Positions 1-32,000 of a stretch of DNA of 32,000 nucleotides are shown in pieces. This stretch comes from Candidatus Saccharimonadota bacterium. Its GTDB lineage: Bacteria; Patescibacteriota; Saccharimonadia; Saccharimonadales; UBA4665. Below the pieces are notes generated by a model that was not told where the DNA came from, did no database searches, and was given only the letters and a program-made list of their open reading frames with translations. Where the stretch lies: the NCBI GenBank assembly GCA_963718045.1, contig OY970350.1, positions 510,001 to 542,000 of the forward strand. Direction: 5' to 3'. Within the stretch, counting starts at the first letter, position 1. Each line of letters begins with the position of its first letter. Position numbers and translations under genes: made by a program.

Positions 1-108
1 GGCTGAGACTAATAGGGAATAAGAAATTTAATAATTTTTAAGTGTTTATCATATGCGAGTATCCAACCATAGAGACCCGGTAGTCTTAAGTAAGCGTTCT
101 TTAATTAT

Positions 109-1539
109 CTAGTTATAGTCAGTTACTCCAAAGTCCCGGTTATGATACTTCCCTCTTATCTTATTCATCGCTTTATGTTCGATTTGCCTGACTCGGTCGG
201 CAGTAAGGCCGAATAGTTCACCAAGCTCTTCTAGAATTAATCCGTCCGCTGAAGAAAATCTGGACATTATATCACTATATGAAAGTTTCCCGTGGTGGGG
301 AATATCGAAAACAACTCCTTCAAAAGCCTCAATGGGAATAGCGTATCTAAGACATAAGACAATTTTTTCGTGATCAGTCAAATTAAGATCGGGATCGGCT
401 AACATTTTATTAATTAAGTCTCGATCGGCAATTTGACCTATCGCAGAGTCAGGGGGCTCACTTAATCGGTCGGCAGTTATTGTATCTAAATATGTGATTC
501 CACCTTCAGCTATGGGTTCATCTAGTGAGGCTATGTTATCCGGACCAAAGCACTGTAGCAGCATGATATCATATTGTTTAATTCCCATAGCATCAGATAA
601 TTCTTTGGTGGTTGGATTACCCCCAAGCTCGGTTTTTATGTTTAATAATTGTCGGTATTGTTCATGCCTATGAGCTGGTATACGAATCGCCCTATTTTTA
701 TCAGCTATAGCTCGCGTAATCGATTGACGTACCCAGTTAATAGCATACGTAGAAAACTGGTTACCACGCTCTACTTCAAAACGAGAAATTGCTTTAAACA
801 AGCCTATATTGCCCTCTTGCACTAAATCTTGAAATGTCATGGCTCCTTTTCCTGGATATTGCTTGGCTACATGCACCACAAGCCTAAGGTTCGACAAATA
901 AATAGTACGATGGGCAATTGTACCATCGATAAGCACCTGTTCATCATCGGGAGATATTCCACTGGTACTATCTAAACTTTTCAATAAATCGATCGCTTGA
1001 TCTAAAGATTTAAATAATAACTTCAGTTCTTCAAAGTCAATCAAACCATATTGTCCCATTTCCATTAAGTAGTGAGACGCTGACTCAGTCGAATCGGTAG
1101 TGGCCGTACCTTTTTTAAGTTCTTCGACTTCCTTAATTACACTAGGATGATTGCCGTATAGGTGTAACAGACGAACAAAGGGCAAATCCCTCTCGTGTAT
1201 CCCAGCGTCTTTTTCATATCCGAGGGTGTCGGGTTTCTTTGCACCAAGGTCTGTTACGGTGGGTTTTAATGGCGTTTCGGCTTCGGATATCTGTCTGTCT
1301 GTAGCAGGTTTAACGCCATTAGCTGGTACGCGGGAGAGGCCTGATAAAGCCAGCAAGCCTTCGCTATTTTGTTCCCGTTCAGCATTTTCTACAGATAACC
1401 CTGAGGGGTCCAGCAACAGATCGGTAGTCTCTAGTCCCACTGCCTGCGCAACGTGATCAAAGATACTATGAATTTCGCCAGGCCTTTCTCCGTCGGGCAA
1501 AACAATAGTACTAGGTAATTTATTTCCATACTCTGACAT
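109..1539 (-). CDS. rpoD: RNA polymerase sigma factor, sigma-70 family (primary RpoD/SigA-like) with about 200 aa of non-conserved N-terminal extension
   Basis: 476-aa ORF. Region 2 (YLSNLRLVVHVAKQY...FQDLVQEGNIGLFKAISRFEVERGNQFSTYAINWVRQSITRAI), region 3 and the region 4 HTH (LEELGELFGLTADRVRQIEHKAMNKIR) are all recognisable. Confidence 0.88.
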   Translation of the reverse strand: MSEYGNKLPSTIVLPDGERPGEIHSIFDHVAQAVGLETTDLLLDPSGLSVENAEREQNSEGLLALSGLSRVPANGVKPATDRQISEAETPLKPTVTDLGAKKPDTLGYEKDAGIHERDLPFVRLLHLYGNHPSVIKEVEELKKGTATTDSTESASHYLMEMGQYGLIDFEELKLLFKSLDQAIDLLKSLDSTSGISPDDEQVLIDGTIAHRTIYLSNLRLVVHVAKQYPGKGAMTFQDLVQEGNIGLFKAISRFEVERGNQFSTYAINWVRQSITRAIADKNRAIRIPAHRHEQYRQLLNIKTELGGNPTTKELSDAMGIKQYDIMLLQCFGPDNIASLDEPIAEGGITYLDTITADRLSEPPDSAIGQIADRDLINKMLADPDLNLTDHEKIVLCLRYAIPIEAFEGVVFDIPHHGKLSYSDIMSRFSSADGLILEELGELFGLTADRVRQIEHKAMNKIRGKYHNRDFGVTDYN

Positions 1540-1679
1540 TAATTAATTATTATTGCAGGATTTCGATACATTTACAAGGACTTAACACTTTAAATGTTGT
1601 GCTTTTACCCATAATATCGCTCTTGTCTTTTTGATATTCTCGGCAATTACCCTAGGTAATTTGACGATTAGGGCTTACC

Positions 1680-3335
1680 CTATTCGCCTTCAATATCTCT
1701 TTCGTTAAATCTTAGAGCACCAATCAATATAAATACTATGGCTATAGCTACAATAATTAGATTTACTGACCAATTAGGATTAACGCTTGGCGCCAGAGAT
1801 ACCTGGTGCAGAAGCGAAGTGTCAAGCAGCCAGTGATTCAATTTAAGTCCAGTGCCGACCAGTTCAATTAGCAGTGACCAAACTAGAACTGCATAAGCAG
1901 CTATGGAAGTCAGTCGGGGATAAAAACCGAAAACCAAAATACCAACCCCAATTAGAAATACAGCCGGGACCAAGGCGTTAATGCTGGCTAAAGTGAGAGT
2001 ATGTAACGATACCCCCGTATTTTGGTCAAGTATCCCAAGCCATATACCAAGAGTTGTTACTATACCAGCCGCAATAACTACTAAAAAGGTTAGGTTTAAT
2101 CTGCCCAGCAGCCATCTCAGTCTGGCGTATGGCTGAACCAGGAAGTTGTCTAAATAGCCCAATGCTTCTTCGCGTCTAGAGGCATTTACGCTATTAGCCG
2201 CCAAGACCATGATAAGTATAATTTGTATTAAGTAGATCATGCCTAGGAATAACAGGGTGGAAGACAGCTTCGCCGTTTGAATGAAGTGCTTTACGGTACG
2301 TTCATAGCCTTTAGATTGGCTGAATGCTTGCCCCGTAGATTTAGTAATTAGGCCATAAATGAGCGAGGTGACAAATATGGCTATCAGCCAGCCTATATTA
2401 GTGCCTCTAGTTAAGCGAACAGCTAAACTGAACGGCGACTTCAGTAACTGGTAGTGCGGTTTGGTGTCAGTTTTATCTGAAATGATGCTCTCCTGGTAGT
2501 CGCGTTTAGAAGCAAAATAAAGAGTTAGAATGAATAGTAGAGCGATTAGTATAGCGAAGGGTATTAGCCAGATTGGATCAGATTGGGACAGGGGCTGAGC
2601 TTTTTCTATCCAGCCTAGAGGCGTGACATTATTAATCCAGTGGGCACTAGTTACATCGCCAATGCCGCGCATTAAATAAAAAATTCCGAGTGTAAAACCG
2701 GCTACAGCTGCGGCCCGGCTGCGGGTTGGCATAAGTTGGGAAGCCATAGCCCCAACCATCAAAAATAAGCCTATCCCGAGTGTAACTACGAAAGCAAAGT
2801 ATAGGGCAGTGTGTGTCCCATAATCTACCCCTTGATGTTTCCCGACAGCAATGAATAAGACGGACATGACTAAGAAGAGCACACCCAAGCTAGTCCAAAG
2901 ACCCGCCAGAATATTTAAAGCCGCTTTTTTTGGGGTAGTCTGCCCGGCAAGTAGTGCTTCAGTGCGTCCAGACTCTTCATCGCCCCTGAAATACTTCGCG
3001 GCCATTAATAGTGCCCATATTGAACCAATAACGACCATCACTACGGCCGTATTCCAGGCTACATAAGCAGCTGTTGAAGAGTTTTGAGGTGCTTTGCCTA
3101 GTAAAAGCTCAATGCCGATATTATTGCTAAAGGTTTCAGCAATTTTCTGACGGGCAATAGCCGTCGGATAAAGATCAACAAAGCCAATTGCTTTGGAAGC
3201 CACATACAAACCAAATACTAGACCCCAGAGTACCGCCCCTTGAACTGTTCGGCGGGCTACAAACCTACCAATAACAGTTTTCGGTGAACGGTATCGGTGT
3301 AATGCTATTTTTGTTTCTGCCAAGGCACTACTCAT
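1680..3335 (-). CDS. ABC-2 type exporter permease, about 12 TM (TnrB3/COG3559-like, putative antibiotic exporter class)
   Basis: 551-aa highly hydrophobic ORF with many predicted TM segments. Its start overlaps the stop of the upstream ATPase gene (TAATG at 3335). Size and pairing match the long ABC-2 permeases partnered with DrrA-like ATPases. Confidence 0.72.
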   Translation of the reverse strand: MSSALAETKIALHRYRSPKTVIGRFVARRTVQGAVLWGLVFGLYVASKAIGFVDLYPTAIARQKIAETFSNNIGIELLLGKAPQNSSTAAYVAWNTAVVMVVIGSIWALLMAAKYFRGDEESGRTEALLAGQTTPKKAALNILAGLWTSLGVLFLVMSVLFIAVGKHQGVDYGTHTALYFAFVVTLGIGLFLMVGAMASQLMPTRSRAAAVAGFTLGIFYLMRGIGDVTSAHWINNVTPLGWIEKAQPLSQSDPIWLIPFAILIALLFILTLYFASKRDYQESIISDKTDTKPHYQLLKSPFSLAVRLTRGTNIGWLIAIFVTSLIYGLITKSTGQAFSQSKGYERTVKHFIQTAKLSSTLLFLGMIYLIQIILIMVLAANSVNASRREEALGYLDNFLVQPYARLRWLLGRLNLTFLVVIAAGIVTTLGIWLGILDQNTGVSLHTLTLASINALVPAVFLIGVGILVFGFYPRLTSIAAYAVLVWSLLIELVGTGLKLNHWLLDTSLLHQVSLAPSVNPNWSVNLIIVAIAIVFILIGALRFNERDIEGE

Positions 3336-4237
3336 TATTTATCTTTCTTAGAGTCAACCTCTTCGTCTCCATATAGTGCCAGAAATAACTCTTCTAGCGA
3401 CGGTTCCCGGCTGAGCAGAGTTTTTGGATGAGCGCCGGCTAGCACTTTTAGTAGTGGTTCAATCGGTCCCCTAACCTGACAGGTTAATTGATGGCCGGTA
3501 ACAGTAACACTGCTGACTCCTTCAATGTGTTCCAGCTTAGGCGGTTCATCAAAAGTTGCCTCAACGGTGACTGCCGAAAGGTGCCGCATCTGTTGTAGCG
3601 TGCCTAGTTCAACTAATTTACCTTTTCTAAGTATGCCTATACGGTCACATAAGGATTCTGCCTCTTCCAGTATATGTGACGACAAAAATATTGTTTGACC
3701 GTTGGACTTGGCTTCCAATACACTTTGTTTAAAAGCTTGCTCCATTATCGGGTCAAGACCGCTGGTCGGTTCATCCATTATGAGCAGTTTAGCCTGGGTA
3801 GACAAAGCAGCAATTAAGTTTATTTTCTGCCTGTTGCCTTTTGAATAGGTCCTAACCTTTCTGTTAGGGTCAAAATCGAAACGCCTAAGAAGCTCTTTTT
3901 GATACTTAAGATCAACCCTGCCATGTGATTTCCCCAGTAAATGGAGAGTCTCAGCACCAGTCAAAGACGGCCAAAAGACTGATTCGCCAGGTACATAGGC
4001 CAGATTTTTGTGAGCTTCGACTTTATCTTTCTGACTGTCTAGGTCAAATATTTCGGCACTGCCGCTAGTCGGATGAATCAGCCCTAAGATTAATCTAATG
4101 GTCGTTGTTTTGCCGGCACCATTAGGTCCCAAGTAGCCAAGTATCTCCCCTACACTAACCTCCAGGTTTAACGGTGCTAAAGCAGTTAAGGAGCCGTAAT
4201 TTTTGGATAGATTTTTAGTTTTTACTGCTATTTCCAT
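3335..4237 (-). CDS. ABC transporter ATP-binding protein (DrrA-like)
   Basis: Walker A GPNGAGKTT, signature-like YSKGNRQK, Walker B LLIMDEPTSGLD, H-loop SSHIL. 300 aa. Confidence 0.92.
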   Translation of the reverse strand: MEIAVKTKNLSKNYGSLTALAPLNLEVSVGEILGYLGPNGAGKTTTIRLILGLIHPTSGSAEIFDLDSQKDKVEAHKNLAYVPGESVFWPSLTGAETLHLLGKSHGRVDLKYQKELLRRFDFDPNRKVRTYSKGNRQKINLIAALSTQAKLLIMDEPTSGLDPIMEQAFKQSVLEAKSNGQTIFLSSHILEEAESLCDRIGILRKGKLVELGTLQQMRHLSAVTVEATFDEPPKLEHIEGVSSVTVTGHQLTCQVRGPIEPLLKVLAGAHPKTLLSREPSLEELFLALYGDEEVDSKKDK

Positions 4238-4296
4238 GGTTATACTTTACCACTTTTTTAGAGGGTCACTTTAGATTTATTGGTTATACTATACAT

Positions 4297-5055
4297 ATGT
4301 CATTTCCGCAGCCAGCTCTTAGAAAAGTACCAGAAATAACTGCCTTATTTTGGATTGTTAAGCTACTTACTACGGCAATGGGTGAAGCGACATCAGATTT
4401 TTTTGTTTTTAAATATAATAAATACCTTGCTGTATTTTTAGGCGGAGTAGTGCTGGCAATTGCTCTGGTAATGCAGTTCTCGGTTCGTAAATACAATGCC
4501 TGGATATATTGGTTTGCAGTAGCAATGGTTGCTGTCTTTGGTACTATGGCTGCCGACGCGCTGCATATTCAGCTTCACATACCATATGTTGTTTCGACTA
4601 TCTTTTTTGCCATTGTTCTGGCAATTGTTTTTATAGTCTGGAAGAAAACCGAGAAAACCTTATCAATCCACAGCATAAATACACGTCGCCGTGAATTATT
4701 CTACTGGCTGACTGTTCTATCGACGTTTGCCCTAGGTACAGCTGCCGGTGATTTAATGGCCACTACTGTCGGACTTGGTTACTTTGGGGCGGGTTTACTA
4801 TTTACAGGTTTATTTGCAATTCCCGGAATCATCTACTTTGTAACCCGAAAACATGAAATCCTCTGGTTTTGGGTTGCCTATGTATTAACTAGGCCGCTTG
4901 GAGCATCTTTTGCAGATTGGACTAGTAAACCCCGCCGTATTAGTGGCCTTGACTACGGGGACGGCCATGTTGCCATTGTTTTAACAATAGTAATTATTAT
5001 CTTTGTGGCATTTCTAGCGGTTAGCCGCGTAGATATTAAAAAAATTAGCAACTAA
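4297..5055 (+). CDS. Polytopic membrane protein, COG4705-like (uncharacterised membrane-anchored protein family)
   Basis: 252-aa ORF with about 7-8 hydrophobic segments and repeated G(E/T)xxxD motifs (MGEATSDF, GTAAGDL, GASFADW). The family assignment is from memory of the motif pattern only. Confidence 0.55.
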   Translation: MSFPQPALRKVPEITALFWIVKLLTTAMGEATSDFFVFKYNKYLAVFLGGVVLAIALVMQFSVRKYNAWIYWFAVAMVAVFGTMAADALHIQLHIPYVVSTIFFAIVLAIVFIVWKKTEKTLSIHSINTRRRELFYWLTVLSTFALGTAAGDLMATTVGLGYFGAGLLFTGLFAIPGIIYFVTRKHEILWFWVAYVLTRPLGASFADWTSKPRRISGLDYGDGHVAIVLTIVIIIFVAFLAVSRVDIKKISN

Positions 5056-5720
5056 GACTTTTGAGCCTCGCTAATACAAAATTCTAATAAGTCTGTCATT
5101 CTAGCTTTTCCCTCAGCAGAATAGGGCTTTGGCAGCCCATTAGCTACCAACCACCTATCAACATTTTCGGTTGAGGGTGGATTGTAAGATGGATGGACTG
5201 ACGTGTGGTGCTTAACTTTAAGTTGTACTTTAGGCTCGCTACCTTCTACGGTTTCATAAAAATTGAAAACAAACCCATCTTCATATAGAGAGTATTCATT
5301 ATCAATATAAGATGTATGCCTAAATAGTAACCAAGTATTCCTAATAGGATTATCACTACTCTCCACTAGGTTGAAGGGAGTATATATATGATCACTGACT
5401 ACCAGTTTGGGTGGAGCAACATGTTCAGGCCACCTTGAATTTGTAACAGTAGGCCATTCCTTTAGTGTTCCAATAGACGTGCTTCTATAATGATGCTTAA
5501 AGCTTTCAACAGGTGTACCCAATGCTCGCTTAACGACATTTGACCAAAAACTACCTTGCTGCCTTGGAGACCTAAAGAATACCTGTCCGTATTCTGGTAA
5601 TATCTGCACCCAACCCCGTTCCACGCTCTCATCATAATCTGGGGGCAATAATCTGTCGACATTAGCCCAGGCCTGCTTAATTTTGGCTGATGGGTCAGCG
5701 GGAAACTCTGGTGTGTTCAT
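5052..5720 (-). CDS. Hypothetical protein (222 aa, Trp/His/Pro-rich, no recognisable domain)
   Basis: Long uninterrupted ORF. Its stop overlaps the stop of the convergent 4297-5055 gene (CTAA). No motif recognised. Confidence 0.5.
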   Translation of the reverse strand: MNTPEFPADPSAKIKQAWANVDRLLPPDYDESVERGWVQILPEYGQVFFRSPRQQGSFWSNVVKRALGTPVESFKHHYRSTSIGTLKEWPTVTNSRWPEHVAPPKLVVSDHIYTPFNLVESSDNPIRNTWLLFRHTSYIDNEYSLYEDGFVFNFYETVEGSEPKVQLKVKHHTSVHPSYNPPSTENVDRWLVANGLPKPYSAEGKARMTDLLEFCISEAQKS

Positions 5721-5794
5721 ATTATACTACCATAACATAAGCAGTGTTATTTTGCAATACTGGAGATCCGCTAAGCTAGCTATATTTCTTAGTC

Positions 5795-6106
5795 TCAAGA
5801 CCCGCTTATTAACGCTTGTAGTTCATCCATAAGCCCATCCACTTCTTCTTCAGATAGGGTAGATGTTACCTGCAGTGTTCGCAGATAGCCATATATATCT
5901 TGAGATAGTCTTACTAACTCATTCTGGTTCGATGTAGGTTTACTATATTCACGAGCAAAGGCTAATGTACTCTTTTTTAAGTTATTTAAGACAATATTGT
6001 CTGTACTAGATGAGCCAATAATGCCTGCAGAAGCACCGCCCATGCGTGTTACGTTAATATTCATAACTCTCTCGATAAATAATGCTAGTTTTTCAGAGTT
6101 TGGCAT
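5795..6106 (-). CDS. Hypothetical protein (103 aa)
   Basis: ORF on the same strand as the lectin-CHAP gene and 111 nt downstream of it. No signal peptide or recognisable motif. Confidence 0.42.
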   Translation of the reverse strand: MPNSEKLALFIERVMNINVTRMGGASAGIIGSSSTDNIVLNNLKKSTLAFAREYSKPTSNQNELVRLSQDIYGYLRTLQVTSTLSEEEVDGLMDELQALISGS

Positions 6107-6217
6107 GGCTAAATTATATCAAAGAAGCGCGTATTAATTCTGTTTAGTCAAAAGTGTAATAAGGGACTACCTTGGACTAGAGCTTACTACTTGATGTTAA
6201 CTAACTGTCTCCCTTCC

Positions 6218-7252
6218 TTAGGTTGAAGAGTTGGGTGACATATAGTACTCAAGCTGGCCCAAGGATGGCAGGTTGGTAGTAGTGTTAGCAGCCATATCAC
6301 CATTGCCGGTAGTCGGGTCAATTACTGCTGAGTTGCCATATATAAAAGTCGGGGTCTTACCGCTGCTAACCACAATTTCTACGTGACCACCAGGATAATC
6401 AAAATAGGCTACGTCCCCTGGCTGAGGAATATAGTCTGACGATGAATCAATTGTGAAGCCCTGGTTAACAATGTTGCTGGCAATGTTTTCATCCCAGCCG
6501 TTATACTCACCACTGCTAAATGGATAGCCTGCTTCCTTATAGACATAGCTGACAAAGTCAGCGCACCACTCCTCATAAGGTGCTCCGGCTGTGTATGTAT
6601 TGAGCAGTGCTTCATGGTTATTTGGTTGGCTGGTCCAGTTAACCCATTCTTTGATGGCATAGCAGGCCACCATCTGCCCTTGGCTGCCGATGCACGGGTA
6701 AGTGCCGTAATTAATGTTAGGTTTCCAGCTTTTACTATCAGACGTTAAACGGTCACAAGAAGTTAGAGTTAATTGTCCGCCTTGCTGAGCACTGCCAGCT
6801 GTTAGACAAAGACTCTTATCCGGATTTAAAAAGCTAGTGTCGTCTCTTAGCCAGACCTGATCAGCGCCGTTATTGCAGCTGTTGATGGTGATCTTTGTAT
6901 CTGAGGAGGCCGTCAGACACATATCTTTATCATGGATAATCTGGGTTAGATTTACCTGCCAGTCCTGGGCAGCGGAGTTATTACAGGGCCACAAATCTAC
7001 CTGGTTGCCTTCGACCAATTTTGATCTGTAGTCATCAAGACAGTAACCTGACCAGCCAGATTTTATGGGACTGCCCGGTGCATTGGCGTGAGAAATGCCA
7101 AGAAACAGCAGGCTGAATATACCGGCGAGGGCCACGATAACCGCCAACATAGAAGTGAGGCGGTACTTCTTTAGAAATGATATATTTGGTTGTTTTAGCT
7201 CTTTGGGCCGTTTATATGTCCGGTGAACCGAGCTTACTTCTCGCATATTCAT
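6218..7252 (-). CDS. Secreted ricin-type beta-trefoil lectin + CHAP-domain peptidoglycan hydrolase
   Basis: N-terminal signal/anchor (MLAVIVALAGIFSLLFLGISHANA). Three Cys-bracketed QxW-type subrepeats (C..LWPC..AQDWQV, CL..INSC..DQVWL, CL..LTSC..SKSWK). C-terminal CHAP motifs with catalytic Cys (EEWCADFVSYVYKEAG) and His (GGHVEIVV). Confidence 0.82.
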   Translation of the reverse strand: MNMREVSSVHRTYKRPKELKQPNISFLKKYRLTSMLAVIVALAGIFSLLFLGISHANAPGSPIKSGWSGYCLDDYRSKLVEGNQVDLWPCNNSAAQDWQVNLTQIIHDKDMCLTASSDTKITINSCNNGADQVWLRDDTSFLNPDKSLCLTAGSAQQGGQLTLTSCDRLTSDSKSWKPNINYGTYPCIGSQGQMVACYAIKEWVNWTSQPNNHEALLNTYTAGAPYEEWCADFVSYVYKEAGYPFSSGEYNGWDENIASNIVNQGFTIDSSSDYIPQPGDVAYFDYPGGHVEIVVSSGKTPTFIYGNSAVIDPTTGNGDMAANTTTNLPSLGQLEYYMSPNSST

Positions 7253-7407
7253 GACTCGATCTTATATGTCCATGATTAAACTAAGCTGTAGTCGAAGTTT
7301 TTATTTTTGAGGGACAAACAATATTATATAACGAACTGGCAAGCGATGAAAAGTTATTCTTAGGTTAAATTAAATAACATAAAATATGCCCTTGCCTTAA
7401 TTAGAAC

Positions 7408-7875
7408 TTATTTCACTATGTTTTGGCTGAGAGCTATCTTAAAAGATTTATTGAACTGCGAGTGCAGGGGTTTAGGCAAATTTTTTGAAGTAAACCAGTC
7501 GATTTCTTCTATCTTATGAGGTTCGCCAATTTTCACCTTATCTGGATCAACTTTAACAGCGTGTATGATAGCTATCCAATGAGTTGGCTGGCCATTCAGC
7601 TCTCTGAAAGCGTCATAGACAGTTAAAAACTTAATCTCCAGCGGTTCGGTAACTAATTCTTCCATTATTTCTCGCTTGATAGCATCTTCAATTGGTTCGC
7701 CAAATTCAATGGCACCGCCGCCAACATCCCAACTCCCCTGTTCATCGCGGGCTTTTTTGCCTCTCTTTTGGAGCAATATGCGTCCCTTGCCGTCATGGAT
7801 AATAAAAGAGGCTGAAATACCGATATGATCTACTCCCCGTCTTAAGTCAGTCTTTTTGTTTGCCACTTTAACCAT
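7408..7875 (-). CDS. NUDIX hydrolase
   Basis: Nudix box GGGAIEFGEPIEDAIKREIMEELV. 155 aa. Confidence 0.85.
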   Translation of the reverse strand: MVKVANKKTDLRRGVDHIGISASFIIHDGKGRILLQKRGKKARDEQGSWDVGGGAIEFGEPIEDAIKREIMEELVTEPLEIKFLTVYDAFRELNGQPTHWIAIIHAVKVDPDKVKIGEPHKIEEIDWFTSKNLPKPLHSQFNKSFKIALSQNIVK

Positions 7876-7920
7876 GGTTCATATTATATAACGCCACGAG
7901 GTATAATATGGGAATAAGCA

Positions 7921-8361
7921 ATGGCTGGCAGTAAACCAAAAAACAGTTTCGAAGAAAAACACTTGGAGAGAATATTTCCTAGTTGGTACACCATACTTTA
8001 TGGTGCCGCCTGCGGTTTCTTAATACCCTGGACAATATCCATCGCTATTATCCTGCCGCCTCATTATGTTTCTAACCACTGGGACGCAGCCTGGGTCGGT
8101 TTTGACGCTTTTCAATGTGTACTTTTTGCTCTAACTGCCTATTTAACCTTTAAACATTCTATCTGGACTGCTCTAACCTCAGCCATGCTCGGTACTACTC
8201 TAGTAGTTGATGCTTGGTTTGATATTATGACCGCCAGAACTACAAAAGATATTAGATTGGCTATCGTTGAAGCAGTGATTGTTGAAGTTCCTCTAGCTCT
8301 TATCTCCTTCTATTTGTCGCGCCGTATATTTAATGGAATCCATAAAAATTACACAGATTAA
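7921..8361 (+). CDS. Small integral membrane protein (about 4 TM), unknown function
   Basis: 146-aa hydrophobic ORF. A TATAAT box sits at about 7906-7911 upstream. Its stop codon (8359-8361) lies inside the left inverted repeat of the adjacent IS element. Confidence 0.55.
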   Translation: MAGSKPKNSFEEKHLERIFPSWYTILYGAACGFLIPWTISIAIILPPHYVSNHWDAAWVGFDAFQCVLFALTAYLTFKHSIWTALTSAMLGTTLVVDAWFDIMTARTTKDIRLAIVEAVIVEVPLALISFYLSRRIFNGIHKNYTD

Positions 8362-8393
8362 AATATTTCCCGCCTACATACATTACAGACCCA
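8357..8393. repeat. Left terminal inverted repeat (IR-L) of the IS1595-family element
   Basis: attaaaatatttcccgcctacatacattacagaccca equals the reverse complement of 10471-10507 with 4 mismatches. Confidence 0.75.
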
Positions 8394-8403
8394 AAGGGAT
8401 TAA

Positions 8404-8880
8404 ATGACGTTATCTAGTGTTACAATTTATGATATGGATGCAAGCGGTCAACCCTTAGAGTTAAGAACTATGGTTGATACTATTTCGTTGTCGCTTAGCA
8501 CTTATTCAATAACGATGCCAACAGCTGATAGTGGATTAAACAATCTTAGTATTTCGATTAGCCCAAAAGGTATCGACCACTCTAGCCCTCATCAAGCAGA
8601 TAATCACCCGACGGTTTACTATAACCTTGGTTATGGCATTTTGAACGCTGATATTGCATACCCCACACCATCTCAGACAGAAAGTTCGCTTTATTTACAA
8701 AAATATGGTAATGTAATAGTGTACGACAAGTACGATTTTTTTGAACTTTTGACGGACGTTCCATATTTAGCCGAAAACTATCCACATCAAACTATGCGTG
8801 CTGTTGTTTTCTCGCCCTTCAATAATACCGTTAGCACAGTTAGAAGCTACTACTTTATAAGAAGATATGAAGATGAATAA
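8404..8880 (+). CDS. Hypothetical protein, IS passenger gene 1 (158 aa)
   Basis: ORF preceded by an SD-like aaaggga at the inner edge of IR-L. It overlaps the next ORF by 14 nt. No recognisable domain. Confidence 0.5.
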   Translation: MTLSSVTIYDMDASGQPLELRTMVDTISLSLSTYSITMPTADSGLNNLSISISPKGIDHSSPHQADNHPTVYYNLGYGILNADIAYPTPSQTESSLYLQKYGNVIVYDKYDFFELLTDVPYLAENYPHQTMRAVVFSPFNNTVSTVRSYYFIRRYEDE

Positions 8881-9160
8881 ATCTGCCCCGAACACAATTA
8901 ATGACTGGACTATTACATACAGCGAGTATGTTGATACTTTGCATGTGTTTGATAAGTCAATAAACAAAAAATCCAACAAGGAGCTACAAAAAATAAAAGC
9001 AGGACATGTGGTTTATATTTTTGATAAGAATACACACTCGCCTTTAATGCTGGAGGTTGATAATGCTACCCACAACTTCGGTGACGTTGATAAAATGGAT
9101 AAAAAGCTTATAATTCAAAAGGTAAAAGAATTGGTAAATAACTATGGCAGCACAGAATAA
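8867..9160 (+). CDS. Hypothetical small protein, IS passenger gene 2 (DUF2283/YuzE-like at motif level)
   Basis: 97 aa. The pattern WTITYSEYVDTLHVF...GHVVYIFDKN...LMLEVDNA resembles the ITYD..D.LYI...DyD..G.i.GIEi.nA layout of DUF2283 proteins. It overlaps both neighbours. Confidence 0.45.
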   Translation: MKMNKSAPNTINDWTITYSEYVDTLHVFDKSINKKSNKELQKIKAGHVVYIFDKNTHSPLMLEVDNATHNFGDVDKMDKKLIIQKVKELVNNYGSTE

Positions 9161-9422
9161 ACCAGTTAAACTATTATCCAGCGTCCCCGCAGTAGCAGTA
9201 GACGGTCATGGTATAGGGATAGACCCGAATACTGGTGTTGGCAATTTAGTCTTTATACAACTTGTAATGTCTCAGACGAAAGAACAGCCAAAAGATAAAG
9301 AATTAGAGGGCAATGTAGTTTCTAGCGTAAGATTAAGCCTAGAACAACTTGAAGGACTCAATACTGCTCTTACTAATGCTATAAAAAATTACAAAAACAC
9401 CAAAAAAGAAACAAAGAAGTAA
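9144..9422 (+). CDS. Hypothetical small protein, IS passenger gene 3 (DUF3467-like at motif level)
   Basis: 92 aa. The C-terminal VVSSVRLSLEQLEGLNTALTNAIKNYKN resembles the conserved C-terminal helix region of DUF3467. It overlaps the previous ORF by 17 nt. Confidence 0.4.
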   Translation: MAAQNKPVKLLSSVPAVAVDGHGIGIDPNTGVGNLVFIQLVMSQTKEQPKDKELEGNVVSSVRLSLEQLEGLNTALTNAIKNYKNTKKETKK

Positions 9423-9547
9423 CTATTATAGTTATTTCTTGGGTGGTGGAGCGGTTGCGATTTTCTTTAAAGCACGTTTAAAGGTAGTGTCTATTATGTA
9501 AGGCTTTTCACGCTTGAGTTTCTTAGCTGTCACATAACCATTTTAGC

Positions 9548-10435
9548 CTATAAGTTTCTTGTAAGGCAAATGTCGGCCGTTAATTCTAGTAAGCCAGTCA
9601 TCAAAACGCTCACCGCCGTCAACTCCCTAGTGTTCCAGCGATAGCTGTATTCCTTAACATAGAATTGAAGGTGTTTGGGGCTTACGCCGACATAGATGGC
9701 GTCAATTCCGTTCTTTAGATGACTCCAGTATCCCTCAATAGTGTTAGTATGTACTACCCCTTTAGCATATTCACCTTTAGAATGATTGACCCTGTAGTGT
9801 TCATATCCCATGTCAGGGATGAGGTGCTTGTACATAGGGAAGTAATCAGTATGAATAGTAGCTGTAGGGCTTACTGACTTTCTAATCACAGGTTCAACTG
9901 TACCACCAGCTACAAAAGGCATAACTTGAGCCTTTACGCTGCCACCCCTCTCAACCATACCGAATACTGGTACTTTAGTAGTGCCACGACCTGCAACTCT
10001 CTTACCAGCCTTACGATTACCCTCATAAGTCTCATCAATCTCTACAATGCCATCTAAGGGTTTCTCAACGCCATATTCCATAGCGTAACGTATACGGTGA
10101 AGTATGAACCATGCTGTCTTTTGGGTAACATCTAGATACTCAGCCAGTCTTATTGAGCTTATACCCTTCTTTTGTGAGGTTAGAAGGTATACGGCCATGA
10201 ACCACTTTTGTAGTGAGATATGGCTATCGGTGAAGATAGTACCGACTTTAGCTGTAAACTTCTTCCTACAGTCTTTACACTTGAATAATAGGCCATCTTT
10301 AAACTTATATGTATCTACTATGCCACAATGAGGGCAGTAACGGCCATTGAACCATCTAGTCTTTTCGAGGTATACTAGGCACGATTTCTCATCAGGAAAT
10401 TCTTTGTAAAAATTAACTAAATTTAATCCCTTCAT
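9548..10435 (-). CDS. IS1595 family transposase (N-terminal zinc ribbon + ISXO2-like DDE domain)
   Basis: CPHCG...CKDCRKKFTAKVGTIFTDSHISLQKWFMAVYLLTSQKKGISSIRLAEYLDVTQKTAWFILHRIRYAM is the hallmark N-terminus of IS1595/ISXO2-like transposases. 295 aa and apparently intact. Confidence 0.9.
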   Translation of the reverse strand: MKGLNLVNFYKEFPDEKSCLVYLEKTRWFNGRYCPHCGIVDTYKFKDGLLFKCKDCRKKFTAKVGTIFTDSHISLQKWFMAVYLLTSQKKGISSIRLAEYLDVTQKTAWFILHRIRYAMEYGVEKPLDGIVEIDETYEGNRKAGKRVAGRGTTKVPVFGMVERGGSVKAQVMPFVAGGTVEPVIRKSVSPTATIHTDYFPMYKHLIPDMGYEHYRVNHSKGEYAKGVVHTNTIEGYWSHLKNGIDAIYVGVSPKHLQFYVKEYSYRWNTRELTAVSVLMTGLLELTADICLTRNL

Positions 10436-10470
10436 TATGAACCTTTCTACCTCTATTCTATCAAATTATT

Positions 10471-10507
10471 CTGGGTCTGTCAAGTATATAAGCGGGAAAT
10501 ATTTTAA
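10471..10507. repeat. Right terminal inverted repeat (IR-R) of the IS1595-family element
   Basis: tgggtctgtcaagtatataagcgggaaatattttaat. Its reverse complement matches 8357-8393. Confidence 0.75.
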
Positions 10508-10579
10508 TAAATATTATTGACTGTATAACTAATATGTGGCATATTTTGGGTATATAAAGAGATTACTAGGGGAGAACTC

Positions 10580-11263
10580 ATGGTGCCTACGGCGCTACTA
10601 ATTGAAGATAACAGGGCGGTCAACGAGACATTGTCGGCCGCACTTAATAAAAGTTACAATTTAATATCTGTTGGTCTAGGCAATGAGGGGTTAAGTTTAA
10701 TTAAAAGTGAGACGCCAGAGTTAATAATCTTAGATCTAAATTTACCTGATCGATCAGGTCTGAGTATCTGCCGTGAAGCAAGAAAAATTGGCGTTAAGGC
10801 GCCAATTTTAATAGTCAGCGGTGACAGTAGATTATCTACTAAGCTAGAGCTATTTAGCGCCGGAGCTGACGATTACATTGTTAAGCCTTTTTCTTTGGGT
10901 GAACTGGAAGCTAGACTAAAAGCGCTACTAAGGCGCTTAAATACCTATAAGCAGATGTTATCCAGTCCCCGGACCCCTTCGTTAATCTTAGACAGGGCAA
11001 GTGAAAGTGTCAGCCGAGAAGGTGGTGAGCCGATTAGTTTAAGGCACAAAGAGTATGCCATATTGGACTATCTCATACAAAATGCCGGACACTGCGTAAG
11101 CCGGTCAAAGTTAGTTAGCCAAGTTTGGAAAAACAACTCCAAGCCATGGTCTAATACGATCGATGTTCATGTTAACAGCCTGAGAGATAAGATAGATAAA
11201 CCATACCCTAAGCCTTTAATTAGTACTGTGCACGGTGTAGGTTACAGATTAGAGAATAGGTAA
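10580..11263 (+). CDS. OmpR-family response regulator (REC + winged-helix DNA-binding domain)
   Basis: Receiver motifs (LIEDN, ELIILDLNLPDRSG, ILIVSG, KPF) and a C-terminal trans_reg_C pattern (LRHKEYAILDYL...IDVHVNSLRDKI...TVHGVGYRL). SD aggggag upstream. Confidence 0.92.
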   Translation: MVPTALLIEDNRAVNETLSAALNKSYNLISVGLGNEGLSLIKSETPELIILDLNLPDRSGLSICREARKIGVKAPILIVSGDSRLSTKLELFSAGADDYIVKPFSLGELEARLKALLRRLNTYKQMLSSPRTPSLILDRASESVSREGGEPISLRHKEYAILDYLIQNAGHCVSRSKLVSQVWKNNSKPWSNTIDVHVNSLRDKIDKPYPKPLISTVHGVGYRLENR

Positions 11264-11967
11264 TGTCTGGCGGAATATTATTGGTCAAGAAAAAGAATAA
11301 GTCTTCTACCAGCTATTTCTCTGATTGGGATAGAAATCTCTTAAGTTTAATCCATGAGTTAAGCGGTCCGATGACCTCAGCTAGATTAAACTTGGAATCG
11401 TTCGTTGAAAGCGAGGATAGGCAAAGCTTAGCCTTACTTGAGTCCAATCTTAAATTAATGGAAGATTATCTACAGTCAGCCAGGCAGCTCATTAAGAGGC
11501 AGCCTGTGCCAGCTAGGCCATTCTCGGTTAATAAACAGTTGGCAGATATTATTAAGAACTTAAGGCCCGTAGCCAGTCAAAGAGATGTCAGCTTAAACAT
11601 GAACGTCATTGAAGACTGTGCCCTCCATGGCAACTCAACTAGATTTAAGCAGATAATTAGCTGCTTTATCCGAAACGGGATTGAGGCATATGATGACTGT
11701 CTGCATAGCCATAAGTCTGTTACCATTGAGCATTACCATATCCCCTCTTATTTGGTCATTAGCGTAACTGATCACGGCAGCGGTATTACCGAGGAAGACA
11801 AGGCTAAGATTTTTAGGCCTTATTTTTCAACTAAGAGAACTTCCAGCGGCCTGGGTCTTGGTTTAAGCCTGGCTGCCGAATCAATCACCGAAGACTTTGA
11901 CGGACAAGTTAAGGTTGATTCAGACAAAACCCACGGCACCGTCTTTAGCCTGTATTTTGCCCGCTGA
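11263..11967 (+). CDS. Soluble sensor histidine kinase lacking TM and sensor domains
   Basis: H-box LIHELSGPMTSA, N-box FIRNGIEAY, G1 DHGSGI, G2 SSGLGLGLS. Only about 30 aa precede the H-box and there is no hydrophobic segment. The start overlaps the RR stop (TAATG). Confidence 0.86.
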   Translation: MSGGILLVKKKNKSSTSYFSDWDRNLLSLIHELSGPMTSARLNLESFVESEDRQSLALLESNLKLMEDYLQSARQLIKRQPVPARPFSVNKQLADIIKNLRPVASQRDVSLNMNVIEDCALHGNSTRFKQIISCFIRNGIEAYDDCLHSHKSVTIEHYHIPSYLVISVTDHGSGITEEDKAKIFRPYFSTKRTSSGLGLGLSLAAESITEDFDGQVKVDSDKTHGTVFSLYFAR

Positions 11968-12007
11968 TAAGTGATAAAATAGATTTATAAAAGCTAGAGC
12001 AAAGATT

Positions 12008-12385
12008 TTGGAAGAGAAAATAAATTTAAGGTCCACCCTTCATTTCATTGAAAGATGGCAGCTTTCAATTGTTCTCTTAATTTGTGCCGTAGGTATCTTA
12101 GTTGTTATATCCTTCAAGCTGGTTGATCACCACGGAGTTGGTCAGGGACAAGCAATTAAGCAAACCAGTGTTTCAGGTCTTAAGGTTAAGGCTGGAAGCA
12201 GTAGCGTGCTAAGCGGCAGCACCTTAACGGCCGACAGCCCGCCGGCTAGCGTTAATGCCAGTGTACAGTCACCATATAATCCAGACGGTATTTCAGGCAG
12301 GCCCATCCAGAGCAATGTAAATATAAACGACCCTAGCTTAAGCAACAATCCGCTAATTGAGTCCCTACTAGTCGGTCAACCTTGA
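12008..12385 (+). CDS. Hypothetical membrane-anchored Ser/Asn/Pro-rich protein (TTG start inferred)
   Basis: The ORF has no internal ATG and the track start is TTG. One N-terminal TM (LSIVLLICAVGILVVISF) is followed by a low-complexity tail. Weak SD. Confidence 0.35.
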   Translation: MEEKINLRSTLHFIERWQLSIVLLICAVGILVVISFKLVDHHGVGQGQAIKQTSVSGLKVKAGSSSVLSGSTLTADSPPASVNASVQSPYNPDGISGRPIQSNVNINDPSLSNNPLIESLLVGQP

Positions 12386-12410
12386 TAGAGATAAAAAATA
12401 CCCCCTAAAT

Positions 12411-12445
12411 GCGAAAAGAACTCGTTATCCGGAGATAAAGAGTTC
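12411..12445 (-). terminator. Intrinsic terminator-like hairpin (minus-strand orientation)
   Basis: GAACTCgTTATC-cgga-GATAAaGAGTTC forms 12 pairing positions with one mismatch. On the minus strand it is followed by TTTTCG. The plus-strand side has no T-tract. Confidence 0.5.
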
Positions 12446-12626
12446 CTCTCGTTGCTGACTGTCGTTAAAATTATTGCTAATTTTGTGACCTGCCCGCGCA
12501 GGATCTTTTTAGGGATCTTGCAGCCACCTCACAGTGGTACTTATTAGTCTACATGATCCCGACTTGGGCGCAAGTACGATTTCAAAAACCTTGGGATAAC
12601 TATGGGATAAGTTGTGGAAATGTTAG

Positions 12627-12938
12627 TCACTTAATGGGCCAAATAACAGTGGCCAAAAGGTTCTTTTTGCTTATCCACCCGAACTTTCGGCTGTCCGTTG
12701 AAAATGGCTCATTATCGCCCAAAATATAGACCTTTGAGCCTTCAACTGCCGACAGCCTTTTAACTATTTGCCGCCCCCTAGCTTCAACTACAACCAGCTT
12801 ATTGGGACGCGGTTTTAGCCAACTGATGGCTACGACTATTTGGCCTGGCACTAGCGCGGGGCGCATACTATCGCCAACCACCCGTCTGACAAGTAGTTTA
12901 GGCTTTCTTTGTTTCCCAGAAGATATCGGCAATTTCAT
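12627..12938 (-). CDS. sodX: Nickel-type superoxide dismutase maturation protease (S26 signal-peptidase-like, SodX)
   Basis: VVGDSMRPALVPGQIVV catalytic-Ser motif, small size, and position immediately downstream of sodN. The track ORF overlaps sodN by 41 nt, so the true start may be the internal GTG near 12880. Confidence 0.75.
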   Translation of the reverse strand: MKLPISSGKQRKPKLLVRRVVGDSMRPALVPGQIVVAISWLKPRPNKLVVVEARGRQIVKRLSAVEGSKVYILGDNEPFSTDSRKFGWISKKNLLATVIWPIK

Positions 12939-13281
12939 CGATTTGGGCTATTAGCTTATCTGCTTCTTTTGGATCCAGACTGTGTTTAACATTTGACGCC
13001 TGCTTAATTGCTAACCAGAACTTCTGATGAAGATCAGGATGCTTTTCAAGATGTTCGGGCTTAAAGTAGTCTGCCCAAAGAACTAGAAGGTGGTGCTTAA
13101 CTAGTTCAGCTCTTTCTTCTTTAATAATGATGGCTCTAGTCTTATTGTGATCGTCTAGCCCTCCGTACTTCTCTAGTATGGCTTTAAGACTCTCAGCCTC
13201 TATCTTAGCTTGGGCTGGGTCATAGACTCCGCAGGGCAAGTCGCAGTGGGCATAAACTGGTTTAATAAAAGATAATTTCAT
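12898..13281 (-). CDS. sodN: Nickel-containing superoxide dismutase (NiSOD)
   Basis: Pro-peptide MKLSFIKPVYA followed by the Ni-hook HCDLPCGVYDP. The protein is colinear with Streptomyces SodN as I recall it, through to the C-terminal IFWETKKA. Strong SD aaggagg. Confidence 0.94.
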   Translation of the reverse strand: MKLSFIKPVYAHCDLPCGVYDPAQAKIEAESLKAILEKYGGLDDHNKTRAIIIKEERAELVKHHLLVLWADYFKPEHLEKHPDLHQKFWLAIKQASNVKHSLDPKEADKLIAQIDEIADIFWETKKA

Positions 13282-13326
13282 TAACTAACCTCCTCCTTAA
13301 TAGCCTCATTATATCTAAAAACGATG

Positions 13327-13968
13327 TTAAAGTTTGTTAGATTCCCGCCACTTATCTATTTCTTTGTGGTTGCCGGACAACAGAACGTCAGGAACTTTAA
13401 GGCCCCTGAATACTTCCGGTCGGGTGTAGTGAGGGTGTTCTTTAGTCTTGTCATCTCCCTGGTAAGATTCGTTTGAAGCGCTTGTTTCACCGCCTAAGAC
13501 ACCTGGTATCAGCCTAACAACCGAGTCAATAATGGCCATGGCTGGTATTTCTCCGCCCGTCAAGACGTAATTACCTACAGAGTACTGTTTATCTACCCAG
13601 TTGGCAATCCGTTCATCGTAGCCTTCGTAGTGCGGACAGACTAAGATTAGCCCTTTAGCCTTAGCCAGCTTGTTGGCTTCAGACTGGACATATGTCTTAC
13701 CTCTGGGCGTAGGCAGGATAACTAGAGCTTCCGGATCAGTTGCCTTGGCCCTTTCAATAGCTTTAACAATTGGCTCAGCTTTTAGGACCATGCCATCACC
13801 ACCGCCATAGGGAGTATCATCTACAGTTTTTCTTGGTCCGTAGCCAAAGTCTCTTAGGTCAACATATTCGTAACTAACCAGGTTATTTCGAGTGGCTTTA
13901 TCTAGCATGCTCGATTTAAGCACTGGATCAAACACATCGGGGAATAGTGTAATTATCTGAATACGCAT
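13327..13968 (-). CDS. trmD: tRNA (guanine37-N1)-methyltransferase
   Basis: MRIQIITLFPDVF..., DDTPYGGGDGMVL, VLTGGEIPAMAIIDSVVRLIPGVLG. 213 aa. Confidence 0.94.
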   Translation of the reverse strand: MRIQIITLFPDVFDPVLKSSMLDKATRNNLVSYEYVDLRDFGYGPRKTVDDTPYGGGDGMVLKAEPIVKAIERAKATDPEALVILPTPRGKTYVQSEANKLAKAKGLILVCPHYEGYDERIANWVDKQYSVGNYVLTGGEIPAMAIIDSVVRLIPGVLGGETSASNESYQGDDKTKEHPHYTRPEVFRGLKVPDVLLSGNHKEIDKWRESNKL

Positions 13969-13986
13969 ATTATCTTAAGATTATAC

Positions 13987-14010
13987 AAAAACACCGGGCA
14001 AATCCCGGCA
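13987..14010 (-). terminator. Intrinsic terminator/attenuator hairpin between khpA and trmD
   Basis: On the minus strand uGCCGGG-auuug-CCCGGug is followed by UUUUU. It lies about 20 nt upstream of the trmD ATG. Confidence 0.5.
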
Positions 14011-14075
14011 TTTTTGACACATAAATATCCCAACCTTTATTAAAAAGACGAGCATTGTTTATTTTATGTCTCTAT

Positions 14076-14104
14076 ATTATATCTGTTAAATCGTTTTTTG
14101 TCAA
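14076..14104 (-). promoter_or_regulatory. Consensus sigma-70-type promoter (TTGACA-17-TATAAT)
   Basis: Minus strand reads ctcTTGACAaaaaacgatttaacagaTATAATataga, starting 4 nt after the khpA stop. Confidence 0.55.
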
Positions 14105-14107
14105 GAG

Positions 14108-14593
14108 CTAAACATCTAGGTCGTCGAGATCTTCCAATTCCTTGCGGGTCTGGGATAAGCGGTCTGATGTAGTTTCTTTATCTTCTTCTGCTTCTTTAGC
14201 TTCGGTTTCAGTAGGTTCCTCGGTATTATCTACCGTGTCATCATCATCTTTTGGAGCGCTAGAACTGTCGTCGCTAGTATCTGTTGATGGCTGTGGACGA
14301 GAGGTTTGACGGTCATCGCTATATGATGGCCTGGCGTGTTCACCAATACCGTTATCTATAATCTTTAGGTTGTAGCGAGCATCATTTTTAGTGCCTAAGG
14401 CTCTTAGAAGAGTTCTAATACTTTGAGCAGTAGCACCTCTTTTACCAATTACTCTACCGAGGTCTTCAGGGTCAACTGTTAGTTCCAGTAATACTCCTTT
14501 TTCATCTATCCGTCTCTCGACCTTAACACTGTCTGGTTTATTAACTAATGATTTGACAACAAACTCGACAAACTGTTCATCAATGCTGCTCAT
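14108..14593 (-). CDS. khpA: KH-domain RNA-binding protein (KhpA/YlqC, UPF0109) with about 85 aa of acidic C-terminal tail
   Basis: VVKSLVNKPDSVKVE...LLELTVDPEDLGRVIGKRGATAQSIRTLL is the KhpA core. It sits between rpsP and trmD as in many bacteria. The tail is Asp/Glu/Thr/Ser-rich. Confidence 0.85.
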   Translation of the reverse strand: MSSIDEQFVEFVVKSLVNKPDSVKVERRIDEKGVLLELTVDPEDLGRVIGKRGATAQSIRTLLRALGTKNDARYNLKIIDNGIGEHARPSYSDDRQTSRPQPSTDTSDDSSSAPKDDDDTVDNTEEPTETEAKEAEEDKETTSDRLSQTRKELEDLDDLDV

Positions 14594-14644
14594 ACGGTAG
14601 TTCTCCTTTTTTTCTTCAACTTTTTATTATATATCAAAATCTGG

Positions 14645-15157
14645 CTACTTGTCTTCTGCTTTTTCGTTTGTGTCCGCTGTTACTTCTGGTTCGGCTTTAG
14701 TAGCTTTTTCTCCCGGTTTTTCGGTTGGTTCGGCTGCTTTTACTACTTCTGTTTGAATATTTTCTTCTTCGGAGACTTCAGGAACCGATTCTTCAGATGT
14801 TACCTCTTCTTTAGGTACTTCTGCCGTTGGTTCGGCTGGTTTTTTGGTAGCAGTTGAGCGGCGTTTTTCAGGGTTTCTGACAGCTTTTTTGACGTTGGGG
14901 CTAAAGACAACCCATTTCGGTAGTTTAATACCTTGAGATTTAAGAAGTGAGGCTACTCTTTTAGATGGCTGGGCACCGTTTTTTATAAAAGTTTCAGTCT
15001 TTTCCTTGTCCAATTTAACATCTTTTGTATGCGGATCGTAATGGCCTAACTGGGCTACTAGCTTACCGCTGGTTGGGGACTTTCTGGAATCTTGGACTAC
15101 TATTCGGAACATAGCGTGGCCGCTACGGCCGGTTCGTTGCAAACGGATAACTAACAT
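14645..15157 (-). CDS. rpsP: 30S ribosomal protein S16 with about 85 aa of Lys/Glu/Pro-rich C-terminal extension
   Basis: MLVIRLQRTGRSGHAMFRIVVQDSRKSPTSGKLVAQLGHYDP... is a canonical S16 N-terminal domain. Confidence 0.94.
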   Translation of the reverse strand: MLVIRLQRTGRSGHAMFRIVVQDSRKSPTSGKLVAQLGHYDPHTKDVKLDKEKTETFIKNGAQPSKRVASLLKSQGIKLPKWVVFSPNVKKAVRNPEKRRSTATKKPAEPTAEVPKEEVTSEESVPEVSEEENIQTEVVKAAEPTEKPGEKATKAEPEVTADTNEKAEDK

Positions 15158-15210
15158 TTAATAATTCTCTTTAAATTCTTTCCCTTAAATTAATCAAAAC
15201 AGTATTTGCT

Positions 15211-15239
15211 ATTCTACAGATTACCACCCCTTATGTCAA
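15211..15239 (-). promoter_or_regulatory. Sigma-70-type promoter upstream of rpsP (TTGACA-17-TAGAAT)
   Basis: Minus strand reads caaTTGACAtaaggggtggtaatctgTAGAATagc, about 55 nt upstream of the rpsP ATG. Confidence 0.55.
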
Positions 15240-15333
15240 TTGTTGGGATCGGAGACTGTCACACGACACCAAATAGTTACAGGATCTAGTCCTTACGGGC
15301 CCTCCATACCACCTATGTTTAAAGATCTCTCAA

Positions 15334-15609
15334 ATGGACGTCTTTTTGATGTATACTCTGATCATGTCATACGTAATCAGTTGTAAAAATAAATCCTGGT
15401 TAGTAACTGGCATCATAGGCCTGGTTGTTGGTATCGGTCTACTATTTCTGTCTAAGTACATGCTAACCAACTATGCGTACTCACTAGCTCAGACTCATAG
15501 GTCTCACGTGGTTAATGGTGCCGGACAAGTAATATCTTTGTTGGGTCTTATTCTAATAGTTGTGTATTTTGTTAAACTCTTAGTTTCTAAACAACAACGC
15601 AATAAATAA
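15334..15609 (+). CDS. Small membrane protein (2-3 TM), unknown function
   Basis: 91-aa hydrophobic ORF followed by a strong terminator. No clear SD. Confidence 0.42.
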   Translation: MDVFLMYTLIMSYVISCKNKSWLVTGIIGLVVGIGLLFLSKYMLTNYAYSLAQTHRSHVVNGAGQVISLLGLILIVVYFVKLLVSKQQRNK

Positions 15610-15675
15610 TTCGGATACCTTTAGCTGAGTTGCAACATTATTACATACGGCCCTCAGTAACGCTTGTAAATAAAT

Positions 15676-15711
15676 AAAAAAACACCGCTTAATAAGCGGT
15701 GTTTAGTTTTT
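15676..15711. terminator. Bidirectional intrinsic terminator
   Basis: 9-bp stem aaacaccgc/gcggtgttt with a 7-nt loop, flanked by an A-run and a T-run. It lies between the convergent genes 15334-15609 (+) and 15725-15919 (-). Confidence 0.75.
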
Positions 15712-15724
15712 ATAGGTATATTAA

Positions 15725-15919
15725 CTACTTAAGGCGTATTAGCCATATAGTTACGCCAGTGGAAATTGCCACTAATGCGTAAAATATACCAAGTCCAACT
15801 GGTGAACCCCAGCTAAACCAGCTTCCCCAGGCTCGCCAGTTTTTCCAGTGTTCGGCATGATGCTGCTCATACCACTCCATGGCTGCCTTATCGTCTAGTT
15901 TTTCTTTCATATATTTCAC
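15725..15919 (-). CDS. Small Trp-rich membrane protein (64 aa, one C-terminal TM)
   Basis: ORF with SD-like aaagggtg 6-7 nt upstream. WKNWRAWGSWFSWGSP is followed by the TM segment VGLGIFYALVAISTGVTIWLI. Confidence 0.45.
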   Translation of the reverse strand: MKYMKEKLDDKAAMEWYEQHHAEHWKNWRAWGSWFSWGSPVGLGIFYALVAISTGVTIWLIRLK

Positions 15920-16098
15920 CCTTTATTTAGTTACTCTGTAACTAACATCATCGACCATATGCTAGGTTGCCCTTAAGGTGAAAACCACATTCCCTTTTTG
16001 TCACGAGCTATGACAGGGTTGTTGCAAGGTGGATTTATATCATTAATATAATAATATCACTAAAATTGAAATAACTATTTGCAAGAACTAATGCTGGC

Positions 16099-16803
16099 TT
16101 ATTTCGAGTCTTTAAGGTAATACTTCAAGGCTTGCTCGGCGGCCATTTGCTGGCCAGCTTGTTTTGAAGGGCCGGTGCCTTCACCTCTTAGCTGATTGTT
16201 TACAAAGACACCTACAGTGAATGTCTTATCATGATCTGGACCATCTTCTTTTATTACCCTATAAAACGGTGTGGCCATTTCCTTGCTTTGAGCTAGTTCC
16301 TGAAGATGAGACTTAGAGTCCATCCAAGAACCGCTGGCTAAGATATTGTCGAACTTCGGGATAACGCTTTCGTGGATAAAAGCTTTAGCCCTGTCATATC
16401 CTTGGTCAAGATAAAGAGCACCGACAACAGCTTCGAAACAATTAGCCAGTATTTGTCTTCTAGCCCTTAGGCTGCCTCGAGCTTCGCCGCGGCTTAGTCT
16501 AAGTAGCGGCTCAAAGTCATGGCTCTCGGCTGCTTCAGCTATGCTTTCCGTCCTTACTAGGCTGCTCCGCCAATTAGTAAGTACGCCTTCAGGGTCATCA
16601 TACTTGTCATAAAGAAATTCAGTGACTACCAGCTCAAGTACGGCATCACCTAAGAACTCGAGTCTTTCGTTATGTGTCTTAACTGTTTTCCTATGCTCGT
16701 TTAAATAAGAGCGGTGGGTAAAAGCAGTGATTAACAGATTAATGTCTTTAAAATCTGCCTCTAGTTTGTCCTTGGCAAAAGTTTGGTATCTAGAATTGTC
16801 CAT
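16099..16803 (-). CDS. rnc: Ribonuclease III
   Basis: Signature NERLEFLGDAVLELVV plus a C-terminal dsRBD (SKSHLQELAQ...GTGPSKQAGQQMAAEQAL). Confidence 0.94.
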   Translation of the reverse strand: MDNSRYQTFAKDKLEADFKDINLLITAFTHRSYLNEHRKTVKTHNERLEFLGDAVLELVVTEFLYDKYDDPEGVLTNWRSSLVRTESIAEAAESHDFEPLLRLSRGEARGSLRARRQILANCFEAVVGALYLDQGYDRAKAFIHESVIPKFDNILASGSWMDSKSHLQELAQSKEMATPFYRVIKEDGPDHDKTFTVGVFVNNQLRGEGTGPSKQAGQQMAAEQALKYYLKDSK

Positions 16804-16809
16804 AGTTTT

Positions 16810-17304
16810 TTAAAATTTGCCTTCCCGTATCTTTTTCATAGCTATTAGGATTAGTTTACCAATGTCATCATAGGCAATCATATCGACTGCTTTAGCGGCC
16901 GGCAGCCAGCGGATATCGCCTAACCAGTCTTCGGGGTGAAGCTTACTGGTATTGCCTTTACCTTCGACCAGCCAAATATGCATGGTCATAAGGACTAGAG
17001 AGTGACCGCGGCGATATCTAAAGTTAACCTTGCCCAGCCAAGATAGCACTTCCATATCTTGAAGTCCTGTTTCTTCGCGTATCTCGCGCTCGGCAGTAGC
17101 ACCAGGTTCTTCGCCTGGTTCAACGTGGCCTTTTGGTATTGTCCAGCGATCTTTTGCGTCTTTAATAAGCAGTATTTCTACCTTGTCGTTTTTCTTCCTA
17201 TAAACCACACCGCCGGAGGTAGTTTCTCTAACTACTTCAGAGATCACTGGCCGTCTTTTATGGACAAGCTCCTTGATGCCTTGTATAGGCCTTGGTTTCT
17301 TCAT
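16810..17304 (-). CDS. NUDIX hydrolase
   Basis: Canonical Nudix box [23 protein letters not shown]. Overlaps the nusB stop by 4 nt. Confidence 0.87.
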
Positions 17305-17789
17305 TTGACGGCCTTTTTAGCTTTCGGTTTAGCCTTTTTGGCTGTTTTCTTTGGTTTCTCTTCTTCTAGGTTGTTTTTATATATGGTACCTAGAACTCCG
17401 TTAATAAACTTCGAGGAGTTATCGCCGCCAAAAGCTTTAGCTAGTTCAACAGCTTCATTTATAACTACTTTAGTGGGCGTGTCTTTATAGTAAGTTAGCT
17501 CATATAGTCCCATCCTTAGAATGATCCGGTCCATTCTAGATATCTGATTAATTGGCCATTCAGGGGCAATAGGCTGAAGACGGGCATCTAGTTCAGATGC
17601 CTTTTCATCTACGCCCTTAACTAACTTAACAATAAAGTCAGTGTCTTCGACCATGCCCTTGTAGCGGCTGATATTCCTATTTAGGACCTCATCAAGGTCA
17701 AACTTCTTATCTTCAGCATCAAGACGAAACTCTTCTTCGTATAGTGTCTGAAAGGCTATTATTCGTCCTAAGTGTCTATTGGATGCCAT
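17301..17789 (-). CDS. nusB: Transcription antitermination factor NusB with a Lys-rich C-terminal tail
   Basis: [14 protein letters not shown]..., [39 protein letters not shown]. The track ORF extends to 17852, but the ATG at 17789 is preceded by SD-like aaaggga and matches the usual NusB N-terminus. Confidence 0.88.
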
Positions 17790-17856
17790 GCTGTTAATTC
17801 CCTTTCTTTTTAGACTTATCGCTCTAAAGTTCAAGGTAGCTCTATGTTTCAAGCTC

Positions 17857-18012
17857 TTATTCTGATTTAGCTAGCTTCTTGCCTGTTTCTTTTAGGGTAG
17901 TCTCAACTTTTATTGGCGACTTAGCATTAACACGCCTAGCCAGCTCGAGTCTTAAGTGACTGCGGCGGCTACCAGTTTTTCTAGGACTAGTTCGTTTTTT
18001 GGGCTTACCCAT
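17857..18012 (-). CDS. rpmF: 50S ribosomal protein L32
   Basis: Hand translation gives [51 protein letters not shown] (51 aa). The PK(K/R)RTS..R...RR(S/A)H N-terminal motif is typical of L32. SD aaggag lies 8 nt upstream. The ORF is below the 60-aa track cutoff. Confidence 0.82.
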
Positions 18013-18151
18013 AAATACATTGCTCCTTTTTGCTGTTAGGATGCTTAAACTTCTCCTCTATTATATCTAAGATTGACAGGTATTTAAAGTGATCTAATGG
18101 GGCACAGTCAGTCGGTTATTAAGTCTAGTCCCTGATGGACATATATTACGT

Positions 18152-18466
18152 TTAGTGCCTATCTCCATATCGACCGTAAGCTTCACCTGTTCGTTGTTCA
18201 CCTGTTTGGCGCCCATAAACTTCATCAATGTGACCTATCGCTAACATCAAAGCCGAGTGTTCTCCTCTTAGCTCTTCAGGGTATTGCCCCTCTATCTCGT
18301 AGCGAGAACGTAACTCACTTGTTAGGCTAGTGATCCGTTCATCAATCACATTCCCGATTGCAAATAATGCACCTGTATCTTCGTCTGAACCATATGCGCC
18401 CCAAAATAACTGCTCATTACTCCAGTCCGCCGGATCGCCGGACTGACTTATTGCTTCACCTACCAT
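18152..18466 (-). CDS. Hypothetical acidic protein (104 aa) with an internal motif duplication
   Basis: SD aaagggga upstream, and the ORF lies 45 nt downstream of the leuS stop. Contains GALFAIGNVIDE and SALMLAIGHIDE. Confidence 0.5.
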   Translation of the reverse strand: MVGEAISQSGDPADWSNEQLFWGAYGSDEDTGALFAIGNVIDERITSLTSELRSRYEIEGQYPEELRGEHSALMLAIGHIDEVYGRQTGEQRTGEAYGRYGDRH

Positions 18467-18511
18467 AAATATCCCCTTTCAGATTCTTATACCATAAAAC
18501 ACAATTTATAG

Positions 18512-20971
18512 CTAGCTGGTAACAATATTTATTAACCTGTCAGGTACAAAGATAACTTTAATAACTTCCCTATTTTCAATGTGTTTTTTAACTAGTTCGC
18601 TGGCCAGTGCTTCCTTTTCAGCTTCATCTTTAGAAGTGCCTGGTTTTAGCTCAAGCTTAGCTCTTAGTTTGCCGTTAATCTGGACAACAATTGGGATCGT
18701 GTCAGCTATTAGGTATTTATCTTCCCATTTGGGCCAGGAATCTATATGGATAGTCTGACTATGGCCTAATTGCTGCCATAGTTCTTCGCTTATATGAGGG
18801 GCAAACGGAGCGGTGCAGGCAACTACTGCCTCTAAGGCTGCCTGCCATTCCTTATTCTTCTTTAAATACTTAACTTTAAGCTTATATAGGTCATTTAAGG
18901 CGGTCATAATGGCCGAAATAGCGGTGTTATAGCGGTTATTTTCAATGTCCTCGGTGACTTTCTTGATCATTGGGTTGATAACCCTCTTAAGCTCTAGGCT
19001 AATTTCAGGAGTCAAGTCACCTTCTTTAGCTTCCGAGTACTCGAAGCACAAGTTCCATAACCTATTTAAGAATCGGTAGGCCCCTGGAACACCTTTTGGA
19101 TCCCATTTAACCCAAAGGTCAAGTGGAGCGGCAAACATTAAATAGATTCTTAGGGCGTCAGCACCATAGCCGTTTGCTATTATTTCTAGCGGATCAACAC
19201 CGTTACCTTTGCTTTTAGAGAACATCGTGCCGTCACTGGCTGTTACCTTGCCGTTAAACAGGAACTGTTTGAATGGCTCTGGTTTATTAACCAGGCCAAT
19301 TTTAGTGAAGAAGCGGGCCAGAAAGCGGGCATATAGAAGATGAGCGGTAGCATGATCGGCTCCATTATAGAAATCAATTGGTTCCCATTTTTTAACTACC
19401 TTTGGATCAAAGATCTTTTCCTGATTGTGGGGATCAAAGTATCTGTACATATACCAACTGCTGTCTATGTAGGTATCAAGGGTGTCTGTTTCTCTTTCTG
19501 CCAGGTCACCGCACTCGGGACAATCTACTTTAAGCCAGTCGGAAGCTCTCGCTAGAGCGCTGCGGCCATCGCCAGTTGGCTGGTAGTCTGTTATTTCAGG
19601 TAGGATTACCGGCAAATCTTTCTCTGGTACTAATACCGGACCGCATTTTAGACAGTGAATAATAGGAATCGGTGCTCCCCAATAGCGCTGCCGGCTGACA
19701 CTCCAATCAAGCATGCGGTAGTTAACTTTTTTGTGTCCAATACCAAGCTTAACCAGTCTGCCTAGGATCTTATCTTTAGCTTCTTTAAAAGTTAGACCAT
19801 CAAATTCATCGGAGTTTGTAAGGGTGAATTTTGTTGGTTCTTCTTTAATATCTGCATAAGAAATAAACTCCTGCTCTTTTGTGATGTAAACTATGTCCAG
19901 CTTATTATTTAGGGCAAACTCATAGTCTCTTTCGTCGCTGCCTGGAACAGCCATAATAGCACCAGTGCCGTAGCCTTCTAAGACATAGTCGGCCACCCAG
20001 ATTGGTATCTGTTTACCGGTTAACGGATGGATTGCGTAGCTGCCGGTAAAGACACCTGTCTTATTTTTACCTGCCTGACGATCAACTTCGGTCTTCTTTT
20101 CAGCATCAACTACATAAGCTTTAACTTCAGCTTCGTTCTCTTTGATAGTTAATTTGCTTGTTAGCTCATTTTCAGGAGCCAGAACCATGAAGGTAGCACC
20201 GTAAATGGTGTCTAGGGCCGTGGTAAAGACCTTAACTACCTCTTCATGGTCTTTAACTTTAAAGTCTATTTCAGCGCCAATGCTTTTACCTATCCAGTTA
20301 ACTTGGGCTAATTTAACACTTTCAGACCAGTCTAGATCATCTATTGCTTCAAGCAGTTCATCAGCGTAATCAGTTATCTTAAAGAACCACTGTTTAACCT
20401 CTCTTTTCGTGACAAATGGATCATTAGGGCCATCGTGGCGCCAGCATTTACCGTCAATTACTTGTTCGTTGGCTAGAACAGTTTTATCTATATCGCACCA
20501 CCACTGAAGTCTCGAAGCCATATATACCAGGCCGTGCTTATATAGTTCCTCAAATATCCACTGGGTCCATTTGTAGTATTCGGGCAGGTGAGTGGCAATC
20601 TCTTTCTCCCAGTCATTGCTCCAGCCCATCGCCTTATATTGTTTGTGATATAAGGGAATTATCTGGGCCATGCTGGCCTGCGGTGAGATACCAGCTTTTA
20701 TGGCGTAATTTTCAGCCGGTAAACCAAAAGCATCCCAGCCAACCGGATGATAGCTCTCATAACCCTGCTGTCTCTTAAATCTAGCCATAACGTCAGATAT
20801 GGTGTAGTTCATAGCATGGCCAATATGTATGCCTGTGCCTGAGGGATAATTAAACATACTCATGGCTATATATTTGGGCTTATTAGAATTTAGATCAGTG
20901 GTATAAATACCGGTCTCTTCCCAAATACCCTGCCATTTCGGTTCTATCTCCGAAGGTATATATCTCTTCAT
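18512..20971 (-). CDS. leuS: Leucine--tRNA ligase
   Basis: 819 aa. HIGH motif (GIHIGHAMNY), KMSKS-type motif (FSKSKGN) and typical LeuS editing-domain and C-terminal regions. Confidence 0.97.
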   Translation of the reverse strand: MKRYIPSEIEPKWQGIWEETGIYTTDLNSNKPKYIAMSMFNYPSGTGIHIGHAMNYTISDVMARFKRQQGYESYHPVGWDAFGLPAENYAIKAGISPQASMAQIIPLYHKQYKAMGWSNDWEKEIATHLPEYYKWTQWIFEELYKHGLVYMASRLQWWCDIDKTVLANEQVIDGKCWRHDGPNDPFVTKREVKQWFFKITDYADELLEAIDDLDWSESVKLAQVNWIGKSIGAEIDFKVKDHEEVVKVFTTALDTIYGATFMVLAPENELTSKLTIKENEAEVKAYVVDAEKKTEVDRQAGKNKTGVFTGSYAIHPLTGKQIPIWVADYVLEGYGTGAIMAVPGSDERDYEFALNNKLDIVYITKEQEFISYADIKEEPTKFTLTNSDEFDGLTFKEAKDKILGRLVKLGIGHKKVNYRMLDWSVSRQRYWGAPIPIIHCLKCGPVLVPEKDLPVILPEITDYQPTGDGRSALARASDWLKVDCPECGDLAERETDTLDTYIDSSWYMYRYFDPHNQEKIFDPKVVKKWEPIDFYNGADHATAHLLYARFLARFFTKIGLVNKPEPFKQFLFNGKVTASDGTMFSKSKGNGVDPLEIIANGYGADALRIYLMFAAPLDLWVKWDPKGVPGAYRFLNRLWNLCFEYSEAKEGDLTPEISLELKRVINPMIKKVTEDIENNRYNTAISAIMTALNDLYKLKVKYLKKNKEWQAALEAVVACTAPFAPHISEELWQQLGHSQTIHIDSWPKWEDKYLIADTIPIVVQINGKLRAKLELKPGTSKDEAEKEALASELVKKHIENREVIKVIFVPDRLINIVTS

Positions 20972-21034
20972 TATGTCTCTAGTTTAATCTAACCTATATT
21001 ATTACGCACCATGTTCTTTTGCTAAAGCGCGGAT

Positions 21035-22201
21035 TTAAAACTGTTTGAGGTAGTTGGTATTAAATGAAGTTGTGAGTGCTTTTTTAGCGTTAAAGCGCTC
21101 AATGGCATAACCGATTAATCTATTAACCAGTTCAACATTAGAGATGCCGGCCTTGGCCCAGTTATGGGCGTAGAGACCGCCGGGAAGCGGGTTTACTTCG
21201 TTAAAATAGACGATCCCGGTTTTAGCATCGATAAGCATATCTACCCGCGAGATGCCGGAAAGGCCAAAGATTTTATAGACATCCAGACCTGTTTTTTCAG
21301 CTAGGCCGTAAAGATCTTTGTCTAGATTGGCCGGTATTTGGCTATACCCTTGAGAGCCTTTTGTTCCCTTGCCGCCCTTTTTGCCACCTTGGAGGTATTT
21401 AGCGTCAAAGTCAAAGAAGTCTTCCGGTTTAGTTAGGGGCTTCTCTAAAAGTGCCGGGACTGGGTTATCATTGCCTATTATTGGCAGAGTAACTTCAACC
21501 AGGTTAGCTACTTCTTCTTCGACAATTACCTGATCGTCATAATGGGCAGCTACTTCAAGAGCATTGGCTAGTTCGGAATCATTAGTAACTCTTGAGATAC
21601 CAATGCTTGAGCCCAAGTGTGTTGGTTTTACAAATATAGGATAGGTAAGCCTTGTTTTGATATCTTTTAGGACTTTAGCTGGTTCTTGTTCGAGTTCAGC
21701 TTTAGAGGCAAAAACATATTTAGTTACTGGGATATGGTTATCTTCAGCTATTTGCTTGGCGGTCAGCTTGTTCATGGCAATACTACTTGCTGCCAGGCCG
21801 CAGCCGACATATGGTACACCAGCTAGATCAAGCAGCCCCATAAGAGTGCCGTCTTCGCCGTAAGTGCCGTGCATTGATGGGAAGACTAGATTAACTCTTA
21901 TGTGCTTCTTGCGTCCGGCAATACCACTGGCCTTAACAATCTTTAGCCCGCCGTCTAGTTCTAGGCTAATAGGGTGCAAACGGTCTATTAGATCATTGAT
22001 GCTGTCTGAGGTATAGACAGATATATCTTTTAATTTATCGTCTGAATACCAAGCACCATTTTTAGTTATATAGATCGGTAGAACATGGTACTTCTTGGTT
22101 AGTTCTAGTGGCTTAATAATGTTGGCAAGGGCCGTGATGATAGATATGTCGTGCTCGGCTGATCGCCCGCCAAATATAACTGCTACTGTATCCATAAGCA
22201 T
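21035..22201 (-). CDS. ddl: D-alanine--D-alanine ligase
   Basis: VAVIFGGRSAEHDISI, HGTYGEDGTLMGLLDLAGVPYVG, ATP-grasp motifs, C-terminal EVNPLPG. Carries a Gly/Lys-rich insertion (GGKKGGKGTKGSQG). Confidence 0.93.
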   Translation of the reverse strand: MLMDTVAVIFGGRSAEHDISIITALANIIKPLELTKKYHVLPIYITKNGAWYSDDKLKDISVYTSDSINDLIDRLHPISLELDGGLKIVKASGIAGRKKHIRVNLVFPSMHGTYGEDGTLMGLLDLAGVPYVGCGLAASSIAMNKLTAKQIAEDNHIPVTKYVFASKAELEQEPAKVLKDIKTRLTYPIFVKPTHLGSSIGISRVTNDSELANALEVAAHYDDQVIVEEEVANLVEVTLPIIGNDNPVPALLEKPLTKPEDFFDFDAKYLQGGKKGGKGTKGSQGYSQIPANLDKDLYGLAEKTGLDVYKIFGLSGISRVDMLIDAKTGIVYFNEVNPLPGGLYAHNWAKAGISNVELVNRLIGYAIERFNAKKALTTSFNTNYLKQF

Positions 22202-22248
22202 ATATTAATGAGATTGCTACAATTAGGCAATACAATTTCTCAGTACAA

Positions 22249-23700
22249 TTAAATGTAATTGTCGGTCCAGTCGTTTTGCATCAAGACTAGATCACCGCTT
22301 GCTAGGAAACTGGCAATATTGGTGTAGTAGAGCAGGGGATCAGTCCGTCTGTCAATCTCCCCTTGATAGCCTGCTTCTTTAAGACCCTTAACTATATATT
22401 TTGTTACCGAGTTTTCCATTAGAACGACAGTGTCTGGAGCAGCGTCTGCTATTAAGGCACCTACCTCTTCATGAATCTTGCCTGTTTCACTGCCTTGGTC
22501 AACTAAACCCGGTGTAACATATATCTTCCTTTTAGCGTCGAGCTCTTTAAGGAGGGCTGTGCCTGCTTTGATACCTTCCAAGTTGCCGTTATATGTATCG
22601 TCAATGATCCAGGCGCCATTTATGGTATACGGCTGCATTCTATGCTCATATGCTTTAACTTTCTTTATACCTTCTTCAATTTGCTTGTTGGTTAGGCCTA
22701 AATTGTAGGCCATAGCAGCGGTTAGAGCGATTGGACCAATTTGGTGCCGGCCAATTAAGCTGCTAGATAAATTAAATGTCCTCTTGCCTTTTGTGAGTTT
22801 AAATTTGAGACCCGTAATGTCACTTCTTACATTACTAACCTGCCAGCCTAAAGCACCGTCACGGTCATAGGTAACCATACCTTCTTTAACGCGCCGAGCA
22901 GCTTCAGGTGATTCTTTATTGACGTAGATTTTATTTAAAGGAACTCGTTGAGATAGACTAAATATATCTTCGGCTGCTTTATCTAGCGTCTTATATTTGT
23001 CTAGATGGGCTGGTGCTATACCGGTAATAACTGCCAGATCTGGTTCTAGGGTGTCAGAAAACCTCGCTACATCACCTGGCCCGCCTTCACCAAACTCGAC
23101 GATTACGATGTCTTCTTTGCCGCTTAGGGACTTAGCAAAAGTATAGTGAGATGTAGCAACGTTCTTATTGGCTGGTGTAGCCGCTACTTTTTTGCCTTCT
23201 GATAGGACAGTGTTCAGCAATTCCTTCATTGAGGTTTTACCGTAACTGCCGGCGACTGCTATTTTGATAGCTTTTGTTTTAGTGAAAATCCGCTTAGTTG
23301 CCTTAACTGCTTTTTGCTCTTTCGGCTTTATGATTAATTCTCTGGCAGCAAATACCGGCAAACAAATAAGGTGGGACCAAACAACCGGAAAGGCAATTAT
23401 GGTGGCTAGTCCGTAACACCAGCCAAAATAGATTGTGCCGGTGAAGGATAGGATGATTAAGACAACACCGGCTGCTATTTCAATAATAATACCTGAATAT
23501 ATGGTTTGAAGTATTAACTGGGCTACTTCCGTTTTATCTAATTCCCGGCGGTTTCTAATTTTAGAGAAATCTTCTGTTTTCCAGAGCCATTTGAGATACG
23601 GCCATACCCTATATTCAGTACTTTGAAGCATGTAAGTTACAGTCTTGGGAAATTCTAGAGAGTAAAAGGCCCTGGTGGTATTTAGTATTTTTTTGATCAT
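22249..23700 (-). CDS. Mur ligase family protein, MurF-like, with the N-terminal domain replaced by a 2-3 TM membrane anchor
   Basis: P-loop IAVAGSYGKTSMKELL at about residue 150, central and C-terminal Mur ligase domains, and IIDDTYNGN (compare MurF DDxYNANP). Residues 60-125 are hydrophobic helices. Adjacent to ddl. Confidence 0.7.
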   Translation of the reverse strand: MIKKILNTTRAFYSLEFPKTVTYMLQSTEYRVWPYLKWLWKTEDFSKIRNRRELDKTEVAQLILQTIYSGIIIEIAAGVVLIILSFTGTIYFGWCYGLATIIAFPVVWSHLICLPVFAARELIIKPKEQKAVKATKRIFTKTKAIKIAVAGSYGKTSMKELLNTVLSEGKKVAATPANKNVATSHYTFAKSLSGKEDIVIVEFGEGGPGDVARFSDTLEPDLAVITGIAPAHLDKYKTLDKAAEDIFSLSQRVPLNKIYVNKESPEAARRVKEGMVTYDRDGALGWQVSNVRSDITGLKFKLTKGKRTFNLSSSLIGRHQIGPIALTAAMAYNLGLTNKQIEEGIKKVKAYEHRMQPYTINGAWIIDDTYNGNLEGIKAGTALLKELDAKRKIYVTPGLVDQGSETGKIHEEVGALIADAAPDTVVLMENSVTKYIVKGLKEAGYQGEIDRRTDPLLYYTNIASFLASGDLVLMQNDWTDNYI

Positions 23701-24446
23701 AGAAATTCTTTAATTAATTCTACTACTACTTTTGGGTTATCTCTCAGGATGAAGTGGCCAGATCCTGCCACTATTTCAAGTGTCGAGCCTTCAATTAACT
23801 GGTGATACAGCTCGCCAAATGCTACCGGGGTCTCGTCATCCTCTTCACCGTAAATTAGCAAGGTCGGGACTCGGATCTTAGAAGCATCAACGCGTAGATC
23901 TTCAGCCACTATCTTCTTAAAGCTGGAACTGAGGTTATTGGCAGTTAAGTAGTCTGAACCAACTTTTACGTAAAGTTTCTGCCTTAGCTTTTTTCGGGTT
24001 GCAGAGGGCAGGGGAAGGCTCAGTATTTTTGCCGTCTTAGCTGCCAACTTCACTGCCCCGAGTCTTCCCTTTTGGCTAATTCTAATTCCTGAGGCATCTA
24101 AAAGTATTAGTTTCTGAGGATTAACTATATTGCTGGCAGCAGCCTTAATAGCGATAGCCGCACCATTACTGTGACCAACTAGGCCGTATAGATCATCAAG
24201 CCCTACTTTCTGGCAAAAACTGGCCACAAACTTGGCATATTCTTCTAAGCCCCAGTCCCCTTCTGGTGTTTGGCTGGCACCAAAGCCAGGCAGATCAATG
24301 GCTGTTACATCGTAGTTTTTATATAGTTCATTAATAATTTCCACGTAGTCGGCTAGACTAGTTGCCCAGCCATGGAGTAAAAGAAGCTTCCTGCCACTGC
24401 CCTGCCTGACGTAGTTTGTCAAAAGCTTATCGGTAACTACTTGCAT
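23697..24446 (-). CDS. Alpha/beta hydrolase fold protein
   Basis: HGW oxyanion region (LLLLHGWATS), nucleophile elbow GHSNGA, C-terminal GSGHF histidine motif. Overlaps the MurF-like gene start by 4 nt (ATGA). Confidence 0.82.
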   Translation of the reverse strand: MQVVTDKLLTNYVRQGSGRKLLLLHGWATSLADYVEIINELYKNYDVTAIDLPGFGASQTPEGDWGLEEYAKFVASFCQKVGLDDLYGLVGHSNGAAIAIKAAASNIVNPQKLILLDASGIRISQKGRLGAVKLAAKTAKILSLPLPSATRKKLRQKLYVKVGSDYLTANNLSSSFKKIVAEDLRVDASKIRVPTLLIYGEEDDETPVAFGELYHQLIEGSTLEIVAGSGHFILRDNPKVVVELIKEFL

Positions 24447-24518
24447 AAGCCTATTATACTTGAGGTTTGACTGGGAGCTAACAGGTTATTTGATTTAGGT
24501 TCGGCAGTCTTTCGACAA

Positions 24519-24755
24519 CTATTGAGGATCCTGTGGTGGTAAATCGGTAAATTCTACAGTTTCCTGCATTGCAAGCGGTGCGGCATCTTTAGGTATTACA
24601 CGAGCAATGGCAAAAAGTCCAACGGCTCCTTCAGCATCCTGGGCATTTTGTAATATTCCACGCTTCAGCATGATCCTATCCACAAGAACGTGATTGTCTG
24701 TAGGAGGTGCATCGTTAAACACCCACCCTGTATATAAGTCTTTTTCCATTGGCAT
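24519..24755 (-). CDS. Hypothetical small protein (78 aa)
   Basis: The ORF starts 9 nt downstream of a TTGTAT-16-TATAAT promoter. No recognisable domain. Confidence 0.42.
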   Translation of the reverse strand: MPMEKDLYTGWVFNDAPPTDNHVLVDRIMLKRGILQNAQDAEGAVGLFAIARVIPKDAAPLAMQETVEFTDLPPQDPQ

Positions 24756-24764
24756 AACCCGAGT

Positions 24765-24792
24765 ATTATATACCTCTGATGAATAAATACAA
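24765..24792 (-). promoter_or_regulatory. Sigma-70-type promoter (TTGTAT-16-TATAAT) abutting a start codon
   Basis: Minus strand reads gtaTTGTATttattcatcagaggtaTATAATactcgggttATG. Confidence 0.45.
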
Positions 24793-25011
24793 TACTTCTT
24801 GTATAGTGTGGGAATTAATACATCGATCTAATTAAATAATTGGCGTGTGGGGTACGGGACTAATCGGTGGGTAGTAACCTGGAATCTTTGACTAATGTAC
24901 TGATGGTTATCAACAGATACCACTACTGTTCTTCGGGCGGGTTTAGCTTCAATATGCGGTAGCTTATTTCTCCACTGAAACCACTAGGGGTAGATCCTCC
25001 GTGCCAGGGGT

Positions 25012-25260
25012 CTAGATCCTGCCAGCTCCACCAGTGTCTTCATCGGAATGATCACCTGCTGGATGTCTCAGTTTTAAAATACGAAGTTCTTCAGGATCAA
25101 TGGAAGAAAAGTCTTCGCCGTCATCTTCTTCTCGGCCTTCGTCTTCAGCCCGCATTCCATTTTGTCTATGCATAATATCGAGTAGCCTAGCTGTCTTTTC
25201 GGCTTGGTCGCTACCCTCCGGAGGCACTCCTACACCTCCTGATAAATCTTCTATGCCCAT
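25012..25260 (-). CDS. Hypothetical highly acidic small protein (82 aa from the preferred start; the track ORF extends to 25341)
   Basis: The internal ATG at 25260 is preceded by SD agagggaagg and an extended -10 (TGATATAAT). The product is Asp/Glu/Gly-rich with no recognisable domain. Confidence 0.4.
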   Translation of the reverse strand: MGIEDLSGGVGVPPEGSDQAEKTARLLDIMHRQNGMRAEDEGREEDDGEDFSSIDPEELRILKLRHPAGDHSDEDTGGAGRI

Positions 25261-25386
25261 ATACCTTCCCTCTTTTAGGTTGATCATTATATCAAACAAT
25301 CTAGTTAATTTTATGTGCGATACAGTACTAAATTTCGACAATTTTAGCCGAAGTCCTACTAGTTAGTCTGATAGTGTTAATAACAG

Positions 25387-25462
25387 TGGTGGAGCATGGC
25401 AGAATCGAACTGCCAATCTCTGCAATGCGAATGCAGCGCTCTACCAACTGAGCTAATGCCCC
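25387..25462 (-). tRNA. tRNA-Ala (anticodon CGC), CCA encoded
   Basis: The reverse complement GGGGCATTAGCTCAGTTGGTAGAGCGCTGCATTCGCATTGCAGAGATTGGCAGTTCGATTCTGCCATGCTCCACCA folds as a 76-nt cloverleaf with a G3:U70 Ala identity pair and anticodon loop TTCGCAT. Confidence 0.92.
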
Positions 25463-25473
25463 GTATTTCAGTA

Positions 25474-25550
25474 TGGTGGAGCATATCGGGATCGAACCGA
25501 TGACCTCATCCGTGCCACGGATGCGCGCTAGCCAGCTGCGCCAATGCCCC
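25474..25550 (-). tRNA. tRNA-Ala (anticodon GGC), CCA encoded
   Basis: The reverse complement GGGGCATTGGCGCAGCTGGCTAGCGCGCATCCGTGGCACGGATGAGGTCATCGGTTCGATCCCGATATGCTCCACCA folds as a 77-nt cloverleaf with G3:U70 and anticodon loop GTGGCAC. Confidence 0.9.
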
Positions 25551-25566
25551 TTAAAGAACAGTATCA

Positions 25567-25594
25567 ATAATATCAGCTAGCACTTGAAGTTCAA
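25567..25594 (-). promoter_or_regulatory. Candidate promoter for the tRNA-Ala pair (TTGAAC-16-TATTAT)
   Basis: Minus strand reads cTTGAACttcaagtgctagctgaTATTATtgatactgttctttaa, followed by the tRNA 5' end. Confidence 0.4.
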
Positions 25595-25606
25595 GATATA
25601 ACAATA

Positions 25607-25633
25607 AAGGCTATCGACTCCGATAGCCTTTTT
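25607..25633. terminator. Intrinsic terminator hairpin (usable in both orientations)
   Basis: aaaggctatcg-actc-cgatagccttttt. The minus-strand version is followed by tttattgtt, which would terminate the brnTA transcript before the tRNA promoter. Confidence 0.6.
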
Positions 25634-25765
25634 CGTGCGCGCCCACCCTAGCGGCGGGTGCTTTTTGTTTTATTGTTTGTTTTTAAGGGCATACGCCGCT
25701 ATGTACGCACGACTAAAAATAAGCATAACAACTTATTGTTTGTCCGTCAAATTGCCACTTCTTCT

Positions 25766-26032
25766 TTATCTGGAAACTTTGAGACCGGCACTAATATATT
25801 CCTTAATCAGTGACTGATAGGGCACATTGGTCTCATTTGCCCGTTCTTTTACTCGGTTTAATATAGCTACAGGTATACGGATCGAGACTGGTCTAGTGCT
25901 TGGTTTTAGATTTGGGAAACTTACCGAGCTAAAGTCTTCTGGTTCTAAATACTCTGCCAAGTCAAGGCTGCTCCAGTACTTGCGCTCTTCGTCTTCATTC
26001 TTGAACTTAGGTACATTAATTGGCTTTTTCAT
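25766..26032 (-). CDS. brnA: BrnA-family antitoxin (RHH/CopG-like)
   Basis: MKKPINVPKFKNEDEERKYW...RPVSIRIPVAILNRVKERANETNVPYQSLIKEYISAGL matches the BrnA layout. The preferred start is the ATG at 26032 (the track ORF begins at 26062). Overlaps the brnT end. Confidence 0.8.
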   Translation of the reverse strand: MKKPINVPKFKNEDEERKYWSSLDLAEYLEPEDFSSVSFPNLKPSTRPVSIRIPVAILNRVKERANETNVPYQSLIKEYISAGLKVSR

Positions 26033-26315
26033 AAAGATTAATCTCCTTTCTTTTTGTAACATCCCGTGCGGATATTACTCTTAATTTATCCTGTCTGAAA
26101 GTAAAGACAATATACAATAATCGACCATTCTTAGACTTGCCTAGTAATATATGCCTGTTTTCGGACGCAGAATGTAAAGTGTCTTTCATTATCACTTTAT
26201 TTTCATCAAAGAAGACTTCTTCACATTCCCAATCATTAACATCATGAGACCTTTTATTCTTATTGCTATTACCTGGATCCCAGTCAAAACTATATGAATG
26301 AATATTGACCTTCAT
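26016..26315 (-). CDS. brnT: BrnT-family toxin (DUF497 ribonuclease)
   Basis: FDWDPGNSNKNKRSHDVNDWECEEVFFD...HSASENRHILLGKSKNGRLLYIVFTFRQDKLRVISARDVTKRKEINLYEK matches the DUF497/BrnT pattern. Confidence 0.85.
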   Translation of the reverse strand: MKVNIHSYSFDWDPGNSNKNKRSHDVNDWECEEVFFDENKVIMKDTLHSASENRHILLGKSKNGRLLYIVFTFRQDKLRVISARDVTKRKEINLYEKAN

Positions 26316-26326
26316 GTATATACTGT

Positions 26327-26354
26327 ATTATACACTTCTCACTGTTTGTGTCAA
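26327..26354 (-). promoter_or_regulatory. Consensus promoter of brnTA (TTGACA-16-TATAAT) with an adjacent palindrome
   Basis: Minus strand reads gtaTTGACAcaaacagtgagaagtgTATAATacagtatatacATG. The palindrome GTATATAC sits between the -10 box and the ATG. Confidence 0.58.
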
Positions 26355-26384
26355 TACTTTTTGTCGTAAATTCCTTTTTAGGTA

Positions 26385-28400
26385 CTACTTGTTTAAAATC
26401 CGAATAAGCTCTTGTTCGTCTATCTGTTTTATGCCAAGTTCAGCAGCTCTTTTTAGCTTGCTTCCGCCAACATTATTGCCAACAACCAGATAGTTAGTGT
26501 CTTTAGCCACGGCACTTTGGAAAGTACCGCCTAGTGCTCTTATCTTTTCGGCTGTTGCTTCTCTAGACATAGAGTTAAGGCTGCCGGTTATTACAAAGCT
26601 TATATTATTTAGCGGACCGGTCGTTACTTTAGCTTCTTTAGGCCAGACATTAAGCTTTTTAAATTTAGATAGCAGTTTTTGGTTTTTAGGTTCAGAAAAC
26701 CATTCAACGATAGCTTCAGCTACAATACTCCCTATGCCTTCAACTTCTGTTAGTTCATCGATAGTGGCACCGGAAAGTGATTCAATGCTTTTGAATTGAT
26801 TTGAGAGATCAATGGCCGTTTGAACGCCAATATGTCTTATGCCCAGGCCATATAAGAAGCGGTCTAGTTCAGGATGCTTTTTTGATTGAATAGCGGAGAC
26901 CAGTTTATGGGCTGAAACTTCAGCAAAACGGTCTAGTTTTATAACCTCTTCTTCTTTTATGGTATAGATGTCTGCCTGGTCGTTAATGAGTTTAGCGTCA
27001 AGAAGGGCAATGGCGTTCTTTTCACCTAAACCTTCGATGTCTAGAGCTTCTTTTGAAGCGTAATGTTCAATTTGTTTCCACATTCTGGACGGACAGGACT
27101 GGTTCATGCAGCGCCATGCAGCATCTTTAGAGGAATATTTAGCTAGCGGTTTATTGCAGTCTGGACATAGTTTAGGCATCTTAAACTGATGTTCTTCACC
27201 TGTTCTTAGCCTCGTAATAGGTTCAACAACTTCTGGGATTATATCTCCGGCTTTATGGACAATGACCGTATCACCTATCCTAATATCCTTGCGCCTTATT
27301 TCATTTTCGTTATGCAGGGTAGCCATTTGGACTGTGCTGCCGGCTATTTCAACTGGTTCTAGAATTGCTACAGGAGTTGCTGAGCCAGTCCGGCCAATTG
27401 AAACAAAGATTCCTTTTACTTTAGTGGTAGCTTGTTCAGCGGCATATTTATAGGCGATGGCACCTCTTGGCGCTTTACCGACCACGCCTAATTTTGCATA
27501 AAGCTCGCGGTCGTTAACCTTTATTACCAGGCCGTCGGTGTTAAATGGCAGTTCATGTCTTTTTTCCTGCCAGGTACTGGCAAAGCTATATATCTCTTTT
27601 AGGCTGCTCTCTGCCCTGCTCATTGAATTAACCAAGAAGCCTAGTTGTTTTAGGGCATCATATACCTCGGAGTTAGCTTTAAGGGGCTTATCTTCACGGA
27701 TAATATCGTAGGCTCTAAAATGAAGTTTACGGCTGGCCACAAGGCTTGGATCAAGCTGACGGATGGTGCCGGCGGCGGTGTTTCTTGGATTGGCGAATTC
27801 GGGTTGGCTGCTTGCCTTTCGCTGTTCATTTAGGGCTTTAAAATCTTCTTTGTACATGACTATCTCACCCCTGACTTCAGTCCGGCCGGATAAAAGATAG
27901 GCGTACTTTTTAGTGCTTCTGAGCTTTAGGGGGATTGATTCAATTGTTCTAATGTTAGCCGTTACATCTTCGCCGATATAGCCGTCACCCCGGGTTATAC
28001 CTAGGGTTAGACTGCCCTCCTCATAAACAAGAGCGCAGGCCAGTCCGTCCATTTTAATGTCTATGAAGTACTCAAGTTTGTCCTTATTTAAAGCTTTTAG
28101 GGTTCTATCCTGCCAGGCGGCTACTTCTTGGTTATTAAAGACATCGTTTAGGCTTAGCATTCTTTCACTATGAGGGACAGATTTAAAGCCTGGAAGCGGT
28201 GCGCCGGCTACTCTTTGGGTTGGGCTGTCTGGAGTTATTAGGTCTGGGAACTGCGATTCAAGCTGGCTTAGTTCATGTTTCAGGCTATCAGCAGCTTCTT
28301 CGCTCATGATTGATTCGTCTAGAACATGGTAGTGGTACCTATAGTCTTCAATAAGTTCTCTTAGCTTTTTAATCCTTACTTCTGCTGCTGTCTTATTCAT
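26385..28400 (-). CDS. ligA: NAD-dependent DNA ligase
   Basis: 671 aa. Adenylation motif IKMDGLA, a four-Cys zinc finger (CPDCN...C..SCP), HhH repeats and a C-terminal BRCT domain. Confidence 0.97.
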   Translation of the reverse strand: MNKTAAEVRIKKLRELIEDYRYHYHVLDESIMSEEAADSLKHELSQLESQFPDLITPDSPTQRVAGAPLPGFKSVPHSERMLSLNDVFNNQEVAAWQDRTLKALNKDKLEYFIDIKMDGLACALVYEEGSLTLGITRGDGYIGEDVTANIRTIESIPLKLRSTKKYAYLLSGRTEVRGEIVMYKEDFKALNEQRKASSQPEFANPRNTAAGTIRQLDPSLVASRKLHFRAYDIIREDKPLKANSEVYDALKQLGFLVNSMSRAESSLKEIYSFASTWQEKRHELPFNTDGLVIKVNDRELYAKLGVVGKAPRGAIAYKYAAEQATTKVKGIFVSIGRTGSATPVAILEPVEIAGSTVQMATLHNENEIRRKDIRIGDTVIVHKAGDIIPEVVEPITRLRTGEEHQFKMPKLCPDCNKPLAKYSSKDAAWRCMNQSCPSRMWKQIEHYASKEALDIEGLGEKNAIALLDAKLINDQADIYTIKEEEVIKLDRFAEVSAHKLVSAIQSKKHPELDRFLYGLGIRHIGVQTAIDLSNQFKSIESLSGATIDELTEVEGIGSIVAEAIVEWFSEPKNQKLLSKFKKLNVWPKEAKVTTGPLNNISFVITGSLNSMSREATAEKIRALGGTFQSAVAKDTNYLVVGNNVGGSKLKRAAELGIKQIDEQELIRILNK

Positions 28401-29325
28401 TGATTAGTCCCCTATAAAGTGCATATAGATAACTATGAATATATACTAGCCCTATAAGTGATAAAAGATAAAATACCCAGGCCGCTATAGACGGCAGAAT
28501 GTAGATAAAGGGCAGCATTATTATGCCGGTTATGATTATTAATAACACTGGCAAGAAGATCATCTTTTTAAGGACCAGTCCACGTCTACCTTTTACCAAC
28601 CCTCTGGCTGATTTAATAGCCTTCATTGGCGTCATATTAGGCAAAGTGACAATATATAAGGCCATGAGGGATGAAGCCAGCCAGTAAAAGCTTAAAAAGA
28701 CTAGCCCAATTATTGGGATAAGGGACACTACTTTTTCAAGACCGGTTACGGCAATACTACCGTTAAATAGAGTTCCGTAGAGGAATAAACCAATTAGAAG
28801 AGGTATAAGCTCAACGATAATAAACAGCAGTACCAGCAGAAAAGGTACGAACGGGTATAGGCCTTTATAGTAGCTGTCTCTGGCTCTTATTTTTGCGCCA
28901 AGGTAGTACTGCCTGAGAGCCCATATGATGGCTAGGCTGGCGATTAACATTATGAAGACTTGGTAGGTGCTGCCCGAAGCCGATGGGCTGGAAGTAGATG
29001 AGCCAACCAGATAGGTATAGATACTTAAGCCTGAAAAAAGAGAGCCTAAGTGTCCATGAAAGACACCGCTAAATTCATGTTTGAGACTGGGAACATTGCC
29101 TGGGCTGGAAATTCCAAGTACTAAAACTAGATAGACCAGTCCGTAGATTAAGATAATGAAGGACATGCTATTTCGGTTACGCCAAAGAATATGCCAGCTG
29201 GATTTAGCCAGACCAAAAACACTGGGCAGTTTGGAAGAAACGGCCTTAGACTGTTTGTTTTTGTTGGCCTTATGGTTAGTTTTAGTTTTAGGGACTGATT
29301 TAGTCCCCTGTCCTTTTTTAGGCAT
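28393..29325 (-). CDS. Polytopic membrane protein (about 6-7 TM) with a Lys-rich cytoplasmic N-terminus, unknown function
   Basis: 310-aa hydrophobic ORF overlapping ligA (8 nt) and htpX (8 nt). Confidence 0.6.
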   Translation of the reverse strand: MPKKGQGTKSVPKTKTNHKANKNKQSKAVSSKLPSVFGLAKSSWHILWRNRNSMSFIILIYGLVYLVLVLGISSPGNVPSLKHEFSGVFHGHLGSLFSGLSIYTYLVGSSTSSPSASGSTYQVFIMLIASLAIIWALRQYYLGAKIRARDSYYKGLYPFVPFLLVLLFIIVELIPLLIGLFLYGTLFNGSIAVTGLEKVVSLIPIIGLVFLSFYWLASSLMALYIVTLPNMTPMKAIKSARGLVKGRRGLVLKKMIFLPVLLIIITGIIMLPFIYILPSIAAWVFYLLSLIGLVYIHSYLYALYRGLINE

Positions 29326-30199
29326 GACCTTCCATACTCTCTAGTCTTTTTATTCTTTGGGGGATAGGCGGATGAGTGCTGAAGAGATTAGAAATAGTGT
29401 GTTTTCTCAAGGGGTTAGCAAAGAACATGTGGGAGGTAGAGGTATTTTGGACCTTGGTAGCACTGCCTACCCTGGATATCTTATTTAAGGCACTAATTAA
29501 GCCTTCCGGGTACCTGGTAGTTAAAGCTCCGCTGGCATCAGCCAGGTATTCCCTTTGTCTTGAAATGGATAGCTGAATAAACATGGCAACAAGCGGTGCC
29601 AGGATAGCAGCCACAATGCCCATTATTAAAAATACCTGGTTATTCATGTTTTCCCTGTCATTACCTCTGAACCAGACTAGACGAATAATTATGTCGGCAA
29701 TTAGGGAGATGATGGCAGTTAGAGCAAAGGCAATCATATTAACCCGCATATCGTAGTTTTTAATATGGCTTAATTCATGGGCAATTACACCTTGCAGTTC
29801 GTCATCATCCATTATGTCTAGCAGTCCTGATGTTACGCAGACAGCAGAATGCTGCTGGTCCCGTCCGGTAGCGAAAGCATTCGGTGATGGGTCATTCATT
29901 ATATAAACAGCCGGCATTGGCAAGCCGTCTGTTATGGCTAGGTTTTCGACTATCCGCCAGAGCCTTTTGTTATCCGATTCCTTTATCTGCTTGGCTCTAT
30001 TTATAGCCAGGGCCATCTTTGAGCCCCAGTAGTAACTAAGAGCGGTATAGACTAATGCGCCGGCTACGCCGCCGTAAAAGACACTCATGGAGCCGTTTAG
30101 AGTCTTAGTAAACAGCCAGATAATGGCCACCACGAATATAACGAAGAAGGCCATAATGTATATGGTACGCCTTTTGTTTTGGCCAATGTCCTTATACAT
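29318..30199 (-). CDS. htpX: M48-family zinc metalloprotease HtpX
   Basis: HELSHIKNYD zinc motif, four TM segments, C-terminal STHPPIPQRI. Confidence 0.92.
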   Translation of the reverse strand: MYKDIGQNKRRTIYIMAFFVIFVVAIIWLFTKTLNGSMSVFYGGVAGALVYTALSYYWGSKMALAINRAKQIKESDNKRLWRIVENLAITDGLPMPAVYIMNDPSPNAFATGRDQQHSAVCVTSGLLDIMDDDELQGVIAHELSHIKNYDMRVNMIAFALTAIISLIADIIIRLVWFRGNDRENMNNQVFLIMGIVAAILAPLVAMFIQLSISRQREYLADASGALTTRYPEGLISALNKISRVGSATKVQNTSTSHMFFANPLRKHTISNLFSTHPPIPQRIKRLESMEGHA

Positions 30200-30203
30200 G
30201 TTT

Positions 30204-30794
30204 TTAAGAGTTAAAGTTTACCTCTACTGGCTGGCTGGCAGCTTGGGTTTCTGACTCATCAAGTTCAAAGTAGTCTTTGTCTTTATTGAAATGGAGCATT
30301 TGAGCGAAGACTTTAGTTGGGAATTTCTGCCTTTTGGTGTTGAAGTCTTTAACTTCATTGTTATAAAAACGTCTGGCAGCCTGAATTTTGTCTTCTGTGT
30401 CTGTTAGTTCACCCTGGAGCTCCCTAAAGTTTTCACTAGCCTTTAGATCGGGATAGTTTTCAGCGACAGCAAACAGGCTTTTCATGGTTTGGCTGAACTG
30501 GTTTTCGGCTTTGGCTGTCTCTTTTACACCGTTGGCATTAATAGCCTCGGTTCGGGCTTTAGTGACATCCTCAAAGACTGTTTTTTCGTGTTTGGCATAA
30601 CCTTTGACAGTGTTAACAAGATTAGGAATTAGATCGTACCTTCTCTTTAGCTGGACTGTTATGTCACTCCAGGCTTCATCTGCCCGCTGATTTAAGGTAA
30701 CCAGTCCGTTATACATGACAACCACGGTTATGACAGTAAGGACAACAATAACGACGATTATTATTAATAAGACTTCCACGTTTTTAGCCTCCAA
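30204..30794 (-). CDS. lemA: LemA family protein
   Basis: N-terminal TM followed by YNGLVTLNQRADEAWSDITVQLKRRYDLIPNLV...ARRFYNNEVKDFN, typical of LemA. Lies 4 nt upstream of htpX. Confidence 0.9.
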   Translation of the reverse strand: MEAKNVEVLLIIIVVIVVLTVITVVVMYNGLVTLNQRADEAWSDITVQLKRRYDLIPNLVNTVKGYAKHEKTVFEDVTKARTEAINANGVKETAKAENQFSQTMKSLFAVAENYPDLKASENFRELQGELTDTEDKIQAARRFYNNEVKDFNTKRQKFPTKVFAQMLHFNKDKDYFELDESETQAASQPVEVNFNS

Positions 30795-30900
30795 TTTCTT
30801 TTATATGCCTTCTATTATATCCCGGAGACGGCCAAGGAACCAATCCTTTTATGCGGGGCGCCTAGTGAGAGGTAGCTTAAATTGTTATTATGAAAGCTAG

Positions 30901-32000
30901 ATGAAAAAAAGAGCTGATAATAAGCGTAAGTTATGGCCGTTTGTTCTTATAGGCCTGGTTTTAGTTATAGCCCTATATGTTTCCTGGGTATATTTTGTAT
31001 CTGAGCCGGTAGTTAGCCCTAGTTTTAGGGTTAAAGATATATCGGCAGTTGTGCCGGCTAAAAGTTTAGCCTGGTCCAGTGGAACCCAAGCGGCTGTTGG
31101 TCTAGACAGCTCAGGTGTAGTGGCAACCTCTGGCACTCAAAAACCAGTGGCCATGGCTTCTGAAGCCAAGCTAATAACGGCTCTATGTGTACTTAATAAG
31201 TATCCTTTAGCCTTAAACGAGGCTGGGCCAACTATTACTTTAGGCCCATCTGATGTTGCCATATATGCCAAGTACCAATCCGAAGATGGTTCTGATCTGG
31301 TAGTTGTAAATGGTGAAAAGTTAAGCGAATACCAAATGCTTCAGGCCATGCTGCTGCCTTCAGCCGATAATATTGCTGATTCTTTGGCTATCTGGGCCTT
31401 CGGATCTTTGCCTAATTATTCGACATATGCCAATCAATATGTTAAAAGCCAGGGTTTAAGTGAAACAGCTATTGGACCAGATGCCAGCGGTTTTGATCCT
31501 GGTTCTACGACAACTGCAGCTAATCTGGTCAGTATTGGACAGTTAGTTATGGCGAGCCCAGTGCTTGCTAACATTGTTGGCCTGCCTTCAGCTACTGGTT
31601 TTTCTGTTGTCGGCACTATTAAAAATGTTGATGGTGAACTTGGCAAAGATAATATTATTGGTATTAAAACCGGCAATACCAATCAGGCAGGCGGTGTATT
31701 CTTATCCGCCTCAAAGATTACCGTTAACGGTAGCCCGTTAATTGTCTATACAGCTGTTATGCAGGCATCAACACTGTTTGATGCCTTGGCCTACAGCCTG
31801 CCTCTGGTTTTATCTGTTCAAAGCAACTTCACTAGTGTGCCTGGTGTCTCTTCACTTCCAAGTGGACTGGAAGTTGCTGAATATACAGTGCCTTGGAGTA
31901 ATAAGAAAACACCGGTTGTTGTCTCTCGGCCTATAGAATTAACCTCTTGGGGTGGCAGTAGGGTTATTAGTACAATTTCATTAGATAAAATTTCAGATGA
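30901..32000 (+). CDS. Serine-type D-Ala-D-Ala carboxypeptidase (peptidase S11/PBP5-like), 3' end beyond the window
   Basis: Hand translation from the ATG at 30901 is open to the window edge (366 codons). It has an N-terminal TM anchor and the SxxK (ASEAK), SxN (SADN) and KTG (KTGNT) motifs in the correct order. It is not in the ORF track because it has no stop in the window. Confidence 0.82.
   Translation, partial: MKKRADNKRKLWPFVLIGLVLVIALYVSWVYFVSEPVVSPSFRVKDISAVVPAKSLAWSSGTQAAVGLDSSGVVATSGTQKPVAMASEAKLITALCVLNKYPLALNEAGPTITLGPSDVAIYAKYQSEDGSDLVVVNGEKLSEYQMLQAMLLPSADNIADSLAIWAFGSLPNYSTYANQYVKSQGLSETAIGPDASGFDPGSTTTAANLVSIGQLVMASPVLANIVGLPSATGFSVVGTIKNVDGELGKDNIIGIKTGNTNQAGGVFLSASKITVNGSPLIVYTAVMQASTLFDALAYSLPLVLSVQSNFTSVPGVSSLPSGLEVAEYTVPWSNKKTPVVVSRPIELTSWGGSRVISTISLDKISD

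Follow-up and report, generated by a model that had tools for sequence, protein, structure and literature searches.

Locus organization and source organism

The window, a 32,000-nucleotide stretch of DNA (OY970350.1:510001-542000), carries at positions 5052–7252 a gene for a lectin joined to a peptidoglycan hydrolase, followed on the same strand by two small genes. This arrangement raises the question of whether the three genes form a cell-wall-targeting effector locus, as the initial annotation proposed, in which the small genes serve immunity or accessory functions, or whether the hydrolase acts alone. Our answer is that the locus probably holds one functional unit, an exported lectin-docked hydrolase, together with two unrelated lineage-specific genes.

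All three genes lie on the minus strand: lectin-CHAP (7252–6218, 344 aa), orf103 (6106–5795, 103 aa) and orf222 (5720–5052, 222 aa). The gaps between them are short (111 and 74 nt), and no terminator-like sites were seen between them on the coding strand. Comparison with L080, a relative that is ~92% identical, gave dN/dS values of 0.11 for lectin-CHAP, 0.16 for orf103 and 0.24 for orf222. Because these values are low and each ORF has homologues of the same length elsewhere, the sequences indicate that all three are genuine genes and not chance ORFs. A putative promoter-like site, predicted by consensus match alone (7323–7352, minus strand; TTTTCA-18-TATAAT, 10/12 positions), precedes the start codon of lectin-CHAP by ~70 nt, and the stretch around it is nearly identical in L080. 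The neighbours of lectin-CHAP in the window are housekeeping genes; an ABC pair is found near the trio, at 1680–4237. Judged by the names of homologues and related loci, the source organism is a soil/peat member of the Saccharimonadales (Saccharibacteria/TM7), an episymbiont-type lineage, in agreement with the initial guess of an episymbiont.

Domain structure of the lectin-CHAP protein

The signal or anchor sequence, three-repeat QxW β-trefoil and C-terminal CHAP domain that had been read from the sequence were each recovered: the protein begins with a hydrophobic export segment, by which it is judged extracytoplasmic, and both Pfam domains, Ricin_B_lectin and CHAP, score over their gathering cut-offs. 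Residues 1–33 (7154–7252, minus strand) form a basic, K/R-rich tail that is disordered in the model and is predicted to remain cytoplasmic as the n-region of an export signal. Homologues share a weakly conserved M-x-I-R-E..S..R start, supporting the use of the first ATG. The adjoining segment (aa 34–56; 7085–7153, minus strand) consists of a hydrophobic helix and then a small-x-small motif (S-H-A), as seen in the Kyte-Doolittle profile (peak at aa 35–53, 19-residue mean of 2.75), the AF2 model (helix at 32–52) and an alignment of 23 family sequences, which is the basis of all residue counts given here. Positions −3, −2 and −1 of the motif are S or T in 16/23 sequences, H in 20/23 and A in 19/23. 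The segment is predicted to be either a cleavable signal peptide, presumably cut at this motif, or a signal anchor.

The lectin module (aa 60–178; 6719–7075, minus strand) is a ricin-type/CBM13 β-trefoil with α, β and γ subdomains. Pfam Ricin_B_lectin (PF00652) matches aa 63–168 at 59 bits (cut-off, 29 bits; E = 6.8e-16), and sequence matches in the PDB comprise ricin-B chains and Streptomyces CBM13 modules (E = 2e-9 to 4e-8). The module is modelled with a pLDDT of 80–93, and its best Foldseek match is 1knl (E = 1.3e-8; TM-score of 0.83, normalised to target length). The three Q-x-W repeats are QDW (aa 96–98), QVW (aa 132–134) and KSW (aa 174–176), of which the third is degenerate, reading Q/E/K-x-W family-wide. 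The invariant cysteines Cys71–90, Cys112–126 and Cys149–166 would pair to give one disulfide per subdomain; four Cys pairs in the whole protein are invariant or near-invariant. The α subdomain retains Asp73 (22/23), Trp88 (19/23) and Gln96 (23/23), the last within Gln96-x-Trp98, while the Asp is missing in the β and γ subdomains, leaving the sugar-site Asp and aromatic residue only in α. The position of the canonical sugar-contacting Asn of ricin subdomain 1-α is Ala95 in 21/23 sequences, so that glycan binding is putative.

The CHAP catalytic module (aa 186–344; 6221–6697, minus strand) is extended on its N-terminal side by helices specific to the family, and its C-terminal tail (IDPTTGNG...YY-SP) is conserved. 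Pfam CHAP (PF05257) matches aa 227–307 at 38 bits (cut-off, 26 bits; E = 2.4e-9), and there is a weak PHROGs endolysin match for the protein (E = 1e-5). All 23 sequences have Cys230 and His290, and Glu292 is likewise invariant. Position 307, a conserved Asn/Asp (N in 13, D in 10), lies 17 residues past His290, which we take to be the spacing between the His and the third catalytic residue in LysK. In the model Cys230 is placed at the N-terminus of the helix formed by residues 230–240 and His290 on the strand formed by residues 289–291, both with moderate pLDDT; the module as a whole reaches about 47–87. Sequence matches to solved CHAP structures are weak (E = 0.1–0.5, with Tse1 at about 0.5–0.8), and the CHAP His of LysK aligns with His290 at a weak E-value of 0.12.

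Conservation of the lectin-CHAP family

A total of 485 homologues were found at E ≤ 0.001, and matching stretches in species-representative genomes numbered 378. Nearly all of the best 120 among the 485 homologues share its architecture and are about 330–345 aa long, and the names, where given by the sources, are mostly Saccharimonadales. By these sequence matches lectin-CHAP belongs to a large, well-conserved family that is almost wholly made up of Saccharimonadales MAGs, in which the gene is apparently mostly single-copy. The dN/dS of 0.11 against L080 indicates strong purifying selection. The two modules differ in their rate of change, with a mean pairwise identity of 0.72 for the CHAP module versus 0.47 for the lectin module. 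No phage relatives were detected by tblastn against 50,697 phage records or in IMG/VR, and this result together with the housekeeping neighbours ruled out a phage endolysin. Our search found no publications describing a ricin-CHAP enzyme.

Proposed mechanism and relation to known wall enzymes

In the mechanism that we propose, the 344-aa protein would be exported, probably via Sec, by its long N-terminal signal, and outside the membrane it would fold into a disulfide-stabilised ricin-type/CBM13 β-trefoil and a papain-like CHAP hydrolase with Cys230 as the nucleophile, His290 as the base and Asn/Asp307 as the likely third catalytic residue. The lectin module would dock the enzyme on a non-peptidoglycan glycan of a cell wall, and the CHAP module would then cut nearby peptidoglycan, presumably at the amide that joins MurNAc to L-Ala or at a peptide bond of the stem or cross-bridge, with local loosening of the wall as the outcome.

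Such a dock-then-cut logic is common to modular hydrolases of the Gram-positive type. The LysM-CHAP autolysins, LysK of phage K (CHAP and SH3b) and SEML1_0416 of Southlakia epibionticum (LysM and CHAP) resemble lectin-CHAP in combining a wall- or carbohydrate-binding module with a Cys-His CHAP domain. However, the binding module here is a β-trefoil of the ricin type/CBM13, a class that binds non-peptidoglycan sugars, in place of LysM, SH3b, GW or choline-binding repeats. The lectin is N-terminal and the CHAP module C-terminal in the present protein, which also differs in its family-specific N- and C-terminal CHAP extensions and its weak similarity to solved CHAPs. On the lectin side, the Streptomyces xylanase 10A domain (1knl/1xyf) and the β-L-arabinopyranosidase 3a21 share the fold (28–30% identity), the threefold Q-x-W and a disulfide in each subdomain. 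In Streptomyces the CBM13 is fused to a glycosidase, while here its partner is a peptidase/amidase; moreover, CBM13 modules typically use several subsites, whereas in lectin-CHAP the sugar-site Asp and aromatic residue survive only in α, with Ala at the canonical Asn position.

Own wall or host wall

Whose wall is read and cut is a closer call. We lean slightly towards the bacterium's own glycan and wall, with lectin-CHAP acting as a wall-remodelling autolysin, because many relatives carry it in linkage with a Pgf/AglJ-like surface-glycosylation cluster and a two-component regulator. The cluster, which lies within 5 kb in 24/78 loci (a count that ignores kinship among loci) and in at least five gene arrangements, contains a GT2 polyprenyl-phosphate-sugar synthase (AglJ/PgfS-like), a 508-aa polytopic membrane protein, an MprF-type flippase-like protein and an epimerase. 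In 17 loci, again with kinship ignored, an OmpR-type regulator gene, usually accompanied by that of its histidine kinase, lies upstream of lectin-CHAP on the other strand. In the genome of the window, neither the cluster nor the regulator is directly adjacent to lectin-CHAP.

A host-directed role is in our view less probable. Here, lectin-CHAP would be a host-wall-opening enzyme of soil/peat Saccharimonadales that, once released, reads a host wall polysaccharide, for example a galactan-, arabinan- or rhamnose-type polymer of Actinobacteria, and, where the cells attach, breaches host peptidoglycan or harvests it; in this way the lectin would help to set host range, and the downstream ORFs would be unrelated to it. 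Such a role agrees equally well with the faster-evolving lectin, the episymbiotic way of life and the resemblance of the lectin to CBM13 modules of Actinobacteria. Cultivated members of the lineage are obligate epibionts. Host glycans are the supposed targets of essential surface proteins that carry glycan-binding domains (PMC10633639), and host wall sugars modulate binding (PMC11623550). Furthermore, the conserved small-x-small motif past the hydrophobic helix suggests cleavage and release, the lower identity of the lectin module is expected if the ligand varies with the host, and the nearest structural and sequence relatives of this module are Streptomyces CBM13 and ricin-domain proteins, although the last point is weak evidence since ricin domains are very abundant there. 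In Southlakia, the sole Saccharibacterium with Tn-seq data, the CHAP protein that is essential and encoded next to FtsEX is a different one with a helical hairpin, PcsB-like in our reading, so that lectin-CHAP need not be a housekeeping division enzyme. Against the host-directed role stand the high conservation of a mostly single-copy gene held under purifying selection among housekeeping genes, its recurrent adjacency to the organism's own surface-glycosylation genes and the lack of any secretion or delivery apparatus nearby in the window. The LysM-CHAP protein of Southlakia, analogous in that it shares the domain type, is also dispensable for growth on the host.

Little has been learned of how ultrasmall Patescibacteria recognise and exploit their host bacteria, least of all in the uncultured soil/peat lineages. 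Sequence comparison identifies lectin-CHAP as a widespread, well-conserved candidate for an exported enzyme in which recognition of a glycan is coupled to the cutting of peptidoglycan, for which recombinant expression is feasible, and its candidate roles are wall remodelling tied to the organism's own surface glycosylation or attack on a host wall. If the enzyme is host-directed, its lectin module could serve as a probe for hosts in environmental samples.

An improbable association with a secretion machine

It is highly improbable that lectin-CHAP opens a local hole in the wall, in the manner of VirB1, TraG or PrgK, for an envelope-spanning machine that includes a neighbouring coupling-protein-like ATPase. 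This idea arises from the clade closest to the window (L003, L004, L006, L007, L008, L014 and L060), where the next same-strand gene encodes a 620–780-aa ATPase. In L002 the ATPase lies four genes on, and the same ATPase gene is found six genes downstream in the window clade. The ATPase matches DUF87, TrwB_AAD_bind and TraG-D_C and also gives a TraD-like match. In addition, CHAP domains are common in monoderm T4SS hydrolases, and Patescibacteria often have no recognisable VirB1 (PMC12102498). However, the adjacency is limited to one sub-clade (8/78 loci), no VirB4, VirB6 or pilin genes are present alongside in those loci, and six unrelated genes separate the hydrolase from the ATPase in the window clade. 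T4CP homologues of Patescibacteria are themselves mostly encoded at a distance from virB4 and may serve other functions (PMC12102498). TraG of pIP501 and PrgK of pCF10 resemble lectin-CHAP in the CHAP module, the membrane-proximal location and, in the nearest clade, the adjacent coupling-protein-like ATPase, but the present protein has no lytic transglycosylase or muramidase module as in TraG and PrgK and no surrounding T4SS cluster. A VirB1-like hydrolase of a monoderm T4SS was rejected on the missing VirB4/VirB6 cluster and the nearness of the ATPase in just 8/78 loci, and a PcsB-type, FtsEX-coupled division hydrolase on the N-terminal module, which is a β-trefoil and not a coiled coil.

The two downstream genes

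For orf103 (5795–6106, minus strand), a small soluble protein with a conserved RMGGAxAGIxGxSGxD motif that is not assigned to any family, and orf222 (5052–5720, minus strand), a soluble protein of a small uncharacterised family, no significant match was obtained in Pfam, NCBIfam, PHROGs or PADLOC, confirming the initial statement that neither has a recognisable domain. The immunity or accessory role proposed for them fared differently. When the co-occurrence of the three genes in relatives was checked, as the initial annotation had suggested, the trio proved to be confined to one species-level clade of about 92% identity. Searches by tblastn with orf103 and orf222 against 78 lectin-CHAP loci returned nothing. 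Profile HMM searches of 1,392 ORFs from the 77 other lectin-CHAP loci gave no match for the orf222 family and one weak match for the orf103 family (L048), encoded on the other strand at a distance of four genes.

That either protein acts as an immunity or accessory protein for the hydrolase is thus very hard to sustain, since the downstream ORFs are not conserved next to lectin-CHAP homologues. The arrangement that suggested it, one strand with short gaps and no terminator-like site between the genes, is intact in all sampled genomes of the closest clade, and the distant orf103-family member in L048 is about 1.6 kb from lectin-CHAP. Yet a single match in 77 loci of ~20 kb is roughly what chance would give for genomes of roughly 0.8 Mb, and the trio is absent from all 77 other loci, including the 83%-identical relative L002, where an IS3 element and an EamA-type transporter are found in place of both ORFs. 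Conserved −10-like boxes directly upstream of orf103 and of orf222 suggest that each has its own promoter. Homologues of each small ORF (25–81% identity) occur elsewhere in unrelated surroundings, accompanied by neither the hydrolase nor the other ORF.

Neither protein has a signal peptide or membrane segment (Kyte-Doolittle maxima of 0.76 for orf103 and 0.62 for orf222), and no signature of a wall-modifying enzyme was found in either by Pfam, NCBIfam or PADLOC. A missing signal peptide alone does not exclude immunity, because immunity to lysostaphin is itself provided by a cytoplasmic enzyme of the FemABX type, Lif/Epr; non-conservation is the stronger argument. The pairs of lysostaphin with Lif/Epr and of Tse1 with Tsi1 are similar to this locus in having small downstream same-strand genes of unknown function beside a hydrolase, and Tse1 is among the weakest sequence matches of the CHAP module. 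In contrast to such pairs, the conserved adjacency that defines them is absent here, the candidate immunity proteins appear cytoplasmic and carry no enzyme signature, and no T6SS or bacteriocin export genes are present.

The apparent toxin-immunity trio reflects chance gene order within a single species-level clade. Docking or co-expression of the two small ORFs would probably be wasted effort. The interest of the locus, which is moderate, lies in one wall enzyme, lectin-CHAP, whose design is common to hundreds of related genomes. The best reading of the sequences of orf103 and orf222 is that they encode soluble, cytoplasmic, lineage-specific proteins unrelated to the hydrolase.

Homologues of orf103 fall into 12 clusters at 52–89% identity. 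Those in L082 (77%) and L088 (81%) are found in contexts without lectin-CHAP and without orf222, and the contexts in L082, L083 and L088 have no neighbours in common with the window. For orf222, a word-indexed search gave only one non-identical cluster, while an exhaustive search gave 23 representatives, of which about 20 are similar in length, with 24–41% identity. Its AF2 model is confident (pLDDT of 86.8, pTM of 0.82) and has no Foldseek match in the PDB or BFVD; on this model the family of orf222 may have a fold that has not been seen before. The orf222 homologues in L081, L090, L091 and L093 lie in contexts without CHAP and without orf103, and these contexts share with the window only a NUDIX gene, in two of the four.

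The lectin-CHAP locus

Three minus-strand ORFs lie between positions 5052 and 7252 of the window: the lectin-CHAP gene (344 aa, 7252..6218), orf103 (103 aa, 6106..5795) and orf222 (222 aa, 5720..5052), separated by gaps of 111 nt (lectin-CHAP/orf103) and 74 nt (orf103/orf222). ORF calls and Pfam searches confirmed in every particular what the initial annotation had described here, namely the three ORFs and the domain make-up of the 344-aa protein. The upstream neighbour of the lectin-CHAP gene is a NUDIX hydrolase gene, also on the minus strand (7875..7408). Downstream, a plus-strand gene for a DUF347 membrane protein (4297–5055) converges on orf222 and overlaps its stop codon, such that the 3′ ends share 4 nt with no terminator-like structure between the two genes. 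On their coding strand, no intrinsic terminator was detected between the three genes, and −10-like boxes located immediately upstream of orf103 and orf222 are conserved in the window and in L080, a locus ~92% identical to it. Comparison with L080 gave dN/dS values (Nei–Gojobori) of 0.11 for lectin-CHAP, 0.16 for orf103 and 0.24 for orf222, which fall in the range of the flanking housekeeping genes. All three ORFs are real genes. Some gene callers start orf103 at Met15 (89 aa); its first 14 residues are conserved in homologues.

Architecture of the lectin-CHAP protein

The lectin-CHAP gene encodes an exported protein with a β-trefoil lectin module and an intact Cys-His CHAP module. A basic tail (residues 1–33) leads into a strongly hydrophobic segment (Kyte–Doolittle 19-residue mean of 2.75 at aa 35; modelled helix 32–52), which is followed by a conserved S/T-H-A motif at aa 54–56. 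The N-terminus would act as a signal anchor or as a long signal peptide that is removed by cleavage; conservation of the small residues at −3 and −1 tentatively favours the latter.

The lectin module matches Pfam Ricin_B_lectin at aa 63–168 (E 6.8e-16, above the curated cut-off) and is modelled confidently over aa 60–178 (pLDDT 80–93). Its best structural match is the CBM13 xylan-binding domain of Streptomyces lividans (1knl; E 1.3e-8, 28% identity, TM-score 0.83 normalised to target length), with further CBM13 modules and ricin-B chains of plants next in rank; identity to Streptomyces CBM13 modules (28–32%) is no higher than that to the plant chains. Each lectin subdomain contains one Cys pair that is invariant in 23 sequences, and a fourth pair is located in the linker (Cys187 in 20 of the 23, Cys197 invariant). 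The sugar-site Asp and aromatic residue are kept in the α subdomain only (Asp73 in 22/23 and Trp88 in 19/23, together with Gln96-x-Trp98), where the equivalent of ricin Asn46 is Ala95, and the β and γ subdomains carry Thr, Ser or Ala in place of the Asp. At most one sugar site is thus plausible.

The C-terminal module matches Pfam CHAP at aa 227–307 (E 2.4e-9, above the curated cut-off), with Cys230, His290 and Glu292 invariant and Asn/Asp307 conserved. In the structural model, which is only moderately confident in this region, Cys230 sits at the N-terminus of helix 230–240 and His290 on strand 289–291, a predicted papain-like arrangement. Solved CHAP structures are matched only weakly in sequence (LysK at E 0.12, where the catalytic His aligns; Tse1 at E ~0.5). 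The module forms a divergent subfamily of CHAP, marked by a helical extension of its own at the N-terminus and by a conserved tail at the C-terminus. Mean pairwise identity among 23 diverse members was 0.72 for the CHAP core, whereas it was 0.47 for the lectin module.

On the testable points of membership the protein belongs to both Pfam families, and its architecture is a recombination of well-known modules. In predicted function it resembles the modular wall hydrolases of Gram-positive bacteria, in which a CHAP domain is joined to a wall-binding module, but differs from them in that targeting is by a ricin/CBM13 lectin and the CHAP module bears divergent extensions. The features that define an effector-immunity locus, a phage endolysin, a VirB1-like type IV secretion system (T4SS) protein or a PcsB-type division hydrolase were each found lacking.

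A protein family mainly of Saccharimonadales

A word-indexed search retrieved 485 homologues of lectin-CHAP (E ≤ 0.001). The best 120 of these are 291–376 aa long, nearly all have the same two domains and, where a source is named, come mostly from Candidatus Saccharimonadales, Saccharibacteria or Patescibacteria. Scanning one genome per GTDB species yielded 378 matching stretches, and the 78 loci retrieved derive almost entirely from Saccharibacteria MAGs from soil, bog, palsa and peat, bearing out the earlier guess of an episymbiont-type organism. Phage origin was rejected, as no relatives of lectin-CHAP were detected in 50,697 phage records or in IMG/VR and the neighbouring genes are housekeeping genes. 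Hundreds of Saccharimonadales genomes retain the protein, and purifying selection acts on it. Some public annotations name family members "ricin-type beta-trefoil lectin domain protein"; our literature search found no publication on this family, on any ricin-CHAP enzyme or on CHAP domains in Patescibacteria.

A few loci stand apart. In L067 (~10001–11046, a Microflora Danica (MFD) soil MAG) the gene is split into ORFs of 236 and 169 aa, reflecting either a frameshift pseudogene or a sequencing error. A 42%-identical homologue is encoded in L059 on a 1.9-Mb chromosome (OY969576.1), a considerable size for a Saccharibacterium. The labels Chlamydiae, Dormibacterota, Verrucomicrobiia and Sulfotelmatobacter, which a few further loci bear, are probably due to binning errors.

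Genomic neighbourhoods and the target wall

Neighbouring ORFs with a minimum length of 70 aa were called throughout the loci and grouped by blastp (E < 1e-8, coverage of 50% or more). The order of genes around lectin-CHAP differs greatly between loci; three associations recur, which we treat as leads because the locus counts ignore shared ancestry. Firstly, some or all of four glycosylation genes occur within 5 kb in 24 of the 78 loci, in at least five arrangements (L005, L010, L016, L018, L021–L023, L029, L030, L040, L049, L051–L057, L061–L064, L067 and L077), and the cluster is absent from the window itself. One of these genes encodes a GT2 enzyme similar to polyprenyl-phosphate-sugar synthases (AglJ, PgfS, dolichyl-phosphate hexose transferase), and another a polytopic membrane protein of 508 aa that matches no family and is possibly a GT-C-type transferase; the remaining two encode a flippase-like membrane protein of the MprF type and an NAD-dependent epimerase. 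As a set they resemble an apparatus that would glycosylate surface proteins or polymers outside the cytoplasm.

Secondly, an OmpR-type response regulator, usually accompanied by a histidine kinase, is encoded upstream on the opposite strand in 17 loci (window 10580–11967; L002, L003, L060, L066, L069, L071–L073, L075, L080 and others). These include two sub-clades whose regulators are only ~35% identical, such that orthology across the sub-clades is uncertain. The regulator is only 125–340 bp from lectin-CHAP in one distant sub-clade. This placement recalls the WalRK-type control of autolysins.

The lectin module would attach the enzyme to a non-peptidoglycan glycan associated with a cell wall, close to which the CHAP module would cut peptidoglycan. 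If the protein is such a hydrolase, its own cell wall is the target with somewhat better than even probability, a reading supported by the linkage to glycosylation genes and a regulator, by strong conservation and by the housekeeping context; the wall of the host falls a little short of even. As an explanation in its own right, a host-directed wall enzyme is the main rival and appears possible though rather unlikely. It is favoured by the episymbiotic lifestyle, by the probable cleavage site after the export helix and by the faster evolution of the lectin module relative to the CHAP core. Published work points the same way: surface proteins that bind glycans are indicated to be essential in Southlakia (PMC10633639), and host wall sugars affect the binding of TM7x (PMC11623550). 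Southlakia Tn-seq data also agree, since the CHAP protein that proved essential there, encoded next to FtsEX, is a different one with a helical hairpin, which we read as PcsB-like, and a LysM-CHAP protein is dispensable. Under either reading, lectin-CHAP is a tractable candidate for the study of Patescibacterial envelope or host-interaction biology.

The third association is with a TraD/TrwB-like ATPase (DUF87, TrwB_AAD_bind and TraG-D_C domains), which is the next same-strand gene after lectin-CHAP in the sub-clade closest to the window; in L002 (13432–15594) it is found four genes on. Within the window clade, the species-level group that includes the window and L080, it lies six genes further on, just past the left edge of the window (L080 17281–19509; L094 15758–17986). 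No other T4SS genes were found near this coupling-protein-like ATPase, in line with the published finding that most T4CP homologues of Patescibacteria are encoded at a distance from virB4 (PMC12102498). That lectin-CHAP serves as a helper of a T4SS is very improbable.

orf103 and orf222 are very probably not partners of the hydrolase

The initial annotation had proposed orf103 and orf222 as immunity or accessory genes of a cell-wall effector and had named co-occurrence of the three genes in relatives as the check. Neither gene was found by tblastn in the 78 lectin-CHAP loci, searched up to 10 kb per side. Profile HMMs of both families, applied to the 1,392 ORFs of the 77 lectin-CHAP loci that do not belong to the window clade, gave no match for orf222 and a single weak match for orf103 (E 9e-7, L048), encoded on the other strand and four genes away from lectin-CHAP; one such match is roughly the chance expectation for 20-kb windows in ~0.8-Mb genomes. 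The intact trio is limited to the window clade, whose contigs (~92–100% identity) come from several samples of peat and soil, among them JGI 3300034091 and 3300033405. In L002, the next closest locus at 83% identity, the corresponding position is taken by an IS3-family element and an EamA-type transporter.

Homologues of both ORFs occur elsewhere in independent contexts. A 61%-identical orf222 homologue (L081) is flanked by a sortase gene on one side and a NUDIX gene on the other, members of 25–35% identity (L090, L091 and L093) occupy three further contexts, and neither a CHAP gene nor an orf103 homologue was found near any of these four. Homologues of orf103 were found at 81% (L088), 77% (L082) and 58% identity (L083/L084), the last pair being uninformative for the upstream side because the contig end is reached there. 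Outside the window clade the two ORFs never co-occur, and a two-gene module such as a toxin-antitoxin pair was rejected; so was a defence system, as PADLOC matched none of the three proteins. Neither ORF has an enzyme signature or a hydrophobic segment (Kyte–Doolittle maxima of 0.76 for orf103 and 0.62 for orf222), and the latter holds across both families. The lysostaphin immunity factor is cytoplasmic, so a cytoplasmic immunity factor is conceivable. The decisive point is that linkage to lectin-CHAP is not conserved in the 77 other loci, which refutes an immunity or accessory role, and together with the independent contexts it leaves an effector-immunity locus a scarcely credible reading. 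What stands of the initial interpretation is thus the wall-targeting lectin-hydrolase in an episymbiont lineage, without its proposed immunity or accessory neighbours.

Searches of Pfam, NCBIfam, PHROGs and PADLOC gave no significant match to orf103 or orf222. Apart from identical copies, the word-indexed database contained a single orf222 homologue, that of L081, and a metagenome scan with a reduced orf222 alignment recovered two loci only. A Pfam search with 22 members of the orf222 family and a profile search against PDB sequences gave no match, and in Foldseek searches of PDB and BFVD no hit improved on E 0.04 and TM-scores stayed under 0.25. All 12 orf103 clusters (window 5795–6106) share a glycine-rich motif near the N-terminus, RMGGA-x-AG-I-x-G-x-SG-x-D, followed by a conserved helical C-terminal part. 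A NUDIX gene lies within a few genes of the orf222-family gene in three of five independent contexts (window 7408–7875; L081 8732–9160; L091 7280–7627); the three NUDIX proteins are 30–35% identical to each other, and this proximity could be due to chance because NUDIX paralogues are common.

Other features of the window

Relative to L080, the window carries an insertion of ~2.2 kb (8362–10579), flanked by the genes for a 146-aa membrane protein and for the response regulator. Within it are three small ORFs of 158, 97 and 92 aa with no family match and an IS1595-family transposase gene (9548–10435, minus strand; Zn_ribbon_IS1595 and DDE_Tnp_IS1595). Contigs assembled from other samples (L094–L096) share this insertion. 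Two adjacent tRNA-Ala genes, with anticodons CGC and GGC, are located on the minus strand at 25387–25550.

Follow-up and report, generated by a model that had tools for sequence, protein, structure and literature searches.

A probable IS1595-family transporter insertion sequence carrying a conserved three-gene operon in a Candidatus Saccharimonadota bacterium

The locus and its transposase gene

The 32-kb stretch of DNA analysed here (the window) contains a 2128-bp element at positions 8369-10496, bounded by 25-bp inverted repeats (IRs) that are identical at 21/25 positions. Within it, three small genes (ORF1, ORF2 and ORF3) converge on an IS1595-family transposase gene. The features of the locus are listed below.

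8361-8368, no strand: left copy of the target-site duplication, AAATATTT; palindromic, with the element tip set by 52 related ends and by the duplications of three relatives (L040, L053 and L085)
8369-8393, plus strand: left inverted repeat (IRL), CCCGCCTACATACATTACAGACCCA; 25 bp, cargo-side end, 3 mismatches to the family core CGCCTATATACTTGACAGACCCA
8419-8427, plus strand: putative cargo promoter, TGTTACAAT; resembles an extended -10 box and lies 6 nt before the ATG at 8434
8434-8880, plus strand: cargo gene 1 (ORF1); 148 aa from the ATG at 8434, no known domain
8873-9160, plus strand: cargo gene 2 (ORF2); 95 aa (also the gene call), overlapping the ORF1 stop by 8 nt, with an alternative ATG at 8867
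9144-9422, plus strand: cargo gene 3 (ORF3); 92 aa, overlapping ORF2 by 17 nt, with a Lys-rich C-terminal tail
9432-9533, minus strand: small conserved ORF of 33 aa from a conserved GTG (VTAKKLKREKPYIIDTTFKRALKKIATAPPPKK), in the transposase frame and just past its TAA stop
9543-10435, minus strand: transposase gene of the IS1595 family, broken by the loss of 1 nt at about 9626; called ORF 9548-10435, 295 aa
10455-10483, minus strand: transposase promoter-like site; -35 TTGACA inside the IRR, 17-nt spacer, TG, -10 TAGAAT (11/12 matches)
10472-10496, minus strand: right inverted repeat (IRR; reverse complement CCCGCTTATATACTTGACAGACCCA); 25 bp, transposase-side end, 1 mismatch to the family core
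10497-10504, no strand: right copy of the target-site duplication, AAATATTT, placed from the window sequence and the tip rule of the relatives

The original prediction, made from the DNA sequence, had assigned the transposase to the IS1595 family, and this is borne out by profile searches. The protein matches the DDE_Tnp_IS1595 catalytic domain (PF12762, E 2.8e-35) and the N-terminal zinc ribbon (Zn_ribbon_IS1595, PF12760, E 1.3e-12) in Pfam, both above cut-off, as well as NCBIfam NF033547 (transpos_IS1595, E 4.9e-62, 209.6 bits versus a cut-off of 75). The catalytic D (EIDETY), D (HTDYF) and E..K (NTIEGYWSHLK) align with those of intact relatives and all lie upstream of the frameshift, giving at the sequence level the D, D, E/N pattern with a downstream K.

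Residues 1-270 of the transposase are native, while the native last 27 residues (..DGGERFDDWLTRINGRHLPYKKLIG*) can be read only in the -1 frame; the related transposase of L010 is intact at 298 aa. The frameshift is most simply read as a GGGG run that has lost one G. Programmed -1 frameshifting was considered and rejected, as the site (ACT AGG GAG) is no slippery heptamer. All contigs retrieved (99.7-100% identical) agree in the 1-nt frameshift, the 295-aa product and the locus. With its transposase frame broken, the window copy is probably no longer autonomous. In all genomes sampled from the species the insertion is fixed at this single site; most likely, therefore, it is a fossil, mobile only if transposase were supplied in trans. 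The 33-aa ORF beyond the transposase stop ends 9 nt from the ORF3 stop. Between the transposase TAA and the stop of this ORF, a span of 38 codons, the comparison with L010 yields 17 synonymous-only versus 10 non-synonymous codon differences.

Cargo genes and related elements

The original prediction listed three passenger ORFs (8404-8880, 8867-9160 and 9144-9422). All three are present and convergent with the transposase frame at 9548-10435, but ORF1 starts at 8434, on which homologues and gene callers agree; the 8404 start would add 10 residues. Word-indexed homologue searches with ORF1, ORF2 and ORF3 returned self matches only. Exhaustive HMMER searching (phmmer) of 1.84 billion representatives identified about nine remote ORF1 homologues (29-38% identity; alignment A1), and the family is very rare, with about 10 clusters in the whole set. 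Syntenic homologues of ORF2 occur in L079, L080, L082, L085 and L087 (27-36% identity), and those of ORF3 are 31-45% identical, with the motifs PA..DGH.I and R.S..Q invariant. The gene order ORF1-ORF2-ORF3 and the overlapping junctions are kept in every homologue contig that is long enough. Judged by this conservation, the three cargo ORFs are real genes and ORF1 founds a small protein family. Contigs of the same species are 99.7-100% identical and the remaining cargo homologues are very distant, leaving no range for dN/dS.

At the DNA level the TGTTACAAT box is kept in register in L079, L085 and L084, despite protein identities of only ~30-37%, and in L083 and L087 a TATAAT lies 6-8 nt before the ATG. 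We infer that the box is the cargo promoter, which would give a leaderless or near-leaderless mRNA.

The original prediction could name no function for the cargo, and no library has supplied one. No match above cut-off came from Pfam, PADLOC, NCBIfam or PDB profiles, nor from PHROGs (best E 0.0018, to families without known function), and no homology to toxin, antitoxin, defence, phage or transposition proteins was found in curated families. The AF2 model of ORF1 has a pLDDT of 81 and a pTM of 0.78 (residues 1-10 have pLDDT <50). Foldseek comparison with PDB and BFVD returned no significant match, the best neighbours of ORF1 being segments of large phage polyvalent proteins. No relatives of ORF1 or ORF3 were found in plasmids or phages, nor of ORF3 in viral contigs, and the IR core is absent from viral contigs, phages and plasmids. 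The sole library match for ORF3, DUF3467 (PF11950), was rejected as sub-threshold (14.7 bits versus a 25-bit cut-off) and inconsistent between members: it is matched by two of the four ORF3-family members in alignment A2 and by none of three further members scanned separately. Paralogy of ORF2 and ORF3 was likewise rejected (hhalign probability 0.1).

A second complete element carrying the module is found in a different genome. This element, L085 (L085/L086), is 2514 bp long and combines the ORF1-3 module with a convergent IS1595 transposase in the same layout, between 26-nt IRs (GGCACTTATACC.. / GGCAATTATCCC..). Its transposase is only 34-36% identical to that of the window, and the cargo has diverged alike (33-45% identity). 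An IS-type end lies directly before ORF1 in L079 and L084, and in 4/8 contexts overall. In two contigs the module is followed not by a transposase but by a tRNA (L080) or a dehydrogenase (L084), so that the link between module and element is not obligate.

A wider set of sister elements (L018-L069, from soil and other metagenomes) shares the core CGCCTATATACTTGACAGACCCA, with a nearly identical IR and tip and with 8-bp duplications as in the window element. Their transposases are 42-62% identical to that of the window, while L029, a Saccharibacteria fragment identical in sequence to L010, reaches 74%; no convincing IR was found at the far end of L010 in the 960 bp present. Many of the sisters carry cargo between the transposase and the far IR, as in L038 (1928 bp), L040 (about 2300 bp) and L053 (2215 bp). 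This cargo comprises an Imm5-like immunity protein, a helix-turn-helix protein with others, or nothing recognisable. It usually lies on the transposase strand (L038, L040 and L053), whereas that of the window is convergent. ORF1-3 are absent from all sisters sharing the IR core, and the closest transposase relatives (L010 at 74% and a clade at 50-60%) are also without them.

On the sequence comparisons, the cargo is a long-standing partner of an IS1595-type element, not a chance capture. As to its role, we offer the low-confidence guess of a small-protein module that aids persistence of the element or acts in conflicts between mobile elements or between cells. A more specific proposal, which we consider possible but doubtful, is that the operon is an accessory part of the element, encoding either transposition helpers or regulators, on the model of TnpA/TnpB in IS66, or an addiction/conflict module that retains the element in its host. 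Recurrence of module and transposase together, in the same convergent layout despite deep divergence, is consistent with such a role, as are the IS ends directly before ORF1 and the Imm5-like genes of the sister clade. The rarity of the ORF1 family would be expected if it spread mainly with the element, and the resemblance of ORF1 to phage polyvalent proteins, although not significant, points the same way. The module is nevertheless missing from the closest transposase relatives, shows no homology to toxin, antitoxin, defence or transposition proteins, and is known from only two complete elements (the window and L085). Furthermore, the cargo is intact while the transposase is broken, which argues against a purely transposition role.

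Element boundaries and target site

A repeat search of the window returned 37-nt inverted arms at 8357-8393 and 10472-10508 that are 89% complementary (33/37). The original prediction took these arms as the terminal IRs of a unit of about 2151 bp, placing the right arm one nucleotide off (10471-10507), and reported no clean 8-bp target-site duplication. The repeat itself is real, and the outer 17 nt are identical as claimed: the 17-mer ATTAAAATATTTCCCGC has just two exact copies in the 32-kb window, one on each strand (0.16 matches expected with 3 mismatches; at least two in 0/100 shuffles). The left repeat is a true element end, since its 23-nt core (CGCYTAYATAC..ACCCA) ends 52 metagenomic elements, both beside the transposase and on the far side of the cargo. 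Likeness among these 52 ends stops 2 nt outside the 'CGC', and the 8-bp duplications of L053 (AGTAGGAT), L040 (ATAAATAT) and L085 (TATTTCTT) are located exactly at the element tip. Placing the tip 2 nt outside the 'CGC' on this basis yields the element 8369-10496, shorter than originally proposed. Each 37-bp arm is then made up of a 25-bp IR followed by 12 outer nt, namely the palindromic duplication AAATATTT and 4 nt of palindromic target, with ATTA (8357-8360) mirroring TAAT (10505-10508) in the 4 nt outside the duplication copies.

With the ends placed according to the relatives, a perfect 8-bp direct repeat, AAATATTT, at 8361-8368 and 10497-10504 bounds the whole 2128 bp, and the three ORFs lie inside the transposed unit, as had been proposed. 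As the duplication is palindromic, it had been absorbed into the "37-bp IR" and passed unseen. Target duplications of the IS1595 family are 8 bp long. The window element has terminal IRs at both ends and an 8-bp repeat that is palindromic. The reconstructed empty site is a 16-bp palindrome, ATTAAAATATTTTAAT. A search for further copies and empty sites, as the original prediction had suggested, yielded the 52 related ends but no empty site: every contig coding for an identical copy of the 146-aa protein upstream or of the response regulator downstream has the insertion. It is consequently the duplication that argues for insertion in a single event.

It is unlikely, in our estimation, that the arms are 37-bp IRs throughout (8357-8393 / 10472-10508), giving a 2152-bp element whose target duplication is absent, for example through arrival by recombination or later loss. 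The outer 12 nt of the arms do match at 12/12 positions while the inner 25 nt have 4 mismatches, TTAAAA also stands at the same offset outside the IR core of L010, and a palindromic duplication with 4 extra symmetric bases would be an unlikely coincidence, given that the duplications of L040, L053 and L085 are, unlike AAATATTT, not palindromic. However, both the limit of likeness among the 52 related ends and the start of the duplications in these three relatives fall exactly 2 nt outside the CGC, and a perfect 8-nt direct repeat is present at the predicted window positions. TAAAA-rich flanks moreover occur beside many unrelated copies, which fits a target preference and not element sequence. 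Longer IRs would put ATTAAAATATTTCC inside the conserved ends, while the 2128-bp element predicts the empty site ACAGATTAAAATATTTTAATAAATATT.

No additional IR-like core or second transposase fragment was found anywhere in the window, and the original prediction was correct that no comparable repeat lies between the passenger ORFs and the transposase (9423-9547). It is highly improbable that the three ORFs belong to the host and simply have a solo IR (or the relic of a second IS copy) on one side and a normal 1.1-kb IS on the other, the 2.1 kb never having moved whole: no minimal IR-transposase-IR element of the clade was recovered for comparison, and 12 nt just inside the IRL form an inverted repeat of the first transposase codons (a score reached by 21/2000 shuffles), as if the left end descended from a second, inverted copy, but the 8-bp duplication bounds the entire 2128 bp, no IR-like sequence separates ORF3 from the transposase (convergent stops only 9 nt apart), the order IRL-cargo-transposase-IRR recurs with its own duplication in the different genome of L085, and the cargo GC (0.366) is below that of the flanks (0.42).

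Classification and significance

Taken together, we interpret the feature as a transporter IS (tIS) of the IS1595 family, 2128 bp long (8369-10496) and with possibly ISNwi1-like ends, that moved with a three-gene operon and has since decayed (probability roughly 0.85). The DDE transposase with its N-terminal zinc ribbon would have bound both 25-bp IRs, and transposase and operon would have moved as a single unit in one event. The target would have been an AT-rich palindromic intergenic site, of which insertion duplicated 8 bp (AAATATTT). On its upstream side this site directly follows the stop codon of a 146-aa gene, whose last base is overlapped by the duplicated 8-mer; on the other side, a response-regulator/histidine-kinase operon has a predicted promoter whose -35 hexamer lies 12 nt downstream of the site. 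The transposase would be read inward from the promoter with its -35 box in the IRR, and the cargo genes, with their overlapping stops and starts, inward from the opposite end, probably from their own extended -10 box before the ATG at 8434. Later, the transposase gene lost one base close to its 3' end.

IS with passenger genes (tIS) have been reported in the IS1595 and IS66 families, and the original prediction rightly noted that such subgroups are known in the former. Their defining property, non-transposition genes inside the IRs of one IS and moving along with it, is seen here: the duplication bounds the transposase together with ORF1-3, and no IR lies inside the unit. Such passenger-bearing IS1595 elements, of the ISNwi1+ / ISPna2+ type, were reportedly described by Siguier, Gagnevin & Chandler in 2009. 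The window element shares with this type the single DDE transposase with zinc ribbon, the short imperfect IRs, the 8-bp duplication, extra non-transposition genes between the IRs and a size roughly double that of a minimal member. It differs in its frameshifted transposase, in its ~0.8-Mb host genome and in its cargo, a conserved syntenic three-gene operon that recurs with a transposase of only 34-36% identity; to our knowledge, the cargo of described tIS is heterogeneous and element-specific.

Members of the ISNwi1 subgroup have ends reading ggnnatTAT, a DDEK + ER4 motif and an 8-bp duplication, and '+' members with passenger genes span 1.75-4.75 kb. Against this consensus, the ends read GGCGCTTATATAC, CGCGCCTATATAC or GGCACTTATACC in the relatives and CCCGCCTACATAC / CCCGCTTATATAC in the window element, and the transposase has E-x6-K and EYSYR. 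Going by the end sequence and these motifs, the element may belong to the ISNwi1 subgroup. The best annotated plasmid transposase matches are at most 45% identical and are named only 'IS1595 family transposase'.

Other known systems resemble the element in part. The IS66 family (tnpA-tnpB-tnpC) likewise combines a DDE transposase with small, translationally coupled accessory ORFs conserved in the family, but has no sequence similarity to the window element, and its small ORFs precede the transposase and are read in the same direction, in contrast to the convergent operon seen here. In compound transposons, IS ends also mobilise non-transposition genes, but two IS copies are needed. This assignment was rejected, as the window has one transposase gene and only two IR cores, each a single IR. 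At most, the 12-nt echo of the transposase start beside the IRL hints at descent from a compound structure. The tIS is a known kind of element; the cargo module is new, rare and stably associated.

Cargo-carrying IS blur the line between IS and transposon and constitute a minimal vehicle for horizontal gene transfer. The present one is delimited to the single base in a very small genome, from a group with poorly catalogued mobile elements. The locus also advises caution in IS annotation, since a palindromic target duplication can mimic extra IR length and so hide the duplication. If the module were mere hitch-hiking cargo, the element would simply be a new IS1595 tIS entry for ISfinder. As a conserved three-gene module that recurs in a distant element of the same design, it is a candidate, open to testing, for a function under element-level selection. 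We tentatively suggest that the ORF1-3 operon may mark an unrecognised IS1595 lineage in ultra-small (CPR/Patescibacteria-type) bacteria, its module having co-evolved with the transposase since a deep ancestor and serving an element-level function (addiction, conflict/immunity or transposition control). If true, this would be a novel functional system, found almost exclusively as cargo of IS.

Boundaries of the element and its insertion site

A repeat search of the window returned 37-nt inverted arms at 8357–8393 and 10472–10508, complementary at 33/37 positions. The original prediction had the same pairing, with its right arm one base off (10471–10507). Across all 32 kb, the outer 17-mer of the arms has only two sites, one per strand (0.16 expected at ≤3 mismatches). 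No other IR-like core or second transposase fragment was found anywhere in the window, and, as had been claimed, no internal IR separates the passenger ORFs from the transposase.

The IR core CGCYTAYATACWTKACARACCCA was detected at 52 loci in a scan of public metagenome contigs. When these loci are aligned on the core, the likeness reaches two bases beyond 'CGC' (..cgCGCC.. or ..ggCGCT..) and no further; past this tip the loci have unrelated DNA. Two-ended relatives display 8-bp direct repeats exactly outside the tip: AGTAGGAT and ATAAATAT in the sister elements L053 and L040, and TATTTCTT in L085, a locus of a remote ORF1 relative. Applying the relatives' tip rule, the window element very probably (about 0.85) has the ends and duplication given in the first two lines below; the ORFs are listed after them:

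8369–10496: element, 2128 bp, with 25-bp IRs CCCGCCTACATACATTACAGACCCA and CCCGCTTATATACTTGACAGACCCA (21/25 identical)
8361–8368 and 10497–10504: flanking 8-bp duplication AAATATTT
8434–8880, + strand: cargo ORF1
8873–9160, + strand: cargo ORF2
9144–9422, + strand: cargo ORF3
9432–9545, − strand: small ORF of 36 open codons
9548–10435, − strand: transposase ORF

A true 37-bp IR without a duplication, as in the original ~2151-bp unit, is the less probable alternative. AAATATTT is palindromic, and the symmetry continues through four further bases on each side (ATTA / TAAT). Hence the duplication resembles 12 extra IR bases, which explains both the longer IR and the failure to see an 8-bp target-site duplication. 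On the favoured 25-bp reading, the duplication encloses the transposase and all three ORFs.

The reconstructed target would be a 16-bp palindrome, ATTAAAATATTTTAAT. The duplicated 8-mer starts on the final base of the stop codon (8359–8361) of an upstream 146-aa gene. A promoter-like site (TTGACT-17-CATATT, 10517–10545) lies within the 10509–10579 interval, its −35 hexamer 12 nt downstream of the insertion, and precedes a response-regulator/histidine-kinase pair (10580–11967); insertion may have altered transcription into this operon. No empty site was found: the insertion is present in 15/15 contigs that share an identical flanking gene, and these are 99.7–100% identical to the window. Elsewhere in the window, a DUF347 gene (4297–5055) forms a single 252-aa ORF, as in most contigs. 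It is split into 151 aa and 99 aa in ENA contig ERZ25039526:contig_15255 (L001, 1893–2652), through either misassembly or a frameshift in that strain.

A frameshifted IS1595 transposase

The transposase ORF, located as previously described, contains an IS1595 DDE domain and an IS1595 zinc ribbon, both over Pfam cut-offs, and also matches NCBIfam transpos_IS1595. The element has the domains, IRs, 8-bp duplication and catalytic residues of the IS1595 family, with a transposase that is not intact. On three-frame translation, the native C-terminus (..DGGERFDDWLTRINGRHLPYKKLIG, then stop) is read in the −1 frame, starting at about 9626. A transposase with 74% identity, from L010 (a Candidatus Saccharibacteria MAG), remains intact: it has 298 aa and the C-terminus ..NGDRFETWFKGINRHLPYKKLVG. 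The window copy has therefore lost a base, the simplest case being a GGGG run reduced by one G. Independent assemblies yield the same frameshifted product of 295 aa, always at this locus, so the lesion is genuine rather than a sequencing error. All the catalytic residues (D, D and E..K) precede the frameshift. A strong promoter-like site precedes the gene, with its −35 TTGACA within IRR. The ends of the relatives (GGCGCTTAT-type), together with E-x6-K and E-x3-R motifs, may resemble those of the ISNwi1 / ISNwi1+ subgroup.

The 36 open codons directly after the transposase TAA continue in the same frame and are conserved with L010 (3328–3444), ending ..KPYIIDTTFKRALKKIATAPPPKK in the window and ..RPYKIDTTFKRALKKIAKAPPKDK in L010. 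The comparison of 38 codons, both stops among them, gave 17 synonymous-only and 10 non-synonymous differences, and these codons are better conserved than the last 25 of the transposase. As the GTG at codon 4 is conserved with L010, the ORF would either encode a basic peptide of 33 aa or extend the transposase by stop-codon read-through. Comparable '..L(K/R)RMLATPP.PH..' peptides are found close to the far IR in L040 and L053.

Cargo in sister elements and in remote relatives

The three + strand ORFs (8404–8880, 8867–9160 and 9144–9422 as first reported) are present and convergent with the transposase; the stop of ORF3 and that of the small ORF are 9 nt apart. Several sister elements sharing the IR core (L018–L069) also hold extra genes between their IRs, including L038 (1928 bp, enclosing an Imm5-like gene at 10339–10850), L040 (about 2300 bp) and L053 (2215 bp). 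Cargo carriage is therefore common in the clade. The gene most often carried by the sister elements encodes a putative Imm5-like immunity protein (PF21805, E 1.3e-40), for example in L038, L022, L019, L030, L031 and L067. A 1130-bp derivative (L022/L028) keeps the Imm5-like cargo (L022 1978–2490) with only ~40 codons of the transposase left, and is a non-autonomous cargo cassette. Some sister elements look to be interrupted or trailed by other mobile DNA: by eye from the translations, L019 contains a ~400-aa ORF resembling TnpB/OrfB of IS200/IS605 type, and L066 a 675-aa ORF resembling a group II intron reverse transcriptase.

Among 5.8 billion clusters, word-indexed searching returned only the cargo proteins themselves. 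An exhaustive phmmer search of 1.84 billion representatives with ORF1 found about nine true relatives (100–146 aa, 29–38% identity), on contigs L079, L080, L082, L083, L084, L085/L086 and L087, and on L081, which is long enough for ORF1 only. All sufficiently long contigs carry ORF1 (131–150 aa), ORF2 (~90–96 aa) and ORF3 (84–99 aa) in this order, usually joined by overlapping stop/start codons, and ORF2 and ORF3 are homologous throughout (tblastn). They are thus genuine genes that have been inherited together.

At L085/L086, among the housekeeping genes PriA, def, fmt, IF-2 and S1, an IS1595 transposase (288 aa) comes after the module, in convergent orientation. This 2514-bp element has 26-nt IRs (GGCACTTATACCGTTAGTGTAGGTAA / GGCAATTATCCCTTGACAGTAGGTAA) outlined by its 8-bp duplication. 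Transposase (34–36% identity) and cargo (ORF1 37%, ORF2 33%, ORF3 45%) have diverged from those of the window to a similar degree. An IS-type end lies directly before ORF1 in L079 and L084. The absence of a transposase after the module in L080 and L084, and of the module from the nearest transposase relatives, counts against an obligate link.

The 12 nt just inside IRL (AAGGGATTAAAT) form an exact inverted repeat of transposase codons 2–5 (ATG AAG GGA TTA AAT). The inverted pair extends to 16/19 (8394–8412 versus 10414–10432), a score reached by 21/2000 shuffles. This echo could be what remains of another, inverted IS copy, with the present element derived from a compound structure, or chance. 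A compound transposon as such was rejected, since the window contains a single transposase gene and two IR cores.

Expression and possible role of the cargo

ORF1 probably begins at 8434, on a leaderless or very short-leader mRNA, since gene-caller starts, homologue alignment and pLDDT <50 for model residues 1–10 agree. TGTTACAAT lies 6 nt upstream of this ATG, and the window, L079 and L085 share it as DNA; L084 has it as TGATACAAT, and L083 and L087 have TATAAT 6–8 nt ahead of their own ATG. In one strain (Logan contig ERR11593885_281081; L071 4484–4939 / L078 1826–2281, equivalent to 8404–8880) the locus is shorter by 1 nt through an indel towards the 3' terminus of ORF1, which is called there as 151 aa versus 158 aa. 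Cargo decay may be beginning in part of the population, or the C-terminus may be dispensable.

As originally stated, the cargo has no nameable function: there was no significant match to a Pfam, PHROG, PADLOC or NCBIfam family or PDB sequence profile. An assignment of ORF3 to DUF3467 was rejected, the match being sub-threshold and inconsistent among members. ORF1, modelled from a 10-sequence alignment, forms a confident alpha/beta domain (pLDDT 81, pTM 0.78) with no significant structural neighbour in the PDB (best E 0.24). In BFVD, each of the five best neighbours of the model (8404–8877) is part of a very large 'polyvalent' phage protein (394–1114 aa, annotated PolyVal ADP-ribosyltransferase, nuclease or ParB-like; Foldseek probability 0.75–0.98, E 0.02–0.08, TM 0.33–0.46). 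This predicted likeness is a lead only. Searches of phage, plasmid and viral-contig collections did not turn up the module. At 0.366, its GC content is lower than in the transposase (0.415) or the flanks (0.42).

We commit only to the cargo being a self-expressed three-protein module riding this type of IS. A role in element persistence or conflict is tentatively preferred, the Imm5-like genes carried by sister elements being one analogy in its favour.

Passenger-carrying members are indeed known in the IS1595 family: such elements have an established name, transporter IS (tIS; Siguier et al. 2009), and are reported from the IS1595 and IS66 families. The window element is of the same kind, with passenger genes enclosed in a single IS. 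What had not been described lies chiefly in the recurring three-gene cargo, and also in this member itself and the group of its host.

Follow-up and report, generated by a model that had tools for sequence, protein, structure and literature searches.

A conserved three-gene cargo of unannotated protein families in a transporter insertion sequence of the IS1595 family

Transporter insertion sequences (tIS) are a recognised class of mobile elements that is reported to be confined to two families, IS1595 and IS66 (Siguier, Gagnevin & Chandler 2009). The element described here, located in a 32,000-nucleotide stretch of DNA that was analysed as a whole (the window), shares with IS1595 tIS of the ISPna2+/ISNwi1+ type one DDE transposase, which has a zinc ribbon at its N terminus, along with terminal inverted repeats (IRs), 8-bp target duplications, passenger genes located inside the repeats and a length in the range of ca. 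2.1-2.8 kb. It differs from them in that its cargo is a specific conserved module of three genes (P1, P2 and P3, hereafter the trio) of unannotated families that recurs across diverged transposases, and in that trio elements appear to have a conserved extended -10 element and leaderless start of their own just inside the left repeat (IR-L). To our knowledge, no mobile elements smaller than tIS are known to carry cargo, and only a few of these cargoes are understood.

Transposons of the Tn3 family may carry toxin-antitoxin pairs, and there are also tripartite toxin-antitoxin-chaperone (TAC) systems. The trio resembles both in consisting of small overlapping genes carried by a transposon, in persisting independently of the transposase and in the predicted stoichiometric expression of three components. 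It is unlike them in having no recognisable toxin fold, catalytic motif or DNA-binding antitoxin domain, and a SecB-like chaperone signature was not detected in it either. Another element available for comparison, L023 from a Polaromonas MAG, has a related transposase (48% identical) and ca. 2.4 kb between perfect IRs, with two or three cargo genes. In L023, however, the cargo consists of genes for a D12 Dam methyltransferase (3.3e-60) and for a PD-(D/E)XK nuclease (3.2e-36) that run in the direction of the transposase gene, unlike the convergent trio.

The element proper occupies positions 8369-10496 of the window (2128 bp) and contains the trio and the convergent transposase. Its features and those directly bordering it are listed below in the order of the locus.

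8361-8368, no strand: left target-site duplication AAATATTT, 8 bp, palindromic, read from the sequence
8369-8393, + strand: IR-L CCCGCCTACATACATTACAGACCCA, 25 nt, from the repeat search
8418-8426, + strand: predicted extended -10 promoter TGTTACAAT (TGnTACAAT), conserved, just inside the element and downstream of IR-L
8404-8880, + strand: P1, from the ORF listing, 158 aa if begun at the first ATG, but more probably starting at position 8434 with 148 aa
8867-9160, + strand: P2, from the ORF listing, 97 aa (95 aa if the ATG at 8873 is used)
9144-9422, + strand: P3, from the ORF listing, 92 aa, with a Lys-rich C-terminal tail, distantly DUF3467-like
9432-9533, - strand: small conserved ORF VTAKKLKREKPYIIDTTFKRALKKIATAPPPKK, 33 aa, directly downstream of the transposase
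9548-10435, - strand: transposase of the IS1595 family, 295 aa, convergent with the trio, from Pfam and NCBIfam profiles
10455-10483, - strand: transposase promoter TTGACA-17-TAGAAT with an upstream TG, from the promoter scan, 11/12 matches
10472-10496, - strand: right repeat, IR-R (reverse complement CCCGCTTATATACTTGACAGACCCA), 25 nt, from the repeat search
10497-10504, no strand: right target-site duplication AAATATTT, 8 bp, read from the sequence

Related loci were fetched and annotated with HMMs of the three trio families; lineages are coded as WIN (the window) and by L-numbers. In the window, the repeat search returned a 37-nt inverted repeat (8357-8393 and 10472-10508, 89% complementary) that brackets all four genes. 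The longest direct repeat abutting both element ends is AAATATTT, and the outer 12 nt of each 37-nt arm correspond to this 8-bp target duplication and 4 nt of palindromic target rather than to the element; the repeat finder stretched the arms to 37 nt because the original target, ATTAAAATATTTTAAT, is itself a 16-nt palindrome. The duplication in the window, being palindromic, is ambiguous when taken alone, whereas the duplications of L028, L033 and L037 are unambiguous. Since related elements have 25-26-nt IRs and perfect 8-bp repeats, the same rule places the window element at 8369-10496. As can be seen from these limits, the insertion is located directly 3' of the stop codon of an upstream gene for a 146-aa membrane protein, the first base of the left AAATATTT being the last base of the TAA stop of this gene, and the predicted empty site reads ...GATTAAAATATTTTAATAAATATT.... 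Sequence of the right end that matches the IR is conserved in L019 and L025. A 19-nt match between 8394-8412 and 10414-10432 is not collinear with the inverted repeats and is probably due to chance. A search of the region 8200-10700 for Rfam RNA families returned none.

The transposase matches the Pfam families DDE_Tnp_IS1595 (PF12762, 2.8e-35) and Zn ribbon (PF12760, 1.3e-12) as well as the NCBIfam model transpos_IS1595 (4.9e-62, 209 bits with a cut-off of 75). The -35 box of its promoter lies inside IR-R, and the promoter is conserved in L019. The conserved C-terminal tail of the transposase, ..ERF..W....GRHLPYKKLIG* (..GERFDDWLTRINGRHLPYKKLIG*), is out of frame in the window, with a frameshift near 9620-9630; the 33-aa ORF that follows shares its frame with the ancestral stop codon of the transposase according to a frame analysis, is 76% identical in L019 and has a similar motif in L028 and L032. 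The window element is a single copy that occupies one and the same site in each of the 14 contigs of the species, and exact-protein look-ups with the window genes and their neighbours revealed the same context throughout, with neither an empty site nor a second copy. The single site in 14 contigs and the frameshifted transposase tail suggest that the window copy is immobilised.

The three ORFs of the trio are all located on the + strand, P1 overlapping P2 by 14 nt and P2 overlapping P3 by 17 nt; these overlaps had been given in an earlier reading of the DNA (the original prediction), whose coordinates agree with the ORF listing, and the purine-rich AAGGGA that it took for a Shine-Dalgarno sequence at the inner edge of IR-L is indeed present there, at 8394-8399. 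A word-indexed homologue search with P1, P2 and P3 returned self matches only, and the resulting view of the trio as orphan genes was overturned by an exhaustive HMMER search of the concatenated P1+P2+P3 against 1.84 billion representative proteins. This search produced 58 matches that split cleanly into P1, P2 and P3 families, with best E values of 2.5e-13, 3.3e-16 and 1.2e-17, respectively. No paralogy among the three families was found by hhalign. When near-identical copies from the L037 lineage are compared, the trio shows differences at 11 synonymous and 3 non-synonymous sites, and it follows that the trio proteins are under purifying selection. We conclude that P1, P2 and P3 are real genes, each of which founds a small family.

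Members of these families were found in 10 independent lineages (WIN, L027, L028/29, L030, L031, L032, L033, L034, L035/36 and L037-46). Every locus with any member carries the complete, overlapping P1-P2-P3 in this order as far as the contig reaches (10/10 lineages); the possibility, raised along with the original prediction, that the three genes co-occur in no other genome is thus disposed of, since they are together in 10 lineages. L006 is a natural variant in which P1 is truncated and P2 and P3 are intact. A convergent IS1595 transposase is present 3' of the trio in WIN, L028, L033, L034 and the L037 lineage, i.e., in five out of the seven lineages that have enough downstream sequence. The trio lies inside inverted repeats in the window and in three further elements:

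L028, 7493-10019: element of 2527 bp with a perfect 8-bp target duplication, ATAAATAA
L033, 7232-9745: element of 2514 bp with a perfect 8-bp target duplication, TATTTCTT
L037: element with 25-nt inverted repeats (one mismatch) and a perfect 8-bp target duplication, CATAATAG

The tips of these three elements begin with GG.., whereas those of the window element begin with CCCGC..; a left tip GGC(A/G)ACTATCCC is found just upstream of P1 in L027 and L034. The host genes flanking the element differ between the window, L028 and L033. Near-identical copies in the L037 lineage have at least six different left flanks joined at the same tip, GGTGGTTATACC..., which shows that the whole unit has transposed recently. 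We therefore conclude that IR-L, P1-P2-P3, the convergent transposase and IR-R insert as one piece and generate 8-bp target duplications. The view of the three genes as an overlapping cargo operon on a transposon, put forward in the original prediction, is borne out by the co-inheritance of the trio in 10/10 lineages and by the IS1595-type IRs and 8-bp duplications, and the window element belongs to the transporter IS of the IS1595 family and carries three cargo genes that are conserved and under selection.

No trio members were detected by tblastn in phage and plasmid collections, and profiles of P2 and P3 retrieved none from viral contigs. Genes neighbouring the trio include those for a T4SS pilin and TrbL, both Saccharibacteria-like. 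Together with the closest transposase relative, which comes from a Saccharibacteria MAG, they suggest that the hosts are probably Saccharibacteria/CPR; the trio is apparently restricted to very small, CPR-like genomes. Our search of the literature on such a three-gene module did not retrieve a paper mentioning one; new here are the identity and recurrence of this cargo, its promoter architecture and its apparent restriction to CPR-like hosts.

It had been suggested that expression of the trio may depend on read-through from the flanking gene or on the IR itself. Instead, a conserved putative extended -10 promoter was found within the element, on the inner side of IR-L. Met11 of P1 has its ATG (8434) 7 nt downstream of the extended -10 box, and the pattern TGnTAnnnT followed by 6-7 nt and an in-frame ATG is present in six out of nine lineages, compared with at most ca. 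1% of shuffles per lineage. The block GTTACAATTTAT is identical in WIN, L027, L028 and L033, and the longer pattern TGTTACAAT-TTATnnT-ATG agrees fully or almost fully among these four, despite the fact that P1 itself is only 22-36% identical among them; L034 has TGTTATAAT and L035 has TGTTATACT, with spacing as in the WIN block. When counted from the Met11 start, P1 lengths become more uniform across lineages (136-152 aa). Judging from these sequence features, it is rather probable that an extended -10 promoter belongs to the trio itself and gives rise to a leaderless P1-P2-P3 mRNA that begins at Met11, with the overlaps coupling translation and the proteins acting together. A promoter and terminator scan detected no terminator between the upstream gene and P1, and the start ATG at 8404 with the upstream AAGGGA could serve read-through transcripts of the upstream gene.

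P1 is an acidic protein (pI 4.6-6.3) of alpha+beta type, whose AlphaFold model, built from the family alignment, has a pLDDT of 81 and a pTM of 0.77. At the sequence level, P1 had been said to match nothing, and this holds for searches of Pfam, PHROGs, NCBIfam, PADLOC and PDB profiles. A Foldseek search of PDB folds with the P1 model likewise found no neighbour (best E 0.23, TM < 0.3) and no ADP-ribosyltransferase (ART) among the matches. Among the viral structures of BFVD, the model matched PolyVal ADP-ribosyltransferase domains (E 0.04, probability 0.98, TM 0.47), other top viral matches being large polyvalent or minor-capsid proteins. The P1 family conserves only His59, Ser90 and Gly102 and has no invariant Glu, Arg or other acidic or basic catalytic residue. 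Since the catalytic residues of the R-S-E or H-Y-E triad are not conserved, we treat the ADP-ribosyltransferase match as a lead and do not adopt this identity for P1.

P2 had been described as DUF2283/YuzE-like, which is not supported, as none of the 32 members of its family matches Pfam DUF2283 (PF10049) at E <= 1. The AlphaFold model of P2 from the family alignment (pLDDT 86) consists of a beta domain of five strands with a helix after it at the C terminus. The sole meaningful fold match obtained by Foldseek was YtpR chain 9a77_B (E 1.9e-3, TM 0.59, 22% identity), where 9a77 is an integrative model and not an experimental structure; hhalign of the P2 profile with an approximate YtpR sequence aligned P2 residues 35-72 with YtpR residues 21-58 at a weak E of 0.026. 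The predicted structure of P2 thus resembles the N-terminal domain of YtpR. For P3, the proposed likeness to DUF3467 is retained in part: four out of 18 family members match this family weakly (best E = 5.4e-4), and it is the only Pfam family matched by more than two of them, while the P3 of the window itself matches Pfam DUF3467 (PF11950) below the cut-off (E = 0.033, 14.7 bits with a cut-off of 25, profile positions 48-86 of 92). Both the YtpR likeness of P2 and the DUF3467 likeness of P3 are below family thresholds, and we know of no function for either the YtpR N-terminal domain or DUF3467.

Models of toxins, antitoxins, DNA-binding proteins, defence and anti-defence systems in Pfam, NCBIfam and PADLOC gave no match to any trio member. 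PADLOC-DB 2.0 gave no consistent matches to the 9 + 32 + 18 family members, and searches of Pfam, PHROGs, NCBIfam and PDB profiles with trio proteins and family members gave nothing significant. Only one trio locus, L035, adjoins a known defence system, a CBASS operon, with LexA also next to the trio.

The main rival to a cargo with a value of its own is that the trio is the transposon's accessory or regulatory complex (an inhibitor or activator of the transposase, a target-selection or immunity factor, or a DNA-end binder), comparable to IS21 IstB or to the extra ORFs of IS66. The convergent IS1595 transposase that adjoins the trio in five of seven lineages agrees with such a role, as does the layout with IR-L abutting P1, which is the same even though the transposases are only 33-45% identical; an association maintained over this divergence could mean a role in transposition. 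However, the closest transposase relatives, L019 (74% identical, from the Saccharibacteria MAG) and L020-L026 (42-58%), are without the trio. At least L021 and L023 among them keep clear inverted repeats, and two of these relatives are 2.4-kb elements with other cargo. In L019, which has a PadR-like ORF that may or may not be cargo, no far-end inverted repeat was found within the contig. The trio, in turn, is full length in L034, which retains only the last ca. 78 residues of the transposase, and in L035 and L030, which have no trace of a transposase; in the window, too, the tail of the transposase is frameshifted.

The histories of the two parts also differ. Trio families are 22-56% identical between lineages, and pairwise identities reveal incongruent phylogenies of trio and transposase: L028 and L033 are 66% identical in the transposase and 25%, 34% and 56% identical in P1, P2 and P3, while for WIN and L028 the corresponding values are 37% and 22%, 47% and 49%. 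The Lys-rich tail of P3 could bind nucleic acid and a function of benefit to the host is not recognisable in the trio, as an accessory complex would allow, yet no DNA-binding or ATPase domain was detected in the trio profiles; taken together, we regard an accessory complex as unlikely. Because close transposase relatives lack the trio, because the trio survives without a transposase, because the two histories are incongruent and because selection acts on the trio, it is best seen as cargo and not as machinery. That this cargo takes no part in the chemistry of transposition, has a value independent of the transposase and most likely serves persistence or conflict is a proposition to which we give slightly less than even odds.

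The best explanation overall, with a probability of roughly 0.5, is that the trio is a conserved passenger module of a transporter-IS lineage with a role in persistence or conflict. According to this proposal, transcription from the promoter just inside IR-L would yield a leaderless mRNA that begins with Met11 of P1, and translational coupling through the overlaps of stop and start codons would lead to three small soluble proteins being made in fixed proportions. P1, P2 and P3 would then act together, probably as a complex, in an addiction-like or an immunity/defence-like role, with P1, the largest and the only enzyme-sized member, as the effector and P2 and P3 as its partners or neutralisers. 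A conflict role is favoured because the trio has a mobile-only context, evolves fast yet under purifying selection and survives without the transposase; it is favoured further because, by analogy, the cargo slot of the related L023 element holds a restriction-modification pair, and because L006 has a truncated P1 and has kept P2 and P3. A more specific version can be offered only tentatively: the trio would be a previously undescribed conflict system of three components, in which two partners neutralise or chaperone a toxin or, alternatively, a complex acts in defence or anti-defence. It would secure retention of the IS1595 element in the extremely reduced genomes of CPR bacteria, and P1 would have an effector fold not seen before, perhaps one that resembles a degenerate ADP-ribosyltransferase.

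It is also conceivable that the trio belongs to ordinary host physiology, for instance, that it is linked to tRNA or translation, and merely rides on the IS. The resemblance of the P2 model to the N-terminal domain of the tRNA-binding protein YtpR hints at this, with weak backing from hhalign, though the likeness covers one small domain; the persistence of the trio without a transposase and the fixation of the window copy at one site in 14/14 contigs of the species point the same way. Housekeeping genes, however, are not expected to reside mostly inside mobile elements, as the trio does, and its families, with only 58 representatives among 1.84 billion proteins, are extremely rare as well as patchy and fast-evolving (22-56% identity), so that we consider a physiological role quite improbable. 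Finally, the reading of the trio as chance ORFs in AT-rich DNA or as functionless decayed remnants, to which the initial lack of database family matches lent itself, is refuted by homologues with E values down to 1e-17, by gene order kept in 10 lineages, by confident AlphaFold models of P1 and P2 and by the 11 to 3 ratio of synonymous to non-synonymous substitutions.

In the conserved passenger module that we favour, a single cargo of three unannotated families recurs in diverged IS1595 elements, is under purifying selection and outlives the transposase, and this in hosts with apparently minimal genomes, where every gene that is kept needs explaining. For annotation, it follows that P1-P2-P3 can be read as the left arm of this type of IS, and the element offers a compact and experimentally tractable test case. 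If the trio tunes transposition instead, it would be the first accessory complex of the IS1595 family. Should it prove to be an addiction or conflict module, the repertoire of conflict systems would gain three protein families, one of them with an unassigned fold, and the trio would illustrate the way in which an insertion sequence secures its own stability in CPR bacteria.

The window transposase carries a frameshift near its C-terminus (approximately 9545-9630, minus strand), and the conserved tail of its relatives, ..ERF..W....GR.L.YKKL.., is found in another frame, which reads GERFDDWLTRINGRHLPYKKLIG*. The window element also occupies one fixed insertion site across 14 contigs. Taken together, the frameshifted tail and the single fixed site suggest that the window copy of the element is no longer mobile.

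The closest relative of the window transposase (74% identity) was found in L019, a Saccharibacteria MAG in which a PadR-like ORF, convergent with the transposase and possibly cargo, occupies the position of the trio (the overlapping cargo genes P1, P2 and P3). The far inverted repeat of the L019 element was not found up to the contig end. Two further transposases, those of L023 and L021, are 48% identical to the window transposase and belong to elements of ca. 2.4 kb each with perfect inverted repeats and cargo differing from the trio; the second L021 ORF (157 aa) contains zinc-ribbon-like motifs rich in Cys.

L019 3672-4091, minus strand: PadR-like winged-helix ORF, 139 aa (E 4.7e-4)
L023 128-2553: element with Dam-type methyltransferase and PD-(D/E)XK nuclease cargo
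L021 5897-8260: element with two uncharacterised cargo ORFs, 194 and 157 aa

Small Lys-rich ORFs or similar peptides sharing the motif (T/F)FK(R/V)(A)LKK(I/V) were detected at four loci. The ORF is 31-33 aa long and lies in the order trio - small ORF - transposase.

Window 9432-9533, minus strand: Lys-rich small ORF
L019 3341-3442: Lys-rich small ORF
L028 8535-8630, plus strand: similar Lys-rich peptide
L032 ~740-840, plus strand: similar Lys-rich peptide

In the window and L019, the ORF is located 3′ of the transposase stop codon, in the frame of the ancestral transposase tail. Since it is in frame after this stop and 76% identical between the two loci, it is possibly a stop-codon read-through product or a separate small gene. 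In the trio-carrying loci L028 and L032, the coding sequence of the similar peptide lies on the other strand relative to this arrangement, immediately 3′ of P3, with an ATGA overlap.

L035 is the only long contig with the trio but without a transposase; its CBASS-type operon encodes a SMODS cyclase, a bacterial HORMA protein, an AAA/Trip13-like protein and a CARF-domain protein. The actively spreading trio lineage (L037, L039) has a fourth gene of 150 or 188 aa, for which comparison with Pfam returned nothing beyond one weak PH-like match, and a 93-nt leader upstream of P1 that includes TGGTATAAT.

L035 6956-10959: LexA, then the CBASS-type operon, downstream of the trio
L037 4267-4719 and L039 1195-1761, plus strand: fourth gene, between P3 and the transposase

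In L006, a metagenomic variant from the same species, P1 is only 151 aa long as the result of a truncating indel, whereas no change is seen in P2, P3 or the transposase (99.9% identity across 2.7 kb). A near-consensus σ70-like site was also observed within the 3′ end of the window P2 gene, with P3 starting 30 nt downstream of the site; it could be an internal P3 promoter or a chance occurrence in AT-rich DNA.

L006 5472-5927: truncated counterpart of window P1
Window 9087-9114, plus strand: σ70-like site TTGATA-16-TATAAT, 11/12 consensus matches

Elsewhere, the window contains a tRNA pair and a secreted-looking protein.

Window 25387-25550, minus strand: adjacent tRNA-Ala pair, anticodons CGC and GGC, 11 nt between
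Window 6218-7252, minus strand: ricin-type beta-trefoil lectin and CHAP peptidase protein, 344 aa

The latter, a candidate cell-wall hydrolase, is noteworthy given the episymbiont-sized genome.
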